From assembly GCA_038207395.1 (NCBI GenBank), contig JBBQZW010000003.1, positions 18,131 to 82,130 of the forward strand: a DNA stretch of 64,000 bases, read 5' to 3'. The notes under the pieces are model-generated. The model had not been told where the DNA came from. It ran no database searches and saw only the letters and a program-made list of their open reading frames with translations. Within the stretch, counting starts at the first letter, position 1; each line of letters begins with the position of its first letter. Below are positions 1 to 64,000 of this stretch, piece by piece. Position numbers and translations under genes: made by a program. The DNA comes from Minisyncoccia bacterium (GTDB lineage Bacteria; Patescibacteriota; Minisyncoccia; Phycocordibacterales; Phycocordibacteraceae).

Positions 1-513
1 AGCATCATCTTTTAAGTAGTAATCACGGTCAGGCATGCCAAGCCCATCCTGACCAAAGTGAAATACATATTTCTCACTATTCTTAGAATCTTGATCTACC
101 CCAGAACCCCAGAACGCACCGACTCCCGTACGATGAAGCTCTGCAAGTAGTAATCCCAGATTTTCTTTTGAAGATAGTGCACTAATTTTAGTAAGTAAAG
201 GAGTGAGCGGAGCACCTGCAAGCGTATTACGACGCTTCATATCCATACCTGAGCGGTAAAAGTCACGTACCAGCTGTTCAGCACTGCCGGGGATCACCAC
301 TTTCATGTCTTCGAGTTCATCAAGAAGGGTATGTACTTTTTTATCAGTGTCGTACCTAAGAATGGTAAACGAACCCCATCGTGACTCATTTTTAGGAATG
401 GGATTCTTATCCATCCATTTCTTATTTACGTAGGCATAAAAATCATCCTGTGGACGAGTAGTCTGATCAAGTTCGCGTACATCAAATCCCCAATTCTTTT
501 TTGTAGGTGCCAT
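1..513 (-). CDS. M13 family metallopeptidase (PepO/neprilysin-like), N-terminal part; the ORF runs off the left edge of the window
   Basis: Own minus-strand translation from ATG at 513: MAPTKKNWGFDVRELDQTTRPQDDFYAYVNKKWMDKNPIPKNESRWGSF... This is the typical N-terminus of an M13 endopeptidase. The ORF is absent from the track because it is truncated by the window edge. Confidence 0.55.
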   Translation of the reverse strand, partial: MAPTKKNWGFDVRELDQTTRPQDDFYAYVNKKWMDKNPIPKNESRWGSFTILRYDTDKKVHTLLDELEDMKVVIPGSAEQLVRDFYRSGMDMKRRNTLAGAPLTPLLTKISALSSKENLGLLLAELHRTGVGAFWGSGVDQDSKNSEKYVFHFGQDGLGMPDRDYYLKDDA

Positions 514-862
514 ATACCTTCAGTATACCGAGACTATCGAATAATCCCCAGGAGGCATTGCCATTTTATGGTTAGGTGGTAGGGTGAGGGTGTTCATTGA
601 AGGAGAATTACCGTGAGTGTAATTTCAGGTCAAAGACTGACGCGAGACATGTTTCCGAGTCCGGGAATTTTGGATCACAAAGTCGGGAGCGGTATGAACC
701 GCACAACCAGACGAGAGAACTTTCGTACGGCAGAAGATTCGGTTCTGTATCTTGCGCTGCTGCGTAGCAGGCGCGAACTTGAAGCCGTTACCACGAGCCC
801 AGGATAATACACTCCTGGGCTCCACTTTTTTACCTACCACTAATCATGGTATCGTCATATCT

Positions 863-2818
863 ATGAAAGTATCTGAAGTACGCTCCCGTTATCTATCCTT
901 TTTCAAAGCACGCGGCCACGTCATAATTCCATCCGCTCCTATTGTTCCTGGTAACGACCCCACGACGCTTTTTACGTCCTCAGGGATGCAGCCGCTCGTG
1001 CCGTATCTGCTTGGGAAAGATCATCCCGAGGGTGCACGCCTTGTTGATTCTCAGATGAGCTTTCGTGCAGGGGACATTGAAGAAGTTGGCGACAACCGAC
1101 ACACCACATTCTTTGAGATGCTCGGGAACTGGTCACTCGGTGATTATTTTAAGAAAGAACAACTCGCCTGGGTAGGTGAATTTATCATGTCAAAGGACGA
1201 AGGTCTGGGACTTTCTCCTGAACATATATATGTAACGGTATTTGCAGGAGATGAAGATACTGGCATGGAAGAAGATACTGAAGCTGTCAGTATCTGGCAA
1301 AATCTATTTGAGGAGAAGGGGGTGAACGCAGAATTTGCCCGAATAGGAAGTGAAGCTGAAGGATATAAAAAGGGAATGAAGCCTGGAGAGCGTATCTTTG
1401 CGTATGACGCAAAGAAGAATTGGTGGAGTCGCGCAGGAGTGCCAGCAAACATGCCTGCAGGTGAACCTGGAGGGCCAGACTCTGAACTCTTCTATGACTT
1501 CAACCCGAACAGTGGATTCCCAGGAGGTCATGCCGAGGCAAACTCCGCAGAAGTCTGGGGTGCAGAGTGTCATCCAAACTGTGATTGTGGACGCTTTGTT
1601 GAGATAGGAAACTCAGTCTTTATGCAGTTCATAAAGAACGAAGACGGCTCATTCTCAAATCTTCCTAAGCAAAATGTGGACTTCGGAGGAGGTCTTGAGC
1701 GCCTTACCTTTGCAACGCTTGGCATCCCTGACGCGTTCTTGATTGACGTCTTTGATGAAGCGCGCGCAGTGCTTGAATCACGCACGGGAGAAAAATACGC
1801 AGAGAATGAAGCTTCAACCCGCGCCATGCGTATCATTCTCGACCATATGCGTGCGGCAAGTTTCATGATTGCTGAAGGGGTAACTCCATCAAACACTGAG
1901 GCTGGATACATTCTTCGCCGCCTTATTCGCCGCGCAATACGTGAGGCTGATCGTCTTTCTATCACTGACTCAGTACTTGCAGATGTTGCTCGCGGGTTCG
2001 GGAATGCCTATGCTGACCACTATCCGCATGTGCATGCGGCCGCAGAAAAGATTCAAGACGAATTAGGTAAAGAAGAAGAGCAGTTTCGAAAAACTCTAAC
2101 TCAAGGTCTTCGAGAACTTGAGAAGTTTGCCGCAAAAGAAAACGGTCTTCAGCCCGAAGATGTATTTACACTTTTCACCACGTACGGTTTTCCTATTGAA
2201 CTCACCCTCGAGATTGGAAATGAACGCGATATAGAAATAGATCTTCCTGCCGTTATGGAGCTGATGAAAAAACATCAGGACACCTCCCGCGCCGGCGGTG
2301 CGCAACGTTTTGCAGGAGGACTCGCCGACCATGCAGAGCAGACGGTGCGGTACCACACCACTCACCACATACTCTTAAAGGCACTCCAGATGGTACTCGG
2401 TCCCGAAGTACACCAGCGGGGAAGTAACATTACGAGCGAGCGTCTTCGTATTGATTTCTCAAGTCCCGCGAAACTAACTGACGAGCAAAAGGCTGAAGTG
2501 GAGAAGATTGTAAATGATTTGCTATATCAGGATATCCCCGTAACTCGTACTGTCATGCCACGAGAAGAAGCGGAAAAGCTTGGCGCTGAAATGGAGTTCG
2601 GGGTGAAATATCCAGATATGGTGACGGTATATTCTGTGGGCCCTGCTCATGCAACTGAAGAAATGCCTGATATTCCTAATGCGTTCTCACTCGAATTCTG
2701 TGGTGGACCGCATGTAACAAACACGAGCGAAATTCATGAGAGTGGAAAGCGTTTCAAGATTCAAAAAGAAGAAGCGGTTGCGTCAGGTGTTCGTCGTATC
2801 AAAGCAGTGCTCATATAA
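863..2818 (+). CDS. alaS: alanine--tRNA ligase (short form)
   Basis: MKVSEVRSRYLSFFKARGHVIIPSAPIVPGNDPTTLFTSSGMQP...WSLGDYFK are AlaRS class II signature motifs. ATG at 863 chosen inside ORF 752..2818. Confidence 0.9.
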   Translation: MKVSEVRSRYLSFFKARGHVIIPSAPIVPGNDPTTLFTSSGMQPLVPYLLGKDHPEGARLVDSQMSFRAGDIEEVGDNRHTTFFEMLGNWSLGDYFKKEQLAWVGEFIMSKDEGLGLSPEHIYVTVFAGDEDTGMEEDTEAVSIWQNLFEEKGVNAEFARIGSEAEGYKKGMKPGERIFAYDAKKNWWSRAGVPANMPAGEPGGPDSELFYDFNPNSGFPGGHAEANSAEVWGAECHPNCDCGRFVEIGNSVFMQFIKNEDGSFSNLPKQNVDFGGGLERLTFATLGIPDAFLIDVFDEARAVLESRTGEKYAENEASTRAMRIILDHMRAASFMIAEGVTPSNTEAGYILRRLIRRAIREADRLSITDSVLADVARGFGNAYADHYPHVHAAAEKIQDELGKEEEQFRKTLTQGLRELEKFAAKENGLQPEDVFTLFTTYGFPIELTLEIGNERDIEIDLPAVMELMKKHQDTSRAGGAQRFAGGLADHAEQTVRYHTTHHILLKALQMVLGPEVHQRGSNITSERLRIDFSSPAKLTDEQKAEVEKIVNDLLYQDIPVTRTVMPREEAEKLGAEMEFGVKYPDMVTVYSVGPAHATEEMPDIPNAFSLEFCGGPHVTNTSEIHESGKRFKIQKEEAVASGVRRIKAVLI

Positions 2819-2866
2819 CGTACTTTCTTACGCCACTTTCGCGAGTATCGTTTATACTCTTTATAC

Positions 2867-4027
2867 ATGTGGCCTTTTAAACGCAACACTAGTTCGTCGA
2901 TGGTGCTTATCACCATCGGTTCATCTGCAGTGTCCGGTGCGTATGTCTCATACGAAACAGGAAAGATACCCACGATGTACTACACATCGCGTCACTCAAT
3001 CGAGCTCCGTTCAAATGAGACCCTACAAAGCGCCATGCTTCGTGCACTCGATGCTGTAGGAACTGACTTAATTGAAATTGGTGCACCGATACTTAGGCGA
3101 GAGACAGGAAGTGGGCATGTTGATGGTGTACTTGTATCTGTGGCAGGACCATGGCAGGAAACCCGTGTCCGTACAGAGACTATTCAACCAGGAAAACCCT
3201 TTATCTTTACGCGTGCGATGCTGAGCGAAGTAGTGTCCGCAGGAGACAAAACTCCTAGTGACCGCGTGAGTTTCGGTGAACAGGTAATCGCAACTATCCT
3301 TAACGGCTATGACATACCACAGGCTATTGGGAAAAAAGCTAACCGCGCTGAAGTGGTTATCCTTTCCTCGACCCTTGATAAAGGGGTGACTGAGCAGGTA
3401 CGTGAGCGCGTGCGAAAGCTGTATCACACCCACACCATTACCTTCACCGCATTTGCTCCCGTAACCTACGCTGTACTTCGTGACTTATACCCTCATGAAC
3501 GAGACTTCCTTGCGCTTGATGTTGCCGCAGAAGACACTGATCTTGCCTTTGTAAAAGGGAATTTACTGGTAGACGTTGGCACGTTACCGTTTGGGCTTTC
3601 CGCGCTTTTAACGGCAACGAGGAGTGCAGAGCGCATGACGGTTGAGGAAGAATCTGGCATTGCGCACAAGATGGGGGATCAGCCTGGATATATTAACCCT
3701 GACCGTAACGCTCGTTTCTCTACACGCGTAGACGCAGCGCGCGATCAATGGCTTACCGGTCTTGCTGAATTACTTAAAAAGTTTGCACAGCTTCATGCGC
3801 TTCCTCGTACCCTTTTTGTACTTACTCCGCCAAATGCGCGTGATTATCTGAAACGTTCGCTAAACAGTACGATTCTTCACACTCTTTGGCTTTCTGATGA
3901 GCCGCTCTCGATAATTATGATTACCTCTGAACAATTCTCTTCAAAGCTTCGTTCAAAAGCTGATCAAGAAATTCCTATCTTTCTTGCAATTCTTTCCTTG
4001 TACCAGCAAAAGATGTTTTCTACCTAA
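2867..4027 (+). CDS. hypothetical protein (possible actin-like/ASKHA ATPase fold)
   Basis: 386-aa ORF. The N-terminal LITIGSSAVSGAYVSYETGK and LDVAAEDTDLAFV segments resemble sugar-kinase/actin-fold phosphate-binding loops. No firm family assignment. Confidence 0.45.
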   Translation: MWPFKRNTSSSMVLITIGSSAVSGAYVSYETGKIPTMYYTSRHSIELRSNETLQSAMLRALDAVGTDLIEIGAPILRRETGSGHVDGVLVSVAGPWQETRVRTETIQPGKPFIFTRAMLSEVVSAGDKTPSDRVSFGEQVIATILNGYDIPQAIGKKANRAEVVILSSTLDKGVTEQVRERVRKLYHTHTITFTAFAPVTYAVLRDLYPHERDFLALDVAAEDTDLAFVKGNLLVDVGTLPFGLSALLTATRSAERMTVEEESGIAHKMGDQPGYINPDRNARFSTRVDAARDQWLTGLAELLKKFAQLHALPRTLFVLTPPNARDYLKRSLNSTILHTLWLSDEPLSIIMITSEQFSSKLRSKADQEIPIFLAILSLYQQKMFST

Positions 4028-5376
4028 TTACCTTTCTCCTTTGCATTTAGGGCGTCTTGCGCTGCACTTTGCCCTGCCACGGTTCCGCTCGTCCAACATA
4101 GTTGAAGACTGTATCCTCCTGAGGGGCGGTCAATGTTGAGAAGATCTCCAATGACATACAGGTTGCTTAGTATCTTCGAACGCATAGTTCGTGTGTCTAT
4201 TTCCGTGAGATCCACACCCCCGCTTGCGATGATTGCTTTTTCAAAACCAAGACGTCCTTTCACGTGTATAGAAATGTTTTTAATACATCCACCAAGCGTA
4301 ATGCGTTGTTCACGTGTTATTGAGTGAGCGGGGGTATCTTCCAATACACGCGCATCCTTAACTACCACTGACACCAGCGCTGAGGGCATGAGGGACGAAA
4401 GAATATTGCGTATCTTGCGGTTAGGTTCAGCAGCAATAGCATCCTGAAGAATGATATTCATATCCTCAACACTATCCTTTGGTCGAAGATCAAGACTTAG
4501 GAGGACGGGGCCATAGGGAAGACGTTCACCTACGTCTTTACTAAGATTAAGGACTGCAGGGCCACTAATGCCTTGATGGGTAAATACCATACCTCCGCTT
4601 TGCTTTAGCACTTTTTTGCCTTCTTCAACGAGTGAAAGGGTAATGTCGGGAAGACTAAGACCTGAGAGCGGAGCCACCCATTCATCTTTTACCGTAAGGG
4701 GCACAAGAGACGGATCAGGTTTTGCAACAGTGTGGCCAAGTGACGTGAGCCAGGTAAAACCGTCTCCCGTTGAGCCAGTATCAGGACGTGAAAGGCCTCC
4801 GGTCGCTAAGATATAGGCGTGCGCGTTGATGCGCTGATCATTTACAAGGGTTACGTGAGTAATCAGACCGTCCTTACTGGCAATATTCTTTACATTCGTT
4901 CCCTTAATTACATGTACCGAACCATCGGCTAGGAAATCTTGAAATACTTCCCATACTGACTCAGCACTGTCTGTTACAGGAAAAACACGTTCACGCGCTT
5001 CAACTTTCGTGGCAAGTCCTCGAGTATTGAAAAAAGAAAGACTGTCGGAAACTCCGTGACGAGAGAAGGGAGAAAAGAGGAACTGATCTGCAGCCTTTCC
5101 TTTGGAATTAAACTTTGACAGAAAGACTCGAGGATTCTTTTCTGCATTTGTGACGTTACACCGCCCACCACCCGTAATGAGAAGTTTCTTTCCAAGGAGA
5201 GTGTTCTTTTCAATAAGTACCACCCGTGCTCCGGAAGCAGCGGCTTGGCCAGCAGCCATCATACCGGCGGCTCCGCCGCCGATTACGGCCACGTCCCAGA
5301 TATCACTCTTTTGCTTTTGTTCACCAGCTTTCATTCTCCCCACACTAGCGCGTATAGGCCATATTGTCTCTTTCAT
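4024..5376 (-). CDS. HI0933-family NAD(P)/FAD-dependent flavoprotein (aminoacetone-oxidase-like)
   Basis: VAVIGGGAAGMMAAG is a Rossmann FAD motif, and LLITGGGRCNVTN is the hallmark of the HI0933 family. Confidence 0.8.
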   Translation of the reverse strand: MKETIWPIRASVGRMKAGEQKQKSDIWDVAVIGGGAAGMMAAGQAAASGARVVLIEKNTLLGKKLLITGGGRCNVTNAEKNPRVFLSKFNSKGKAADQFLFSPFSRHGVSDSLSFFNTRGLATKVEARERVFPVTDSAESVWEVFQDFLADGSVHVIKGTNVKNIASKDGLITHVTLVNDQRINAHAYILATGGLSRPDTGSTGDGFTWLTSLGHTVAKPDPSLVPLTVKDEWVAPLSGLSLPDITLSLVEEGKKVLKQSGGMVFTHQGISGPAVLNLSKDVGERLPYGPVLLSLDLRPKDSVEDMNIILQDAIAAEPNRKIRNILSSLMPSALVSVVVKDARVLEDTPAHSITREQRITLGGCIKNISIHVKGRLGFEKAIIASGGVDLTEIDTRTMRSKILSNLYVIGDLLNIDRPSGGYSLQLCWTSGTVAGQSAAQDALNAKEKGN

Positions 5377-5623
5377 GTTATTTCGTCAGAAGACATACCA
5401 GATGTTGAGTGTTCCAATTACTGTGATATACCTTTACTCGGTGTTCCCAAATCAATAGGAGAAGATACGTGCACGATCCCGCATCAGCCATTCCTGCGTA
5501 CCTCATAATTTTGCTGCTCATTGGTGCGGCAGTATGCAGTCGCTGTTTCCCAAACTGGGACAAGTGACCAGAGAGTGAAAGCGTTCATGGTGCCTATTCA
5601 ATTTGTTGCAAAACTGCACTCGT

Positions 5624-5660
5624 GCACCGTCCTTACAAGTAAGGACGGTGCATTTATTTA
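5624..5660 (+). terminator. hairpin gcaccgtcctta-caag-taaggacggtgc followed by atttattt
   Basis: Perfect 12-bp stem plus a T-rich tail, in the intergenic region upstream of the 5791 ORF. Confidence 0.4.
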
Positions 5661-5790
5661 AGTGACACATGAATAGCGCTCCATAAATCGCTCATTTCTT
5701 TCACATCCCCATGTTTTGAGGACAAGCTTTTTATACGGGTTATACTGTATGAATACTGGCAGGGCGCTTTATTGGTAACTTTTATAAGGC

Positions 5791-7104
5791 ATGGCAAAAA
5801 CAATTACGGACATAATTCCTCCATCACGCCGACGACAGATGGAGCAAAACGGCGAAGCGCCCGGACCCTACACCCCAGAAGGTATTCCTGACTACACACC
5901 ACCTGTCCCTCCTCCATTCCAGCCCCCAACACCTCCACGCCCTCTTATGGATGACGAAGCACCACGCCGCCGCAGTAATTCGGGTTCACGTCAGTTCCCG
6001 TGGGGAATTGCACTTATCGCTCTCATTATCGTCGTTGGTTCGGTAGGAGTACTCTTTGCCTTTGCCTCGGCACAAGTAACCATTACCCCAACAGCAAAGA
6101 CCACGGTGGTGACCGGAGATTTTAGCGCCACGTTTAATTCAGGAGATCTTCCGTATCAGATTGTGTCCGTAGAGAAAACCGTCAGCGCAAACGTACCTGC
6201 AGAAAGTACTGAGACCGTAAACGATCCTGCCCACGGAACCATTACCATCTCAAACACTCAAGAAACGTCTCAGACACTTATTAAAAACACGCGCTTCCAG
6301 ACAGCTGCGGGACTCGTGTTCCGCATTCAAGATTCAGTGACCATCCCAGGAGGTTCAATTAGCTCACCTGGCACAGTCAAAGCAACTGTTTCTGCTGACA
6401 CCGGAGGAGAGCAGTACAATATTGCACCCGCTACGTTTAGCGTTCCAGGACTCAAAGGCTCTGCTTCGTTTGATAAAGTAACAGCAAAATCCACCGAGGC
6501 ATTTACGGGCGGATTCTCGGGAACACGTCCCAGCGTAAGTGAAGGCACACGCACAACCCAAAACCAAAAGAGTCAGGCCGCGCTTACCGAATCCCTCACC
6601 GAAGCCGTAACAGCCGAACTTCCTTCTGGATATATTGTCATTCCTGGAGCAACCACCTTCACCTATGCGCCAGAAACTGACACTGTTGGCAAAAGCAATT
6701 CAGTAAATGTAAACCTAAAAGGAACTGCAGTTGCTGTGGCAGTACCAAGTGCTGCGCTCGCTAAGGCAATCTCATTCCGTACTAATGGAAGCTACACCGG
6801 CCAACCAGTTACTATTAAAAATCCCGGCAGTCTGGCACTTGCACCAAACACGCAGGGAACACCAACCGCAGAGCAAGGTACGTATACCTTTACTCTTAGC
6901 GGAAACGCCACGATCATATACGACATAGACGCGACGAAAATAGCTGGCGCCGTAGCCGGAAAAAATCGCACCGCAGCCTACACAATAATCCAAGGATTCC
7001 CTGAAGTAGACCGTGCAGTTCTTAACGTACGACCGTTCTGGAAGACCTCATTCCCTGACGATCCTGCAAGTATCAAAGTCTCAACGACAAGCTCGAGTGA
7101 GTAA
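5791..7104 (+). CDS. hypothetical membrane-anchored protein (Pro-rich cytoplasmic N-terminus, one TM, large extracytoplasmic domain)
   Basis: PPVPPPFQPPTPPRP followed by the hydrophobic GIALIALIIVVGSVGVLFAF. A rho-independent terminator follows directly. Confidence 0.6.
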   Translation: MAKTITDIIPPSRRRQMEQNGEAPGPYTPEGIPDYTPPVPPPFQPPTPPRPLMDDEAPRRRSNSGSRQFPWGIALIALIIVVGSVGVLFAFASAQVTITPTAKTTVVTGDFSATFNSGDLPYQIVSVEKTVSANVPAESTETVNDPAHGTITISNTQETSQTLIKNTRFQTAAGLVFRIQDSVTIPGGSISSPGTVKATVSADTGGEQYNIAPATFSVPGLKGSASFDKVTAKSTEAFTGGFSGTRPSVSEGTRTTQNQKSQAALTESLTEAVTAELPSGYIVIPGATTFTYAPETDTVGKSNSVNVNLKGTAVAVAVPSAALAKAISFRTNGSYTGQPVTIKNPGSLALAPNTQGTPTAEQGTYTFTLSGNATIIYDIDATKIAGAVAGKNRTAAYTIIQGFPEVDRAVLNVRPFWKTSFPDDPASIKVSTTSSSE

Positions 7105-7126
7105 GTACAACTATCGTTAAGTACAT

Positions 7127-7156
7127 AAAAAGGCGCCTTAGCGGCGCCTTTTTATG
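7127..7156 (+). terminator. rho-independent terminator
   Basis: aaaaaggcgcc-ttag-cggcgcctttttat. Confidence 0.65.
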
Positions 7157-7237
7157 TACCTACCTTTCGCAAGAACAATAAATGTTGGAATTTTTATCCA
7201 ACGCGTGGTAGGTTTTGTCTAGACATTTTCAGTTCTG

Positions 7238-7747
7238 ATGGAGAGTTATATGTCACTGGCATTAACCAATGTAAGTGTTGTACAAATTGAACTTAGGAAG
7301 AGACAACACCGAGATATACCAAGTCGCTGGTTCCAGCGAAAACGAAATGGAGTTCCTATTAATCCTGGGGAGGAATCGCTGGAAATACTTGGTCCTACTA
7401 CGAACACATCGTTAAGTTCACTTACTCAAAATTTGTTAAACGAAGGATTTGTCTATTCCTTCGGCTTTGCGCGTAAATCTGAAGACAGAAATAAAGTTCC
7501 TTATTATAGGCTCGTTTTTTTCTTGGTACGTAGCAATTACCGAAGACTCCCTCACGACAAAGACTCGAATGACGAATTATTCTTCCAGCTCATGACGAAA
7601 GACGAGTCATGGAACGTCAGCGCTAAGGCGCATCCCATGATAGATATTCCGTCAAAATACTGCTTGACCATTACTGCACTACACGAGAAACCACCAAAAA
7701 CCAGGGGATCGCTTGTGGTAGGAGCACCTTTGCAAGTGATCGGCTAG
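7238..7747 (+). CDS. hypothetical protein (weak call; the region could instead be non-coding RNA)
   Basis: 169-aa ORF with no recognisable motifs. It lies between two terminators at 7127-7156 and 7752-7781. Confidence 0.3.
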   Translation: MESYMSLALTNVSVVQIELRKRQHRDIPSRWFQRKRNGVPINPGEESLEILGPTTNTSLSSLTQNLLNEGFVYSFGFARKSEDRNKVPYYRLVFFLVRSNYRRLPHDKDSNDELFFQLMTKDESWNVSAKAHPMIDIPSKYCLTITALHEKPPKTRGSLVVGAPLQVIG

Positions 7748-7751
7748 CATT

Positions 7752-7781
7752 CTGGACACCGTAACTGGTGTCCATTTTTTT
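7752..7781 (+). terminator. rho-independent terminator
   Basis: ggacaccgtaactggtgtcc followed by attttttt. Confidence 0.55.
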
Positions 7782-7883
7782 AATAGACAGTCTTCAGAGA
7801 TGATTGAATTCACTACGTAGAGGGAAATCCTTATCTACCCGTTGACGCGCCACAGCCTATTTGGTACATTAATAAAGCTACAC

Positions 7884-8099
7884 ATGGAGGAAACAAAGAC
7901 AGATGCACCAACCGGTACCGTAGAAGAGGTACTGCCTAATTCTTTGTTCCGTGTACGCATGCCTGACGGCGAGCTCGTATTAAGTTACCTCGCTGGAAAA
8001 ATGCGTTTACATCGCATCCGCGTATTGGTTGGAGACAAGGTAGAACTCGTCTTAGACCCCTACGGAGGACGCGCTCGTGTCGTTCGTCGCTTGTCGTAG
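7884..8099 (+). CDS. infA: translation initiation factor IF-1
   Basis: [50 protein letters not shown] matches the IF-1 S1-like fold sequence. ATG at 7884 within ORF 7842..8099. Confidence 0.85.
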
Positions 8100-8139
8100 C
8101 ATCGCAGCCCTCGATTACTTTGGGCACCAATTTTTACCT

Positions 8140-8256
8140 ATGAAAGTACGCGCATCAATCAAAGTACAGCAGCCCGGTGACATTATTGTTCGCCGCGGTG
8201 GAACGCTATACCGTATTAACAAGCGCAACCCACGTCGCAAGGCCCGCCAAGGCTAA
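8140..8256 (+). CDS. rpmJ: 50S ribosomal protein L36 (cysteine-free variant)
   Basis: Own translation: [38 protein letters not shown] (38 aa). It occupies the canonical infA-rpmJ-rpsM position. Too short to appear in the ORF track. Confidence 0.7.
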
Positions 8257-8290
8257 TTTCAGTAATATTATTTAACCTAACATCACTCTC

Positions 8291-8671
8291 ATGCGTATCG
8301 CCGGTGTAACCCTTCCAGATAATAAGCAGCTCGCGTATTCGCTGCCGCTTATTTATGGTATTGGCCCAACGCGTGCCCTTGATATCCTCAAGGAAGCAAA
8401 GATTGACCCTGTTCGTAAAGGAAGTGACCTCACTCCTGAAGAAGAGCAGACTGTTCGCTCACTCGCAGAAGCATTCACTATTGAAGGTGAACTTCGTCGT
8501 GAGATTGGCCAAAACATTAAGCGTTTGAAGGATATCCGCTCAACCCGTGGTGTCCGTCATGAGCGCCGTCTACCTGTTCGCGCTCAGCGCACAAAAACTA
8601 ACTCACGTACCGTTCGTGGAAACGTTCGTAAGACCATGGGTTCTGGTCGCCGTACGCTCGAGAAGACATAG
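8291..8671 (+). CDS. rpsM: 30S ribosomal protein S13
   Basis: MRIAGVTLPDNKQLAYSLPLIYGIGPTRA... Confidence 0.95.
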   Translation: MRIAGVTLPDNKQLAYSLPLIYGIGPTRALDILKEAKIDPVRKGSDLTPEEEQTVRSLAEAFTIEGELRREIGQNIKRLKDIRSTRGVRHERRLPVRAQRTKTNSRTVRGNVRKTMGSGRRTLEKT

Positions 8672-8707
8672 AGCATATATTCATTTATTCTCTACATTTA
8701 ATTTCCT

Positions 8708-9142
8708 ATGGGTAAGAAACGAATCATCAAGAAGAGTGGCAAAGGCCTTGATCAAGGACGCAAAGAGCGTGCTCTTTCGAAGATCGCTAAGAAGCGTATT
8801 GAGCGTGGTGTTCTTCATGTTGAAGCAACGTTCAACAACACTAAGGCTGTTTTCACTGATGAGAAGGGAAATGCCATCATGTCTTCTTCTGCTGGTGCTC
8901 TTGGGTTCTCAGGTGCACGCAAGTCAACACCGTACGCAGCAGCTAAGGTTGGCGAACTCCTTGGGGAAAAGGCTGCTATCATTGGCGTAAAAGAAGCTAC
9001 GGTCATCATTCGTGGAGTTGGTGCTGGACGTGAGTCAGCACTTCGCGGATTTGCCGGAAAGGGAATTGTTATCCGCGCTATCAAAGACGCAACGCCTGTT
9101 CCCCACAACGGACCTCGTGCTCCTAAGCCACGTCGCGTATAG
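8708..9142 (+). CDS. rpsK: 30S ribosomal protein S11
   Basis: VLHVEATFNNTKAVFTDEKGNAIMSSSAGALGFSGARKSTPYAAA. Confidence 0.95.
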   Translation: MGKKRIIKKSGKGLDQGRKERALSKIAKKRIERGVLHVEATFNNTKAVFTDEKGNAIMSSSAGALGFSGARKSTPYAAAKVGELLGEKAAIIGVKEATVIIRGVGAGRESALRGFAGKGIVIRAIKDATPVPHNGPRAPKPRRV

Positions 9143-9160
9143 CCTTTAATTTTATTTAGT

Positions 9161-9781
9161 ATGAAAGTAGGACCAAAGTACAAGATCGCAAAACGCCTCG
9201 GCGCTTCAGTATTCGAAAAGACGATGACGCAGAAGTTCGCTATTGCGGCTGAGCGCAATCCTCGTGCCTCAAAGGGACGTGGACGTGGCCCAACAGAATT
9301 CGGCCGTCAGCTTCTTGAAAAGCAGAAAGTACGTTTTACGTACGGTCTTTCAGAAAAGCAGTTTAGCTCATATGTAGCTTCAGCAATGAAGACACACGCT
9401 TCAGCAGACCTAACTCCTGCGGACGTGCTTCATCGTCATCTTGAGCTTCGTCTTGATAACATCGTCTCACGCCTTAATCTTGCTCCTACGCGCCGTGCAG
9501 CTCGTCAGATGGTGTCTCACGGTCACATCACGGTTAACGGACGTAAGACGAGCATTCCTTCTCGCCAGATCCGTATTGGTGACGTTATCGGCATCCGTGG
9601 CGGCAGTAAGGCACTTCCTCTCTTTGAGAACTACGAAGTCCGTTCCGCTGACATGACCCTTCCGTCATGGTTGAAGTGGGACGTAAAGAAAATGGAAGGA
9701 GGCGTTGAAAATATGCCAACCACTGAGTCTGCTTCTCCTGCAGGAGACCTCAGTACCGTGCTTTCGTTCTACTCACGTTAG
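9161..9781 (+). CDS. rpsD: 30S ribosomal protein S4
   Basis: LEKQKVRFTYGLSEKQF...RRAARQMVSHGHITVNGRK (S4 domain). Confidence 0.95.
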   Translation: MKVGPKYKIAKRLGASVFEKTMTQKFAIAAERNPRASKGRGRGPTEFGRQLLEKQKVRFTYGLSEKQFSSYVASAMKTHASADLTPADVLHRHLELRLDNIVSRLNLAPTRRAARQMVSHGHITVNGRKTSIPSRQIRIGDVIGIRGGSKALPLFENYEVRSADMTLPSWLKWDVKKMEGGVENMPTTESASPAGDLSTVLSFYSR

Positions 9782-9880
9782 GACTCATGACCAGCGGTCT
9801 GAGGTGGGAATTCCACTTCTCGGACCGCCCATCATGGCTCTTAGCCATCATTATTTACATCTGCTAATCACGATTGAGTT

Positions 9881-10837
9881 ATGGAATACCAGATCACCCT
9901 ACCATCAAAGCCACGTGTCGTAAGCGAAGAGGGAATGCAGGGAGTATACGAGATCGATTCTCTATACCCTGGCTACGGACACACCCTCGGAAACTCACTA
10001 CGCCGTATTATTCTTTCGTCACTTCCTGGTGCCGCGGTTACTTCAGTGAAAATTGAGGATGTTAACCACGAATTCGCTACCATCGAAGGAGTACGCGAAT
10101 CAGTCATGGAGATTCTTCTTAACCTGAAGCGCGTTCACTTCACGCTTCATGGTGATGAGCCTCAGACCATTCGTCTTTCAATCAAAGGTCCTAAGGAAGT
10201 AACGGCTTCCGATTTCAGCCTTCCAACGCAGGTTGAGGTTGCTAACCCTGATCAGCACATTTGTGACATCTCAGGAAAAATTTCATTTGAACTTGAAGCA
10301 ACCATCGAGCGCGGTCTTGGATACGTTCCGCGTGAAGTACTTACGAAGGAGAAAGTAGACATTGGCACTATCGCCCTTGATGCTACCTTCACTCCAATCC
10401 GCCGTGCTAACTACGAAGTAGAAAACATGCGTGTTGGTGATCGTACGGACTTTAATCGTCTCCGACTTCTTATCGAAACAAACGGTACTATCGCTCCTCG
10501 CGAAGCGCTTGAGCGCTCAATCGAGATCATGATCCACCAGCTCAAGTCAGTTGTTGGATTCCAGGAAGGTCAGGAAGAAAGCGGACGTGGGCATATCGGT
10601 TCAGCATCTGAAGCCGATATGGAATCAGCAAAGGACAGCTCAAAGGTAAAGGTTGAAGACATGGGTCTTCCAAGCCGCATCTCAAGCGCACTAGCTGATG
10701 CTGGTATTAAGTCAGCGGCAGGTCTTACCCGTAAGACGGCATCTGCGCTTAAGGAGCTTGATGGCGTAGGAGAGAAGGCAGTTACGGAGATCGAGGAAGC
10801 GCTTGCCACCCTCGGCCTATCGCTCAAGGGCGAGTAA
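9881..10837 (+). CDS. rpoA: DNA-directed RNA polymerase subunit alpha
   Basis: GYGHTLGNSLRRIILSSLPGAAVTSVKIEDVNHEF plus a C-terminal alpha-CTD helix-hairpin-helix. Confidence 0.95.
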   Translation: MEYQITLPSKPRVVSEEGMQGVYEIDSLYPGYGHTLGNSLRRIILSSLPGAAVTSVKIEDVNHEFATIEGVRESVMEILLNLKRVHFTLHGDEPQTIRLSIKGPKEVTASDFSLPTQVEVANPDQHICDISGKISFELEATIERGLGYVPREVLTKEKVDIGTIALDATFTPIRRANYEVENMRVGDRTDFNRLRLLIETNGTIAPREALERSIEIMIHQLKSVVGFQEGQEESGRGHIGSASEADMESAKDSSKVKVEDMGLPSRISSALADAGIKSAAGLTRKTASALKELDGVGEKAVTEIEEALATLGLSLKGE

Positions 10838-10875
10838 TTTGGACGGTTTATTAGAATTGTGGTAACGTAGGAATC

Positions 10876-11229
10876 ATGCGACACAGCGTTAAAGGACGGG
10901 CATTTAATCGGCCGAAAAACCAGCGAACAGCGCTTATGCGCTCGTTAATGCGCTCACTCATTATTCATGAGGGTATTTCGACGACTGAAGCAAAAGCAAA
11001 GGAACTTCGCCCTATGATCGAGAAGATTATCTCTACAGGACGTGTAGATTCAGTGGCTAATCGCCGCCTTGTTTCTGCTCGCCTTGGAAACGATGATGAG
11101 ATTGTAAAGAAAGTCTTTGCAACCCTTTCTCCTCGGTATGCCGAGCGCCCAGGAGGATACACCCGTATCGTGAAGCGCGCTCCTAATGCCGTAAACGCTC
11201 GCGATAACGCGTACATTGCCTTCGTATAG
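10876..11229 (+). CDS. rplQ: 50S ribosomal protein L17
   Basis: MRHSVKGRAFNRPKNQRTALMRSL... Confidence 0.95.
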   Translation: MRHSVKGRAFNRPKNQRTALMRSLMRSLIIHEGISTTEAKAKELRPMIEKIISTGRVDSVANRRLVSARLGNDDEIVKKVFATLSPRYAERPGGYTRIVKRAPNAVNARDNAYIAFV

Positions 11230-11249
11230 GCTCTGCGCTACACCATTCT

Positions 11250-11651
11250 ATGAAAACTATTGCACAAAAAGTAAGCGCACAGCGCACCCTACAAGGAGTT
11301 GAGAAAATCGAGTACACGATTGATGGAGCAGGCCGTACTCTCGGACGTGTGTGTAGCGATGCTGCACAGGCGCTTCTGGGAAAGAAGTCAGCACAGTACG
11401 TAAAGAACCTTGTTCTTCCCGTACACGTGACCATCATTAACGGTGCAAAGATTAAGATCAGCGAAAAGCGAGAAGCTACCACCACCTACATTCGATACAC
11501 CGGATACCCAGGAGGTCTTCGCTCACGCACCATGACTGAACTCAAAGATAAGAAAGGTCTTGAAGAAGTTATCCGTATGACGGTAGATGGTATGATTCCT
11601 CGAAACAAGCTCCGCAAGGATCGTATGAAGAGTCTTTCAATTACGCTGTAG
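11250..11651 (+). CDS. rplM: 50S ribosomal protein L13
   Basis: TLGRVCSDAAQALLGKK...YIRYTGYPGG. Confidence 0.95.
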   Translation: MKTIAQKVSAQRTLQGVEKIEYTIDGAGRTLGRVCSDAAQALLGKKSAQYVKNLVLPVHVTIINGAKIKISEKREATTTYIRYTGYPGGLRSRTMTELKDKKGLEEVIRMTVDGMIPRNKLRKDRMKSLSITL

Positions 11652-11674
11652 TAGTGTAGTATCTGTAAATCATT

Positions 11675-12076
11675 ATGTCTGAAACTACAAAATACACTCT
11701 CGCCATCGGCCGTCGTAAGACTGCGTCTGCTCGCGTAAAGCTCACTCCCGCTACTGAAACCAGCATCATCGTAAATGGCGTTCCTGGAAACGAATACTTT
11801 AGGACGGATAACCGTCGCGCTATTCCGCTCGACGCATTCGGACTTGATGAAATCACCGGTACCTTTGCTGTTGAAGCGAAAGTTCAGGGAGGGGGAGTAA
11901 CGGCTCAGGCAGAAGCTATCCGTATGGGAGTTGCACGCGCACTCACCCTTACCGAAGCAACGCTTCGCGGACCACTTAAAGCTGCTGGATTCCTTAAGCG
12001 TGATCCTCGCGCTGTTGAACGTAAGAAGCCAGGACTTCGCAAGGCTCGTAAGAGTCCACAGTGGAGTAAGCGTTAA
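11675..12076 (+). CDS. rpsI: 30S ribosomal protein S9
   Basis: AIGRRKTASARVKL...GGGVTAQAEAIRMGVARAL...KRDPRAVERKKPGLRKARKSPQWSKR. Confidence 0.95.
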   Translation: MSETTKYTLAIGRRKTASARVKLTPATETSIIVNGVPGNEYFRTDNRRAIPLDAFGLDEITGTFAVEAKVQGGGVTAQAEAIRMGVARALTLTEATLRGPLKAAGFLKRDPRAVERKKPGLRKARKSPQWSKR

Positions 12077-12079
12077 TGT

Positions 12080-12122
12080 TCTCAAAAGAAATACCGCCCA
12101 TTTGGCGGTATTTCTTTTGAGA
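12080..12122 (+). terminator. long perfect hairpin after rpsI (18-bp stem) with no downstream U-tract
   Basis: ctcaaaagaaataccgcc-cattt-ggcggtatttcttttgag. Confidence 0.45.
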
Positions 12123-12237
12123 GATCAACCCTGGAGTTATCTACATCACAGATGTAAACTCTACTTTACATTTACCGTAAAAGAAGATAGAGTTCATGAA
12201 GAGTTGGCATTAGGCCCTGCTCACATTAACTTATTTT

Positions 12238-12756
12238 ATGAAAACATATATTATCCCGATTGTTACGTTCTTTGCAGGTGCTATTGCCTGGTATGGTATT
12301 GCTCCACTTTTTAATCCTCTAGTGACTAACGAAGCGGCTCCAACTGATGTTATGAATAAAACAGATGGCGATGCCATGATGAAGCATGACGGGGAAGCCA
12401 TGACAGGCTCTTCTACAGACAAGAGTGGCGAGGCTATGATGAGCCACGAACGTAGCGGGGTAATTGTTGGAACTGCGGCACATCCTGCTTCTGGAACAGT
12501 AAAGATAGTATCATCAGGTGGTAAGAACTTTATTCGCTACGAAAATTTGAAGACGATCAATGGCCCTGATATCTATGTCTATCTTGCAAACGACCTTGGC
12601 GCAAAAGACTACGTAAAGATTGCAAAGGTAAAGTCAACTGAAGGATCAAGCAACTACGAGATCCCTTCTACGGTTGATGCTAATAAATACAAATACGTAC
12701 TTATTTGGTGTGAACAGTTTGGGGTTCTCTTTAACTCTGCAGAGCTTAAGGGATAG
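12238..12756 (+). CDS. DM13-domain protein (secreted or membrane-anchored)
   Basis: N-terminal TM. GTVKIVSSGGKNFIRYENLKTINGPDIYVYLAND...YVLIWCEQFGVLFNSAEL follows the DM13 domain pattern. Confidence 0.55.
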   Translation: MKTYIIPIVTFFAGAIAWYGIAPLFNPLVTNEAAPTDVMNKTDGDAMMKHDGEAMTGSSTDKSGEAMMSHERSGVIVGTAAHPASGTVKIVSSGGKNFIRYENLKTINGPDIYVYLANDLGAKDYVKIAKVKSTEGSSNYEIPSTVDANKYKYVLIWCEQFGVLFNSAELKG

Positions 12757-12785
12757 TCGATAGATTCTACAAAGAATCATCTGTG

Positions 12786-12822
12786 CAAATGAAGACGCTG
12801 CCCCAAAGGGGCAGCGTCTTCA
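12786..12822 (+). terminator. rho-independent terminator
   Basis: aatgaagacgctgcccc-aaa-ggggcagcgtcttcatt. Confidence 0.6.
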
Positions 12823-12877
12823 TTACCTACTCACTACTCATGACATACTATGCGCATACGAACATAATCACCATCTT

Positions 12878-13282
12878 ATGAAAGGATATATAGAAAACAT
12901 TGAAGAACGTACGCTACAGAATGATACGTTTCGAACCGTGCTCTACACGGGAAATTATCTACAACTCGTGATAATGAGTGTACCGACAGGAGAGGAAATT
13001 GGGATGGAGATGCACGGGCAGGATCAGTTCATTCGTGTTGAAGCCGGAACAGGTGTTGCCGTGCTTGATGGGGTTGAGCATACCCTGTCTGACGGCACTG
13101 CAGTTGTTGTTCCTGCAGGTACGCACCACAACATCATAAATATCGGCGCTGATGCATTGAAGCTCTATACTATATATGCCGCGCCACATCACACTGATGG
13201 CATTATCCATCAAACAAAAGCAGATGCTGAGCGCGATGAAAAAGAACATTCAGATGAGTTCTTGGGAGATACGACAGAGTAG
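12878..13282 (+). CDS. cupin-domain protein
   Basis: GEEIGMEMHGQDQFIRVEAGTG...VVVPAGTHHNIINIG is a two-motif cupin pattern. Confidence 0.6.
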   Translation: MKGYIENIEERTLQNDTFRTVLYTGNYLQLVIMSVPTGEEIGMEMHGQDQFIRVEAGTGVAVLDGVEHTLSDGTAVVVPAGTHHNIINIGADALKLYTIYAAPHHTDGIIHQTKADAERDEKEHSDEFLGDTTE

Positions 13283-13292
13283 CAAAAATCTA

Positions 13293-13305
13293 AAGTTTCA
13301 AACTT
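13293..13305 (+). promoter_or_regulatory. palindrome AAGTTTCAAACTT upstream of lexA (candidate LexA operator)
   Basis: 6-bp inverted arms around one central base, about 70 nt upstream of the lexA start. Inference only. Confidence 0.25.
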
Positions 13306-13375
13306 GTGTATATTGTGTGGAAAAGTAAAGAGGTTGTGTATTCCAGCTAGCGCAGTGTACTGATACGATAATCAT

Positions 13376-14083
13376 ATGAGTCGGCTTGTATCACTTACTT
13401 CAGCACAGAAAGAAACACTGAACGTGATTCAGACGCACACTGACACACATGGCCATTCTCCTACGGTTACCGAACTTGCTAGCATTCTTAATCTCAAATC
13501 ACTAAGAAGTGTCGGTCAGCGTATTGAAGCCCTAGAAAAGAAGGGACTAATTACTCGTGACCGATTTAAGCATCGAAGTATTAGTATTTTAAATGGGGTG
13601 AGATCACAACTCTCCTCTGACCTTATTCATATTCCGGTTATAGCGTCAGCAGGGTGTGATGCTATGGAAGTATTCGCTGAGCAAAGTTTTGGAGAATATA
13701 TTGTTATTGATAAGAGTTTGATTGGGGGAAAGAAAGATAGTTCAAACATTGCAGCGGTACGAGCTGTGGGGGATTCTATGCAAGATGCTGGCATCTTCAG
13801 TGGAGACTACGTAATTGTGGAAGTTACCGGCGAAGTTGAAAACGGAGATCGTGTTGTCGCGGTGCTCGGTAACATGGCAGTTATCAAGCGGTACTCTCGC
13901 ATAGATGAGGTTGTGTACTTAAATCCAGAAAACAAGTATGGAACGTATCACCCTATAGTAGTTCGCGAAGAAGACTCACGCATTTTCGGCAAGGTACTTT
14001 CAATCATTCCTGGAACGGAATGGGTGGACGACATCAAGGTTGAGTACTATACAGAAATTGATCAGCCAAACCAATACCGCTAA
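13376..14083 (+). CDS. lexA: LexA repressor (S24 peptidase)
   Basis: N-terminal wHTH (SPTVTELASILNLKS), then S24 autopeptidase with AVRAVGDSM (catalytic Ser) and a downstream Lys. Confidence 0.8.
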   Translation: MSRLVSLTSAQKETLNVIQTHTDTHGHSPTVTELASILNLKSLRSVGQRIEALEKKGLITRDRFKHRSISILNGVRSQLSSDLIHIPVIASAGCDAMEVFAEQSFGEYIVIDKSLIGGKKDSSNIAAVRAVGDSMQDAGIFSGDYVIVEVTGEVENGDRVVAVLGNMAVIKRYSRIDEVVYLNPENKYGTYHPIVVREEDSRIFGKVLSIIPGTEWVDDIKVEYYTEIDQPNQYR

Positions 14084-14151
14084 AACACTGGCACATACTC
14101 ACCAGTCCATCCTTTTGACTCCTAATATTCTTTAAGGCATAGTCTGTATAT

Positions 14152-14700
14152 ATGGAAGATGATGTAACTATAGAGCGCGACGGTCGCGAAGAAGACGGGC
14201 TTAGTGAGGAAGACCTTGAAGCCACGGAATCACGCGTGGATTCAAAGGTGCAGAAAGGTAAGAAAGAACTTGATGCCTGCAAGAAAGAAAAGCAGGAATA
14301 TCTTGATGGATGGCAGCGTGCAAAAGCTGACTATGTGAATGCGCTAAAGCGGTTTGAGGAAGACACGAAGAATGCACGTGAACAAGGCACCGTAAAGGCA
14401 GTAAAGGCACTTCTGCCCGCATACGACGCATTAGTGCGCGCAAAGACTGCTGGTGAGGTTCCTGAGGGCTTCGCAGGCATTGCTAAGCAGCTAGAGTCTG
14501 CATTCGGAAGCTTCGGCATTACCGTTATAGGTGAAGTTGGAGAAGCGTTTGATCCTGTACGCCATGAAGCACTTGGCTCCGATATTACCGACGACCTTAC
14601 GAAAGACGACACCGTAAGCGGCATTCTAGAGCAAGGGTACACCATCGGTGAAGCCGTTCTCCGTCCCGCCCGCGTACGTGTTTACTCCCTTGAGATATAG
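14152..14700 (+). CDS. grpE: nucleotide exchange factor GrpE
   Basis: Coiled-coil N-terminus and C-terminal GEAFDPVRHEALGS...GYTIGEAVLRPARV, typical of GrpE. Confidence 0.85.
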   Translation: MEDDVTIERDGREEDGLSEEDLEATESRVDSKVQKGKKELDACKKEKQEYLDGWQRAKADYVNALKRFEEDTKNAREQGTVKAVKALLPAYDALVRAKTAGEVPEGFAGIAKQLESAFGSFGITVIGEVGEAFDPVRHEALGSDITDDLTKDDTVSGILEQGYTIGEAVLRPARVRVYSLEI

Positions 14701-14787
14701 TCAGTACTTGAATACAAAAGCGTACAGGAGTAAAATAGAACTATTGGTGCGAAGGGCAAATTACTACATTTCTAATACGAAATCTCT

Positions 14788-16692
14788 ATGGCAAAAATTC
14801 TAGGTATTGACCTGGGTACAACAAACTCCGCCATGGCCATCATGGAAGGAGGCGAACCACGCGTTATTGAAAACGCTGAGGGAGCACGTACAACTCCTTC
14901 AATCGTAGCGATAGCAAAGAACGGTGAACGTCTTGTGGGAACACTCGCAAAGCGCCAGGCCGTAACAAACCCAAAAAATACTATCTACGGTATTAAGCGC
15001 TTTATGGGTCATCGTTTTGAGGATGATGTGGTTAAGAAGGATAAGGATGTTCTTCCGTATGAAGTTAAGGCAGGTCCTGATGGAGGGGTTGTCGCACATC
15101 TTGGTGATAAGGACTATCGTCCTGAAGAAATTTCAGCGATGATCCTCACAAAGCTTAAGACCGATGCTGAAGCAAAGCTTGGCGAGAAAATCACAGAAGC
15201 CGTTATTACGGTGCCTGCATACTTTGACGACGCACAGCGAAATGCAACAAAGGCTGCCGGGGAAGTTGCAGGTCTGAAAGTTCTACGCATCATCAATGAA
15301 CCAACGGCTGCTGCGCTCGCATATGGATTTAATAAGAAGAAGGAAGAAAAGATTGTGGTGTATGACTTCGGAGGAGGAACATTCGACGTTTCTGTTCTTG
15401 AGGTGGGTGACGATGTTATCGAAGTAAAGTCTACAGACGGTGACTCACATATGGGTGGCCGCGACATTGACCAGAAAATTGTCCGCTGGATCGCTGACGA
15501 ATATAAAAAGGAAAGCGGCATTGATGTAACGAAGGACGCACTCGCGCTTCAGCGTCTTGATGAAGCTGCAGAAAAGGCAAAGCACGAGCTTTCAAGTTCT
15601 GCGGAAACGGAGATCAATATTCCGTTCATCACTTCAACGTCAGAGGGACCTCAGCACCTCCTTATTAAGCTCTCTCGCTCAACGCTCGAGCAGCTGGCGT
15701 CTGAGTATGTCACGCGTTCTATAGACATTGTTAAGCGCGCACTTGAGGCGGCTAATATGAAGGCAGGAGACATCAACGAAATTATCATGGTGGGCGGTCA
15801 GACCCGTATGCCACTCATTCAGGAAGAGGTGAAGAAAATCTTTGGAAAGGATCTTCACATGGGTGTTAACCCTGACGAGGTGGTTGCCATTGGTGCGGCT
15901 ATTCAGGCAGGTATTCTCCAAGGAGATGTTAAGGATATTCTTCTCGTGGACGTTATCCCGCTCTCACTCTCTATTGAGACCATGGGCGGCGTTGCCACCA
16001 AACTCATCGAGCGCAACACGGCAGTCCCAACCTCACGCAGTCAGACATTCTCAACTGCCGCTGATAACCAGACCAGCGTTGAGATTCATGTGGTTCAGGG
16101 AGAGCGCGCAATGGCTAACGACAACAAAGACCTAGGCAAGTTTACGCTTGATGGTATTCCACCAGCTCCGCGCGGTATGCCGCAGGTTGAGGTTTCCTTT
16201 GACCTTGATACCAACGGAATCCTCACCGTGAAGGCAAAGGATAAGACAAGTGGAAAAGAGCAGTCCATCACTATCACCGGTTCAACAGGTCTCTCTCAAG
16301 CTGACATCGACAAGATGAAAGCTGACGCGGAAACGCATGCTGATGAGGACGCAAAGCGTAAGGAGATTATCGAAGCAAAGAACCTTGCCGAGCAGCTCAT
16401 CTACACGGCTGAGAAAGCACTAAAGGATGCAGGTGACAAAGCTCCAGCTGACGTGGTTACGGAAGTAAATGAGAAAATTACGGCGCTTCGTACTGCGCGC
16501 GAAGGAGATGACCTCGCCGCAATAACGACTGCCTCAGAAGCACTCGGAACCTCTCTCTCAAAGATTGGTGAAGCAATGCAAAAGGCTCAGGCTGAGCAGG
16601 GAACAGCTGAGAGTGCACCTGCTGAAGGAACAGCTCCTGATGCTGCTGCCACCGACGCAGAGTTCACGGAGAAACCTGAAGAGGCTGCGTAA
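14788..16692 (+). CDS. dnaK: molecular chaperone DnaK (Hsp70)
   Basis: [29 protein letters not shown] and [10 protein letters not shown]-type motifs. Confidence 0.97.
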
Positions 16693-16706
16693 GTAAGTAG
16701 TAAAAA

Positions 16707-16748
16707 TAGAACAAGCACGCAGGTTTACCTGCGTGCTTGTTCTATTAT
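16707..16748 (+). terminator. rho-independent terminator
   Basis: agaacaagcacgcagg-ttta-cctgcgtgcttgttct followed by attat. Confidence 0.6.
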
Positions 16749-16792
16749 ATCTTTATGGTATAGTTTAATCTGGTTTTGTGAAAGGGAAACGT

Positions 16793-17209
16793 ATGACTAA
16801 AGTTCTTTCGATTGCAGTAATTTCAATTATTGCAATCACGCTGTGGAGCGTCGGCGAAACTATAGCTGCTCTGATTTTTTGGGTGGCAGCGTTTGCGGGT
16901 TTCCAGATGGCTCTTTTTCTCGTAGAGCAACAAAAGCTTCAGGAGGATATACCACGTGCCCTTCGTCAAACCATTACTCCCACAGGGATGATGAGTGTCG
17001 GCGACATCGCTACACAAGTTCGACATCTTCGATGCGAGCAAAAATTTGGGGAGAAGTCCATTGATCTTCTTTCTACAATCCCGCAAGTTTCCATCTTCTC
17101 AGTATCAAAAGCTCTTGATCAACTGAGAAAGAAAGGAGTTATCGAAGTCCAGTACAGTGGGTATGAACCCAAACGCAGGACCGCATATCGCCTTAAGGAA
17201 GCTGCTTGA
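16793..17209 (+). CDS. hypothetical membrane protein with C-terminal winged-helix-like segment, sitting between dnaK and dnaJ
   Basis: Two N-terminal TM helices. C-terminal ...SIFSVSKALDQLRKKGVIEV resembles a MarR/PadR-like recognition helix. Confidence 0.4.
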   Translation: MTKVLSIAVISIIAITLWSVGETIAALIFWVAAFAGFQMALFLVEQQKLQEDIPRALRQTITPTGMMSVGDIATQVRHLRCEQKFGEKSIDLLSTIPQVSIFSVSKALDQLRKKGVIEVQYSGYEPKRRTAYRLKEAA

Positions 17210-17213
17210 AGCT

Positions 17214-17255
17214 TAAAAACTCTCCTCGCGCCCATCAAAGCGCGAGGAGTTTTTC
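17214..17255 (+). terminator. rho-independent terminator
   Basis: aaaaactcctcgcgc-ccatcaaa-gcgcgaggagttttt. Confidence 0.6.
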
Positions 17256-17313
17256 ATATATATTTTAGACTTTTGCATACAAAAACTGATAGGCGTATAG
17301 TTATAGTACTCAT

Positions 17314-18393
17314 ATGGCAAAAAACTATTACGACATCCTGGGCGTTGACACAAAGGCCACGTCGGACGATGTGAAGAAAGCCTTTCGCAAACTTGCACAA
17401 AAACACCACCCTGATAAAGGGGGAGATGAGTCAAAGTTCAAGGAGATAACCGAAGCCTACAGCATTCTTTCTGATGACAAGAAACGTCGTGAGTATGACA
17501 ACTACGGCCAGACGTTTAATGGTGCTGGGCCTCAGCAGGGTCAGGGTGGAGGAAATCCGTTTGGCGGATTTGACTTCAGTGGATTCGGACAGGGAGGTGT
17601 TGAGTTTGATTTCGGCGATATCTTTGGAGGAGGATTTGGTGACATCTTTGGAGGAGGAGCTCCGCGCGCGCGCCGTGGACGCGATATTTCTATAGACATC
17701 GAAGTGAGTTTTAAAGAAGCAGTCATGGGCGGAAAGCGTGAAGTTCTCATCACGAAGATTGGTACGTGCGAAACCTGTAAAGGAGATGGTGCAAAGCCCG
17801 GCACAGAGATGAAGACCTGTGAGACTTGTAACGGCGCAGGAAAGGTTCATGAGACTCGTAACTCAATGCTAGGTGCCTTCTCAAGCGTACGCGCCTGCCC
17901 AACATGCGAAGGCTCAGGAAAGATTCCTTCAGAGGCATGTGACAACTGTAAAGGTCGGGGTGTATTAAAGAAGCAAGAGGAAATAAAAATAACCATTCCT
18001 GCAGGCATTGATGGAGGTGAGATGATCCGCATGCCAGGGCTCGGAGAAGCCATAAAGAATGGTATGTCTGGGGACTTGTATGTAAAAGTTCACGTAAAAC
18101 CGCATCCGGTGTTTAAAAAAGACGGTTTGAATCTCGTTATGCAGGCACCACTTAAACTCACCGATGCACTTCTGGGAACAACCATCTCAGTCACGACCGT
18201 TGACGACAAAGTACTCGAAGTGAAGGTCCCCGCCATGAGCGCTCCAGAAGAGACACTTCGCATTCGTAGTAAAGGAGTACACACCGAACGCGGTACCGGT
18301 GATCTTCTTATTCGTCTATCCGCAACGCTCCCTAAGAAACTTTCAAACAAGGCGAAGAAAGCTATAGAAGAACTGAAGGCAGAAGGGTTCTAA
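17314..18393 (+). CDS. dnaJ: molecular chaperone DnaJ
   Basis: J-domain with HPD, a G/F-rich region, four CxxCxGxG zinc-finger repeats. Confidence 0.95.
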   Translation: MAKNYYDILGVDTKATSDDVKKAFRKLAQKHHPDKGGDESKFKEITEAYSILSDDKKRREYDNYGQTFNGAGPQQGQGGGNPFGGFDFSGFGQGGVEFDFGDIFGGGFGDIFGGGAPRARRGRDISIDIEVSFKEAVMGGKREVLITKIGTCETCKGDGAKPGTEMKTCETCNGAGKVHETRNSMLGAFSSVRACPTCEGSGKIPSEACDNCKGRGVLKKQEEIKITIPAGIDGGEMIRMPGLGEAIKNGMSGDLYVKVHVKPHPVFKKDGLNLVMQAPLKLTDALLGTTISVTTVDDKVLEVKVPAMSAPEETLRIRSKGVHTERGTGDLLIRLSATLPKKLSNKAKKAIEELKAEGF

Positions 18394-18429
18394 ATACTGA
18401 GCGTCTTGGATATCGTATACTACTAGTAT

Positions 18430-18960
18430 ATGGACGCACTTAGCGGCATCACCACTCAAGTAAATGCCTTTGCGAGCCATGGCGTGGCGAGCGCATGGGT
18501 TATTGCAGGGAACTTTCTCATACTATTCATCATGACGCTCGTCATGATTGGCTTTTCCTACAAAGCAGGGCGTGGCGGAATCATCTCGCTCCTAGTTGCG
18601 TTCTATGCGGGATACGCGTTGTATCTTGTCTTTCCCTATACGCAGAGCATTATTGGTGCCGCTACGTCCGTTCCGATAAAAGCAATAATCAGTATTGTGA
18701 TATACGGAATCTGCACATTCATTCCATTTCATTTCATTCAGCGGCTCGTCGGTTCAGGATTTGGAGTGCTTTCGTTCGTGCCGCGCTTCGCTCTTTCATT
18801 TCTTGCCGCTGCATTTCTTTTGGCTTTGGCATACCATGTCTTCCACGTAAGTAATATCTACACCTTCCCGGACCCTATTAACAGCCTTTTTGCCCCTAAT
18901 CAGTATTTCTTCTGGTGGTTCATTGCCCCGCTGCTAGGGCTTTTGTTTTTCATTCACTAA
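18430..18960 (+). CDS. hypothetical polytopic membrane protein
   Basis: About five predicted TM helices. No conserved motif recognised. Confidence 0.5.
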   Translation: MDALSGITTQVNAFASHGVASAWVIAGNFLILFIMTLVMIGFSYKAGRGGIISLLVAFYAGYALYLVFPYTQSIIGAATSVPIKAIISIVIYGICTFIPFHFIQRLVGSGFGVLSFVPRFALSFLAAAFLLALAYHVFHVSNIYTFPDPINSLFAPNQYFFWWFIAPLLGLLFFIH

Positions 18961-19011
18961 GGCCTCATTAGCCACAAGCTGTGCGGAAATAGCATATGGT
19001 ATAGTCGGCAT

Positions 19012-20244
19012 ATGAATCTTGTAGATGACCTCAAAGCGCGTGGACTCGTTGAGCACACGAGTGCTGAACTTACCGACATTCTTGGAAAACCGCGAACGGT
19101 ATATTTGGGAGTGGATCCAACAGCCGACTCGATGCAAGCAGGGAACTTAGTACTGGTACTACTTTTAAAGCGTCTTGCTGACGCGGGCCACAAAATCGTG
19201 CTTATCGTGGGTGGAGGCACGGGCATGATCGGAGATCCAAAAGAAAAAGGGGAGCGCCCCCTCGCTGATGAACGTACGGTTTCTAAAAACAAGAAAGCCT
19301 TAAAAGCTCAAATGCAGGCAATACTTGGGCGTAAGATTACGGTGATTGATAACGCTGACTGGCTCCTTAAGGTAAAACTAGTGGACTTCCTTCGTGATAT
19401 AGGAAAACATTTCACCGTCAACGAACTAGTGAAGCGCGACGTTATTCGTCGAAGACTTGAAACTGCAGAAGAAAGTATTTCATACACCGAATTTGCGTAC
19501 TCACTTCTGCAGGGGTACGACTACCTCGTGCTTAATCAAAAATACGGAGTTGATGTACAGATTGGAGGTTCTGACCAGTGGACTAATATTCTTTCAGGGG
19601 TTGAGCTTATTCGTCGAAAGACTGGACGTGAAGCATTCGCCCTTACCTGCCCGCTTGTTACTGATGCTTCCGGAAAGAAATTCGGGAAATCAGAAGGGAA
19701 CGCTGTATGGCTTTCTGCAGAAAAGACTTCACCCTATGCTTTTTATCAGTTTTGGCTTAACCAACCAGACGAGGTAGTGGGGAAATATCTTAAGTTTTAT
19801 ACCTTCATGTCTCCCTTTGAGATTGATGCGCTTATGGAACTTCATGGACGAACTCCCGGAAAGCGCGATGCACAGAAGATGCTTGCACGACACGTAACAG
19901 AAACCGTTCATGGGGCACGAGCGGCAGAAGAAAGTATTGCTGTGTCTGAAGCACTCTTTGGTGAACGAGCGCTATCATCACTCACCCGTGAAGAAATGAC
20001 GGTTATTCAGAAGAATGCGCCATTTGCGAAAGTATCTTCTGGAACATCGGTGATAGACGCACTGGTACAAAGTGGTCTTACTCCTTCAAAGAGTGAGGCT
20101 CGTCGCCTTATCGAAGGGAAAGGAATAAGTATTAATGGAGAAACCGTGACCGATACAAATGCCGTGCTGACAACTGAAGAGGTGCTTGGTGGACTTGCCT
20201 TAGTAAAGCGGGGTAAGCAGGCTGCAGTCGTCAGTATTTGGTAG
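19012..20244 (+). CDS. tyrS: tyrosine--tRNA ligase
   Basis: Class I KMSKS-type motif KFGKS plus a C-terminal S4-like domain. Confidence 0.9.
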   Translation: MNLVDDLKARGLVEHTSAELTDILGKPRTVYLGVDPTADSMQAGNLVLVLLLKRLADAGHKIVLIVGGGTGMIGDPKEKGERPLADERTVSKNKKALKAQMQAILGRKITVIDNADWLLKVKLVDFLRDIGKHFTVNELVKRDVIRRRLETAEESISYTEFAYSLLQGYDYLVLNQKYGVDVQIGGSDQWTNILSGVELIRRKTGREAFALTCPLVTDASGKKFGKSEGNAVWLSAEKTSPYAFYQFWLNQPDEVVGKYLKFYTFMSPFEIDALMELHGRTPGKRDAQKMLARHVTETVHGARAAEESIAVSEALFGERALSSLTREEMTVIQKNAPFAKVSSGTSVIDALVQSGLTPSKSEARRLIEGKGISINGETVTDTNAVLTTEEVLGGLALVKRGKQAAVVSIW

Positions 20245-20283
20245 TGGAATATATCGGGCCAAACTGCTATACTCGCCAGTATT

Positions 20284-20369
20284 GCGTCGGTGGCAGAGTG
20301 GTCAATTGCAAGGGACTGTAAATCCCTCGACTCCGGTCTACGAAGGTTCGAATCCTTCCCGGCGCACCA
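20284..20369 (+). tRNA. tRNA-Tyr (anticodon GTA), type II with long variable arm, CCA encoded
   Basis: Acceptor stem GCGTCGG/CCGGCGC with one G-U pair. Anticodon stem AGGGA/TCCCT with loop CTGTAAA. T-arm GAAGG-TTCGAAT-CCTTC. 3' end ACCA. Confidence 0.85.
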
Positions 20370-20370
20370 A

Positions 20371-20399
20371 TAAAACTACCCCTCTGGGGTAGTTTTACG
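20371..20399 (+). terminator. rho-independent terminator after the tRNA
   Basis: aaaactacccc-tct-ggggtagtttt. Confidence 0.6.
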
Positions 20400-20438
20400 T
20401 TTACCCCATCCTTCCTATATACTTACGTGAAGATCACT

Positions 20439-22403
20439 ATGAAGCGATACCTCTCACTTATTCTTGCACTCTCATTTCTGAGTACGCCGTTAAGCGCTTT
20501 TGCTGACGAAGCCACTTTATTCCCAGCCGAAACCACGACAGAAGTCATAGTCTCGCTTTCTACCACTTCAGACTCTGCGCTTGTAGCAGTAGAAGAAACA
20601 CCTGGCATTACCATCACCCAAATACTTTCGGATACCACGGTACTCGTCGAAGCTCATTCATCTACAAACGAAGCAATACGGACACTCGAAGACTTGCCCT
20701 TTGTTTCCTTTGCAGAGCCAAATCTTGAGCGTCCTGCGTTTGCCCTTGGTACTAACGACACCTACAGTGATCTGCTATGGAGCCTAGAAAATACAGGACA
20801 AGCAGTTCGAGGAGTAACCGGAACAGCCGGTGCTGATATTCACGCTCTTTCTGCATGGAATCTTTCACTTGGCACGTCTAGTGTTGTTGCTGTTATTGAT
20901 AGCGGTGTCTTATATACTCACCCAGATCTTGCAGCAAATATGTGGGATGGTACGAATTGTGTTTCAGATACTGGCGCCGCTCTTGGTAGCTGTATTCACG
21001 GATATGACTTTGCTGATTCAGATACGGATCCCGCGCCTATAGCGGCATCTTCAACCTACGAACACGGAACGCATGTTTCGGGTACTATTGCAGCGCTAAA
21101 GAATAACGGCATTGGAGGTATTGGTGCAGCCCCGTCGTCTGTAGTAATGGCACTTCGTTTTGATTTTGATACTGCATCAGAAATTAGAGCTATCGATTTT
21201 GCGCGACTGAACGGTGCAAAGATAATTAATGCGAGCTATGGTGGAACACAATTCTCTCAGGCTGAGTACGACGCGATAAAACGCTTCACTGATGCAGGTG
21301 GAATCTTCGTAGCAGCAGCTGGAAACGGGAGCTCAGATAATGACACCTCTCCTATATATCCTGCAGCGTATGATCTGCCAGGCATCATAAGCGTGGCGGC
21401 AACGGACCAGTATGATTCACTCGCATCCTTTTCAAACTATGGTTCGACGACGGTGGACATCAGTGCTCCTGGTACGAACATCGTGAGTACCTATGTAGTA
21501 GGGACCTCTACGTCCGCCTATGCATATGCAGATGGAACGTCCATGTCTGCACCTCATGTTGCTGCGGTTGTAGCTCTTATCAAAAGCGCATTTCCGCTTC
21601 TTTCAGCGACGAGCACTAAGGAGGCCATTCTTTCCGGAGGGGACACGGTTAGCGCACTTACCGGCAAAACCCTAACAGGGAAGAGACTCAACGCATATGG
21701 CTCATTGCTTGCCGCTTCATCTACGGACCTTACGCCTCCCCTAATTACCCTCACAGGATCAAGCACTCTTTCGCTTTTGATAGGAGACGTATATACCGAA
21801 CTCGGCGCAACCGCCTATGACACTCATGACGGCACGACAACCGTAGTTGTTGGAGGAGACACCGCAACAACTTCGACTGCAGCCACGTACCATATTACCT
21901 ATGACTCAGTTGATGCTGCGGGTAACAGAGCAAATCAGGTGATTCGTACTGTAATAGTATCGGCACCCATTATTCCACCTACTCCAGCACCAGCACCTTC
22001 AGGTGGAGGAAGCAGCGGAGGCTCGGGAGGTGGTGGAGGAGGTAGTTCATCCAATGCACCTGCGCCAAAGATCACTCCTACCATTCCTGCTCCCGTATCT
22101 CCAAATGTAGGCCGTCCGGCACTGAAACCAATCCCTGCCGCACCTCTTGGGTATAGTGTCGTATCAGCACCAGTGATTAATACGTACCGCTTTACTCATA
22201 CACTCGCACTCGGCTCAAAAGGAGCAGAAGTAACCGCACTCCAAAAAGCACTTACACATGCGGGTATCTACAAAGGACCGATTACGGCATATTTTGGACC
22301 GCTAACACGAGCGGCTGTTCGTGCATTTCAAACAAAAAATGGGCTTTCGCCTGTCGGATACACGGGTCCTAAAACGCGTGTTCTTCTATCAGCTATCCCC
22401 TAG
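20439..22403 (+). CDS. secreted subtilisin-like serine protease (S8) with Gly/Ser linker and C-terminal peptidoglycan-binding domain
   Basis: Signal peptide MKRYLSLILALSFLSTPLSAFA. Catalytic triad VIDSGV / HGTHVSGTIAA / GTSMSAPHVAA. C-terminal LQKALTHAGIYKGPITAYFGPLTRAAVRAFQ is PG_binding_1-like. Confidence 0.85.
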   Translation: MKRYLSLILALSFLSTPLSAFADEATLFPAETTTEVIVSLSTTSDSALVAVEETPGITITQILSDTTVLVEAHSSTNEAIRTLEDLPFVSFAEPNLERPAFALGTNDTYSDLLWSLENTGQAVRGVTGTAGADIHALSAWNLSLGTSSVVAVIDSGVLYTHPDLAANMWDGTNCVSDTGAALGSCIHGYDFADSDTDPAPIAASSTYEHGTHVSGTIAALKNNGIGGIGAAPSSVVMALRFDFDTASEIRAIDFARLNGAKIINASYGGTQFSQAEYDAIKRFTDAGGIFVAAAGNGSSDNDTSPIYPAAYDLPGIISVAATDQYDSLASFSNYGSTTVDISAPGTNIVSTYVVGTSTSAYAYADGTSMSAPHVAAVVALIKSAFPLLSATSTKEAILSGGDTVSALTGKTLTGKRLNAYGSLLAASSTDLTPPLITLTGSSTLSLLIGDVYTELGATAYDTHDGTTTVVVGGDTATTSTAATYHITYDSVDAAGNRANQVIRTVIVSAPIIPPTPAPAPSGGGSSGGSGGGGGGSSSNAPAPKITPTIPAPVSPNVGRPALKPIPAAPLGYSVVSAPVINTYRFTHTLALGSKGAEVTALQKALTHAGIYKGPITAYFGPLTRAAVRAFQTKNGLSPVGYTGPKTRVLLSAIP

Positions 22404-22456
22404 GTATAATTGCCGACTGACACTTTTAAGCGTATAGTCACACACGGTCTTGTTCA

Positions 22457-22777
22457 GTGGACCTAAGTACAAACCAGGGAGTAATGCTAGTGAAATGTGC
22501 TGAAAAAACATCGATTGTGCGTGGTGGTTCTATTGTCGCTTTCGTCCGTAAGGACAGAGGCGATGAAAAGAATACGGTTTGTATCTGCAACCCCCAGAAA
22601 CCCCCGCACAATTTAAGGAATGGATGTCTTCCAATTTCAGGCGCTACGCCGATTGGCAGAGCTATCATGGGGAAAATGCCCGGCGACACAGTTCGCGCCA
22701 AACTCCCTAACGGGAAGACGGCTGAAATCATGATCCTGAGCGTCGAAACTGACATCCCGGACGCTATCGCGTCCTAA
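22457..22777 (+). CDS. GreA/GreB-family C-terminal (FKBP-like) domain protein; no N-terminal coiled coil
   Basis: PISGATPIGRAIMGKMPGDTVRAKLPNGKTAEIMILSVE matches the GreA C-terminal domain. The true start may be an internal Met (about 22484). Confidence 0.5.
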   Translation: MDLSTNQGVMLVKCAEKTSIVRGGSIVAFVRKDRGDEKNTVCICNPQKPPHNLRNGCLPISGATPIGRAIMGKMPGDTVRAKLPNGKTAEIMILSVETDIPDAIAS

Positions 22778-22781
22778 TTTA

Positions 22782-22821
22782 ACGCCTGCCGGGTATTACA
22801 CTCGGCAGGCGTACTCATTTT
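22782..22821 (+). terminator. rho-independent terminator
   Basis: acgcctgccgg-gtattacact-ccggcaggcgt followed by actcattttt. Confidence 0.55.
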
Positions 22822-22843
22822 TATACTGTGATATCGTGTAGAT

Positions 22844-23797
22844 ATGAACTCTAAGCCCCGCCTCCTTTCTGGCATTAAACCAACTGGGGAACTACACCTT
22901 GGGAATTATTTTGGTGCAATGAAACAGCAGGTAGAGCTTTTCCAAAGTGGTGCCTATGACTGCTTTATTATGGTTGCGGACTACCATGCACTTAACTTCA
23001 TTCATGACTCTGCTGAAATGAAGCAGCGTATTTTAGAGCTTGCAGCAGGCTACATGGCAGTGGGTCTGGATCCTGAGAAACTCACCATCTTTAAGCAATC
23101 CTCGGTTTCAGCGCACACGGAGCTCGCATGGATCTTCGACACCATAACAACCATGCCGTACCTTGTGCGCGCCCATGCGTTTAAGGATGCTGAGGCTAAA
23201 GATACAGAGATTAGTGTTGGCACCTTTAATTATCCGATGCTTATGGCAGCAGATATTCTTTTGTACGACACAGCGGTAGTACCTGTTGGTCAGGATCAGA
23301 AACAGCATATTGAATATGCGCGAGATACTGCTGAAAAGTTTAATCGCACCTTTACGGAGACGTTTATACTGCCTGAGCACCATATTCTTGAAAGTGTGGC
23401 TATCGTACCTGGTACTGACGGACGAAAGATGAGTAAGAGCTATGGAAATACCATTCCACTTTTTGCTGACCGAGCAACCATAACCGAACGCGTAATGGGA
23501 ATTGTGACCGACTCTGGGGGTGACCGCCCAGAGAATGTATATGCTATTCACAAACTTCTAAAGAGTGACGCTGAACTTCTTCCCCTGTATGAAGAGCACG
23601 CAGGAAAATACAAGGCACTTAAGGAAGCGCTTATTGAAGACGTGGATACCTTCATCGCGCCGATGCGTGCACGCTATCAGGAACTAATTGCGGCACCTGA
23701 GATGATCGAGGAGGTGTTAGTACGCGGCGGCGAAGCCGCCGCTACGGTCGCAAACGAAAAGATGGAACAGATACGTCGCGCCATCGGTGTTCTTTAG
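22844..23797 (+). CDS. trpS: tryptophan--tRNA ligase
   Basis: KPTGELHLGNYFGAM (HIGH-like motif) and KMSKSYGN. Confidence 0.9.
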   Translation: MNSKPRLLSGIKPTGELHLGNYFGAMKQQVELFQSGAYDCFIMVADYHALNFIHDSAEMKQRILELAAGYMAVGLDPEKLTIFKQSSVSAHTELAWIFDTITTMPYLVRAHAFKDAEAKDTEISVGTFNYPMLMAADILLYDTAVVPVGQDQKQHIEYARDTAEKFNRTFTETFILPEHHILESVAIVPGTDGRKMSKSYGNTIPLFADRATITERVMGIVTDSGGDRPENVYAIHKLLKSDAELLPLYEEHAGKYKALKEALIEDVDTFIAPMRARYQELIAAPEMIEEVLVRGGEAAATVANEKMEQIRRAIGVL

Positions 23798-23840
23798 CAA
23801 GAATATTATTTAGGCGCTTCACGTGATACCGTAGAGACAT

Positions 23841-25208
23841 ATGCAAGAACGAGTACTTATAGGTGAGCTCAGCTCCCACATCGGCGAGACGGTATCAATA
23901 AGCGGTTGGGTCTCTGTACGCCGAGACCAGGGCAAGCTCGTCTTTTTCGATTTTCGTGACCGAACCGGAACCGTTCAGGGAGTAGTCCTTCCTGCAAAAG
24001 AACCAGAGGGAGAAGTGCTCATGGAAACAGCCAAAGACACACGCCAGGAATTCTCTGTGCGCGTAGAAGGGACGATTAATAAACGACCTGAAAAGAATGT
24101 ACAGGAAGGTAAACAAAATGGAGACATTGAGCTCGAGATAAAGGCAATTACAATACTTTCCCGTGCTGAAGAAATGCCCTTTGATAAAGAGGCTAATGAT
24201 CTCAGCCTAGAAGCTCGTTTTGATTACCGCCCATTTACTCTTCGTAGCCAGAGGGATCGTGACATCTTTACGGTACAAGCAACTATAGTTAATGCATTCC
24301 GCACGGCACTCAGTAGCCGTGGATTTATGGACTTCCAAGCTCCGGTTCTAGTAGGAGGAGATGCTGAAGGCGGTTCTGCTGTCTTTGAAATTCCTGACTA
24401 CTATGGAAAGAAAGCATATCTCGCGACATCAGGTCAGCTCTATAAGCAAATTATGGTCGGACCTTTTGAACGGGTCATGACTACAGCTAAGACGTTCCGC
24501 GCAGAAAAAAGCGCAACAACGCGTCATCTTTCTGAAATTACTCAACTTGAGTTCGAGATGGCATTTGTTGAGACCCATGAACCTGTTATGGATATGCTTG
24601 AAACAGTTACGCGTGCAATTTCAGAAACGGTAGCTGATATACACGCAGATATACTTTCGCGTATGGGGACTACACCCGCTCTTCTGCCAAAAGAAGCATA
24701 CCCTCGATTCAGACTTTCAGAAGCTCAGGAAATAATTGAGAAGGAGTTCGGTGGCAAAGCAGTAGGTGAACCAGACCTAGAGCCGGAGCATGAACGCCAG
24801 ATTTGCGAATATGCAAAACGAGTACATGGATCAGACTTTGTATTCATTACTCATTTCCCTAATAAGAAACGTGCGTTTTATACGTATGCTGACCCGGAGA
24901 ATCCTGAATCAACTTTGAGTTTCGACCTACTCTTCCGTGGACTTGAGATAAATAGTGGTTCAAAACGAATCCACAATTATCACGATCTTATTGAAAAGAT
25001 GCATGCACGAGGTATGGATCCTGATAAGTTTTCGTTTTATCTTCAGGCCTTCAAATATGGAATGGCACCTCACGGCGGCTGTTCGACCGGTCTCGAACGC
25101 ATTACAATGCGCATGCTTGAACTAGGAAATGTAAAAGAAGCATCGACGTTCCCTCGAGATATGAACCGCATTGACAATCTACTCTCAGAAAGCGCTCCGG
25201 AAGATTAA
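23841..25208 (+). CDS. class IIb aminoacyl-tRNA ligase (asparagine- or archaeal-type aspartate-tRNA ligase)
   Basis: N-terminal OB anticodon-binding fold, FRAEKSATTRHLSEITQLEFEMAF (motif 2), GGCSTGLERITM (motif 3). Asn versus Asp specificity cannot be decided by eye. Confidence 0.8.
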   Translation: MQERVLIGELSSHIGETVSISGWVSVRRDQGKLVFFDFRDRTGTVQGVVLPAKEPEGEVLMETAKDTRQEFSVRVEGTINKRPEKNVQEGKQNGDIELEIKAITILSRAEEMPFDKEANDLSLEARFDYRPFTLRSQRDRDIFTVQATIVNAFRTALSSRGFMDFQAPVLVGGDAEGGSAVFEIPDYYGKKAYLATSGQLYKQIMVGPFERVMTTAKTFRAEKSATTRHLSEITQLEFEMAFVETHEPVMDMLETVTRAISETVADIHADILSRMGTTPALLPKEAYPRFRLSEAQEIIEKEFGGKAVGEPDLEPEHERQICEYAKRVHGSDFVFITHFPNKKRAFYTYADPENPESTLSFDLLFRGLEINSGSKRIHNYHDLIEKMHARGMDPDKFSFYLQAFKYGMAPHGGCSTGLERITMRMLELGNVKEASTFPRDMNRIDNLLSESAPED

Positions 25209-25211
25209 ATT

Positions 25212-25964
25212 ATGGATGAGACCCTCTCCATTCAGGATCAACATACGAAAAAATTCACCATCCGCACGGACTCCTTTGAAGGGCCGCTCGAGCTCATCCT
25301 CGAGCTCATCGAAAAACGTAAACTCCTTGTTAATGAGCTTTCTCTTTCTCAAGTCACGGATGATTTCATATCCTATGTAAAGAATGGGGAAAACTTTCCA
25401 ATGGAAGATGCATCGAACTTCATAAACGTTGCAGCCACGCTCCTTCTTATTAAATCCCGTTCATTACTTCCTGATCTCGAGCTTACGCATGAAGAGGAAG
25501 AAGATGTTGAAGATCTAACGCGCCGTCTTGCCTTGTACGAACTAACGCGCACCGCAGCGCGTGATCTTTCAAAACTCTTTGGAAGAAGCGTAATGGTCTC
25601 TCGGGGTGAGCGTGAACCTGAAGTTGTATTTGCTCCATCACGTGACCTTTCACTTGAGAATCTTGAGATGGCACTTCGTACCGTGCTTTCAAGTAAGGAG
25701 AAAGAAGAGAAACTCCCTGAAGTGCGTATTCGTCCACTCGTGTCTATTGAAGAAATGATGGACACCCTCCGCGAACGCGTTGAGCGAGCAATGACCCTTT
25801 CGTTTAAAGAATTCACGGGTAGCAAAACAGAAAAAATAGAAGTTATCGTTTCGTTCCTGGCGCTCCTTGAACTCGTGAAAATGGGAGCAATGGAAGCGGA
25901 GCAATTTGACCGCTGGGGAGATATTAGAATCACCAACACGTCTACAACAGTACCCCGGTACTAG
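25212..25964 (+). CDS. scpA: segregation and condensation protein A
   Basis: FEGPLELILELIEKRKL is the ScpA kleisin hallmark. Confidence 0.85.
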   Translation: MDETLSIQDQHTKKFTIRTDSFEGPLELILELIEKRKLLVNELSLSQVTDDFISYVKNGENFPMEDASNFINVAATLLLIKSRSLLPDLELTHEEEEDVEDLTRRLALYELTRTAARDLSKLFGRSVMVSRGEREPEVVFAPSRDLSLENLEMALRTVLSSKEKEEKLPEVRIRPLVSIEEMMDTLRERVERAMTLSFKEFTGSKTEKIEVIVSFLALLELVKMGAMEAEQFDRWGDIRITNTSTTVPRY

Positions 25965-26006
25965 TGTGGTTTCGAGGGCCATTTTGAGGTATGGTAAAGG
26001 GAATAT

Positions 26007-26573
26007 ATGGCCCTTTCGCTCCCGCACACGCTTGAAGCCTTACTCTTTGCCGCAGGTGAGGCATTGCCTAAAAAACGTATTGCGGTACTCCTTTCCATTC
26101 CTCCAGAAATGCTAACCGCTGCAGTACTTGAGCTAAAGGATGAGCTCAAGTCACGAGGTATTTCACTTATAGAAACGGAGAACGAACTTGAGCTTCGAAC
26201 GAGTCCTGACGCTGCTGTCGTTATAGACGCATTCCGAAAAGGCGAGCTCGCGCGGGATCTAGGAAAAGCTGGTTTGGAAGCCCTGGCTATCATCTTGTAT
26301 CAAAAAGGTGCCACCCGAAGCGAAGTTGACTGGGTGCGCGGGGTAAATTCCACAGCCGCCATTCGCTCACTCCTTTTACGTGGACTTATTGAACGCGAAA
26401 CAGATAGTGATGATAAGCGACGTATAAGGTATACACCCAGCATTGAAGCATACGCACACCTCGGTATCAGTGGCTTTGAAGAGCTTCCTAACGTGCAAGC
26501 CCTTACCGGTATGCTTTCTCAGCATGCCCCGGAACCAGAAACGAGTGGTGCGGTACATCTAGAAAACGAATAA
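26007..26573 (+). CDS. scpB: segregation and condensation protein B
   Basis: LEALLFAAGEALP...ETENELELRTSPDAA; tandem wHTH ScpB. Confidence 0.85.
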   Translation: MALSLPHTLEALLFAAGEALPKKRIAVLLSIPPEMLTAAVLELKDELKSRGISLIETENELELRTSPDAAVVIDAFRKGELARDLGKAGLEALAIILYQKGATRSEVDWVRGVNSTAAIRSLLLRGLIERETDSDDKRRIRYTPSIEAYAHLGISGFEELPNVQALTGMLSQHAPEPETSGAVHLENE

Positions 26574-26586
26574 CAATGAAGCGTGT

Positions 26587-27609
26587 ATGGATGACTCTCG
26601 TTTCTTTTCTATGAATCAACTCTGGCAATCACTTGCGTTCTCTGTCGTCATTGGTGGCGTCTTGGTAACCATTACAGGATATGGTCTTTCATTGATCTCA
26701 AAAGATGAGGGTACGCAGGCACGCACCGCTACTACCACGCAGGAAGTACCCACGCTTCCGGCAGCTGCCGTAGAAGCGGTATCAGCGCTTCCGGCAGCTG
26801 CCGTAGAAGCGGTATCAGCGCTTCCGACAGACCCGTTTACTACTCTTTCTCTTTCTGCTCAATCAGCCATAGTCGTTGATCTTTCCAATGGACACACGCT
26901 CTACTCTCAAAACGCTGATGCGCAGCTCCCCCTAGCTTCGCTCACAAAACTACTCACCGTATATGGCGCGCAGCGCGTCCTTTCTGACGCCTCACTCATT
27001 ACAATTTCAAGCACGTCACTTGCGCAAGATGGAGAGTACGGACTCACTGAAGGAGAAACATTTTCATACAAGGATAGCGCACGCCTAGCACTTACCGCCT
27101 CATCTAATGATGTTGCTCAAGCTATCGCTGAAGCTGCTGCTGCAGTTACCGGTCAAACTCCCGCACAGTTCATGCAGGGCGCTATCCGATCCGCAGGACT
27201 CCTTCATACGAAGGCTGCGAACGGAACTGGCCTTGATATCGACATAACAGAGGCGGGAGCATACGGAAGTGCGCGTGACATGGCACAGCTTGCGAATGAA
27301 TTCTATACTTCTGCTCCTGATATTTCTAAGGCAACTACAAAGCGCACGGTGTCGGTCACTTCGAAAGAAGGCGTAGCTCACACGCTTCCAAATACGAATC
27401 CTATAGTGTCATCGCTGACAGGAATTCTTCTTTCAAAGACTGGGTATACTGATCTAGCCGGAGGAAACCTGGTGGTGATCTTTGATGCCGGGATTAATCA
27501 CCCTGTCGCCGTGGTGGTTCTCGGCTCAACACGCGATGCGCGCTTTACGGATGTTACAAAACTTGTCCGCGCAACACGCGCATCACTCAGCACCCAACCT
27601 GCTCCATAG
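26587..27609 (+). CDS. D-alanyl-D-alanine carboxypeptidase (S11-like serine PBP), membrane-anchored
   Basis: N-terminal TM. AIVVDLSNGHTLYSQNADAQLPLASLTKLLT is an SxxK active-site motif. SSND matches the SxN motif. Confidence 0.7.
   Translation: MDDSRFFSMNQLWQSLAFSVVIGGVLVTITGYGLSLISKDEGTQARTATTTQEVPTLPAAAVEAVSALPAAAVEAVSALPTDPFTTLSLSAQSAIVVDLSNGHTLYSQNADAQLPLASLTKLLTVYGAQRVLSDASLITISSTSLAQDGEYGLTEGETFSYKDSARLALTASSNDVAQAIAEAAAAVTGQTPAQFMQGAIRSAGLLHTKAANGTGLDIDITEAGAYGSARDMAQLANEFYTSAPDISKATTKRTVSVTSKEGVAHTLPNTNPIVSSLTGILLSKTGYTDLAGGNLVVIFDAGINHPVAVVVLGSTRDARFTDVTKLVRATRASLSTQPAP
26755..26830 (+). repeat. in-frame 33-bp tandem duplication (2.3 copies) inside the DD-carboxypeptidase gene
   Basis: cttccggcagctgccgtagaagcggtatcagcg occurs twice exactly (26755-26787 and 26788-26820) plus a partial third. 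It encodes LPAAAVEAVSA twice. Confidence 0.85.
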
Positions 27610-27621
27610 GTAACTAAACAT

Positions 27622-28686
27622 ATGCTCTACTTTGAAGCCGCGCGCGTATTAATTCCCTTCATTGTCTCATTTTCTGTAGGCATTGTACTTGCACCGGTAC
27701 TTGCACACTATTTGTACAAATATAAGGCGTGGAAAAAGAAGGGAGGGAAAGGAAAGGGAATTGGTGACGGAAACGGCACGCCTCTTTTTGATAGTCTGCA
27801 CAAGGAACGCGAAGTTTCGACGCCGCGGCTTGGCGGTATCCTAGTCTGGACCTCAGTATTTACGACAGCGCTACTCCTTGCACTTCTTAGCTTCTTTATA
27901 GGCGGACCGTATTCTTCCCTAAACCTTGTTGACCGCGGGCAAACCTGGCTTCCGCTCTTTGCGCTTATCGTAGGAGGACTTACCGGACTCGTCGATGATG
28001 TTCTGGAGATTCGCACCTCAGCCGGAGGACTTTCTATGCGGTGGCGTCTGCTTGTGGTGGCCGTCTTCGGTGCGTTTGCCGGATGGTGGTTCTACGCAAA
28101 ACTTGGTGTTTCAAGTATCGGTGTTCCATTCTTTGGTGCTATTCCTCTTGGTGGGTTCTTTATTCTCTTTTTCGTACTTGTAACCCTAACCCTGTATGCC
28201 AGTGGTGTTATTGATGGCATTGATGGTCTGGCGGGTGGCGTCTTCTCCATCATCTTTATGGCGTATGCGGGGATTGCCTTTGCTCAAAACCAAGTCTCGC
28301 TCGCCGCATTCGCTGCCACGGTCTCAGGTGCCACGTTTGCCTTCCTTTGGTTCAACATTCCTCCTGCACGCTTTTATCTTTCGGAAACAGGTTCAATGGC
28401 CTTAACCCTTGCACTTGCCGTTACAGCGTTTTCTGCAGACTCACTTGGAGACGGAGTTGGCGTCTTTGTCCTGCCAATTATTGCGCTCCCCCTCTTTGCC
28501 ACGGTAGTCGGGAATGTACTCCAGGTATTCTGGAAAAAAGTATTTAAACGCAAACTCTTCCGTATTGCTCCTATTCATCATCATTTTGAAGCAATTGGCT
28601 GGCCTGCATATAAAGTAGCGATGCGGTACTGGATTGTAACTATCCTTGCCGGTATCTTTGGCATTGCTATCGCGCTTTTGAAGTAA
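27622..28686 (+). CDS. mraY: phospho-N-acetylmuramoyl-pentapeptide transferase
   Basis: Polytopic membrane protein with DD motif (GLVDDVLEI) and APIHHHFE. Confidence 0.93.
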   Translation: MLYFEAARVLIPFIVSFSVGIVLAPVLAHYLYKYKAWKKKGGKGKGIGDGNGTPLFDSLHKEREVSTPRLGGILVWTSVFTTALLLALLSFFIGGPYSSLNLVDRGQTWLPLFALIVGGLTGLVDDVLEIRTSAGGLSMRWRLLVVAVFGAFAGWWFYAKLGVSSIGVPFFGAIPLGGFFILFFVLVTLTLYASGVIDGIDGLAGGVFSIIFMAYAGIAFAQNQVSLAAFAATVSGATFAFLWFNIPPARFYLSETGSMALTLALAVTAFSADSLGDGVGVFVLPIIALPLFATVVGNVLQVFWKKVFKRKLFRIAPIHHHFEAIGWPAYKVAMRYWIVTILAGIFGIAIALLK

Positions 28687-28708
28687 GTTCTAACCTCACT
28701 CTGCCAGC
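28685..28708 (+). repeat. copy 0 of the AAGTTCTAAC...CAGCCAG repeat family; overlaps the mraY stop codon and sits at the left junction of the insertion
   Basis: taAGTTCTAACctcactCTGCCAGC. It shares AAGTTCTAAC and the CAG..CCAGC tail with the six internal copies. Confidence 0.6.
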
Positions 28709-30186
28709 ATTTCTGAAAAGGTAGGGTTTTGAGGTGCTAAAGCGAATATGTTGTACGGTGATTTGTATTGTATTTCCTCGATATTTCTATTGAGCAACAT
28801 AGAGTTCGATAGTGCTTCTGAGAGTATTTCTCGCTTTCGGTCAGGAAGTGCTGTCTTGTATTCATCCGCCAAGGAATTACCTTGTTTAAACTTAGAATAG
28901 ATGAGTTCGATAGTTGCGAGAGGGTCATGAGCTTTCTTCTCTAGTTCCTGCATGCGCTTGGTGAGCCGTACACTTTCATTATCAATTTCCTTTAATTTGG
29001 CTCTGTAGAGCTCGGTGTCTATGTCTCCCTCGGTGTAGGTGTCTACAAGCCTAGACTTGCGTGTAGTGAGCAATTTGAGGGCTTTCTGAGTATCTTCCAA
29101 GGCATGGTCTTGAGTACCTTTTGAATGATGTAGTTCTTCGAGCTTCGCTTTATAAACGATATCAATCATGCGCTGGCTAATCTTGAGCTTATTGAGGTCG
29201 AGAGTTATTTGTTTGTGGAGTTCAATTTCATTGGCATTGAATGAACGTTGATCGCAAATGCCTTTACCATTAGTGCAGTGATAGTAGATATATTTCTCTT
29301 TCTTGAGTTCAGCAGTAATGGCACAACCGCATTGAGCGCAGGTCATGAAGCCGGAGAGCGTGAACGAAAGAGTCTTGCCTCGTGGTTTGCTTTTCTTAGC
29401 ACAAACTTCCTGGCACTTCTGAAATAGTTCGGATGAAATAAGTGGCTCATGATTGCCTAGATATTGAATGCCATTTGATTCCATGATGCCGCAGTAGAAG
29501 GAACTAGTGAGGATTTTCTGTATACCAGATTTATATACTTTCTTGCCGGAAGAAGTGCGCAGTCCTTGTTCAAAGAGTGTCGTAGAGATTGATTGATGGC
29601 CGTGGAGCCCTGTAGCGTACATTTCAAATATCTTTTGGACGTAGGGAGCACGTGCAGTGTCTAAGGCAATAGTCTTGTTTACTTTGTCGTTTACATATCC
29701 AAAAGGAGCACGGTTAATCCAGTCGCCTCGCTTTAGTTTTTCTCTATTTCCTCGCTTAACATTTAAACTTTTCTGATCGTTCTCTAGCTTTGCTTGGGAA
29801 CACAACATCATGAGCATGAACTTGCTGTTTGGGTCGTTCTTGAATTCTTGGGAGTACGTTTTGACTGAAAGTAGTTTTCCGCTGTCCATGAGGTCTACAA
29901 GCTTTCCTAAGTCTCCTGCATTACGCGAGAGTCTGTCAGGAGCCCAGGTGAGTATTGAGTTGTACAAGCCAGAATTGATACCAGCTATCATGCGATTGAA
30001 CTCAGGGCGCATGTCAGCTTTCTTTGCTGAGTGAGATTCTCTAATTATCTCTACAACATTCAGTTCATTACGTTCTGCAATACGCTTCATCTCATTTTCC
30101 TGAGCGTCCAAGGACATTATTTGTCGCTCCTCGCTTTCTGAGGACTTACGAATGTATAAGACATAGTTTTCCATAGATAGGCGCAT
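28696..30186 (-). CDS. large serine recombinase (phage-type serine integrase)
   Basis: N-terminal resolvase catalytic domain YVLYIRKSSESEERQIMSLDAQ, a recombinase domain, a zinc ribbon (CAQCGC...YYHCTNGKGIC) and a C-terminal coiled coil. Start overlaps Rep stop by 1 nt (TAATG). Confidence 0.88.
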   Translation of the reverse strand: MRLSMENYVLYIRKSSESEERQIMSLDAQENEMKRIAERNELNVVEIIRESHSAKKADMRPEFNRMIAGINSGLYNSILTWAPDRLSRNAGDLGKLVDLMDSGKLLSVKTYSQEFKNDPNSKFMLMMLCSQAKLENDQKSLNVKRGNREKLKRGDWINRAPFGYVNDKVNKTIALDTARAPYVQKIFEMYATGLHGHQSISTTLFEQGLRTSSGKKVYKSGIQKILTSSFYCGIMESNGIQYLGNHEPLISSELFQKCQEVCAKKSKPRGKTLSFTLSGFMTCAQCGCAITAELKKEKYIYYHCTNGKGICDQRSFNANEIELHKQITLDLNKLKISQRMIDIVYKAKLEELHHSKGTQDHALEDTQKALKLLTTRKSRLVDTYTEGDIDTELYRAKLKEIDNESVRLTKRMQELEKKAHDPLATIELIYSKFKQGNSLADEYKTALPDRKREILSEALSNSMLLNRNIEEIQYKSPYNIFALAPQNPTFSEMLAE

Positions 30187-31097
30187 TATGCTCTTTCTGG
30201 GTAATTCCTCAAATCGAGAGATTCAGCAGTTTCTACTGAGTCGATATAAATCTCAGTCATTCGTCGTTTAAGCTGTTGTAGGTTCTCGTTCTTTTTGTGA
30301 AAGTCAAAAGAATCTTCAATTGAGTTAGGTGCAGTGAAAACTATAAACGGTGAATTGAGAGCTACGAATCCGCCTTTCAACTGAAGATTAAAAGGGTAGC
30401 GATCAGCGATTTGCAGTAGTTGTGCAAAGGGAACGTTTCCTTCTCGGAAGTCGTCAAACAAAAGACATTCGTCTTGTTGATACCCTGTACCTGGCCAGTG
30501 ACCATCTGATACGGAACAGATTTCAGTAAAGTTTCTGTATACAAGTGAGGTTTTTCCGACGCCTGTATTTCCATATATCCAAAATACCTTGGGTGGTATG
30601 TTTTGGTCGCGATGTCTTAAATAAATTGGCTGAAGACACTGGGCATAGCGAAGTTGCTGTTGGTTGTTTGCAAACTCATCAATAATTTTATTGAGATCTT
30701 TAGGATTTGCTTTAATAGCTTCTTTGATTTCGCTCATGTCAGTACGAGAACCTTGTTTGCTGGGTTCCCCAAACACAAAGAAGTTTCCATCCTTTTGCGT
30801 ATACGTCTCATTTGTTTCAACACTGCCATTTGCTTTTTCTACATGGAACTTGAGTAGCTCTCCATTTCGAGTGAAGTTTAAATATTTTTGTAGATATGGA
30901 ATACGCTGAGCATTCTTAAGTTCAATATATCCCTGAATGTGAGGAGTTCCGTTTTCTTCACCAATCTCCAAACCGTAGCTAATGTAGTAATGATTTTCTA
31001 ATAAAGCGGCAAGAACGTGTAATCTCTCCAAGTCCTCCTGGGAGTAATTGTTGATAGTAAAACAGTATCTACGGCTTTTAATCTGTTTCTTCTCCAT
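30186..31097 (-). CDS. rep: rolling-circle replication initiator Rep, CRESS-DNA-virus type (HUH endonuclease + SF3 helicase)
   Basis: Motif I CFTINNY, motif II PHIQGYIEL, motif III YTQKDG, Walker A GNTGVGKTS, Walker B LLFDDF, motif C FTAPNS. ATG at 31097; an upstream TTG at 31112 gives the track ORF. Confidence 0.85.
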   Translation of the reverse strand: MEKKQIKSRRYCFTINNYSQEDLERLHVLAALLENHYYISYGLEIGEENGTPHIQGYIELKNAQRIPYLQKYLNFTRNGELLKFHVEKANGSVETNETYTQKDGNFFVFGEPSKQGSRTDMSEIKEAIKANPKDLNKIIDEFANNQQQLRYAQCLQPIYLRHRDQNIPPKVFWIYGNTGVGKTSLVYRNFTEICSVSDGHWPGTGYQQDECLLFDDFREGNVPFAQLLQIADRYPFNLQLKGGFVALNSPFIVFTAPNSIEDSFDFHKKNENLQQLKRRMTEIYIDSVETAESLDLRNYPERA

Positions 31098-31119
31098 ATT
31101 AATTTTGTCCAAATGTCCC

Positions 31120-31149
31120 GAAGTCGGGGGTAATACTATCCCCGACTTC
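31120..31149 (-). other. origin-like stem-loop: 10-bp GC-rich stem with nonanucleotide TAGTATTAC in the loop (minus strand), 23 nt upstream of Rep
   Basis: Plus strand: gaagtcgggg-gtaatactat-ccccgacttc. Minus strand reads GAAGTCGGGG-ATAGTATTAC-CCCCGACTTC. The loop contains the NAGTATTAC nick motif of circo- and nanovirus origins. CCCGAC-containing direct repeats flank it. Confidence 0.6.
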
Positions 31150-31357
31150 CGTGGCGCGGTGCCGGACTAAAGTCCCGACACTCGCCCCGTCCCCAAACAA
31201 GCATCGAATGAGCGAAGCAAGGTGCAGTTGAGCATCATCCGCAGAAACGGCCACGCCTTGGGTGGCGGCCATTTCTGCCTGATACTCCTGAATTAGTGCC
31301 GTACTAAAATGCATTAGCCCACCCTATAAAAAAGGAGAGTGAGTATGGGTGAGAGGT

Positions 31358-32224
31358 TTAGTGAGGATGCTCTAAGTACCGTTCGTGCACGGCGAGGTGG
31401 TCAGCATGAACGCTGAATATTTGAGAGAGTCGTGGGTGCTTTTTAACAAAGCGATTGAGAGCATCTTTATACGATATCTTCTCCGCTTTCATTTTGTTTT
31501 GCTCAAACTCCGGTATGTCGGTATAGTCTATTCTGTTTTCACTGAACTGGTTGAATAGAGCCTTGAGCGCAAAGTGTTCCTTGTTGGGTTTGTTTTGATA
31601 TCCAACTGATACAGTTTGATCATCAAAGTGGAATTCATACCTTTCAGGGTCATACCAAATACCGGCATCTTTAACATCTTCAAAAGAAATGCCGTTATTC
31701 ATTTTCTCTAGTAATCGCTCAATACTTCTAAAGGGCGAAAGGACAATGGTTGCTACAACCTCAGGAGGGTTTCCTTTTATCGCATCTCTCGCGGCATCAA
31801 GAACATCTTTTATATTCATGTCGTTCTCTAAGAAGACTTCTTTAGGAATGAATATGTTTGCGGGTATCGTTTTCTCAATCATGTCTGTACCAGCTAAGTT
31901 TAGTGCTTCAACAAAGTCAGTTGTATCTAGATTCGCAAGTTCATTGAGAACTTTTTCATAGTTTTCATCAGCTAGAAACTTCTGAATCTCAGGGTGAGCT
32001 TTCTGTTCGAATACATAGAAGCCAACGAGATATCCTTTGCTATCAAGTTGGGTAAGGGTGTTCAAAAATACAGGAACGGTTAGAGCGGACAAGTTGATAT
32101 GCTCGTACGTGATTCGGAGCGTATGCTGCTCTTCATCCTTAAGATGGGGTACTTGTTTCCGTGCATGGAAAAGAAGCCTTAAGACGTTGAGGACAGCTAG
32201 TATGTTCTGCTCACGAGGGGTCAT
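31358..32224 (-). CDS. hypothetical protein of the mobile element (288 aa)
   Basis: No recognisable motif and no Arg-rich capsid-like N-terminus. AT-rich like Rep. Confidence 0.5.
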   Translation of the reverse strand: MTPREQNILAVLNVLRLLFHARKQVPHLKDEEQHTLRITYEHINLSALTVPVFLNTLTQLDSKGYLVGFYVFEQKAHPEIQKFLADENYEKVLNELANLDTTDFVEALNLAGTDMIEKTIPANIFIPKEVFLENDMNIKDVLDAARDAIKGNPPEVVATIVLSPFRSIERLLEKMNNGISFEDVKDAGIWYDPERYEFHFDDQTVSVGYQNKPNKEHFALKALFNQFSENRIDYTDIPEFEQNKMKAEKISYKDALNRFVKKHPRLSQIFSVHADHLAVHERYLEHPH

Positions 32225-32248
32225 ATGGGGATATTGTATAGTTATTGC

Positions 32249-33028
32249 ATGAGTTTAGAAGGACCACCACGCAAAAAGAAAACTTTCTATGAAATTCTAG
32301 GAGTAGGCGCTGATGCTTCTGATAAAGAGATTAGTGAATCTTTTAGAGAGCTTTCAAAGAAGTTTCATCCTGATAATCAGGAAAGTGGAGATGAGGAAAA
32401 GTACAAGAAAATCTCTGAGGCGTATACCGCTTTAAAAAAACCAGAATCAAGAGACAAATACGATACTCAACGAGGTCATAGTTCTGCATCAGCTAGCCCG
32501 GGAGCTACACGCCCTACATATGAGGCACGAAAACCACGGGTTATTAATCTCACGATTGAGACTAATAATGGTAAAGCCTTTATAACCAAAGAGGGTAAGC
32601 GAATTTCTAAAGAGTATGACGCAATACAAAAAGCAAAAGAAGGTATTGCTGATTTTTATATCGGTATTCTACCGAACCAAGTAGATATTTTTAATCCAAA
32701 TGGAATGTTTGATATTGTTGAAGCAAGTTATAAATCCATTGAATACAAAAATGGAATTCTGGTTGGTAAAAGCCTTTATGGGAATAGTGAAAGCCTCTTG
32801 AGTTTAAAGAGTGGAAAAGAAGTCATTGGAGGTTACACAGAGTTCAATCTAATCGACGGCCATATTGTCGGAACTAATATGTACGGCACGGGAGTTGATG
32901 TAATTGATTCTAAGACCGGATTACCCATCTCGCATAATTTTAAGACGATTGAGATAGAGGACGGCAAGCTAGTTGCAACAAGTTGGGACGGGAAGAAAGG
33001 CAGGGTTTCCGTTGAGAAAAAGAAATAA
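32249..33028 (+). CDS. J-domain (DnaJ-like) protein with C-terminal glycine-rich repeat domain
   Basis: TFYEILGVGADASDKEISESFRELSKKFHPDN is a canonical J-domain with HPD. C-terminal repeats YKNGILVGKSLYGN / LIDGHIVGTNMYGTG. ATG at 32249 preferred over 32225. Confidence 0.7.
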   Translation: MSLEGPPRKKKTFYEILGVGADASDKEISESFRELSKKFHPDNQESGDEEKYKKISEAYTALKKPESRDKYDTQRGHSSASASPGATRPTYEARKPRVINLTIETNNGKAFITKEGKRISKEYDAIQKAKEGIADFYIGILPNQVDIFNPNGMFDIVEASYKSIEYKNGILVGKSLYGNSESLLSLKSGKEVIGGYTEFNLIDGHIVGTNMYGTGVDVIDSKTGLPISHNFKTIEIEDGKLVATSWDGKKGRVSVEKKK

Positions 33029-33045
33029 TCCCTTTTCAATATACC

Positions 33046-33074
33046 CTTGACATATTCATGTAAAGGGTATATAA
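33046..33074 (+). promoter_or_regulatory. consensus sigma-70 promoter (TTGACA-17-TATAAT) embedded in a 9-bp inverted repeat
   Basis: cccTTGACAtattcatgtaaagggtaTATAATc, with tataccctt...aagggtata arms. An RBS GGGAGA precedes the ATG at 33108. Confidence 0.5.
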
Positions 33075-33107
33075 TCTTTACAAGTTCATTCAATTGGGAG
33101 AATTACA

Positions 33108-33356
33108 ATGACTCAGGCAAGTTTTGTGCTGGAAGACATCGGTTCGGAAAATCGAACCTATGAATTCAGTCAGGACATCGATTTCGCGCCTTACAATGGT
33201 ATGAAGATCGATCTCGGCAATGCTCCGCCCTGCTACGTGCACTCAGCTGTGTACAGGCTGGACGAGCGGAGCTGGAACGTTCGCCTCAAGCCACGGCACA
33301 ATGAGCAAAAGCCCGAGCCTGGAGAGCTTGAGCGGCTCGGGTGGAAGACCTATTAG
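33108..33356 (+). CDS. hypothetical small protein (82 aa), GC-rich cassette-like gene
   Basis: ORF with RBS. GC content is clearly higher than the flanks. A hairpin terminator follows at 33362-33389. Confidence 0.45.
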   Translation: MTQASFVLEDIGSENRTYEFSQDIDFAPYNGMKIDLGNAPPCYVHSAVYRLDERSWNVRLKPRHNEQKPEPGELERLGWKTY

Positions 33357-33401
33357 CTCGAAGCCCCGCTGCAGAAATGTGGCGGGGCTAATTCATTAAT
33401 A

Positions 33402-33430
33402 GAGTTCTAACATCGACCCAGACAGCCAGC
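33402..33430 (+). repeat. copy A of the 28-bp repeat
   Basis: gAGTTCTAACaTCGACCCAGACAGCCAGC. Confidence 0.7.
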
Positions 33431-33529
33431 ACCAAACCACAAAGCCCCATATGTACGTGCTAAAAGAAAGAGGCGGCCCGAAGGTCGCCTCTTTGCGCAA
33501 ATTATCCGGTGCGCATTATTTCGGAATGG

Positions 33530-33865
33530 TCAGGCTTTGAAATATTTGCCTTGCGCACGGGCTTCTCCCCTGGTCTTCCACCCATCTTCACGAAATCCAT
33601 CGTAGTCGTGAGCATACACGTAGAAGTAAAGGGTGATGTTCGGGGTCCCGTCCTCATGGCGCCAGTGGAAAATCTGCGAGACCTCATCTGCCATATCGTC
33701 GCCGAGCTGGAACATTTCGGCTTCGCGAGGAAGAACTGGCCACTCAAACTCCTTGAAAATTGGCTCGAGATCGAGCTTTTCTTTGTCCTCGCAGAATTTT
33801 TCTCCAATACGAACACAAGCTACAAACTTGATCATGTAATCCTCCATCAAAAGAGCTGGGTACAT
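33530..33865 (-). CDS. hypothetical protein (111 aa; may start at the internal Met near 33835)
   Basis: GGAGG RBS upstream of ATG at 33865. A hairpin terminator lies downstream at 33466-33495. Confidence 0.45.
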   Translation of the reverse strand: MYPALLMEDYMIKFVACVRIGEKFCEDKEKLDLEPIFKEFEWPVLPREAEMFQLGDDMADEVSQIFHWRHEDGTPNITLYFYVYAHDYDGFREDGWKTRGEARAQGKYFKA

Positions 33866-33899
33866 ATTACGTCATTAAACATATATTGTCAAGTATAAA

Positions 33900-33927
33900 A
33901 AGTTCTAACGTCGACCCAGACAGCCAC
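33900..33927 (+). repeat. copy B of the 28-bp repeat
   Basis: tataaaAAGTTCTAACGTCGACCCAGACAGCCAcg. Flanked by TTGTCAAGTATA and CTTGACTTATAC. Confidence 0.7.
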
Positions 33928-34020
33928 GGATAAGAAACTTGACTTATACTATATTTCATGCCATCTTATATACAGCGAATTTAAGGAATAAGTTAACCCT
34001 TTCACCTTACGGAGGTCTTT

Positions 34021-34206
34021 ATGCCCGAAGTTCAGAACACTCGCATGTGCGCGACCCCTACTTGCCGCACTCCGGTTACCAACCCGCAGTCAGGTTACTG
34101 CGATTCATGTCTTGAGTTCGATCAGCTGACTTACGACCTTGAAACAGCTCGTTTCCAGCAAGAGCTGGCCGATGAGGATCTTCAACGTTTAATGCAAGGG
34201 GATTAG
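34021..34206 (+). CDS. small zinc-ribbon protein (61 aa)
   Basis: CATPTCRTP...CDSC (two CxxC pairs). A GGAGG RBS lies 7 nt upstream. Confidence 0.45.
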   Translation: MPEVQNTRMCATPTCRTPVTNPQSGYCDSCLEFDQLTYDLETARFQQELADEDLQRLMQGD

Positions 34207-34270
34207 CGGTGCGAATGGAACCCGATCACGCTTTTGGCGAGGTCGGGTTTTCTCTATTTAGAGGTATAAA

Positions 34271-34296
34271 AAGTTCTAACGTCGACCTAAACAGCC
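34271..34296 (+). repeat. copy C of the 28-bp repeat (diverged tail)
   Basis: tataaaAAGTTCTAACGTCGACCtAaACAGCC. Confidence 0.65.
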
Positions 34297-34344
34297 TTGA
34301 AGTAAGAAATTCAAAAGGGAGACCATTGCTGGTCTCCCTTGGGT

Positions 34345-34605
34345 TCAGGAACGAACCCGATTTGCTCCTTCTCCTTCCGCGCCGGTTCCAGCTAGAGCGA
34401 AGATCCATGCCATGACACACAGAACGGGATTTGTGTGCCAGTAGTAGGTTGTCCCGAGGAATGCGGCAAGTAGGCGTGGACAGAAGAGCCACGCCAACCA
34501 GCTCAAGATGCCGAACGGTGTCACCACCGCAAACAGCATCGTGAGACGCGGACAGAAGAGCAGAAAGAATAGAAAGAGCCAGCCGTGGTTTGCCCAGAAG
34601 TCCAT
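34345..34605 (-). CDS. small hydrophobic membrane protein (86 aa)
   Basis: Strongly hydrophobic. RBS GGAGG before the ATG at 34605. Bidirectional hairpin gggagaccattgctggtctccc at 34318-34339. Confidence 0.4.
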   Translation of the reverse strand: MDFWANHGWLFLFFLLFCPRLTMLFAVVTPFGILSWLAWLFCPRLLAAFLGTTYYWHTNPVLCVMAWIFALAGTGAEGEGANRVRS

Positions 34606-34676
34606 GTGAAATCCTCCCTGAATAGGCGATAGCTGAGACTATATTAGCATCATTCATAGTACTTGTCAAGTATAAA

Positions 34677-34705
34677 AAGTTCTAACGTCGACCCAGACAG
34701 CCAGC
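34677..34705 (+). repeat. copy D of the 28-bp repeat
   Basis: cttgtcaagtataaaAAGTTCTAACGTCGACCCAGACAGCCAGC. Confidence 0.7.
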
Positions 34706-34731
34706 GAAAAGTATTTATTCTTGTTAATATT

Positions 34732-35124
34732 ATGTTGATGACAGAAAGTAATGTGCAGGACCAAAAACAAATGACACTTTGGGCAGCCGAATGTGCTGAA
34801 CACGTACTTTCATACTTTGAACAGGAACGGCCTGGAGACATGAGGCCGCGATTAGCGATAGAAGCAGCGCGCGCGTGGGTAAAGGGTGAACTAAAAGTTA
34901 GCGAGGCTAGGACTGCTGCGTTTGATGCTCATGACGCAGCACGCGAGGTAAAAACAGACGCAGCTATCGCTGCGGCGCGTGCAGCAGGCCACGCTGCAGC
35001 TACGGTCCATGTCATAACTCATGCTCCGCACGCGGCAGAGTATGCCGTGAAGGCTGCCGAAGCCGCGAGTATTACAGGTGAACGTAAGTGGCAAAAGACG
35101 CGCGATCAGGTATCAAGAATGTAA
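34732..35124 (+). CDS. hypothetical Ala-rich protein (about 131 aa)
   Basis: Start chosen at the internal ATG (MLMTESNVQDQKQ...) of ORF 34663..35124, because the upstream part overlaps repeat copy D. Confidence 0.4.
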   Translation: MLMTESNVQDQKQMTLWAAECAEHVLSYFEQERPGDMRPRLAIEAARAWVKGELKVSEARTAAFDAHDAAREVKTDAAIAAARAAGHAAATVHVITHAPHAAEYAVKAAEAASITGERKWQKTRDQVSRM

Positions 35125-35125
35125 T

Positions 35126-35154
35126 AAGTTCTAACGTCGACCCAGACAGCCAGC
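35126..35154 (+). repeat. copy E of the 28-bp repeat
   Basis: gtaatAAGTTCTAACGTCGACCCAGACAGCCAGC, directly after the stop codon. Confidence 0.7.
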
Positions 35155-35704
35155 AATGTTTTAAAATAAAATTCAAACAGTGAAAAAGAACGCTACTTTA
35201 GAACCGATAATATAAAAAGGTCCGTGACTTTCGCCACGGACCCTAAAAAGTGCAGATACTTTACTCAATCGCCTGCGCTAAAGACTCGCTTTCGCTGCGC
35301 CTACACCTAACGGCTTAAGCTTGCAAAGATCTGCTGGGACAGCATTTAGGCTTGGAAGATTCCGAGTGACCAATTAGGCATGGTTTCAGATCTCCCTTGT
35401 TCGACTCTTACGAGCTCCTCGGCTCAAATGAATGGCTTTGGAATATGAGCTCTGCCGAGGCTCACACCTACTCTGTAGCTTTCGCCTCATCCACATGCGC
35501 AGTATCCTGCTCATGTTTGCGGGTACGGGACGGAGCCCTTATGGAGGACCCTCCTCTATGGATTTCCCCTGGATTATCGATATGCTAAAGGCCTGGACCG
35601 GTTTCAATATACGGCACTTACTCCCGGTATCTCGGTTGATGTCCACGCTGTCCAGTATTAAGAATACTTCGACTCTAACAGCTGTCAATGTGAGGATGTG
35701 AGGA

Positions 35705-35732
35705 AAGTTCCAACGTTGTCCCAGACAGCCAG
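35705..35732 (+). repeat. copy F of the 28-bp repeat (most diverged)
   Basis: AAGTTCcAACGTtGtCCCAGACAGCCAG. Confidence 0.6.
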
Positions 35733-35740
35733 TGCCACTC

Positions 35741-36115
35741 CTAAATCTTTCGTGCTCCTGTAGGAAAGGTTGTTATCCGTCGAGTAATTAATCCTGTAGC
35801 TCCAAAGTAAAAGTATTCTTGAAATTGAACATCCACCGACTCGCCGTTTTTAAGTGAGCCAGAAAATCTTCCCGTTGTTGATACTGCGTTTGGCAGCGTT
35901 GTTACAAGAATATCGGTATGCGTTCCATGCGCGATTATCCTTTCTTCACTATAGAATTTTTTAAACGCAGTCATTCCTTGGAGTGGAGTAGTGCCATCCC
36001 GCAAGTATTCGATCTCATTATCAAATAATGCATAGAGTGATTTGTAATCACCTTCGTCAATATACCGGTAGTAGTTCAGTACGGCTTCTTTCCACAAAGT
36101 GGCCTGCTCGCTCAT
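35741..36115 (-). CDS. NTF2-like / SnoaL-like superfamily protein
   Basis: MSEQATLWKEAVLNYYRYIDEGDYKSLYALFDNEIEYLRDGTTPLQGMTAFKKFY is a typical SnoaL-like N-terminus. Confidence 0.5.
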   Translation of the reverse strand: MSEQATLWKEAVLNYYRYIDEGDYKSLYALFDNEIEYLRDGTTPLQGMTAFKKFYSEERIIAHGTHTDILVTTLPNAVSTTGRFSGSLKNGESVDVQFQEYFYFGATGLITRRITTFPTGARKI

Positions 36116-36200
36116 AGATATAGTATATAACCTCTAGGGCAGAGCTTTTATGTGATATCCGTAGCCCTACTTTGTTAGTAATGCACTATACTTACTCACA

Positions 36201-36404
36201 ATGAGCACCGAGACCCATTTTATAAACGAGCTTGGCAACACTATTCATATTCAAGTTGAGGAACAAGAAATACAGGATCATCCAGGCATCCTGATTACTA
36301 TTACAGGGCCCGACTCTACCTCTACTAACCACATTACGTGCGAAGAAGCTGAGGTTTTGCAGGGACTGCTTTCTAAAACACTACATATCAGTAACTCAGA
36401 CTAG
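36201..36404 (+). CDS. hypothetical small protein (67 aa)
   Basis: ORF only. Confidence 0.3.
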   Translation: MSTETHFINELGNTIHIQVEEQEIQDHPGILITITGPDSTSTNHITCEEAEVLQGLLSKTLHISNSD

Positions 36405-36446
36405 TTAGAGTAGTTTGGTTTCGCATTCGTTTGCTAGAATAGGGGA

Positions 36447-37559
36447 ATGAAAGTTACAGGAGACAAGATCTTTGCGAGTATTGTACTCATCTTAGTGATT
36501 GGAGGTATTGCGCTCTTTTCCTCAGCGGCGCTTGGGCTTCTTGCACGTGTTGATGGCTCTCCCTGGAGGCTTGTTATTTCTCAAATCGGTCTTGGGCTTA
36601 TCCCCGGCTTTATACTCCTCACCGCTTTTCGTTTTCTACCTCAGAAACGACTCGCTCAATTCATTACACCTTTTTACGTAGTGACTATTATCCTTACGCT
36701 CATTGTCTTTATTCCGCATATCGGCCTTACCTTAAACGGTGCACGGCGATGGATTAATCTCGGGTTTACTACCTTTCAGCCAAGCGAGTTCCTAAAGCTC
36801 AGTGTTGTGCTCATGCTTGCAGCGTACCTCGCTCATGCAAAAGGAAAGATCAAAGAAATTCGCACAGGACTTGTACCATTTGGGGTCATTGTTGGGATTC
36901 CGTGTGCGCTACTTCTTTTTCAGCCAAATACTTCAACGGTATTAATTATTGGCTTAACCTCGGCAACCATGTACTTCCTTGCAGGAGCACCGTGGCGGGA
37001 CTTTGCCATCATGGCAGTTGCGAGTGTTGCGTTACTTGTTGTGCTCGTTATCGCGCGCCCGTATCTTATGGAGCGCGTTACCACGTTCATAAATCCTAAA
37101 AACAATGCGCAAACAAGCGGGTACCACATTCAGCAGTCACTTATCGCTATTGGATCTGGAAAAATAACGGGCCGGGGGTTTGGACAAAGTGTACAGAAGT
37201 TTAATTACCTTCCGGAAGCTGAAAGCGACTCAGTATTCGCCGTATACGGAGAAGAGTTTGGATTCTTAGGTACCGTTCTGCTGGTTATGCTTTTCATTGC
37301 CTTTGCGTTGCGAGGACTTATTATTGCCGGTGAGTCGTCTTCACTATTTGGTTCATACGCAGTTACCGGTCTGACCCTTTTGATTACGTTCTCGGCATTT
37401 ATGAATATTGGGGCATTGCTTGGCATTCTCCCCTTAACCGGACTTCCGCTCCCATTCATTAGTCACGGAGGAACGGCACTTATGGCCGCTCTTATGGCTG
37501 TGGGAATAATTCTCAACATCGCTGCACATCGAACAAAGCGAAAAACTCAGCTGGCATAA
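36447..37559 (+). CDS. ftsW: SEDS-family peptidoglycan glycosyltransferase FtsW/RodA
   Basis: Ten-TM profile, GFGQSVQKFNYLPEAESDSVFAVYGEEFGFLG and PFISHGGTALMA motifs. Confidence 0.9.
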   Translation: MKVTGDKIFASIVLILVIGGIALFSSAALGLLARVDGSPWRLVISQIGLGLIPGFILLTAFRFLPQKRLAQFITPFYVVTIILTLIVFIPHIGLTLNGARRWINLGFTTFQPSEFLKLSVVLMLAAYLAHAKGKIKEIRTGLVPFGVIVGIPCALLLFQPNTSTVLIIGLTSATMYFLAGAPWRDFAIMAVASVALLVVLVIARPYLMERVTTFINPKNNAQTSGYHIQQSLIAIGSGKITGRGFGQSVQKFNYLPEAESDSVFAVYGEEFGFLGTVLLVMLFIAFALRGLIIAGESSSLFGSYAVTGLTLLITFSAFMNIGALLGILPLTGLPLPFISHGGTALMAALMAVGIILNIAAHRTKRKTQLA

Positions 37560-37561
37560 CC

Positions 37562-38329
37562 ATGAACATTATTTGTCTAAACATCTGGGGAGGCAGAGCA
37601 GGTAAGGAGAAATTACTCGCATTCTTTGAAACACATAAAGAAACTACTGATATTTTTTGCCTCCAGGAAGTTTGGTCAGACCGCTATGAGTTCCTTGAAG
37701 GAGCACTTGCCGGAGGCGTACCTATTAGCCACGACACTATTATGTCGTATGCACTCCAAGACATATGCGCCGTACTCCCTGATCATGTACCGTATTTCAA
37801 GCCAAGCTTCTTACATAGTTATGGACTGTGTATGTTCGTCCATAAAAAGCTAAACGTGATTGAAGAAGGTGATATATTCGTGCACTTTGCACGTGGGTAC
37901 ATACCTGAAGGTGATGTAGGGAATCACGCGCGCAACATGCAGTATGTGACCATAGAGACCGAGCTCGGACCTAAGACCGTTCTTAACCTGCACGGACTAT
38001 GGAATGGAGCAGGGAAGTCAGACTCAGATCAGCGCATCGTGCAGACTGACCGCATACTTAGCTTTATTTCTTCACTTTCAAACCCCTTTGTACTGTGCGG
38101 AGATTTTAATCTCTCCCCAGACACTGAGAGTTTGCAAAGAATTGAACGAGAAGGGCATCGAAACCTTATTTCCGAATATGGCATTACCTCTACCCGTACG
38201 AGTTTTTACACGAAGCCTGAGCGATATGCTGACTACGCATTTGTTAGTGAAGGAGTTGAAGTTCTTGGATTCGAAATACTTCCAGACGAAGTCTCTGACC
38301 ATGCACCGCTTCGCATCGAGATTGCGTGA
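37562..38329 (+). CDS. endonuclease/exonuclease/phosphatase (EEP) family protein
   Basis: IICLNIWGG...DIFCLQEV (N-terminal Mg-binding motif) and SDHAPLRIEI (C-terminal catalytic His) are EEP hallmarks. Confidence 0.75.
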   Translation: MNIICLNIWGGRAGKEKLLAFFETHKETTDIFCLQEVWSDRYEFLEGALAGGVPISHDTIMSYALQDICAVLPDHVPYFKPSFLHSYGLCMFVHKKLNVIEEGDIFVHFARGYIPEGDVGNHARNMQYVTIETELGPKTVLNLHGLWNGAGKSDSDQRIVQTDRILSFISSLSNPFVLCGDFNLSPDTESLQRIEREGHRNLISEYGITSTRTSFYTKPERYADYAFVSEGVEVLGFEILPDEVSDHAPLRIEIA

Positions 38330-38347
38330 TATACTGGCCTAAACCCT

Positions 38348-39502
38348 ATGAAAATCGTTTTTGCCGGCGGTGGAACCGGCGGCCATTTCTATCCCATAAT
38401 CGCAGTCGCTGAAGCGATCCGCGACATAGTGCGCGAACAAAGACTCATCCCCCCTAGTCTGGTGTACATGGCCCCAACACCCTTTGATCAGGAGGCGCTT
38501 TTCCAAAACGATATTTCATACCGCCCCATGCCCGCGGGGAAGGTTCGTCGTTACTTCGCAATTTCAAATATTACTGACTTCTTTCGTACGATATACGGTT
38601 CAGTATTTTCATTCTTTGTACTTCTTGCTGATATTCCCGATGTTGTTTTTTCTAAAGGAGGATTTGCAAGTGTGCCGGTTGTCCTAGCAGCACACTGGCT
38701 TGGTGTGCCTATCGTTATTCATGAATCTGACTCAAAGCCCGGACGCGCTAATTTGTTTGCAGCAAAATATGCAGAGCGTATTGCCGTAACGTACGAAAGC
38801 TCTATAGAGTATTTTCCTGTGGCAGTACGTAGTAAAATAGCGCGCGTTGGAATTCCGATACGTGCCGCACTAGCGCATCCTCTACCTGAAGGCGCAGCTC
38901 AGGAACTAAAACTTGACCCCAGTGTTCCAACCGTACTTATCATTGGGGGCTCGCTCGGATCAAAGCGCATTAACGACACGGTTATTCAAGGTCTCCCTCA
39001 GATACTAGAGTTTGCAAACGTTATTCACCAAACCGGAAAAAATAACTTTGCCGAAGTACAATCCACTGCAGGAGTGCTCTTAGAGAACTCTATGCACAAG
39101 GAACGCTACCACGTATTCCCGTATCTCTCTCAGGACTCAATGCGCGAAGCAGCGGGAGCAGCAGCACTCGTCGTATCGCGAGCGGGCAGTACTTCTATTA
39201 CCGAAATTTCACTTTGGGGAAAGCCAGCAATTCTTATTCCCATCCCCGAGACAGTAAGTCATGATCAGCGAACAAATGCGTATGCGTATGCGCACACGGG
39301 AGCCGCTATCGTGCTTGAGGAAGATAACCTCACGCCTAACATTGTTGCATCAGAGATTCGCCGTATTACAGCAGACCATGCTCTTAGTGCACGCATGAGC
39401 GAACACAGTAAGGGTTTTGCAAATCCACAGGCAGCTCGAGTTATTGCTGAGGAACTTTTGCGAATTGCTCGTTCTCACACTCCGAAAGAGCCTGCAGTAT
39501 AA
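38348..39502 (+). CDS. murG: undecaprenyldiphospho-muramoylpentapeptide beta-N-acetylglucosaminyltransferase
   Basis: MKIVFAGGGTGGHFYPIIAVAEAI is the MurG N-terminal G-loop. GT28 C-terminal domain. Confidence 0.9.
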   Translation: MKIVFAGGGTGGHFYPIIAVAEAIRDIVREQRLIPPSLVYMAPTPFDQEALFQNDISYRPMPAGKVRRYFAISNITDFFRTIYGSVFSFFVLLADIPDVVFSKGGFASVPVVLAAHWLGVPIVIHESDSKPGRANLFAAKYAERIAVTYESSIEYFPVAVRSKIARVGIPIRAALAHPLPEGAAQELKLDPSVPTVLIIGGSLGSKRINDTVIQGLPQILEFANVIHQTGKNNFAEVQSTAGVLLENSMHKERYHVFPYLSQDSMREAAGAAALVVSRAGSTSITEISLWGKPAILIPIPETVSHDQRTNAYAYAHTGAAIVLEEDNLTPNIVASEIRRITADHALSARMSEHSKGFANPQAARVIAEELLRIARSHTPKEPAV

Positions 39503-39512
39503 TTTCAATCAT

Positions 39513-41012
39513 ATGGATCTATTCTCCGTAAACCTCACCGTGAGCAGTACTGGCGCCGCTGAAGTTCGTACCCGTTTCGCACCAAGTCCGACTGGCTTCT
39601 TGCACGTTGGGAGCGCACGAACAGCTCTTTACGCCTGGCTCTATGCACTTCAGCATGGAGGATCGTTCATTCTGCGCATCGAAGACACAGATAAGGAACG
39701 TGAAGTGGAAGGATCTATTGGTCACTTAATGGAATCCTTGAAGTGGCTAGGTATTCAATGGAATGAAGGTATTGATATCGACGGACCCTATGGACCGTAC
39801 ATTCAGTCCCAGCGTCTCGATATCTACCGCTCATATGCCCACAAACTTCTAACGCTTGGCTTTGCCTATCCTGACCCATATACCGAAGTGGAGCTTCAGG
39901 GATTTCGTGATGCTGCAGAAGCGGAAAAGCGCCCCTTTTTGTTCCGTGACCACCGCCCGTCTGGAGAAATAGAGTGGGACGGGAAATCACCACTTCGCTT
40001 CCGTGTACCTGAGATTAAACGCTATACGTGGAATGACGTCATCATGGGAGACCTGTCCGCAGGGGAAGAAGCCCTCGACGACTTTATTCTTATGAAAGGT
40101 GACGGGTATCCCACCTATAACTTCGCACATGTTGTTGATGACATTGAGATGCGTATCACGCATGTAATGCGAGGCCAGGAGTTTATTTCAAGCACTCCAA
40201 AATTCCTTTCGCTCTATGACGCGCTTGGCGTAACGCCTCCGGTCTTCGCAACACTTCCTCCTATTCTTGGAGAAACAGGAATGAAGAAACTTTCAAAGCG
40301 CGACGGGGCTAAAGATATTTTGGACTACCGTGAAGAAGGGTACACCTCTGAAGCAATGCGAAACTTCCTGGCACTTCTAGGCTGGCACCCAACAGGGGAT
40401 AAGGAGGTATTTAGTACGGAAGAGCTTCTCCGTGAATTCACCATTGAGCGCGTACAAAAGAGTGGTGCGCAATTTGATGAAAAGAAACTTCTTCATTTAA
40501 ATCGTGAGTGGCTTCGATCATTTTCTCCCGTGGAGTACATTGAGCGCGCAGGCTTAAAGAATGCTCCCGGAGGAGTAGCGGCATCAGAGTCAATGCTTTT
40601 AAAGGTAGTGCCCCTTCTGCAGGAACGCGCGCATACCTTCCGCGAAGCGTGGGAAATGCTCGAGGGAGAGCTTTCGTGTCTTTTTGTTGTACCTACACTC
40701 GAAAAAGAGAGTCTTCTTGCAAAAGAGCCAGTATCGGCAGCAGGTACTACCAAGACCCATTTGAAGGCCTTGGTTGAGCTTGTGGGGGCACTTAGCGACC
40801 AAGAGAGTGCAGACCACGTAAAAAGCGTGCTTATGCCCTACGCCGATAGTATTTCGAAAGAAGAGGGTGGGCGAGGTGCCGTACTTTGGCCTCTTCGATA
40901 CGCACTTTCAGGTGCAGAGCGCTCTCCTGACCCGTTTATCCTTATTTCACTCATTGGGAAGTCAGAAAGTCTTTCGCGCATTCAAACAGCTCTTGGTATA
41001 CTAGAGGGATGA
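39513..41012 (+). CDS. gltX: glutamate--tRNA ligase
   Basis: RFAPSPTGFLHVGSARTALYAWLYA (HIGH region) and KLSKR (KMSKS). Confidence 0.9.
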   Translation: MDLFSVNLTVSSTGAAEVRTRFAPSPTGFLHVGSARTALYAWLYALQHGGSFILRIEDTDKEREVEGSIGHLMESLKWLGIQWNEGIDIDGPYGPYIQSQRLDIYRSYAHKLLTLGFAYPDPYTEVELQGFRDAAEAEKRPFLFRDHRPSGEIEWDGKSPLRFRVPEIKRYTWNDVIMGDLSAGEEALDDFILMKGDGYPTYNFAHVVDDIEMRITHVMRGQEFISSTPKFLSLYDALGVTPPVFATLPPILGETGMKKLSKRDGAKDILDYREEGYTSEAMRNFLALLGWHPTGDKEVFSTEELLREFTIERVQKSGAQFDEKKLLHLNREWLRSFSPVEYIERAGLKNAPGGVAASESMLLKVVPLLQERAHTFREAWEMLEGELSCLFVVPTLEKESLLAKEPVSAAGTTKTHLKALVELVGALSDQESADHVKSVLMPYADSISKEEGGRGAVLWPLRYALSGAERSPDPFILISLIGKSESLSRIQTALGILEG

Positions 41013-42289
41013 CCGTGCGTTCATTTCAGATCCGTGCCCTTTCGCTACTTATCCTCCTCGGAGTCGGAGGTACTTCGCTGATACCCCCATTTTTAGCAGA
41101 AGCACAAACAACCGACACGTCAGGAATTCAAAACGAAATAAATCAACACAATCAACAAATAGCGAATCTTGAAAAAGAGATTGCGCAGTATCAACAACAG
41201 CTCACCACACTTGGTACTGCCCACAAGACACTCCAAAGCGCTATAAGTACGATCGATATTTCTCGTCAGCAAACAAATACTCAAATTAAGGTTACTCGAA
41301 ACAAGATGGATGCGAGTGCACTTCGTCTTCAGCAACTCTCAGGGGAGATTAGTGAGAAACAGTATCAGATTGCCGTTAACCGTAAGTCGGTGGAGCAGTC
41401 ACTGCGTGATCTTTCTATGGCAGAGGAAAATAGCATCATTGAACATATCTTCGGAGCGTCGAGTCTTGCAGATGCGTGGACTGCTGCTGACGCTTCACTT
41501 TCCGTAAGCGAGGCGCTGCGTGCAAATACGGCGACACTTTCCGGCATTACTCAGCAGTTAGGGGCACAGAAAGCCGACGAAAGCTCAACGCGCGCAAAGC
41601 TGGCAGAGCTTGGTTCGGAACTTTCTTCACAGCAGAAAGAGTTAGATGTAAAAAAAGCAGAAAAAGCAACGCTTCTTTCTCAAACAAAAAATCAGGAATC
41701 TAGCTACCAGTCACTCATTTCAAAGAAACGTGCTGAGCAGGCGTCCTTCCAGGCTGCCCTGTATCAACTCTCTCTTAAGTTAAAAGCTGCTGACACGAGC
41801 AGTATTCCAAACGCAGGTACGGGGATTCTTAAGTGGCCATTAGACTCCGTCCATATCACGCAGCTGTTCGGTAAGACGACTGATTCGGGACGGTTGTACG
41901 CATCTGGTACGCATGACGGAATTGATCTTGGGGTGCCGTCAGGTGCTGCCGTGCATGCAGCGCTCACGGGAACCGTATTCGCAACAAACGAAGGTGCCGT
42001 TCAGAACTGTCAGTATGGCAAATGGGTTTTGATAAAACATGCTAACGGACTCGCAACGCTCTATGCGCACCTCTCAAAAATTAGCGTCACTAATGGCCAA
42101 GTCGTCACTACCGGAGACACTATCGGGTACTCAGGCATGACAGGCTATGCAACTGGTCCTCATCTTCACTTCACGGTATATGTTGCGAGTGCTGTTACGC
42201 TTAAGCAATACACGTGTAAGAGCGGCCCAACGGTAACTATTCCTATTGCGCCTCCAAACGGATACCTTAACCCGTCTGCATATCTATAG
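41009..42289 (+). CDS. M23-family peptidoglycan DD-metalloendopeptidase with N-terminal coiled coil (EnvC-like)
   Basis: Signal/TM, a Q-rich coiled coil, then HDGIDLG...ATGPHLHF (M23 Zn ligands). Confidence 0.8.
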   Translation: MTVRSFQIRALSLLILLGVGGTSLIPPFLAEAQTTDTSGIQNEINQHNQQIANLEKEIAQYQQQLTTLGTAHKTLQSAISTIDISRQQTNTQIKVTRNKMDASALRLQQLSGEISEKQYQIAVNRKSVEQSLRDLSMAEENSIIEHIFGASSLADAWTAADASLSVSEALRANTATLSGITQQLGAQKADESSTRAKLAELGSELSSQQKELDVKKAEKATLLSQTKNQESSYQSLISKKRAEQASFQAALYQLSLKLKAADTSSIPNAGTGILKWPLDSVHITQLFGKTTDSGRLYASGTHDGIDLGVPSGAAVHAALTGTVFATNEGAVQNCQYGKWVLIKHANGLATLYAHLSKISVTNGQVVTTGDTIGYSGMTGYATGPHLHFTVYVASAVTLKQYTCKSGPTVTIPIAPPNGYLNPSAYL

Positions 42290-42946
42290 TGGATTCTCCT
42301 TCTTAGCATCGAGCGCTGCGTGATGAAGTTTCCAAAATAAGAGAGAGACATATGACCGGTGCGGTGACCATCGTTCAGCGATACGGGCAAGTTCTTTTTT
42401 AGAGACAGATGCGGGAAGCGCAAGCGCTTCCCGCATCTGTCTCTCTAGTATGAGATCTCCCGGAGAAAACACATCAGGCGCACCAAGCGCAAAGAGTAAA
42501 AACATTTCCGCAGTCCAAGGTCCGATGCCATATATTCCCGTGAGTTGTTTCGTTGCTTCTTCGGAAGAAAGGGCAGCCAGCGAGAGCAGAACAAGTTGTT
42601 TTGTTTCTATGGCCTGCGCAAGCTCTTTTAGACTTCGTACTTTTGCCGCAGAAAGCCCTGCAGTCCGAAGAAGCTCAGGAGTAGCTTCATGGACGCGCTG
42701 TGATGTTATTTTTCCGTCTAGGATAGATTTCACGCGCGTAAATATACTGTCAGCAGCTTTCGTAGAAAGCTGCTGACTTACAATAGATGAGACGAGTGAC
42801 TCAAAAAGCGCTGCTGCCGTATGCTTTGGACTAACCCGTGAGGTTACCGTTCCGCGATAGGGGAGTGCTGCCGCATACAGTTTCGGATCTGTACGTTTTA
42901 AGTGTGCAAGTGCTCGGCGTTCTTCTTCATGGAGCGGTGTCTTCAT
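42284..42946 (-). CDS. HhH-GPD DNA glycosylase (AlkA / 3-methyladenine glycosylase II-like)
   Basis: GIYGIGPWTAEMFLLFALGAPDVFSPGDL is the helix-hairpin-helix Gly/Pro-Asp motif. Start taken at internal Met 42946; the track ORF extends to 43075. Confidence 0.7.
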   Translation of the reverse strand: MKTPLHEEERRALAHLKRTDPKLYAAALPYRGTVTSRVSPKHTAAALFESLVSSIVSQQLSTKAADSIFTRVKSILDGKITSQRVHEATPELLRTAGLSAAKVRSLKELAQAIETKQLVLLSLAALSSEEATKQLTGIYGIGPWTAEMFLLFALGAPDVFSPGDLILERQMREALALPASVSKKELARIAERWSPHRSYVSLLFWKLHHAALDAKKENPL

Positions 42947-43177
42947 ACCTGTTCTGTATGTTATATACTGTACGCATGATAAAGCTGATTGTATATGTGG
43001 TGGTCGGACTACTGGTCCTATCTTTTTTTGGTATTTCACTCCAGCACCTTGTAGACTCACCAACCACTCAAGCAAACTTTCATTACATTGGAGATCTCCT
43101 CAGCAAGGGATGGGATGATATTGTGAAGCAGGTAAACGAAATCTGGCACAGTATTGTGTAAAAATAATCTACTCTTT

Positions 43178-43426
43178 ATGCCTCCTGAACTCTCTCCAGA
43201 ACGAAATATAAAAATAGACATACCATCTTCGTCACGGCCTACATTTTCAAATGCAACACAGGTAACCGTGTCAGATGACTCAGTTGTACTGCAGTTTGCC
43301 TATGTACGTCCAAATACTGCAGAAGGGCAATTAATCGGAGAAATTGTTCTCTCCCCAAAACATGCCATTGATTTTAGTAGAGCGCTCGATACGACGATAA
43401 AAGAGCACTTTACGCGGCATCTATAA
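43178..43426 (+). CDS. hypothetical protein (DUF3467-like)
   Basis: MPPELSPERNIKIDIPSSSRPTFSNATQVTVSDDSVVLQFAYV... Confidence 0.4.
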   Translation: MPPELSPERNIKIDIPSSSRPTFSNATQVTVSDDSVVLQFAYVRPNTAEGQLIGEIVLSPKHAIDFSRALDTTIKEHFTRHL

Positions 43427-43495
43427 AAGTTGTGGAGCGCGGCCGAAACGGCCGCGCTCCTTGCTAAATATCATTTTTATAGCATTATCAAACCC

Positions 43496-44458
43496 ATGAC
43501 TGAGACCGCCCGTACCTGGCATATTCTCCGAATTGCACTCGCTATTACGGGTCTCGTAGTTCTATTCTTTAGCGGCATTTTCCCTATAGAAAACTATCTC
43601 GCCCTAGTGCCTTCGAACGCTCTTACCGCTTCGGTCGTTCCTTCAGATGTTGCTACGCTCACTAATACGAACCGTATCGAAAAAGGGTTGCCAGCACTTA
43701 CTATCAACCCGCTTCTTTCCCAAGCAGCTCAGCGTAAGGCCGAAGACATGGCACAACATTCTTACTATGCTCACATAAGTCCTGACGGAAAATCTCCTCT
43801 CTACTGGCTTCAGCAGGTCGGGTATAAATACCTAAACGCAGGAGAGAATCTCGTTATTGATCGCACCACGTCTGAAGATGCAGTGAGCGCTTGGATGAAT
43901 TCGCCTGATCACCGTGAGAATATCCTCCGCCCACAATTTACGGAATTTGGTATTGGTGTCGCGGAAGGGGTATACGACGGACAGCCCACTATATTCATAG
44001 TTCAAGAATTCGGCACTCCGTACCCACTAAGTGCGCCGGCGCTTCGCACTCCTCCAAAGCCTATAGTTGCAGTCGAACCACTCAAAAAAACTCAACTTAT
44101 AACAAATATAGAAGCACTCGCCGCTCCTGTAGCGAAGACAATAGCACCAGCCTCTGTAGAAAAGACAGTCAAGATTCCACCTAAAGAAAGAGTAAGACTT
44201 GCTATCGTACCAGGCACGATAGGTACATCCACAGTACCCTTGTCTAGTACAACAACTGCCACTTCTAGTCTTACTACGTTTAGTTATGCACTCGCTGCTG
44301 AGTTCTACGCACCTGTTCAGGTCGCGCGCAGTAACGAACGAATTGGACCCGTCGAGAAGGGAACCGTTCCACAAATCCAAAATCCTACACCAACGTGGCT
44401 TATATCGGTGCGTCACTATCTTCAATCTGTTACAAACTTTGTCCCTCGTATTTGGTAG
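43496..44458 (+). CDS. CAP-domain (SCP/PR-1-like, YkwD-type) secreted protein
   Basis: N-terminal TM. HSYYAHISPDG...AWMNSPDHRENIL are CAP signature motifs. Confidence 0.6.
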   Translation: MTETARTWHILRIALAITGLVVLFFSGIFPIENYLALVPSNALTASVVPSDVATLTNTNRIEKGLPALTINPLLSQAAQRKAEDMAQHSYYAHISPDGKSPLYWLQQVGYKYLNAGENLVIDRTTSEDAVSAWMNSPDHRENILRPQFTEFGIGVAEGVYDGQPTIFIVQEFGTPYPLSAPALRTPPKPIVAVEPLKKTQLITNIEALAAPVAKTIAPASVEKTVKIPPKERVRLAIVPGTIGTSTVPLSSTTTATSSLTTFSYALAAEFYAPVQVARSNERIGPVEKGTVPQIQNPTPTWLISVRHYLQSVTNFVPRIW

Positions 44459-44563
44459 TACTGGGTAGTAATGATGCGATTCATCCATCCTTCATTCATG
44501 AAGGAGTATACCTATGGGTATGGATAGCCGTTGGCATCCTCGCTATCACTAATCGAACGACAC

Positions 44564-44788
44564 ATGAAAAAAATACTCGGAACTATGGCTCTTGGAGCAT
44601 TGATCGCGGTACCAGCGGTCGGATTTGCACAGACATTCGCTTACGTAAATACGTCAGGGGAAGTAACTACTGTCGAAGCAGTTGATGCAAATACCGCACT
44701 TCGCACTGCACCAAATATGGATATCCATAGCGGTGTAATTCGTATCTCAAGCCCAAGCGACGGAATTGTTGGAGACAAAGTCTTCTAA
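44564..44788 (+). CDS. small secreted protein
   Basis: Signal peptide MKKILGTMALGALIAVPAVGFA. A terminator follows at 44818-44849. Confidence 0.35.
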   Translation: MKKILGTMALGALIAVPAVGFAQTFAYVNTSGEVTTVEAVDANTALRTAPNMDIHSGVIRISSPSDGIVGDKVF

Positions 44789-44817
44789 CAGTACTTCTGC
44801 TTACGCAGTATGAAGTA

Positions 44818-44849
44818 AGGGCAGTGGGTCGCACGCGACCCACTGCCCT
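44818..44849 (+). terminator. hairpin gggcagtgggtcgc-acgc-gacccactgccc
   Basis: Perfect 14-bp stem. Confidence 0.5.
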
Positions 44850-44911
44850 TACTTCATGAAGATTTTGCAATATATTTTTACATAGTCAAAACTTAGCCGT
44901 ATACTTACTCT

Positions 44912-45715
44912 ATGAATATCTCATCCTCGTTACGTACCTGGATTCTTTTAGGAATTCTTCTCCTTGCTGGCGCTGGCGCACTAGCGGCGGCTCTAATTCA
45001 AGCACCTAACAGACCCACCCCCACAGGCACAGCTTCAAGTAGCGCTAGTGTTTCAGTGCCCGCTACGAATACCATTCCAGAAGCATCGAGTACTGAGAGT
45101 ACGACCACTACAATAATCAGTAAAGAAGTGAAAGCTGATATACCTCCCGCACCCATAAAAAAACCAGTGCCAGTAGCACCCATACCAACACCCGTACAAA
45201 CAACAACCACAGTTACAACAACGATAACGCCTCCTGCACCTAGCGCACCGCCAGCTTCTTCATTTCCTGTAACAAATACTCTCAAAGTATCTCCAATCGC
45301 CCTCCTTGGAGGCGGTACGGCCCGCCTAGGAGCAACGATCCCCGTATCGTATCTTCAAGTGATCAATCAAAGTACGTCAACTGTTTCAATTAAAGGCTTT
45401 ACCGTACGCCAGCAAGGCACCACTCCTGACACAGGAGTTATCGGGTTTAGTTCTGTTGATGACAAAAGTGGTTCGCGCGGAGCGGTAGGGGGGACAGAAG
45501 GATCAAACGTACTTCAGGGAAATGTGGGCTATATCCCAAGCACTGCCGTGATTGCGCCTGGTCAAATGAAACTCTTTACCCTTAAGGCGCAACTATCTTC
45601 TTTGAGTCAGTACGCAGGAACATCACTTACGCTTGTCGTAACCGGCGTTGATTCTCCGCTCCAACTCACGGCACAACTTCCTATTCCGGGAACAACCTGG
45701 AACCTTGCTCCGTAA
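44912..45715 (+). CDS. secreted Thr/Pro-rich hypothetical protein
   Basis: Signal/TM, then a T/P-rich linker (PIPTPVQTTTTVTTTITPPAPSAPP). Confidence 0.5.
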   Translation: MNISSSLRTWILLGILLLAGAGALAAALIQAPNRPTPTGTASSSASVSVPATNTIPEASSTESTTTTIISKEVKADIPPAPIKKPVPVAPIPTPVQTTTTVTTTITPPAPSAPPASSFPVTNTLKVSPIALLGGGTARLGATIPVSYLQVINQSTSTVSIKGFTVRQQGTTPDTGVIGFSSVDDKSGSRGAVGGTEGSNVLQGNVGYIPSTAVIAPGQMKLFTLKAQLSSLSQYAGTSLTLVVTGVDSPLQLTAQLPIPGTTWNLAP

Positions 45716-45805
45716 ATAGAGCAATACTTCCACTCTTCATGAACACCTCACGATTTGCTGTTTATACTAAGTAAGTTATTAATTACACTTATTTATATTT
45801 ACTCT

Positions 45806-46054
45806 ATGAGTCTATTGCTTTGGATTGTGTTTGGAGCTATCGCAGGATGGATTGCGTCTATGATTACTAATACTAATCACGGACTTTTACTCGACATTGT
45901 TATTGGCATCGTTGGTGCTGTACTTGGAGGGTGGATTATGAACGCACTAGGCAGTACTGGAACTACGGGGTTTAACCTGTACAGTCTCCTGGTCGCAATT
46001 CTTGGTGCGCTTGTTCTGCTCGTAATCGTTAAAGCAATACGTCGCGGTGCATAG
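45806..46054 (+). CDS. GlsB/YeaQ/YmgE-family (transglycosylase-associated) small membrane protein
   Basis: LLLWIVFGAIAGWIASMIT...GIVGAVLGGWIMNALG is a typical YeaQ motif. Confidence 0.6.
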   Translation: MSLLLWIVFGAIAGWIASMITNTNHGLLLDIVIGIVGAVLGGWIMNALGSTGTTGFNLYSLLVAILGALVLLVIVKAIRRGA

Positions 46055-46132
46055 CATCAGTTGCGATACCCCAGACTGGTGTATACTTAACTGGGTTAAG
46101 CATTAATTAATTCACTAACGCACATTTATAGT

Positions 46133-46717
46133 ATGGGAAAAGGAGGAATTATCGCACTCGTTGCAGTACTCGTTATTGCAGGAGGTGCATACGCTTATTC
46201 ACGTTCAACTAATACAGAAACTTCTATGCACGAAAATACAGACGCTATGGCCCATGACGGTCAGGAGGGAGTTATGGTCGGTGGCGCTCTTATGACGCCA
46301 AATCGCGACATTGTTGCAAACGCGCTTGATGCAAGCAACGTAACTACGCTTGTAGCTGCCGTAACTGCAGCAGGACTTGTTGAAACACTTCAGAGTGCAG
46401 GACCATTCACCGTCTTCGCACCTACGAATGATGCTTTCGCAAAACTTCCTGCAGGAACGGTGGAAACACTCGTAAAGCCTGAGAACAAGGCACAGCTTGT
46501 AGATATTCTTACCTACCACGTTGTTGCAGGGCGTTACACCTCAGCTGACCTTATGGACGGACAGGTTCTCACCACCGTTGAAGGAAAGACCCTTACTATC
46601 AACAAGACCGCAGAAGGAAAGCTCTCAGTAAATGGTACAGCCATGGTTGAGACGCCTGATGTTATCTCAAGCAACGGCGTAACGTTTGTCATCGACAGCG
46701 TTCTCATGCCTAAGTAG
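46133..46717 (+). CDS. fasciclin (FAS1)-domain protein, membrane-anchored
   Basis: GPFTVFAPTNDAFAKLPAGTVETL...LTYHVVAG...VTFVIDSVLMP are FAS1 H1/H2 motifs. Confidence 0.7.
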   Translation: MGKGGIIALVAVLVIAGGAYAYSRSTNTETSMHENTDAMAHDGQEGVMVGGALMTPNRDIVANALDASNVTTLVAAVTAAGLVETLQSAGPFTVFAPTNDAFAKLPAGTVETLVKPENKAQLVDILTYHVVAGRYTSADLMDGQVLTTVEGKTLTINKTAEGKLSVNGTAMVETPDVISSNGVTFVIDSVLMPK

Positions 46718-46828
46718 TGATACTGCTTCGCTTAACACTCTTCTAAACTCGTTCGGGAATTTTCCGAACACAGAAGAGTTCGTTGCCCTATGCGCATCGA
46801 ACTCTTCTGGTATACATATCGCACCACC

Positions 46829-47284
46829 ATGCTCAAAAACCTTTCTATTCTCCACCGTAACCGCACAACTTACCGCATAGGGCTTCTTCAAGCTAAGGCA
46901 TATCGCGAGTTAAAGCATGTAACGGCCGAGCATCTTAAACCATTTGATCTTTCAACTACTCACTGGGCATTTTTGGGCCTACTCCTAGATAGTGGAGCGC
47001 TATCCCCAAGCAGCGCTGCTGAAGAGCTTGGCGTTGAAGCGCCTTTTATAAGCGTTATGGCACATACGCTAAAAGAACGAGGACTCGTTGCTGAAGAGAA
47101 AGATGCTGAAGACAGCAGACGCAAAGTACTTTGTCTCACCCCAAAAGGCGAGTCATTTGTTGCTGAGGCAGAATCCTACATGCGTACAAAAATGCGCCCT
47201 CTTATTGCAGGTATATCACCAGCGTCATTAGGTGCCTATATGCACGTTCTTGAGCACGTTCTTCTGAATACTAAAAAGAAGTAG
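46829..47284 (+). CDS. MarR-family transcriptional regulator
   Basis: wHTH LSPSSAAEELGVEAPFISVMAHTLKERGLVAEEKDAEDSRRKVLCLTPKG. Confidence 0.65.
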   Translation: MLKNLSILHRNRTTYRIGLLQAKAYRELKHVTAEHLKPFDLSTTHWAFLGLLLDSGALSPSSAAEELGVEAPFISVMAHTLKERGLVAEEKDAEDSRRKVLCLTPKGESFVAEAESYMRTKMRPLIAGISPASLGAYMHVLEHVLLNTKKK

Positions 47285-47342
47285 GTGCAATGCACGTGTA
47301 AAGGAAACTTGACATTTTATACAAAATGCCTATACTTACTAG

Positions 47343-47549
47343 GTGAAAATTCATATTCGTAACACCGTACAGGAGCTCCGGGTAAAACGCGGAATAACTC
47401 AAGAAGCACTGGCTCAGGAACTGGGCGTATCTCGCCAAACAATCATAGCGATTGAACGAGGTAATTATGCACCTTCGATACTTCTTGCCCTTCGTATTGG
47501 AGTATTCTTTAAAGAGCCGGTGGAACAAATATTTATACTCCATGACTAA
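47343..47549 (+). CDS. XRE-family HTH transcriptional regulator
   Basis: IRNTVQELRVKRGITQEALAQELGVSRQTIIAIERGNYAPS is a Cro/C1 HTH. Confidence 0.75.
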   Translation: MKIHIRNTVQELRVKRGITQEALAQELGVSRQTIIAIERGNYAPSILLALRIGVFFKEPVEQIFILHD

Positions 47550-47904
47550 AATTACTTCACAAATTTTTTCCGCAGTGGTTATTATCCTGCTTTCTGTTTT
47601 ACTCCTTAATCCCTTGGGGCTTTGGATGCCTTCAATGATGCACACGGTGGCGCTCACGCTATTCCTTGTCGCATTCGCCGGATTTGTTGCCTTTGTTATG
47701 CAGGAGCGTGGAGGAGACGAGCGTGAAAGCGAACACCGAATGTTCTCCGGAAGAATTGCATTTCTTTCAGCTGCAGCAGTCGCAGTATGTGGCATTGCTT
47801 ACCAAGGAATTACGGGACACATCGACCCATGGCTCGTTGCTGCGCTTTGTGTGATGCTTATTGCAAAGATTGGAAGCCATCTGTACAGCGCTCGGTATCG
47901 ATAG
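47542..47904 (+). CDS. small membrane protein overlapping the XRE regulator stop codon (likely co-transcribed)
   Basis: ATGACTAA overlap with the XRE stop. Three to four predicted TM helices. Confidence 0.5.
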   Translation: MTKITSQIFSAVVIILLSVLLLNPLGLWMPSMMHTVALTLFLVAFAGFVAFVMQERGGDERESEHRMFSGRIAFLSAAAVAVCGIAYQGITGHIDPWLVAALCVMLIAKIGSHLYSARYR

Positions 47905-47994
47905 TCCTATAGTGTGGGGATAAGTGTGTAAAGTTTACTTTACATTTTTTGATACTCAGATAGCATAGAGGTATTACTTTATTTTGGTACTTCT

Positions 47995-49746
47995 ATGGCT
48001 CTTTTACTCATTTCATTTGCTGCAGGACTTCTTACCGTACTCGCTCCCTGTGTTCTTCCACTCCTTCCGGTAATTATCGGAGAATCAGTAAGTGGGGTTC
48101 CGAGTAAAAAACGAGCACTCGTAACGATAGCTTCGCTTGGTGCGTCACTTTTTGTATTTACCTTTCTCCTTAAAGTTTCAACGGTGCTTATTCATGTGCC
48201 GCTCGAGGCTCTTTCCATCTTTTCAGGAGTATTACTTATCGCATTTGGAGTATTCTCACTCTTTCCACAAATCTGGGAGCATATTGGCTTTCTCAATAAA
48301 ATAAATATCAACTCAAATAAAGTGATGGGGAAGGGTTTTATGAAGCAAACCTTGCTTGGTGATATTGTCGTTGGTGCTGCGCTCGGTCCCGTATTTTCAA
48401 GCTGTAGTCCAACGTACTTCCTTATCCTAGCAACCGTTCTCCCGGTGAGCCTTCTCACCGGCACGGTATACCTTCTCGTATATATTTTTGGGTTATGCCT
48501 CGCACTCTTCGCTATTGCACTGCTTGGACAGCGCTTGGTAGGGAAACTCGATGGTGCTTCAGATTCGCATGGATACTTTAAGCGCGCCCTTGGCGCGCTC
48601 TTCATCATTGTCGGTCTTCTTGTCATTACGGGCTACGACAAAAAAGTTGAAGCGTCTATCCTCGCACACATCGGTATATTTGATGTCACTCGCATTGAGC
48701 AGACACTACTCCAGTCGCAAGGCGGTACCACAAAATCAATTAACGGAACGACAATAAACATGCTTACTCCCGAACAAAAGGCCGCTACGTTCAAACGTGT
48801 TCCTGAACTCGTAACTCCCGATGGCTACCTAAATACTGAAGGAAAACCTATAACTATTGGTGAGTTGAAAGGTAAAAAAGTAGTGCTTGTTGATTTCTGG
48901 ACCTACAGCTGTATTAACTGTCAGCGAACAATTCCATATCTTAATGAGTGGTATGCAAAGTATAAAGATCAGGGTCTTGAAATCATTAGTATTCACACAC
49001 CTGAATTTGCCTTCGAGCATGATCCTAAGAATGTAGCAGATGCACTTGCACGTTTCGGTATCAAATATCCTGTTGCTCTTGATAACGAATATCAAACCTG
49101 GAATGCATTCGGGAATCAGTTCTGGCCGCACGAATACTTGGTTGATATTGATGGATACATAGTCTATGATCACATTGGAGAAGGGAAGTATGATGTCACA
49201 GAAAAAGCCATTCAAGCAGCACTTGCTGAGCGCGCTGAGCGCCTCGGGGAACGTGAGCAGACAATCGCTTCATCAACCGTGAGTATTGCTAATCCGAAAC
49301 TGAATGAAGTAGCAAGTCCCGAAACGTATTTTGGTTCAAGCAGGAATCAGAACATAGGTAACGGAACGCCCGGACAGGAAGGTACCCACACATACACTTT
49401 CCCGATGACCATAAAGCCAAATATGCTGTACTTGAAAGGAGAATGGACTATTGATCCTGAATTTGCGTCTTCAAATACAGTCAGTGCAGGAATAAAATTC
49501 TTATACTCAGCGCATGACGTGTACTTCGTCGCAAGTGCAGCTGCGCCCGTAACGCTTACCGTGCTTCGTGATGGAGTACCAGTGGGCTCATTTGCGGGAG
49601 CTGACGTAAACAAAACAACTTCAACCGTTACCGTTAAAGGCGAACGGTTATATCACCTAGTCCATGATGCATCGGCGAGTGCCCATACCATTGAAATCAA
49701 AGTACAGGGAGCGGGACTAAAAGCATATACTTTTACGTTTGGATAA
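47995..49746 (+). CDS. DsbD/CcdA-like transmembrane thiol-disulfide transporter fused to a thioredoxin-like (redoxin) domain and an extra C-terminal domain
   Basis: APCVLPLLP (CcdA motif). Redoxin WTYSCINCQRTIPYL (CxxC). Confidence 0.7.
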   Translation: MALLLISFAAGLLTVLAPCVLPLLPVIIGESVSGVPSKKRALVTIASLGASLFVFTFLLKVSTVLIHVPLEALSIFSGVLLIAFGVFSLFPQIWEHIGFLNKININSNKVMGKGFMKQTLLGDIVVGAALGPVFSSCSPTYFLILATVLPVSLLTGTVYLLVYIFGLCLALFAIALLGQRLVGKLDGASDSHGYFKRALGALFIIVGLLVITGYDKKVEASILAHIGIFDVTRIEQTLLQSQGGTTKSINGTTINMLTPEQKAATFKRVPELVTPDGYLNTEGKPITIGELKGKKVVLVDFWTYSCINCQRTIPYLNEWYAKYKDQGLEIISIHTPEFAFEHDPKNVADALARFGIKYPVALDNEYQTWNAFGNQFWPHEYLVDIDGYIVYDHIGEGKYDVTEKAIQAALAERAERLGEREQTIASSTVSIANPKLNEVASPETYFGSSRNQNIGNGTPGQEGTHTYTFPMTIKPNMLYLKGEWTIDPEFASSNTVSAGIKFLYSAHDVYFVASAAAPVTLTVLRDGVPVGSFAGADVNKTTSTVTVKGERLYHLVHDASASAHTIEIKVQGAGLKAYTFTFG

Positions 49747-49875
49747 CTCCTTACCGTATATATCTGCACTCCATTTATTTATGAAATGAATACGTAGTGT
49801 AACTTGCGCTTTAACGATTGGCAGTGATATAGTCGTATACCGTCTATTGGGACGGGAGTTCAAAAGGGGGCAACG

Positions 49876-50067
49876 ATGCCGAAACGAAAGTCATTCAAAG
49901 ATACACCCGCCTCATCTCGCAACGGTGAGCAGGGCGCAAGCACTATCGAATATGGCATCATCTTGTTTCTTCTCGTCATCGCAATTGCTGCCACAATTCA
50001 CGGGGTACGTTCTCAGAATTCGAAATTCCACAACGATACGCTGAACTCAATGACTGCAGCGCAATAG
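49876..50067 (+). CDS. Flp/Fap-type pilin-like small protein
   Basis: EQGASTIEYGIILFLLVIAIAATI resembles the Flp pilin processing and hydrophobic core. Confidence 0.45.
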   Translation: MPKRKSFKDTPASSRNGEQGASTIEYGIILFLLVIAIAATIHGVRSQNSKFHNDTLNSMTAAQ

Positions 50068-50139
50068 TGTGGCCTCTAACGACCTCGGATAGATATCAGG
50101 AAGCAGCACTGCTATCTGAATCGTCGAGGTCGTTTTTTA

Positions 50140-50176
50140 TACAAAACAAAAGCCCCGCACTATGTGCGGGGCTTTT
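50140..50176. terminator. bidirectional terminator
   Basis: aaaagccccgcac-tatg-tgcggggcttttgtttt. Confidence 0.6.
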
Positions 50177-50316
50177 GTTTTGTAAGCGCTCAACTAACCC
50201 TTCTTCGCGTACTGCGCCGCTTTGCGTGCCATTTTCACAGCAACACGAGCTTTCGTCTTACGCGTTTTGTTTGGATTATTCTTTGAACTCACACCATGGC
50301 TATTCTTAACCATAGT

Positions 50317-50517
50317 TTAGATACGGCTAACCTTGATGGCGTTTGGTCCTTTTGGACTCTCACCTACTTCGAACTCGACTTTATCTCCTTCACGAAGATC
50401 ATCGAAGGCAACGCCTACGAGCTCGTTAGAGTGGAAGAAAAGATCCTTAGCGGCTCCTTCTACCTTGATAAAGCCAAAGCCCTTGTCGGTTAGGCTCTGA
50501 ATTGTTCCTTGCTGCAT
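50317..50517 (-). CDS. cold-shock protein (CspA family)
   Basis: MQQGTIQSLTDKGFGFIKVEG...DLFFHSNEL; RNP1 motif KGFGFI. Confidence 0.88.
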   Translation of the reverse strand: MQQGTIQSLTDKGFGFIKVEGAAKDLFFHSNELVGVAFDDLREGDKVEFEVGESPKGPNAIKVSRI

Positions 50518-50685
50518 ATACGATGTATGTTTGTGTACTTGATAACTATCAAGTACAGGCTCTAAACTAGCTTTTCAGCTTTTTTAGAACGCTGTGAATT
50601 GATACACCTATTATGCCATACTTAATAAAAAACCGCCATACTTTCGCAGGCGGTAAAAGTTAGTATCCGGATAGGGAAGCGTGAA

Positions 50686-51207
50686 CTAGAAATCATCCAT
50701 GATAAGCATGATTACTGACTCTATACCTAGTTCCTTGCGCAGACGCTCGCGTCCAATCATGACGCGACGTTGAATCGTACCCATAGGAGTGCCGGTATTC
50801 CTAGAAATCTCCTTGCAGGTGAACCCTTCAATGCAAAATTGGTATAGCGCATCGGAAAAAATGTCCGGGAGCTCAGTTAGCGCTTTGACTACCTGCTGAA
50901 CAACTATCACTTGTTCTTGAGAAGCGTGCGTTGACGGAATGCTATCCAGATCTTCGCATTCATTGTTTATATGCATGCGTACGCTTTGCTTTTTACCAAC
51001 CCCAATATAAATATTGCGGAGAATCACCCGCACCCATAGGGGCAGGTTGGTGCCTTCGGTAAAGTTAGCTCGATACCGCACTGCGTTTTCCATGGTTTGT
51101 TGTACAAGATCACAGGAAATATCGACGTTACCTCGAGTAAGTCTGAGTCCATATCGCATAAGCGATGGATACAGACGGATTAGTTCTTGTTCATACGTAT
51201 CCATACG
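50686..51207 (-). CDS. ECF-type RNA polymerase sigma factor
   Basis: Region 2 (LVQQTMENAVRY...LWVRVILRNIYI) and region 4 HTH (CKEISRNTGTPMGTIQRRVMIGRERL). Confidence 0.75.
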   Translation of the reverse strand, partial: RMDTYEQELIRLYPSLMRYGLRLTRGNVDISCDLVQQTMENAVRYRANFTEGTNLPLWVRVILRNIYIGVGKKQSVRMHINNECEDLDSIPSTHASQEQVIVVQQVVKALTELPDIFSDALYQFCIEGFTCKEISRNTGTPMGTIQRRVMIGRERLRKELGIESVIMLIMDDF

Positions 51208-51317
51208 CATTTCCTTTCTAAGTAAACTATACCACAATAAAAGAAATTATACAAATACTCGCACACTGTGCGTTTACTTTCATGGTATCAACAGATTCCG
51301 TACTATACTGTTGCTAT

Positions 51318-51656
51318 ATGATACTCACCCTTCTTCTTGGTTTTTTGCTCGGTGCTGCTGCAATTCTTTTTATTCTTCAGAACACGACCGTGGTAGCACT
51401 TACCTTTCTTAGTTACCAGTTCGAAACGTCTATAGCAGTTCTCGTCATCCTTGCGATACTTGTAGGAATTCTTCTCACCCTTCTTCTGACCCTTCCCGGA
51501 GCCATAGGGAACACCTTCGCAATGCGAAAACTTCGTAAGAATAATGAGACACTTGCCCGTGAAGCAGAAATACATAAGCAGCTAGCTGATGCAGCAAAAG
51601 AACGTCTTATCAATGCACAAACGCCTCGCCCTGACGTAATAGATCTGACTACCTAA
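51318..51656 (+). CDS. LapA-like (DUF1049) small membrane protein
   Basis: Two TM helices followed by a basic coiled-coil tail. Terminator at 51664-51697. Confidence 0.45.
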   Translation: MILTLLLGFLLGAAAILFILQNTTVVALTFLSYQFETSIAVLVILAILVGILLTLLLTLPGAIGNTFAMRKLRKNNETLAREAEIHKQLADAAKERLINAQTPRPDVIDLTT

Positions 51657-51663
51657 AATAAAA

Positions 51664-51697
51664 ACCACGTAGTGGATTGGGGTCCACTACGTGGCAA
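51664..51697. terminator. hairpin ccacgtagtgga-ttgggg-tccactacgtgg
   Basis: Perfect 12-bp stem between convergent genes. Confidence 0.5.
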
Positions 51698-51722
51698 AGG
51701 GATAGAACTTTGTGACATACTA

Positions 51723-51938
51723 CTAATGCCCAACATGCCATTTATGGCAGTAAGGGCACCTATACTCATGAACACCGTTATTCATACGCCGGGCTTCGCG
51801 TGCCGCATTTGACTTGGTCATATGCTTCACTTTACGCCAGCAGGTGCGGTGTCGACGCCAGAAAAAACGATATATAGAACGTACTAAATTCATGTCGTTT
51901 CCTTGTGCTGATAGAACGTATCGTTCGTACCTATGCAA
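51723..51938 (-). CDS. small basic zinc-ribbon protein
   Basis: ...YRCPYCHKWHVGH C-terminus. Function unknown. Confidence 0.35.
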   Translation of the reverse strand: MHRYERYVLSAQGNDMNLVRSIYRFFWRRHRTCWRKVKHMTKSNAAREARRMNNGVHEYRCPYCHKWHVGH

Positions 51939-52009
51939 AATTATAAACTAATGATATGATAAGTCAATACTCTTTCGGCCGTACGGCTGTAGTGTAACCT
52001 ACCTTATCT

Positions 52010-53479
52010 ATGAAAAAAATACTTATTTCTGGTACTTTCGTGGCACTCGGATTTCTACTTACCAGCCCGCTCTCTGCGGCAGCTCAGACACGCGACTACC
52101 AATATTCATATACAAACTCAAATACGGGGACTTGTGTGGTCTTTACTCAGTTTCTTGCCTTTGGTTCCCGAGATACTTTTAGTAGCGGGGAAGTCACCTC
52201 GCTTCAACAGTTCTTGAATCGTACCAACTACCTTAAGGGTATTACTGGCTACTACGATCAAGGTACCGTGGGCGCCGTAACAAACTACCAGCGTGAACGC
52301 GGTATTACCCCCACAGGAACTCTGGGGCCCGTAACTCGTTCAAGTATTACTCAGGAGACTTGTAATGGTGCGTATTCCGGAACGAACCCTACCACCTACG
52401 GGAACCCTACTTTTGGAAATAACTCGGGAAATTCTCGAGCCTATATCTCCTCACTTTCAAACACGTCAGGGACTCCTGGTTCAGCTATAACGATATACGG
52501 AAACGACCTCTCAAACGGGAATCCAACACTGTACTTCGATGGTTCGACAATACCTTTGTCCTATTCATCAAATAACGGAGTTACCTTTACCGTTCCCTAT
52601 CTTTCCTCAGGAACGTATCAGCTCTACCTGCGCACCTCAAATGGTTCAAGCAACTCAGTAAGCTTCACCATACTAAGACAATCATCAGATAGTTCTAATT
52701 GTTACTATTCCAGCAACAATCAGTGTGGCTGTAACAGCACGAATTACTCCAGTGGTACCAACAATACGTACTACTACAATTATTCCAATTCGAATTCTAA
52801 TTCATATTCAAACTGCACCACCAGCTACAACAACACAAATAGTTACCCCTATTACAACAACTCAGGCACGATATACGGCACCAATGACCAGCCACGCATC
52901 TCAAGCATATCTGGCGGTACCTCAGCTTCAACAGGCTCGCTTAGTTCGTGGTCTGTTACTGCATACAGTCAAACTAATCAGTCAGTGATTGTGAGTGTTG
53001 ATTGGGGCGATGGTAGTTCGCAAGACAACAACAATCAATACAATGGGACGTACTCAAATACTGGCCAGCAGACATACTCATTCTCACATCGTTACCTAAA
53101 TCCGGGAACATACACTATGCGATTCACCGCCACGGACAACCAAGGAAGATATGCATATTCAACGCAGCAAGTGTCCGTCTATGGTAACTACAGTACTAAT
53201 TACAACTACACTACCTATTACGGTTCAAATGGTACACCGAACATCTCATACGTCTCACCATCAACTGCTACGCGTGGTTCAACTATTGTAATTTACGGAT
53301 CAAACTTTAGTTCGAATAATACCGTACAGTTTGGAAATTCCACCTACAACGTAGGCTCATTTAATAACGGAACAGCAATCAGTTTCGTTCTTCCATATAT
53401 TGGAACAGGTACCTATGACATCTCTGTACGAAATGGAAATGGTCAGATAAGTAATTCGTTTACGGTCTACGTGCAGTAA
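52010..53479 (+). CDS. secreted protein with PG-binding-like domain, N/S/Y-rich low-complexity region and PKD domain
   Basis: Signal peptide. LQQFLNRTNYLKGITGYYDQGTVGAVTNYQRERGITPTGTLGP is PG_binding_1-like. VSVDWGDGSS...YTMRFTATDNQG is a PKD domain. Confidence 0.65.
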   Translation: MKKILISGTFVALGFLLTSPLSAAAQTRDYQYSYTNSNTGTCVVFTQFLAFGSRDTFSSGEVTSLQQFLNRTNYLKGITGYYDQGTVGAVTNYQRERGITPTGTLGPVTRSSITQETCNGAYSGTNPTTYGNPTFGNNSGNSRAYISSLSNTSGTPGSAITIYGNDLSNGNPTLYFDGSTIPLSYSSNNGVTFTVPYLSSGTYQLYLRTSNGSSNSVSFTILRQSSDSSNCYYSSNNQCGCNSTNYSSGTNNTYYYNYSNSNSNSYSNCTTSYNNTNSYPYYNNSGTIYGTNDQPRISSISGGTSASTGSLSSWSVTAYSQTNQSVIVSVDWGDGSSQDNNNQYNGTYSNTGQQTYSFSHRYLNPGTYTMRFTATDNQGRYAYSTQQVSVYGNYSTNYNYTTYYGSNGTPNISYVSPSTATRGSTIVIYGSNFSSNNTVQFGNSTYNVGSFNNGTAISFVLPYIGTGTYDISVRNGNGQISNSFTVYVQ

Positions 53480-54022
53480 TCAGGCTACAGAAAGAGTAGG
53501 GGAGTAGTACCTCCCTGACTAACGTGTGAAAACAAATAGATGCGCAGGGAAGTAGAACTTCCATAAAATTAGTGTCCTCAGGAAAGAGGTATATTCGGAC
53601 AAAACTTACTACGTCCGACTCTACGACCACATAGTAGAGCTTAGCTAGAGGTACTAAAAGGAAATAATGCGAAGTAAGTACCGAGATGAAAAACAGCCCA
53701 CTCTTTGGCTTTTACGTAGACTATATTCGTAAAAGATACATTGTGCGAAGTATAACTCGTCTCACCCAGAGGCCTAAATTCACTAAAATTAGTCGTTTTA
53801 TGTAGGGCTATGTGTACTCCTCTTCCCTGTCTGTAGACGTGCAAATACATATCGCTGACCTGGGTGTGGTTCGACGTAATTGATGCCAAAATTATTTATA
53901 CGAAAAAATGAGAAAGCCAAGCCCTTCCCCGATATGCAAAAAAGCACCCGGGGGAGTGCTTTTTTGCATACTCGAGAAGGGCTCACTTCCCTGTCCTGAA
54001 CACTACACACCCTCCAGTATTC

Positions 54023-54859
54023 TTATGTATTTGTGGCTTTCATAATGTATTCGTACGCCTCATCCACTGAATCAACGACACGGTATAGGTCAAGATCAGC
54101 TTTTTGAATGGCACCATACTCATTCAATAGTTTGTTTTCAAAGATAGCAGTATAGGGCTCCCAGTACTCGCGACCATACAGTACGATCGGAATGCGACGA
54201 ATCTTTTTTGTCTGTACGAGCGTAAGAATTTCAGAAAACTCGTCGAGTGTACCGAATCCTCCAGGAAAATAAATATAAACTTCAGATGCAAACGTAAGCA
54301 TTACTTTACGTACGAAGAAATGCTCGAAGGTCATTGAGTCAGTAAGATATTTATTTAGTCCCTGCGAATCGTCCAGACGGATATTGAGGCCTATAGATGC
54401 ACCTCCCGCTTCAAAGGCTCCTTTATTAGCAGCTTCCATAATGCCGGCAGATCCGCCCGTAATGACTGCAAAGCCAGCCTTTGCAAGTTTCCCCGCTAAT
54501 GCCGTTGCATCTTCGTAATAATGAGTCGCGAATGACTGGCGGGCAGAACCAAAGAAACTTGCGGCAAGTCCGTACTTCCGCAGAATCTCAAACCCTTCAA
54601 CAAACTCAGACATGATCTTGAATACGCGCCAACTCTCAAGCTCGCTTGGCTTACGTACCATGGCGTCAGGTGCGTGCGGTACTTCCTGCTTTCCTTTCTG
54701 AATAGCCTGCGTAAGAACCTGCCCCATTGCTTCATGATGTTCAGGCGCTGCAGAGTTAGCTGAAGCTGGTGTAGCAGAGGGTGCTGTCACTTCTATGCCG
54801 CACATCCCTTCCCCGTTCGTTGATCCTCCTAATTCATCTGCTACATTTCGCTCGTCCAT
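54023..54859 (-). CDS. LOG-family protein (TIGR00730 Rossmann-fold nucleotide-binding / cytokinin riboside 5'-monophosphate phosphoribohydrolase-like)
   Basis: AVITGGSAGIMEAANKGA and YFPGGFGTLDEFSEILTLVQTKK (PGGxGTxxE motif). Confidence 0.75.
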   Translation of the reverse strand: MDERNVADELGGSTNGEGMCGIEVTAPSATPASANSAAPEHHEAMGQVLTQAIQKGKQEVPHAPDAMVRKPSELESWRVFKIMSEFVEGFEILRKYGLAASFFGSARQSFATHYYEDATALAGKLAKAGFAVITGGSAGIMEAANKGAFEAGGASIGLNIRLDDSQGLNKYLTDSMTFEHFFVRKVMLTFASEVYIYFPGGFGTLDEFSEILTLVQTKKIRRIPIVLYGREYWEPYTAIFENKLLNEYGAIQKADLDLYRVVDSVDEAYEYIMKATNT

Positions 54860-55443
54860 GGAATTTCAAAAGTACTAAAGTCCGGTAATAATTTCTTAGT
54901 ATACGCTATGCGCGAGAAGCATTCGGCGTGGCAGAGTGCTCCCGTGAGCGCATTATGTGGTTTTGGCTCTCCGGGAAGCCCACAGTACTCCAGAATGAAG
55001 TCTAAGTTTATGGCAGTGCGGTGATTTGCTACCGGAGGCGTGAGACCACGTTTCATCATATGAAGCCAGCACAAAGGATGGGTATCAATAGTTCGGTGAG
55101 CGAATGGAGATTCTATCCCCGCTCTCATGCACGCGGCTTGAACAAATCCTAAATCAAAGGCTACATTTTGCGCCACCAAGGTTCGATTCTCTGGGCGGTC
55201 AGTGGCCCACGCAACAAAGTCACGAATGAGTTCAGCTTCGCTTTTCTTGCCGCCTGCGGCGGCAGTCTCTTCCCTACTGAACCCATTTATGGCAAGCGCA
55301 GCATCATTTATTTCAGCACCCTCCCACACACGACACTCATCATAAAACTGATTTCCAATGTCATCGGTATCCACGGCCCCAATAGAAAGAATTGAGCATC
55401 TGTTAGCATCAAGACCGCTTGTTTCAACATCGAGAGAAATCAT
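54841..55443 (-). CDS. DEDD-family 3'-5' exonuclease (DnaQ / RNase T-like)
   Basis: ISLDVETSGLD (Exo I), a H-x4-D C-terminal motif (HNALTGALCHAE). Overlaps the LOG gene by 19 nt. Confidence 0.7.
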   Translation of the reverse strand: MISLDVETSGLDANRCSILSIGAVDTDDIGNQFYDECRVWEGAEINDAALAINGFSREETAAAGGKKSEAELIRDFVAWATDRPENRTLVAQNVAFDLGFVQAACMRAGIESPFAHRTIDTHPLCWLHMMKRGLTPPVANHRTAINLDFILEYCGLPGEPKPHNALTGALCHAECFSRIAYTKKLLPDFSTFEIPWTSEM

Positions 55444-55516
55444 ACCTTCAGTATACCAGCCATCATATATATGATAGGTTTTGTTTAGTTTAAATTGATC
55501 TTATAGGGGATATGGC

Positions 55517-56074
55517 ATGGAATCCATTAAGCGATTCGCAAATGTTTTGAGCGGCATTATAGGACTCGTCGCACCATCACTTTTCGCGGTCATGGTATAC
55601 CTCGACCGCATTCCGCAAAACATCGCCACTTGGGGAATGATCTGCATCAATAACGTGATCGGTATCTATTTGGTTACCAAAGAAGGTAACGCCACACCGT
55701 ACATGCAGTGGGGTTGGCTTATTTCTTCAACCGGTGTATTTGTGGCCATCGTATGTGGTGCTAACCCGGTTCATTGGGGAGCAATAGAAACGTATTCACT
55801 GGCTGCCTGTGTACTTGCTATAGGCTTTCGCGTAGCACTTGGTGCTACAGCAGCACTTCTAGCGTACGTTTCGGCAGTGCTGATCTCGAGTCTTCCCCTC
55901 ATCATCGACTATTGGTATTTGCCGCAAGTGAATACCTGGTGGTTATGGGCAAGCACCGTTGTTTCATGCTCGCTCGCCATATTCGGTGCCAAAGAGCGTA
56001 CGGTTTCGTATGTACTCGTTCCAGGATTCATAGGAGTACTGAATGCGTTCATACTCTATTTGACCATTCGCTGA
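55517..56074 (+). CDS. hypothetical polytopic membrane protein
   Basis: Five to six predicted TM helices. Confidence 0.45.
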   Translation: MESIKRFANVLSGIIGLVAPSLFAVMVYLDRIPQNIATWGMICINNVIGIYLVTKEGNATPYMQWGWLISSTGVFVAIVCGANPVHWGAIETYSLAACVLAIGFRVALGATAALLAYVSAVLISSLPLIIDYWYLPQVNTWWLWASTVVSCSLAIFGAKERTVSYVLVPGFIGVLNAFILYLTIR

Positions 56075-56113
56075 CTCGCCTACGGAAAACTTTCCGCACG
56101 GTGAGTTTTCTGT

Positions 56114-56653
56114 TTACAATCCTTTGCAGTTTGCTGCAGGCTGATATCCCGCTGCTTCTGCTTCGGTTTTCGTCATGAACCAAACCTTGTTTGAATCTTT
56201 AATACGCTTAGCAGTGCCGCAGCTCGGAAGATAATATTTAGTTCCTGTCTTTGAGGCCACATACGTGCCATTCGGACTCAGCGCGGCCGCAGCGGCCGCG
56301 CTCTGGCTTGAGTGTATGGACGAAGGTTTTGCTGCTACTGTTTCAGGATCATCTTCCTGAGGCTTTGAGGGCAAAGACGCATCAGTTGACTGACTTCCCC
56401 ACGTACTCGTTCCCGCGCTCCCTGAAAGGACTGACGCTGGTAGTTGTTCAATCCAAAGACCGTCTTTTGGCGCGGTGTTCTGTTTTTGGACGAGAAGCCC
56501 CAGCCCCAGGCACAAAGTACCCGTAAGGAGAATAATGGCTAAAAATACGGGGGTTTGTGAGATGTCGAAAATAGGCCGTCGGGAGGTCCTGTCACTCTTC
56601 CCTGCCCCCGGATCTGCTCCCTTGTCCCACTCACGGCTCTCTGGTATAGTCAT
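56114..56653 (-). CDS. membrane-anchored protein with C-terminal Ada-type Zn-binding domain
   Basis: KYYLPSCGTAKRIKDSNKVWFMTKTEAEAAGYQPAANC matches the Ada metal-binding motif pattern. Start at internal Met (MTIPES). Confidence 0.45.
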   Translation of the reverse strand: MTIPESREWDKGADPGAGKSDRTSRRPIFDISQTPVFLAIILLTGTLCLGLGLLVQKQNTAPKDGLWIEQLPASVLSGSAGTSTWGSQSTDASLPSKPQEDDPETVAAKPSSIHSSQSAAAAAALSPNGTYVASKTGTKYYLPSCGTAKRIKDSNKVWFMTKTEAEAAGYQPAANCKGL

Positions 56654-56674
56654 GGTACGTAAAGAATAACAGAT

Positions 56675-56956
56675 ATGGCACATACAAAAGCCGGTGGCTC
56701 GACACGAAATGGACGCGACTCTAACCCGAAGTACCTCGGAGTTAAGCTTTCTGACGGCTCAGCAGCACGTCCAGGAATGGTTATCGTCCGTCAGCGTGGT
56801 ACGAAGATCATGGCAGGAAAAAACGTAAAAGTTGGCAAGGATCATACGCTTTATGCGATGGTTACCGGCCTGGTTAGCTTCCGCGACAAGCGTAAGACTA
56901 ACTTCGATGGACGAGTTGTCCGCCGTAAGATGGTAGACGTAACTGCAGCAGCATAA
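56675..56956 (+). CDS. rpmA: 50S ribosomal protein L27
   Basis: [24 protein letters not shown]... Confidence 0.92.
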
Positions 56957-56981
56957 CTTCTTTCTAAGATTTTACTGAAGA

Positions 56982-57018
56982 AAAACCCGAGGTCATATGA
57001 CCTCGGGTTTTTCTTTTG
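56982..57018 (+). terminator. rho-independent terminator
   Basis: aaaaacccgaggtcatatgacctcgggtttttctttt. Confidence 0.7.
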
Positions 57019-57042
57019 CACATACCGTAAGTATCCAGTACT

Positions 57043-57303
57043 ATGCCAAAAGAAAGTATCTGGAGAAATGCAATGTTTGCAGCAAAGATGTCCTGTTCAT
57101 TTTGCAACAAGGACAGGAGTCAAGTGCGCAGTATTATCCAAGGAGGAGTGAACGGTAATAAGGTGTTCATTTGCGATAAATGTGTGTTTGTATGCACAAC
57201 GCAAATTGCAGACGAAGCCCAGGTGCTGAATATGACACCTGCAGAAAGAATAAGGTGGGAAGAACGTGTGGAGGCTTTGCAAGAACTTTATGCAAGATCC
57301 TAA
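57043..57303 (+). CDS. ClpX-type C4 zinc-finger small protein
   Basis: CSFCNK...(18)...CDKCV spacing resembles the ClpX N-terminal zinc-binding domain. Confidence 0.4.
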   Translation: MPKESIWRNAMFAAKMSCSFCNKDRSQVRSIIQGGVNGNKVFICDKCVFVCTTQIADEAQVLNMTPAERIRWEERVEALQELYARS

Positions 57304-57311
57304 TAAATAAA

Positions 57312-57342
57312 AAGGGTCGTCACGAAGACGACCCTTTTACCT
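57312..57342. terminator. bidirectional terminator
   Basis: aaaagggtcgtc-acgaa-gacgacccttttacc. Confidence 0.65.
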
Positions 57343-57360
57343 ACCCAGACAGAAAAATAA

Positions 57361-57786
57361 TTACTCTGCTACGATAGAAATCTTTACTGAACCAAAATCA
57401 GCACCGTATGCTACCGGCACGTCAAACGTTCCAATCTCTTTGATTGGCTTCTCGAGGTGAATTGCATTTACCGGAAGCTCTGTAGCAGCTGCAATATCTT
57501 TTGCGTCTACGGCGTCATACAAATGACCCTGCTCGTTTGCTTTCTTGGTGATAGTTACTATTCCCTCAGAAAGGGCGGTAAGACGCTCGGAGATAAGTTT
57601 TGCGTGAATCTCACGCTCTACCTGTTCCTGATTGCTCATACCTTCTGCACGCTTCATTGCTGAAGGAGTGGCAAGCACGGCGAGTTTACGAGGAATAAGC
57701 AGGTTAACGGCGTGCCCGTCTGACACGTCAATAACGCTTCCTGCACGGCCCATATTTTTCACATCTTTAAGTAGTACAACTTTCAT
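57361..57786 (-). CDS. rplI: 50S ribosomal protein L9
   Basis: MKVVLLKDVKNMGRAGSVIDVSDGHAVNLLIPRKLAVLAT. ATG at 57786. Confidence 0.88.
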   Translation of the reverse strand: MKVVLLKDVKNMGRAGSVIDVSDGHAVNLLIPRKLAVLATPSAMKRAEGMSNQEQVEREIHAKLISERLTALSEGIVTITKKANEQGHLYDAVDAKDIAAATELPVNAIHLEKPIKEIGTFDVPVAYGADFGSVKISIVAE

Positions 57787-57842
57787 ATAGCTACATCCTA
57801 CCTTTTTGGAGCATGGTGCGCAAATTACGCTATACTCCACGT

Positions 57843-58379
57843 ATGAAAGCGCGTTCTTCCCCTAGAGATTTAGACGAACTTATCTTCCAAGCAGCTATGT
57901 ATTGGCGTATCGCCTATGGAACCGTTCGGGTATACATTGGTTACAAATTTCTCTCCCTAATAGGAGTACCAGCCATAGACGTATACCGTCGGGTGTTCCG
58001 GAATGAACTTACTGACGATCCACAAGACCATATTTTTAGTTTCCTAGCACACTCACTTACACAGCAGGGATTCTCTATAACGTATTTCTTAGCTGCTCAC
58101 TTTCTATTCTGGGGTGTGATCGATATCGTTCTTTCCTACACCATGATTCGTCATCATCTTTGGGCTTTTACGACGAGCATCGCACTTATTATTCTCTTTA
58201 TGTTCTATGAGATATATCGGTTCACTCACACTCACTCACTCATACTTCTTGCCTTTATCGTTACAGACGTATTTTTCGTATATCTCATCAGACACGAATA
58301 CGAGAAACTTAAAGTGAGAAAAGCACGCGCTCTAGCCAAGAAGGGAGAGAATGACGGCAATGCCAGCGACCGTCATTAG
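57843..58379 (+). CDS. DUF2127-like membrane protein
   Basis: Four TM helices. YWRIAYGTVRVYIGYKF. Confidence 0.45.
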   Translation: MKARSSPRDLDELIFQAAMYWRIAYGTVRVYIGYKFLSLIGVPAIDVYRRVFRNELTDDPQDHIFSFLAHSLTQQGFSITYFLAAHFLFWGVIDIVLSYTMIRHHLWAFTTSIALIILFMFYEIYRFTHTHSLILLAFIVTDVFFVYLIRHEYEKLKVRKARALAKKGENDGNASDRH

Positions 58380-59708
58380 TGCAATAGTGACCCACCCAAT
58401 TCCAGTTAGGAAAGGTTTGTTTGTATGCTCTCTCATAACCTCTTTATTACTGCTTAACCGTACGATAAAGAATAGAACGACTGGAGATACGATACCGTTT
58501 CCTATCGCGGCATAAATAAGAGCGTGAATAGGATCAAGACCAATAAAATTAAAGAGTATTCCAAGAACCATTGAAACAATAATCACGCCATAGAACGCGT
58601 AGGCCTCATTTAGTTTTCGATAGAGCCCGTGCTTCCATCCAAAACATTCTGAAAGCGCGTATGAGGTAGATCCGGCAAGCACGGGGATGGCGAGCATTCC
58701 TGTACCGATAATACCTATGGCAAACAGGAAGTACGCTGCGTCACCTGCCAACGGCCGTAGTGCAAGAGCCGCATCTGCAGCGCTCGTAATGTTTGTTATT
58801 CCATGCGTATAGAGCGTACCGGCGCAGGCCGCGATAATAAAGAACATAACCAAGTTAGAGAAAAACATACCGGTCCACACGTCTGAACGCATGTTCTTAA
58901 GCGTCTGTACTGATGGTTTTTGATGCCATCCTGTTTCTTCTTTGTGGGTACGCAAGGTTCGCTCTTCAACCTCCTGTGAGGTTTGCCAAAAGAAAAGGTA
59001 GGGGGAGATAGTAGTACCGAGGATGGCACATACCAGGAATATCTGATCTTTACTAAAAACGAAGGTGGGGCGCGTTGCGTGAAGCACAATAGCTTGCCAA
59101 TCTAAATTACTAAGAAGCGCTGAAAAGACATACGCAAGTAAAATGAAGGCGAGGTATTTAAGATAGCGCGCGTAGCGCGCATACGTAGTAAATATCTGGA
59201 GCAGTAAACTCACGACGGCAAAGCCGACAACAATAAACGCAAAATGAGAATTCGGAAAGATGAGCTGAACGCCCTGTGCCATAGCTCCAAGGTCGGCACC
59301 TATATTAAATGCGTTCGCGGCAAAGAGTAGTGCCGTGACCAGATACAGTGCGTTCTTTGAGTAGTGATGGCGGATATTAGCTGCCAATCCTCTTCCCGTT
59401 ACGATACCAATACGGGCACACATCTCCTGCACTACAGCCATCAGCGGAAACGTAAACCACGAAAGCCATAAAAGCTGGAATCCGTATTTCGCGCCGGCCT
59501 GTGAATAGGTGGCGATTCCTGAAGGATCATCGTCAGAGGCGCCCGTGACCAATCCCGGACCAAGCGTACTCCAGTACTTCCCTGCTACCTTAAAGGGGCG
59601 TTTGCTAATAAGTTTTTCCTCAAATACCTGCGCTTCTTCAATTCCCTTTTCGAGTAATTCGGCGGGCTCAGAAAAAATGCGTTCAACAAGGGGTTCTTTT
59701 TTAGCCAT
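58332..59708 (-). CDS. mntH: Nramp-family divalent metal (Mn2+/Fe2+) transporter
   Basis: GPGLVTGASDDDPSGIATYSQAG and MAVVQEM are Nramp consensus segments. Confidence 0.85.
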   Translation of the reverse strand: MAKKEPLVERIFSEPAELLEKGIEEAQVFEEKLISKRPFKVAGKYWSTLGPGLVTGASDDDPSGIATYSQAGAKYGFQLLWLSWFTFPLMAVVQEMCARIGIVTGRGLAANIRHHYSKNALYLVTALLFAANAFNIGADLGAMAQGVQLIFPNSHFAFIVVGFAVVSLLLQIFTTYARYARYLKYLAFILLAYVFSALLSNLDWQAIVLHATRPTFVFSKDQIFLVCAILGTTISPYLFFWQTSQEVEERTLRTHKEETGWHQKPSVQTLKNMRSDVWTGMFFSNLVMFFIIAACAGTLYTHGITNITSAADAALALRPLAGDAAYFLFAIGIIGTGMLAIPVLAGSTSYALSECFGWKHGLYRKLNEAYAFYGVIIVSMVLGILFNFIGLDPIHALIYAAIGNGIVSPVVLFFIVRLSSNKEVMREHTNKPFLTGIGWVTIALMTVAGIAVILSLLG

Positions 59709-59740
59709 ACAGACTTACTAAGTATAGCGAAGAAAAGTAA

Positions 59741-61057
59741 CTACTTTCCAGTTGTTAAAAATTCAACAGCTCGTGCAGCCTGAGGATCTTTTCCTGCGAC
59801 AACATCGTCATGGGTACGTTCAACCTTAATGTCTGGAGTAAGACCTCCATCAGAGATAGACCGTCCTGAAGGAGTTAACCAGCGAGCAACCGTGACCTTA
59901 AGTGATGCCTTACCAATACTTACCAATTCTTGAACTGACCCTTTACCAAATGAACGTGTTCCGATAAGCGTTGCCATATGAGTATCCTGAAGGGCTCCGG
60001 CAAATATTTCAGATGCTGAGGCTGAACCCTGGTCAATAAGTACTACTACCTTGGTGCCGGATGGAAGCCCGCCAGTACCAATACTTTTGTGTACCTGATT
60101 TTCTTGAGTACCTTTATAGTCTTCGGTTACGACTGCAGTTCCAGAGGGAAGGAAGTGACTTGCCATGCGTACTGCCGCTTCAAGGTATCCGCCAGGATTT
60201 CCACGAAGATCAATAACCAGTTTCCTACTGCCTGACTTCTGGAATTCAGCGAATGCACCATCGAAGAGATCAGAAGAATTGGCACTAAACTCATAGAGCG
60301 CGATAGTGTAAACACCCGTCTTAGGATCAAATGAAGGATTAATAGTGGGAACCTGAATAGTGTCTCGAACAACTTTAATATCCTTCGCCGTTCCTGCACG
60401 CAGTACGGTAAACGTTACCGTTGAGCCCTTAGGTCCACGAATAAGCTTTACCGCTTCATCAGTTGATATGCCGTCAGTTGATTTCTTATCAATGGCGAGA
60501 ACGAGATCTCCTGCTAAGATACCGGCCTTCTCTGCAGGCGTTCCTTTAAGTGGAGCAATGACGGTAAGTATGCCCTGCGCATTAACGCCAATTTCCATTC
60601 CCACTCCACTAAAGTTTCCGGCAATAGTGTCACTAAAGAGTTTTGCTTGTTCAGGAGGAAAGAAAACGGTATACGGATCACCATATGCCGCAACAAGGCC
60701 TTGTATGGCTCCATATATTTCACTTTGCGATGTTGCAGGTGTAGCTGACGCATGCGTTTGTACAAAGCGTGACTGTAGAACGTTATATACCTTCCAGAAG
60801 TCACTAAAATTAAGTTCTGAACTTGGTGTTGCATCCAAACCATCACCAATGAGTGGAACATTGGCAAGTACCTTCGCGCCGCCTCCGGCGGCGCCGACCG
60901 TAAGTCCTCCTAAGAACCCAAGACTAAGTACAAGGGCAAAGAGTACTCCAACTTTAAGCGTCTTGCCGAAGCGACGAGACGACGCCGTAGGGGGTACTAC
61001 TGAATCTTCATTAAAGAGGTGTTGTTCTTCGAGCTGATCTTCCATGTATGGAGGCAT
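59741..61057 (-). CDS. ctpA: carboxyl-terminal processing protease (S41) with PDZ domain
   Basis: PDZ (GILAGDLVLAIDKKS), LVIDLRGNPGGYL, and catalytic FGKGSVQ. Confidence 0.85.
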   Translation of the reverse strand: MPPYMEDQLEEQHLFNEDSVVPPTASSRRFGKTLKVGVLFALVLSLGFLGGLTVGAAGGGAKVLANVPLIGDGLDATPSSELNFSDFWKVYNVLQSRFVQTHASATPATSQSEIYGAIQGLVAAYGDPYTVFFPPEQAKLFSDTIAGNFSGVGMEIGVNAQGILTVIAPLKGTPAEKAGILAGDLVLAIDKKSTDGISTDEAVKLIRGPKGSTVTFTVLRAGTAKDIKVVRDTIQVPTINPSFDPKTGVYTIALYEFSANSSDLFDGAFAEFQKSGSRKLVIDLRGNPGGYLEAAVRMASHFLPSGTAVVTEDYKGTQENQVHKSIGTGGLPSGTKVVVLIDQGSASASEIFAGALQDTHMATLIGTRSFGKGSVQELVSIGKASLKVTVARWLTPSGRSISDGGLTPDIKVERTHDDVVAGKDPQAARAVEFLTTGK

Positions 61058-61073
61058 GATACCATACGCACAT

Positions 61074-61991
61074 ATGATTACGCGCTACGAGATGAGTGGT
61101 ACTACGTGGGTAGATCTTGAATCTCCAACGCGCTCTGAACTTCAGGAAATAATCACTGAATTTGCTATTGATTCACGTGTTGAGGAGGAAATTGTCTCGC
61201 CTACTCCCTACCCACTCGTCGTGGATACGGAAAATTACGTGTATCTCGTGCTCCACTTCCCTACTACTGATCCCAATGGTGGTGCAAAAAGCCAGGAAAT
61301 TGATTTTATTGCAGGAAAGAACTTTCTCATAACCTGCCGCTATGAAGTGATAACCACTATCCACAGCATGCATAAGGTGTTTGAGTCAGAGGAACTGCTC
61401 GGCATGATGAAAAAGAAACCAAGTACTGCAGATATAATCGAACGAATTCTTCGCCAACTCTATTCATCAATCAGTGAGGAAGCTGAACAGTTCTCCCGCA
61501 TGCTTGAACGCATTGAAGAAGACATCTTTAGTGGGCGTGAGCGTGCTACGGTTCGAAATATCTCTCTGGTAGGACGAGTGCTACTACGCTTCGACACAAC
61601 ACTAGCCCGCCACACTGAGCCATTGAAAGAATTCTTAAAACAGCTTTCAACACCAGCGTTCTTTGGTAAAAAGTTTGAAGAGCACGCAGCGCATATTGAA
61701 GCTGAACACATTCATGCAATAAACGTAGTGTCTTCGTATAGAGAGGTTTCTGCAGAGCTTCGTGACACAAATGACTCAATGCTCTCAACTGCTCAGAATG
61801 AGATCATTCAGCGCCTAACCATCATTACGTTTGCCGCAGTCCCCCTTACGGTTATAACGGGTCTGTTTGGAATGAGTATTGGTGGAATACCTCTTGCCCA
61901 ATCACAGAATGCATTTTGGATCGTCGTGGCTAGCATGGCCGTAGTAGTCCTTGGTCTCCTCGTATATTTCAAGGTTAAAAAGTGGATTTAA
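61074..61991 (+). CDS. corA: CorA-family magnesium transporter
   Basis: Cytoplasmic domain plus two C-terminal TM helices with FGMSIGG (GMN-like) motif. Start uncertain; the track ORF 61044 overlaps the divergent ctpA start. Confidence 0.6.
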   Translation: MITRYEMSGTTWVDLESPTRSELQEIITEFAIDSRVEEEIVSPTPYPLVVDTENYVYLVLHFPTTDPNGGAKSQEIDFIAGKNFLITCRYEVITTIHSMHKVFESEELLGMMKKKPSTADIIERILRQLYSSISEEAEQFSRMLERIEEDIFSGRERATVRNISLVGRVLLRFDTTLARHTEPLKEFLKQLSTPAFFGKKFEEHAAHIEAEHIHAINVVSSYREVSAELRDTNDSMLSTAQNEIIQRLTIITFAAVPLTVITGLFGMSIGGIPLAQSQNAFWIVVASMAVVVLGLLVYFKVKKWI

Positions 61992-62003
61992 CGATCCGTA
62001 CCT

Positions 62004-63515
62004 GTGGTACGGTATACCTATATGTGGCCGTTTTCTCGTGCAGCAAAAGAATTACGTGGTGGTCAGGTATTTTTGACTAATACCCTCGGAGGGACGAAGC
62101 AAAGCTTCGTCCCTCAAAAACCAGGACACGTAACCCTATATTCATGTGGGCCAACCGTATACAGTCAGGCTCATATCGGTAACCTTCGCCCGTACGTTAT
62201 GGCAGACACGCTTGCGCGTGTACTAGCTCAAAACGGTCTTCACGTACGCCGCGTTATTAACATTACGGACGTTGGGCACCTCACGGGTGATAACGAAGGT
62301 GATGCAAACAGCGGTGAAGATCGTATGGAAAAGAGTGCACGAGAAAGTGGTCGCGCACCGGGTGATATCGCTGCGCATATTACAAAACTTTTCCTCGAAG
62401 ATATTAGTGCACTCAACATCCCCACAAAGGACATACTCTTCCCTCACGCCACGCAGTATATTCCTGAACAGATTGCACTCGTTACTGCACTTGAAAGCAA
62501 AGGTCACACCTACCGCACGCATGATGGTATTTATTTTGACGTAAGTACCTTTCCTGAATACGGCAAACTCGGAAATATTCCTCAAGACATAGTTAAGTCA
62601 GGTACTGCAGGAAATGTTGCAGACCGCGTAGCTCTCGCAGGTCGTGCTCGTATTAAGGAGAATGCGGAGAAACGAAATCCTGCGGATTTCGCTTTGTGGA
62701 AATTCTCACCACCAGGCGTCGTACGCCAGCAGGAATGGCCTTCACCGTGGGGTCGCGGCTTCCCCGGATGGCACATTGAGTGTTCGGCTATGAGTAAGTC
62801 ATTACTCGGTACAGAGATTGATATTCATACGGGAGGTATGGATCATATTCCCGTACACCACAATAATGAAATTGCACAGTCGGAAAGCGTAAGCGGACGA
62901 GTCTTTGCAAAGTATTGGCTCCATTCTGCGTTCTTGACCGTAGAGGACGAACGCATTGGGAAATCTGTCGGGAACGCACTCTATCTTTCTGACCTTACGG
63001 CACGCGGGTTTCATCCACTCACCCTTCGATACTTATTTCTTCAAGCAAACTACCGCACCCCTCTTTCATTTTCATGGGAAGCGCTAACCGCATCCTCGGA
63101 AGCACTCCATCGACTCTGGAACATAGCGCAAAGTTTTAAGAAAGAATCAAAAGGTGTAGCCGTATATAGTGAGGAAAGCGAACGTATTCGGGCACTCGCC
63201 GCCGACGACCTAAGTACCCCAAGAGTCATCGCCTCATTATGGGAAGTTGTTCGTAGCGATGAACTCTCCCCAAAGAAAATATGGGGTGCTATTGAAACAG
63301 CAGAAGCAGTACTTGGTCTTTCGCTTACTAATCCACCTCACGCTTCTTCAATACAGACTCCGATCCCTGCTGATGTCGTACAGATGGCACATGAGCGTGA
63401 AGCTGCACGTCAGGCTCAGGACTACGCTCGCGCAGATGAGCTCCGTATCCACATCGAAAACAGGGGATATGCTGTGGAAGACTCTGCGACCGGACCCAAA
63501 ATACATACTAAATAG
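62004..63515 (+). CDS. cysS: cysteine--tRNA ligase
   Basis: LYSCGPTVYSQAHIGNLRPYV (HIGH-like), WHIECSAM, and RIGKSVGN (KMSKS). Confidence 0.9.
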   Translation: MVRYTYMWPFSRAAKELRGGQVFLTNTLGGTKQSFVPQKPGHVTLYSCGPTVYSQAHIGNLRPYVMADTLARVLAQNGLHVRRVINITDVGHLTGDNEGDANSGEDRMEKSARESGRAPGDIAAHITKLFLEDISALNIPTKDILFPHATQYIPEQIALVTALESKGHTYRTHDGIYFDVSTFPEYGKLGNIPQDIVKSGTAGNVADRVALAGRARIKENAEKRNPADFALWKFSPPGVVRQQEWPSPWGRGFPGWHIECSAMSKSLLGTEIDIHTGGMDHIPVHHNNEIAQSESVSGRVFAKYWLHSAFLTVEDERIGKSVGNALYLSDLTARGFHPLTLRYLFLQANYRTPLSFSWEALTASSEALHRLWNIAQSFKKESKGVAVYSEESERIRALAADDLSTPRVIASLWEVVRSDELSPKKIWGAIETAEAVLGLSLTNPPHASSIQTPIPADVVQMAHEREAARQAQDYARADELRIHIENRGYAVEDSATGPKIHTK

Positions 63516-63568
63516 ACCAAACACCCTTCACGCGTAGAGCGTGCTATCCAAACAGGTAGGACTTGGTA

Positions 63569-64000
63569 AAATAGAAGGATGGCTGACTACGCACTGCGCA
63601 TCCCTCCTCAAAGTCTCGAATCTGAGCGCGGTCTATTAGGTTCCCTTCTACTAAAGCCGGAGGCAATACATGACGTCTCTGATACCGTTCACGCTGATTC
63701 TTTTTATGCAGAGAAACACCGCACCATTTTCGAAGGTATGCGTGAACTCTCAGACCGTGGTGAACCGATAGATATTCTTAGTCTTTCCGAGAGGCTTCAA
63801 GGAAAAGGAATGCTTGAGCGCTGTGGTGGACGCGCGTACATTGCAGAGCTTGCAAGTTCAGCACCTGCAGCAGGAAACTTTGCACACTATGCCGAACTCG
63901 TGACGCGTAAGTCCACCATGCGTTCACTGATTGAGGCTTCCCATAACATTGCAGAAGCCGCATATGAGGAAAGTCGTGACACCGCAGAAGTGCTTGATGA
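63569..64000 (+). CDS. dnaB: replicative DNA helicase DnaB, N-terminal part (runs off the right edge)
   Basis: ERGLLGSLLLKPEAIHDVSDTVHADSFYAEKHRTIFEGMREL is the DnaB N-terminal domain. Confidence 0.8.

Follow-up and report, generated by a model that had tools for sequence, protein, structure and literature searches.

A 4,722-bp integrative plasmid in a Patescibacteria host carries its own gene for a J-domain protein, and the reading we favor, at a probability of roughly 0.6, is that this protein is an optional accessory, a class C co-chaperone carried as cargo and not a part of the core replication apparatus. The gene lies in the 64,000-nt stretch of DNA analyzed here (the window). J-domain proteins determine the targets of Hsp70, and a mobile element with a J-protein of its own can redirect the host chaperone. 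Such proteins are already well documented: virus-encoded J-proteins are common in BFVD, with many phage and giant-virus entries, and in PHROGs, and the protein described here joins this known group. It is distinguished by a rare C-terminal domain, an unusually small element, and a Patescibacteria host. Given that the element is very small, the host genome-reduced, and the client domain rare, the question of which client it serves is experimentally tractable. Two surrounding discoveries may matter more than the J gene itself, namely a bacterial integrative plasmid family with a canonical circovirus/nanovirus origin (relevant to how CRESS-DNA viruses arose from plasmids) and tRNA-mimicking att motifs that delimit gene cassettes.

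The J-protein consists of two domains joined by a short linker:

32249..33028, + strand: J-domain protein gene, 259 aa (Pfam DnaJ match)
32285-32464 (approximately residues 13-72), + strand: J-domain (Pfam DnaJ)
Residues 76-92, + strand: linker, disordered and short
Approximately residues 96-255, + strand: C-terminal beta-repeat domain, all-beta, with at least 3 repeats of ~35 aa

Pfam DnaJ (PF00226) matches the N-terminus with 68 bits (E = 7.7e-19; cut-off 27.8). The HPD motif occupies residues 40-42 (nt 32366-32374, context KKFHPDNQ), between predicted helices 25-39 and 49-63, and the region conforms to the four-helix J fold. The start codon at 32249 is favored over that at 32225, because the homolog on contig L142 starts at the equivalent ATG and is unrelated to the window upstream of it. 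Neither PF00684 nor PF01556, both of which are present in the host DnaJ, was found in the J-protein, which by exclusion of classes A and B is assigned to class C (type III). Bacterial proteins of this class include DjlA, HscB, and specialized J-domain proteins unrelated to CbpA. The J-protein resembles them in having only the J-domain in common with DnaJ and in bearing a private client- or location-specifying domain, but its beta-repeat domain matches none of the client domains of the DjlA/HscB-type proteins.

No Pfam family matched this C-terminal domain at E<=10, and a scan of 9 family members (the window protein and 8 relatives) at the same threshold returned just scattered chance matches. 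The repeat pattern resembles that of WG-type beta repeats; the WG_beta_rep profile had no match at E<=10 in the window protein or the 8 relatives. Fold comparison gave weak similarity to beta-propeller blades and nothing better. Eight PHROG families are matched by the J-protein, whereas PADLOC has no match for the J gene, ORF82, ORF288, or the genes of the neighboring array. Relative to its L142 homolog (P0122), dN/dS of the gene is 0.095 overall (0.06 and 0.11 for the two domains), indicating that both domains are under purifying selection. Its GC content (0.38) is close to that of the element genes rep (0.39) and LSR (0.43); the host genome averages 0.47 (sd 0.023). A preliminary description of this DNA had recognized a canonical J-domain joined to a non-DnaJ C-terminal repeat domain and a J gene divergent from the Rep-side genes. 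Both observations hold, with a DnaJ match and no DnaJ_C domain in the protein and with the four Rep-side genes on the opposite strand; the profile annotation that it had proposed for the C-terminal domain is the Pfam search given above. Its central claim, that a mobile element encodes the J-protein, stands as well, as the following comparison demonstrates.

The J gene is part of the mobile element. A metagenome contig of 4,752 bp from an independent sample (L174, SRR19962014), retrieved by means of the Rep encoded in the window, is 100% identical to positions 28703..33431, and its identical 30-bp ends overlap to give a 4,722-bp circle. The circle contains the large serine recombinase (LSR), Rep, ORF71, ORF288, the J gene, and ORF82, with the J gene located between ORF288 and attP. 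Its junction, CATTAATAGAGTTCTAACATCGACCCAGACAGCCAGCA|TTTCTGAAAAGG, reads ...CATTAATAGAGTTCTAACATCGACCCAGACA[GCCAGCA]TTTCTGAAAAGG... and is absent from the integrated copy: the attP joins the left side of the site at 33404-33431 to the right side of that at 28687-28709. Because this junction recombines two sites of the window, the attachment sites, their core, and the extent of the circle could be assigned as follows:

28687..28709, + strand: attL, GTTCTAACCTCACTCT[GCCAGCA], flanked by the stop codons of MraY (28686) and of the LSR (window compared with L174)
28703-28709, + strand: shared att core GCCAGCA within attL, present at both element ends
33404..33431, + strand: attR, GTTCTAACATCGACCCAGACA[GCCAGCA], P arm plus core of attP in the circle (L174 junction)

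With an LSR, attL and attR sharing a common core, and a circular form with attP, the unit has the features of an LSR integrative element. A tandem duplication would produce the same junction; either way, the junction arose by site-specific recombination of this unit. The motif at 33404 was also considered as a host attB, a candidate ruled out by the circular contig, in which the motif is the P arm of attP.

The remainder of the circle is occupied by a replication and integration module and a second small gene:

28696..30186, - strand: LSR, 496 aa (Pfam Resolvase, Recombinase, Zn_ribbon_recom; PHROG integrase, E = 4.6e-84)
30186..31112, - strand: CRESS-type Rep, HUH endonuclease plus SF3 helicase (Pfam Viral_Rep and RNA_helicase)
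31120..31149, - strand: origin stem-loop GAAGTCGGGG-ATAGTATTAC-CCCCGACTTC, 23-52 nt upstream of the Rep ATG (hairpin scan)
31099..31314, - strand: ORF71, conserved small ORF overlapping the origin (tblastn/blastp matches in 15 related loci)
31358..32224, - strand: ORF288, conserved core gene (at least 10 loci have a homolog upstream of Rep, 30-68% identity)
33039..33075, + strand: 10-bp perfect inverted repeat ATATACCCTT...AAGGGTATAT, overlapping a promoter directly after the J stop
33108..33356, + strand: ORF82, second cargo gene on the circle (present on L174; GC 0.54)

The LSR is responsible for integration and excision of the element. Rep probably starts at the ATG at 31097, which gives a protein of 303 aa, and possesses the HUH and Tyr motifs and the SF3 Walker A/B motifs of CRESS-type Reps; H53/Q55, Y99, G181-K182, and D215-D216 are invariant in 47 homologs, and invariant columns cover the HUH, Tyr, Walker A/B, and Arg-finger motifs. 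The loop of the hairpin upstream, ATAGTATTAC, contains TAGTATTAC, known as the canonical nonanucleotide at the origins of circoviruses and nanoviruses, and the hairpin has the layout of a CRESS origin, a stem-loop with the nonanucleotide NANTATTAC adjoining rep. The same or a closely similar hairpin, with a TA(G/C)TATT(A/G)C-type loop, lies upstream of rep in 11 out of 11 elements scanned; those sharing the hairpin of the window are L083, L084, L086, L088, L089, L090, L093, L101, L171, and L178. The element presumably replicates by rolling circle, using its CRESS-type Rep and the TAGTATTAC hairpin. A second hairpin, directly past the stop codon of the J gene (33039-33075), was considered as an alternative Rep origin and is ruled out by the presence of the TAGTATTAC hairpin upstream of Rep in every relative scanned. 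The promoter at that position, a 12/12 match to the sigma-70 consensus TTGACA-17-TATAAT, faces ORF82, is embedded in the inverted repeat, and may be operator-controlled.

The three remaining small genes lack recognizable families. ORF71 has no Pfam or PHROG match, ORF82 none in Pfam, PHROG, or PADLOC, and ORF288 none in Pfam, PHROG, PADLOC, or PDB sequences, profile search of the latter included; a single-sequence AF2 model of ORF288 (pLDDT 38) is too poor to judge the fold. No capsid gene is recognizable on the circle, none of these three ORFs having a match in Pfam, PHROG, or PDB sequences. The Rep profile has no close relatives among viral contigs (IMG/VR), where the matches are only CRESS-like, at <=40% identity over partial segments and <=32% over most of the Rep length. 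Rep homologs number 128, of which about 90 are 43-75% identical; many of the latter reside on contigs that range from tens of kb to 1 Mb, and the named ones are labeled Paceibacterota or Minisyncoccia. The remaining homologs show ~30% identity and sit on small contigs (1-4.5 kb), one of them named Circoviridae.

Given that no capsid-like gene is recognizable and close IMG/VR relatives are lacking, we place the element among integrated plasmids with virus-like Reps, as a probable new lineage thereof (compare PMC6668415). The pCRESS integrated plasmids have been reported from four bacterial phyla (Kazlauskas et al. 2019, PMC6668415), and the text of that paper mentions neither Parcubacteria nor candidate phyla. 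Both groups have an HUH plus SF3 Rep related to those of CRESS-DNA viruses, site-specific chromosomal integration, and no recognizable capsid gene. Unlike the pCRESS plasmids, the family described here combines Rep with an LSR, has att sites that are tRNA 3' ends or a tRNA-3'-like motif, and possesses an origin of the circovirus/nanovirus type, TAGTATTAC. The literature that we searched holds no paper on this element family or on a serine-recombinase cassette array.

A J-domain HMM found no J-domain in any of 26 distinct related Rep elements, including about 14 in which the sequence covers 3.3 kb or more of the cargo side. The same HMM recognized host DnaJ genes of control loci as well as the J genes of L174 and L142-144. 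What the 26 loci conserve is a module (ORF288)-ORF71-Rep-LSR, in which the LSR directly follows Rep in nearly every locus long enough to reach it. Between this module and the distal att motif lies a slot with the following contents:

L083: PIN and DUF3644-like protein
L171: HTH, ThsB_TIR-like, and SLATT/DUF4231 proteins
L093: AAA_15/AAA_21 ATPase
L084: PIN_8 and DUF2726
L089: AbiTii
L178: DUF559-like protein

Because relatives carry different genes at this position, we regard the slot as variable cargo, consisting mostly of toxin, abortive-infection, and defense-type genes. The related circles examined lack a J gene, and the gene accordingly looks like swappable cargo and not like replication machinery.

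The closest homologs of the J-protein point in the same direction. A HMMER scan of 1.8 billion representatives with the C-terminal domain (E<=1e-3) retrieved only about 10 proteins resembling it. A word-indexed search with the domain found nothing beyond the J-protein itself, and one with a 9-sequence profile found the J-protein, P0122, and P0132 only. The best homolog, P0122, is 61% identical over the full length, J-domain included, and is encoded on three short contigs (L142-144) without LSR, Rep, or ORF288. To its left, a truncated tRNA-Gln 3' portion is followed by CAGCATTTCTGAAAAATAGC, which corresponds to the last codons of an LSR gene; by sequence, this flank is a putative attL remnant. 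To its right, an att-like motif copy occurs 25 nt past the stop and is followed by more motif-bounded cassettes. P0122 is thus a one-gene cassette that lacks Rep and is delimited by the att-like motif of the element. Comparison of L142 with L144 (positions 1-130 of each) reveals the same J cassette with upstream sequences that diverge exactly at ...CCAGCA, one contig having the tRNA-Gln 3' end and the other a motif copy, which suggests that recombination swaps these two kinds of site upstream of the J cassette. The variable slot and a closest homolog without Rep together imply that the J gene is probably not needed for replication.

An N-terminal J-domain followed by 33-35-aa repeats is also found in P0123, P0125, P0126, P0129, and P0130 from the representative search and in P0132 from the profile search. 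P0132 (L176) has metabolic genes as neighbors; those of P0130 (L177) are mostly unannotated, with no Rep or recombinase called, and the 1.3-kb contig of P0125 is too short for gene context. Judging from the surroundings of P0132 and P0130, the J-plus-repeat architecture is a rare cellular class C type that was taken up as mobile cargo.

The chaperones with which such a protein could work are encoded in the window, where the host dnaK-dnaJ-grpE set is intact at 14152..18393, as had been noted in the preliminary description:

14152..14700, + strand: host grpE (Pfam GrpE)
14788..16692, + strand: host dnaK (Pfam HSP70)
16778..17209, + strand: ORF of 143 aa between host dnaK and dnaJ, without Pfam match
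17314..18393, + strand: host dnaJ, type I, complete (Pfam DnaJ, DnaJ_CXXCXGXG, and DnaJ_C)

The J-domain of the element is 44% identical to that of the host DnaJ and, at this level of identity, is not a recent copy of it. The host DnaK is the presumed partner of the J-protein. The LSR excises the element and integrates it at the tRNA-3'-end-like att site with the core GCCAGCA. Once the J-protein is produced, its beta-repeat domain would bind a specific client, and the HPD-bearing J-domain, following the established J-domain mechanism, would dock on ATP-bound DnaK and trigger ATP hydrolysis, so that the client would be passed to or remodeled by the host Hsp70 system. The optional service to the element or its host could be chaperone hijacking, establishment, or conflict.

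The last of these leads to a more specific proposal, namely that the J-protein serves in defense, abortive infection, or counterdefense, or manipulates chaperone regulation. The repeat domain might sense a protein of a phage or rival element and divert that protein or DnaK, or titration of DnaK might reprogram the host stress response, in the manner of phage Rki. This agrees with the AbiTii, PIN/PIN_8, DUF2726, AAA_15/AAA_21, and TIR-like plus SLATT proteins that fill the slot in relatives, with an Imm5-like immunity gene in the neighboring array, and with a phage precedent: Rki (gp057w) of the T4-like phage RB43 is a J-domain protein that acts via the host DnaK and stabilizes sigma-32 (Perrody et al. 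2012, PMC3486835). Like Rki, the J-protein is a stand-alone protein of a mobile entity, with an N-terminal J-domain bearing the HPD motif and an unrelated C-terminal part, and is accessory, not universal among relatives. The C-terminal part of Rki, however, is not a beta-repeat domain, its carrier is a large lytic phage and not a 4.7-kb integrative Rep plasmid, and we saw no sequence relationship between the two proteins beyond the J-domain. Furthermore, PADLOC matches neither the J gene nor ORF82, our searches turned up no described defense system that includes a J-domain protein, and the remote J-plus-repeat relatives lie among metabolic (L176) or mostly unannotated genes (L177), with no evident defense islands. 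We therefore consider a conflict role for the cargo rather unlikely, and keep to the broader reading of an optional co-chaperone.

The other proposal gives the J-protein a dedicated part in replication, in which it would recruit DnaK to assemble, activate, or recycle the complex of the Rep SF3 helicase with the origin. The J gene does share a 4.7-kb circle with Rep and the TAGTATTAC origin, it diverges from the Rep operon with 24 nt between its start codon and that of ORF288 on the opposite strand, and passengers are costly on an element this tiny. Chaperone-dependent initiator remodeling is established for lambda, P1, F, and RK2, and the J-domain of the polyomavirus T antigen, release of DnaB from lambda P, and activation of P1 RepA would be analogs. 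As in the polyomaviruses with their large and small T antigens, a J-domain occurs here in a small circular replicon with an SF3-helicase initiator. Unlike in the T antigen, the J-domain is not fused to the helicase; it is a separate gene on the opposite strand, absent from all 26 relatives. The preliminary description had called the pairing of the J-protein with an SF3-helicase Rep a striking parallel to such replicons and had proposed to look for J-domain proteins in Rep-encoding relatives. The survey of the 26 elements did so and found none, and with a variable slot and a nearest homolog that lacks Rep, a functional pairing is not supported and a replication role appears improbable. This comparative result cautions against deducing a T-antigen-like partnership from the co-occurrence of a J-domain and an SF3 helicase.

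Finally, the chromosomal site was compared across related genomes. The element region of the window is flanked by two genes:

27622..28686: mraY
36447..37559: ftsW

The best matches of MraY are in Parcubacteria, Kaiserbacteria, and Paceibacterota MAGs. Among 80 related genomes sampled, both genes could be located in 76, with a gap between them of 42-2,442 bp (mostly <700 bp) versus ~7.7 kb in the window. None of the 76 assessable genomes carries the C-terminal domain of the J-protein, Rep, the LSR, or ORF288 at this site. We thus looked for, and did not find, what the preliminary description had set against its own claim, a conserved host gene at the same locus in relatives without the Rep and recombinase. 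That the J gene is an ordinary chromosomal gene adjoining the integrated element, or an assembly artifact, is barely credible: the flanking array at 33.4-36.4 kb is chromosomal and non-syntenic and the nearest J homolog lacks Rep and LSR, but the circular contig holds the gene between ORF288 and attP at 100% identity, its GC content is element-like, and it is missing from the mraY-ftsW site in 76 of 76 related genomes.

In most relatives, the integration site is the very 3' end of a tRNA gene, which overlaps the LSR stop codon. The target is tRNA-Gln in L082, L089, L090, L093, L101, L104, and L171, tRNA-Asn in L102, tRNA-Ser in L087, and tRNA-Pro in L178. The element of the window, unlike most relatives, occupies a tRNA-3'-like sequence directly after the mraY stop. 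Its att site recurs in the adjoining chromosome, where it separates a series of small genes:

33432..36429, + strand: chromosomal array, off the circle, with motif-separated cassettes ORF111, ORF61, Imm5_like, SnoaL, and ORF67

The motif of this array, GTTCYAACRTCGWCCCAGACAGCCAGCA (~28 nt), is the att site of the element and resembles the 3' end of a tRNA, with a T-loop and the 3' strand of the acceptor. Six direct copies, at 33404, 33902, 34273, 34679, 35128, and 35707 (span 33404-35734), follow one another at intervals of 371-579 bp, with one small gene between neighboring copies; a further, degenerate copy lies at 28687-28709. The array genes include Imm5_like (34663-35124, E = 1.2e-39), a SnoaL-like gene (35741-36115), and ORF67 (36201-36404, phrog_12635), the homolog of which in L019 starts ~20 nt after a motif copy (17451). 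The closest relatives lack this array in their mraY-ftsW gap. Similar arrays occur in L012, L015, L026 (6 copies), and L042, with no Rep or LSR within 10 kb, and every Rep-LSR element with enough flank has one motif copy at its distal end.

On these sequence features, the array looks like a serine-recombinase cassette array. Like integron arrays, it has one-gene units, the J homolog and its small neighbors among them, between ~28-nt motifs resembling recombination sites, and arrays vary by genome; cassette mobility is inferred in this comparison. Unlike integrons, it has no tyrosine IntI and no attC hairpin: the sole recombinase is a serine recombinase, and the repeat is a 28-nt direct motif, a serine-recombinase att site mimicking a tRNA 3' end, and not an imperfect palindrome of the attC type. 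We tentatively raise the possibility of an undescribed integron-like cassette-exchange system of Patescibacteria, in which the LSR of a CRESS-type Rep mini-plasmid recombines GTTCNAAC...GCCAGCA sites and the J gene is one cassette. If this is true, an LSR acting at a ~28-nt tRNA-3'-mimicking motif builds chromosomal arrays of single genes, and the system loads and unloads cargo, such as a J-protein that hijacks Hsp70, onto and from a replicating circle.

Several further observations concern the relatives and the surrounding chromosome. ARAGORN calls an 83-nt tRNA-Gly (anticodon ACC) inside the elements L088 (9244-9326) and L094 (3176-3258), at the usual position of ORF288; this may be a tRNA that the element carries or a spurious prediction. 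The C-terminal codons of the LSR (FSEML...) coincide with a conserved P' arm, ...CAGCATTTCTGAAAA, in tRNA-integrated relatives. The junction of L083 has no called tRNA, yet resembles a tRNA 3' end or minihelix; this element abuts lexA (L083 12404-13102), and the lexA of the window lies upstream of grpE (13376-14083). Between ftsW and murG, the window has a gene of the endonuclease/exonuclease/phosphatase family (37562-38329), with a homolog in 2 of the 80 related loci (L002 and L025).

Follow-up and report, generated by a model that had tools for sequence, protein, structure and literature searches.

A putative integron-like cassette array associated with a large serine recombinase in a genome of the Patescibacteria

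Organization of the locus

The region described here is probably the proximal portion of an array of cassettes on which a large serine recombinase (LSR) acts site-specifically, as far as can be judged from its sequence organization. In the model that we propose, a short anchor site, B, would play the role of attB, or that of attI in an integron, each mobile unit would end on its right in a repeat, M, with the half-site geometry of attP, and the LSR would recombine B with an M, the crossover taking place inside GCCAGC. An intermolecular B x M reaction would insert a circle at B and push the older units toward ftsW, while an intramolecular one would release, in circular form, everything from B to the M selected. 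The most recent arrival would be a 4.7-kb LSR/Rep plasmid (28710-33431), and behind it there would stand five small units devoid of recombinase genes (those of ORF111, ORF61, ORF86 and an Imm5-like protein, and one non-coding), each of them a self-contained transcription unit that, we infer, moves in trans. This looks like an integron-like gene-capture system, so far undescribed, that recurs across ultra-small CPR bacteria; no earlier description of such a system was found in the literature, most subscription journals being beyond reach, and the novelty is therefore unproven.

The anchor and the integrated element occupy the following positions of the window, i.e. of the whole 64-kb stretch of DNA that was analysed:

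28686-28709, + strand: site B, the putative attB- or attI-like anchor, AGTTCTAACCTCACTCTGCCAGCA, a tRNA-Gln 3'-end mimic
28710-33431, no strand assigned: integrated plasmid-like element of 4,722 bp, from the recombinase 3' end (P' arm) to R1 (P arm), GC 41.9%
28696-30186, - strand: large serine recombinase, 496 aa, with Resolvase, Recombinase and Zn_ribbon_recom domains
30186-31112, - strand: CRESS-like Rep (HUH nuclease and S3 helicase), Viral_Rep 1.6e-11, RNA_helicase 6.3e-7
31099-31314, - strand: ORF71, element gene, present on the circle L153
31358-32224, - strand: ORF288, element gene, present on the circle L153
32225-33028, + strand: DnaJ-domain protein, element gene, present on the circle L153
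33039-33372, + strand: ORF82 unit, with a promoter in an inverted repeat, a GGGAGA RBS, ORF82 (33108-33356) and a terminator hairpin
33403-33431, + strand: repeat R1 (M, P-type site), P arm of the element attP and attR in the chromosome

The LSR, whose final codons overlap the B/crossover site, was recognized by Pfam (PF00239 2e-22, PF07508 9e-16, PF13408 1.3e-8) and by a PHROG match to integrase (4.6e-84), and it has a 92% identical homologue in a locus of the same layout (L018). The CRESS-like Rep, with homologues in L018 and L006, probably serves to replicate the circular form. The initial annotation, which had treated 33100-35740 as a single block inside the insertion, needs to be corrected: ORF82, an orphan protein carried on the circle L153, and R1 are parts of the 4,722-bp recombinase/Rep plasmid, which is integrated into the anchor site of a separate cassette array, and the rest of the block is that array. 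The six direct repeats of M in the same region had been overlooked. The array itself is composed as follows:

33432-33929, no strand assigned: cassette 2, 498 bp, with a bidirectional terminator, ORF111/101 and R2
33530-33865, - strand: ORF111/101, with its own TTGACA-17-TAATAT promoter
33901-33929, + strand: repeat R2, crossover end degenerate (CCACGG)
33930-34300, no strand assigned: cassette 3, 371 bp, with ORF61 and R3
34021-34206, + strand: ORF61, a four-Cys zinc-ribbon-like protein
34272-34300, + strand: repeat R3, end degenerate (CCTTGA)
34301-34706, no strand assigned: cassette 4, 406 bp, with a terminator, ORF86 and R4
34345-34605, - strand: ORF86, a small membrane protein with its own TTGACA-17-TAATAT promoter
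34678-34706, + strand: repeat R4, putative GCCAGC crossover at 34700-34705
34707-35155, no strand assigned: cassette 5, 449 bp, with the Imm5_like gene and R5
34732-35124, + strand: Imm5_like immunity protein, 130 aa, Ala-rich, PF21805, E=7e-40
35127-35155, + strand: repeat R5, an M copy
35156-35734, no strand assigned: cassette 6, 579 bp, with no ORF >49 aa between its promoter and terminator, and R6
35688 to 35661 and 35244 to 35217, - strand: promoter and terminator, respectively, of cassette 6
35706-35734, + strand: repeat R6, a more diverged M

ORF111, ORF61 and ORF86 are taken as genes because homologues exist: two relatives of ORF111 (71-72% identity), a 59% match of ORF61 in the contig L005, followed by the same terminator and then by an M copy, and 34 relatives of ORF86. 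The family of ORF86 is not restricted to the M/B system, since some of its members were met in ordinary operons and others in arrays built on different repeat families. Cassette 2 has a 506-bp homologue with M on both sides in an unrelated contig (L141); an AlphaFold2 model of ORF111, built from a 3-sequence alignment, reached a pLDDT of 42.6. Exact-protein look-ups of the LSR, ORF111 (111-aa form), SnoaL-like and Imm5-like proteins returned no record, and PADLOC and PHROGs gave nothing informative for the small ORFs. The RNA fold of cassette 6 has z = -3.4, with no match in Rfam, and the Rfam scan of 28000-37000 produced just a sub-threshold hammerhead-like match.

Repeat M and the anchor site B

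M is an asymmetric motif of 29-34 nt, AGTTCYAACrTCGwCCCAGACAGCCAGCA. Its six copies (at 33403, 33901, 34272, 34678, 35127 and 35706; 0 expected by chance) all have one orientation, are confined to 2.4 kb of the window and divide this region into single-gene units of 371-579 bp. The conservation of M extends to positions absent from the search pattern and gives an asymmetric core of ~34 nt; the logo shows no conservation of the right arms beyond GCCAGC(A), and the recombinase would have to tolerate this variability. Well-studied LSRs have two recognisable half-sites per att site, and the fact that inspection of M revealed no clear dyad symmetry would, like the variable right arms, count against the LSR-array model; the P' arm matches the inverted GTTCYAAC at 4 of 8 or 9 positions, as counted by eye. 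The same inspection spoke against an Xer/dif-like or other palindromic site. An origin of M as a tRNA fragment was also ruled out, as M is 5 nt too long and its position 61 is unable to pair with G53.

The first base of site B is also the last of the mraY stop codon, and the GCCAGC crossover region of the site lies at 28703-28708. In the contig L043 a homologous B site directly follows mraY, with the recombinase absent, and relatives carry a genuine tRNA-Gln 3' end at the equivalent position; the anchors of other arrays are likewise a tRNA-Gln 3' end or its mimic, located after mraY or pyrG. M equals B except that 5 more bp separate its GTTCYAAC box from its GCCAGC crossover box: GTTC and AGCA delimit a stretch of 19 nt in B but of 24 nt in M or, in other terms, GTTCNANN is followed by 11 nt and AGCA in B and tRNA-Gln and by 16 nt and AGCA in M. 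In the sites of large serine integrases the zinc-ribbon motif lies 5 bp nearer the centre in attB than in attP (PMC3783163). As judged by sequence comparison, the offset between M and B is this attP-versus-attB spacing rule, for the conserved arm only, and the zinc-ribbon domain of the LSR would be the part that reads GTTCYAAC.

Circular and chromosomal junctions

Over 28703-33431 the window and the Logan contig L153 show 100% identity, and the contig has a 30-nt terminal repeat, which makes it a circle by Logan's own criterion, although a circle in a de Bruijn graph could reflect a tandem duplication instead. It contains the recombinase, Rep, DnaJ-domain gene and ORF82, and at its junction R1 (M) is fused to the recombinase 3' end, thus forming attP; the recombinase ORF of this form has 506 aa and a tail different from that of the 496-aa integrated form. 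The window itself carries attL and attR of the integrated element, and the integrated attR form is also present in a sister sample (L154). In another contig of the same strain (L152; 1485 nt at 100% identity) B is joined to the right flank of R4: up to 28708 the contig is identical to the window, and from there it passes directly to 34706, a difference of 5,997 bp, so that cassette 5 comes directly after B. The breakpoints are inside the GCCAGC common to B and R4, which comprises 6 contiguous nt only, and in principle this junction could be a deletion at a 6-nt microhomology. We suppose that the LSR of the element would be the catalyst of both exchanges, as reactions of B with M. Terminal overlaps were absent from the LSR contigs of JGI/ENA, including L068, in which an M-spaced site abuts the LSR. 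Recombinase-less cassettes were not seen in circular form, which counts against our model.

The left junction of the element has AAGTTCTAAC in common with the repeats, which would also be expected if M were a host attB target hit by the LSR plasmid, with the crossover inside GTTCTAAC and with the array repeats unrelated to the plasmid. However, the circular form bears a complete M, the entire B through GCCAGC is host sequence in L043 and L152, and the breakpoints fall at GCCAGC rather than at GTTCTAAC. A crossover in GTTCTAAC with M as the host target is thus refuted by L043, L152 and L153, and we give this explanation practically no credence.

Arrays in other CPR genomes

In total, 149 copies of M were found in 60 loci of CPR/Patescibacteria, including Saccharibacteria, Paceibacteria, Nomurabacteria, Kaiserbacteria and others, with a median M-to-M spacing of 658 bp; none of the copies has the opposite orientation and none occurred in shuffles. 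The scan of viral contigs gave no match to M. B is situated to the left of the first M in about half (19/39) of the loci with a visible left edge, in 16 of these 19 at a distance of 224-871 bp, and at least 8 of these B sites are genuine tRNA-Gln genes; B-type sites are on the same strand as M in 26 cases and on the opposite strand in 2. Counting against our model are the absence of a recognisable B in the other 20 of these 39 loci and the presence of an LSR gene in just 4 of the 60 array loci (within the 8 kb fetched); as to other recombinases, no recurrent family was found beside the arrays in the 60 loci. The close homologues of the LSR abut, with their 3' ends, tRNA-Gln, tRNA-Ser or a mimic in 10 independent loci, and M is found at the far end of these elements, 3.6-5.5 kb from the LSR-side site.

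The cassettes have a median length of 634 bp and are compact promoter-gene-terminator units with individual TTGACA-type promoters and terminators, 83 of their ORFs being in the plus and 29 in the minus orientation. Their cargo comprises HAD hydrolases, NUDIX proteins, methyltransferases, GNAT proteins, toxins and immunity proteins. Several recurring cassettes are bounded exactly by the sites (in L141, L024/L060, L004/L042 and L023/L052). These properties bear on the possibility of passive accretion and decay, according to which only full LSR/Rep plasmids integrate at B and the cassettes are their remains, the recombinase-less units being immobile, so that the region would belong with the islands of tycheposons or SCC composites. 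LSR-bearing elements are indeed always in the first position, next to B, and the ~27 nt beyond the far-end M of L018 are similar to an LSR 3' end, suggesting that this site had been occupied by another element before; serial insertion with inward displacement of older elements is, moreover, documented for tycheposons. Nevertheless, none of the 114 cassettes examined contains a detectable fragment of LSR or Rep, the cassettes are compact units, identical or similar cassettes are present in distant genomes with homology stopping exactly at the sites, and the B|R4 junction made use of an M other than the element's own. Accretion and decay therefore seem to us unlikely, and the site-specific array remains our preferred reading.

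The contigs L004 and L042 part ways right after an M and not after B, which is unpredicted by B x M recombination alone; exchange between two M copies or deletion mediated by the repeats may take place as well. Such variation is what repeat-mediated deletion would produce if M were a non-recombinational intergenic repeat (REP-like, uptake-signal or regulatory) and the variants arose via homologous or microhomology deletion, and the location of M between terminators and promoters would suit this explanation as well. On the other hand, M is confined to arrays and strictly co-oriented, it is physically joined to the LSR gene in the circle and differs from the tRNA target of the LSR by exactly the attP/attB 5-bp offset, while B and R4 have only 6 contiguous nt in common at their junction; in view of this, we find an intergenic repeat very improbable.

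Base composition and gene content

The initial annotation had described 33100-35740 as a GC-rich block in the mid-50s %, derived from a third source. The computed value is 49.1%, and in the sliding-window profile just two 400-nt windows reach 52-54%. The host has 46-48% GC (left flank 47.6%, right flank 46.2%, whole window 46.6%), and ~4% of the windows of the same size are as GC-rich as this block or more (roughly +1.3 SD), so the block is within the host variation and is not set apart from the host by composition. The sole real step, from 41% to 49% at ~33100, exists against the adjoining recombinase/Rep/DnaJ block (28687-33099, 41.2% GC) and not against the host. As for gene content, the small ORFs (82, 111, 61, 86 and 130/153 aa) are present where they had been placed, and the TTGACA-17-TATAAT promoter (33047-33075) agrees with the consensus at 12/12 positions; it lies inside an inverted repeat, the arms of which are 15 nt long (33039-33053 / 33058-33072). 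The hairpin terminators are real as well, e.g. after ORF111 and ORF86; the overall counts of promoter-like and terminator-like sites show no excess over shuffles. The description of the genes as cassette cargo holds insofar as they form discrete cassettes with their own promoter and terminator, one of them encoding an immunity protein (Imm5_like), but not on the basis of a GC island. Among the remaining small ORFs, Pfam, PADLOC and PHROGs revealed no toxin/antitoxin or anti-defence family; the only match to a defence family is a weak and partial one to KwaA (E=6e-4). The view that toxin/antitoxin or anti-defence genes form a GC-rich island of foreign composition, acquired from a third source, could be supported by the step at ~33100 and by the single immunity-family protein, but, with a GC content equal to that of the host within ~1.3 SD and no such family except for the partial KwaA match, it appears extremely improbable.

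Comparison with known systems

By analogy, the best reading would be that B is attI-like and M attC-like, with a serine instead of a tyrosine recombinase driving the system. A further-reaching proposal is that of a true functional integron analogue based on an LSR in CPR/Patescibacteria, with a reusable B, a universal M, exchange in trans and one specific arm per site, which we regard as a serious possibility falling short of probable. In that case M would tag hundreds of different single-gene cassettes exchanged across class-level lineages, and, since one sequence-specific arm per site would be needed, B x M recombination alone would insert and excise the units without a directionality factor.

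The genomes of CPR bacteria are tiny and contain few recognised mobile elements, and to our knowledge the exchange of accessory genes among these bacteria is little understood. A near-invariant M serving as an "address label" across CPR lineages would give a concrete route for this gene flux and, if the model is true, would represent an independent invention of the integron principle with serine recombinases. It would also be a natural test of how far the attP/attB half-site geometry alone sets the behaviour of large serine integrases. M and B could be used as simple sequence probes for variable gene pools in CPR metagenomes, and the recombinase, given the shortness of its sites, is a candidate for a landing-pad tool that takes several cassettes. 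According to a recent report, Saccharibacteria are naturally competent and genetically manipulable (PMC10187176).

Like integrons, the CPR arrays have a fixed primary site, distinct from the cassette sites (B), at the head of an array of small, mostly single-gene mobile units, one conserved recombination-site copy at one end of each unit, presumed circular excision of the units and a varied pool of accessory cargo common to different lineages; this likeness is one of function, not of homology. The array of small units split by a conserved repeat could even be taken for a classical integron or for a cluster of attC sites without an integrase (CALIN), the repeats then being attC sites whose folded single strands are the substrate of an IntI tyrosine recombinase, and the GNAT, NUDIX, methyltransferase, toxin and immunity cargo does resemble that of chromosomal integrons. 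Yet attC sites are imperfect palindromes of 55-140 nt that act as folded ssDNA hairpins, while the core of M is asymmetric and of ~34 nt (29-34 nt per repeat), its 66-nt segments show no structure in ssDNA folding of either strand (z from -0.9 to +1.2), and the CPR sites are short, of the double-strand type, and made of half-sites derived from tRNA 3' ends. The only recombinase adjoining the array is, by its Pfam domains, of the serine type and not an IntI-type tyrosine recombinase, and the circle junction joins M to the LSR gene. Integron cassettes are mostly promoterless, co-oriented and expressed from a common Pc promoter; the CPR cassettes have their own promoters and terminators and lie in both directions, with no such Pc promoter, and the recombinase gene is on a mobile plasmid, which is itself the first "cassette". 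A classical integron or CALIN can therefore be set aside as exceedingly improbable, and what follows refers to the LSR array.

SCCmec and other SCC islands are integrated by the large serine recombinases CcrAB/CcrC at the 3' end of a conserved gene, rlmH/orfX; their units of 3-60 kb, some of them recombinase-less and thought to move in trans, may stand in tandem bounded by direct repeats of the integration-site sequence, and they form excision circles. The CPR arrays similarly consist of tandem units bounded by direct repeats, some without recombinase genes. Unlike in SCC, these units are single genes of 0.4-0.9 kb, a tRNA-Gln 3' end or a mimic takes the place of rlmH as the anchor, the repeat does not copy the anchor but exceeds it by 5 bp and has the form of an attP-type half-site, and the system is spread across Patescibacteria.

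The tycheposons of Prochlorococcus are tRNA-anchored islands with serial insertion of elements carrying replication genes and with accumulating cargo modules, and they share with the CPR arrays the tRNA anchoring and the insertion order that pushes older elements inward (10.1101/2020.12.28.424599). They differ in having mostly tyrosine recombinases, repeats that are partial tRNA copies, and integrase remnants, whereas the CPR repeats are attP-type arms and the minimal cassettes contain no integrase remnants; M, being 5 nt longer than any tRNA 3' end, is not a partial tRNA copy of the kind that bounds tycheposons.

With the integrases of A118/LI, Bxb1 and phiC31 (PMC3783163) the LSR shares the resolvase, recombinase and zinc-ribbon domains, the short crossover identity, a circular attP form and a motif 5 bp farther from the crossover in the element site than in the host site. 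The CPR system departs from them in the single conserved arm per site, in B being apparently reusable after integration and in the attP-type arms piling up in tandem, the last two features being unexpected of strictly unidirectional attP x attB systems. As to the pCRESS plasmids (PMC6668415), the cassette array, this serine recombinase and the att logic are absent from that study, while an HUH and S3-helicase Rep on a 4.7-kb element and site-specific integration are common to both.

Repeats, anchor site and small genes

The small genes of the insertion are delimited by six direct, co-oriented copies of a repeat, M (AGTTCTAACrTCGACCCAGACAGCCAGCA), for which the chance expectation is none and which the initial annotation had missed.

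Repeats, anchor site and the units cut by the repeats (window positions)
28686-28709: site B, AGTTCTAACCTCACTCTGCCAGCA, a shorter M-related site whose first base is the third base of the mraY stop codon
33403, 33901, 34272, 34678, 35127, 35706: M copies R1 to R6, all in the same orientation
498, 371, 406, 449, 579 bp: units cut by M (cassettes 2 to 6), one gene each, on either strand

The crossover ends of R2 and R3 are degenerate (CCACGG and CCTTGA, respectively), which fits cassettes 2-4 now acting as one block.

The segment 33100-35740 had been described as a GC-rich block in the mid-50s %; its measured GC content is 49.1%, against 46.6% in the whole window, 47.6% in the left and 46.2% in the right host flank, and about 4% of windows of that size reach the same level, so that the claim is weak and does not hold as worded. 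The only sharp contrast of this segment is with the adjoining block 28687-33099 (41.2%). The small ORFs reported for it are present, and most are backed as genes by homologues or Pfam: ORF111 (cassette 2) has two relatives at 71-72% identity, ORF61 (cassette 3) a 59% match in the locus L005, ORF86 (cassette 4) 34 relatives at 52-68% identity, and the Ala-rich ORF (cassette 5) is Imm5_like (PF21805, 7e-40); ORF82 was an orphan in the homologue search. The TTGACA-17-TATAAT promoter was confirmed at 33047-33075, within an inverted repeat of 15 nt, as were the genes' own signals, namely leftward promoters of ORF111 and ORF86 and several terminators.

Cassette 6 (35156-35734) combines a promoter on the minus strand (35688 to 35661) with a strong terminator (35244 to 35217), and the interval contains no ORF longer than 49 aa; its 444-nt transcript has a fold z of -3.4 and no Rfam match. 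It may encode a small RNA or be what is left of a gene. The interval from the last repeat to ftsW (35735-36446) contains a SnoaL-like gene (35741-36115, minus strand) and ORF67 (36201-36404, plus strand); in L043, a relative lacking the recombinase, and in the locus L027, M is located just ~80-130 nt upstream of ftsW. In the window this interval may be a final cassette deprived of its M, or belong to the host. A gene of the endonuclease/exonuclease/phosphatase family (37562-38329) separates ftsW from murG in the window, these two genes being adjacent in L043 and L027. There is no murD in the mraY-ftsW interval of the window and L043, the array being in its place.

Cassette arrays in CPR

A degenerate M pattern retrieved 60 loci from the genome collection, nearly all from Patescibacteria/CPR (lineages with M loci include Saccharibacteria, Paceibacteria, Parcubacteria, Nomurabacteria, and Kaiserbacteria). 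At up to seven mismatches M has 149 copies, all co-oriented within their own locus, against none in shuffled sequence; at least two copies occur in 44 loci and at least three in 24, with a median spacing of 658 bp. The M logo is asymmetric; its conservation spans -5 to +29, extends to positions that the search pattern did not cover, and is absent from the flanks. Typically, a terminator and a T-run lie just 5' of M, and a TTGACA-type promoter just 3' of it. The cassettes (n = 114) have a median length of 634 bp, and their longest ORF runs along the M direction in 83 cases and against it in 29. The Pfam scan of 84 cassette ORFs revealed HAD hydrolases (5), SAM methyltransferases (4), NUDIX (4), GNAT (2), inositol monophosphatase (2), YafQ toxin, dCTP deaminase, and ParB_N, many of the ORFs having no Pfam match. 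Arrays are present at housekeeping junctions without an adjoining recombinase, as after pyrG in five loci, where the B site is supplied by a tRNA-Gln gene in at least four of the five; an array between mraY and ftsW is found in the window and L043.

Several comparisons characterize the cassettes as discrete modules. In an unrelated contig of 796 nt a homologue of ORF111 forms a 506-bp unit between two M copies, and its upstream neighbour is different. One and the same promoter-gene unit follows M in the locus L060 and a B-like remnant in L024, the homology starting right after AGCA. L023 and L052, from different CPR lineages, have a common cassette (90% identical), and no LSR (large serine recombinase) or Rep fragments were found within cassettes.

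A second conserved element, aTTTAGCTATATTTAGCAACA, N5-8, (G)GTTCGAGTCC-N-GAT, follows AGCA in ~15-20 of 192 sites (loci L004, L008, L009, L024, L030, L032, L036, L039, and others; it is absent from the window), in L009 right after a genuine tRNA-Gln. It contains a T-loop-like box in direct orientation, ~38 nt past the crossover, and a variant, TTTGAGGCTTATTTTTCAACA, occurs too.

The two sites and the serine recombinase

The ends of tRNA-Gln genes and their mimics consist of GTTCGAnn, 11 nt, and AGCA, and M of GTTCYAAC, ATCGT, 11 nt, and AGCA; M is thus a B-like arm whose distal box and crossover box are set five bp further apart. In attP half-sites of large serine integrases the zinc-ribbon motif occupies positions 16-24, and in attB it lies 5 bp nearer the centre (PMC3783163). 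As the offset between our sites equals this shift, the sequence comparison identifies M as the predicted P-type arm and B as the predicted B-type arm for one protein. Of the B-type sites, 26 share the strand of M and two are on the opposite one. In 19 of the 39 loci with a visible left edge, the first M has B on its left (at a distance of 224-871 bp in 16 of the 19), and at least eight of these sites are genuine tRNA-Gln genes.

The gene adjoining B encodes the LSR and is followed by a CRESS-like Rep gene, two ORFs without assigned function, a DnaJ-domain gene, ORF82, and the first M. The loci L018 (LSR 92% identical), L032, L048, and L006 are organised in this way too, with an outward-facing LSR at one end and M at the opposite end. 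A metagenome scan with the LSR alignment gave 80 loci. Among homologues with enough upstream sequence and at least 58% identity, plus L070 (43%), six of seven have an M oriented as expected at a distance of 3.6-5.4 kb from the start of the LSR, and none of the remaining homologues, at 32-48% identity, has M. In the M-carrying LSR loci the 3' end of the LSR gene overlaps the 3' end of tRNA-Gln, of tRNA-Ser (one lineage), or of a tRNA-less mimic; 10 independent cases of this kind stand against one (L068) where an M-spaced site abuts the LSR.

ORF82 is the plasmid gene closest to the P arm, and its perfect sigma-70-type promoter is set in the 15-nt inverted repeat (33039-33075 for the two together), which looks operator-like; the gene may be cargo under regulation or supply an accessory factor for recombination.

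Rearranged forms and proposed mechanism

In L043 mraY-TAG-GGTTCGAATCCTGGTCTGTCAGCA is followed by unrelated sequence, three M copies, and ftsW; the entire B site thus belongs to the chromosome. Two related runs yielded three Logan contigs with 100% identity to the window. L153 (SRR19962014) is 4,752 nt long and has a 30-nt terminal repeat, which is Logan's own circularity criterion (PMC12424806), giving a circle of 4,722 bp with the sequence of window 28710-33431; at its junction R1 is joined to the LSR 3' end, as predicted for attP. L154 (SRR19962010) carries the integrated junction of R1 with cassette 2. L152 (SRR19962014) matches window 27224-28708 throughout and then switches to 34706-34729, so that B is joined to the right flank of R4; the difference from the window amounts to 5,997 bp, the plasmid and cassettes 2-4 being gone, with breakpoints within the GCCAGC common to B and R4. 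This contig stops exactly 30 nt beyond the last B-specific base, which fits a k=31 assembly graph merging with an alternative path, and thus the deleted and undeleted forms probably coexist in its sample.

In the best-supported model the LSR, as the putative catalyst, acts on a B-type and a P-type arm, which cross over within GCCAGC. An intermolecular B x M exchange would insert a circle at B; an intramolecular one would excise all units from B to the chosen M. Since conservation is confined to the left arm of each site, B would still be presented at the left junction after insertion and could be reused, provided that variable right arms are tolerated; this would account for one B heading a row of many M copies. 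Behind the terminal M of the L018 element lies an LSR 3'-end remnant, which fits a second insertion into a B occupied earlier. Cassettes devoid of a recombinase would be mobilised in trans, and replication of the circle could be driven by Rep. L004 and L042, two contigs of one MAG, are identical through AGCAA of an M and diverge directly after it, which points to a contribution of M x M exchange or repeat-mediated deletion as well.

The C-terminus of the LSR is altered by integration (28696-28712 versus the L153 junction): the integrated form ends in ...EMLAE* (496 aa), and the circular form reads through the M reverse complement and ends in ...EMLAVWVDVRTLLMN* (506 aa). This change could act as a switch between the plasmid and integrated states.

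Comparison with known systems

By analogy, the system appears to work like an integron, with which it shares a primary site, sites carried by the cassettes, circular intermediates, and a varied cargo of single genes; however, the recombinase class, the lack of attC folding, and cassette expression set it apart from integrons proper. Apart from a second recognisable half-site in each site, the tested features of LSR attP/attB systems were found here. In SCC composite islands elements accrete at a conserved gene or tRNA, as they do in this system. The same is true of tycheposon islands (10.1101/2020.12.28.424599). Our system differs from both in unit size, taxonomic range, and the repeat being a P-type arm rather than a target copy. 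The plasmid is in keeping with a known class, integrative plasmids with CRESS-like Rep (PMC6668415). Full-text literature searches, with most subscription journals outside their coverage, turned up no account of M, the B/M logic, or CPR arrays of this type.

There may be sister systems whose sites have diverged: in L142 (a 947-nt JGI contig) an ORF111 homologue is flanked by another repeat family, GAGTTGGAG(C/G)AGGTTCGACACTTTTG, and in the groundwater contigs L147 and L148 a homologue of a window cassette gene lies beside an 89-nt module that ends in AGGTTCTAACGTCCTCCAGCCCCCGCAACA and has M-like spacing. As to the plasmid, the L018 element, from a MAG labelled Paceibacterota, matches window 28696-31112 (92% identity for the recombinase and 64% for Rep), while the housekeeping genes of the window are nearest to a Saccharibacteria MAG (73% identity for MraY). 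If the MAG labels are right, these similarities suggest a recent transfer of the plasmid between CPR classes.
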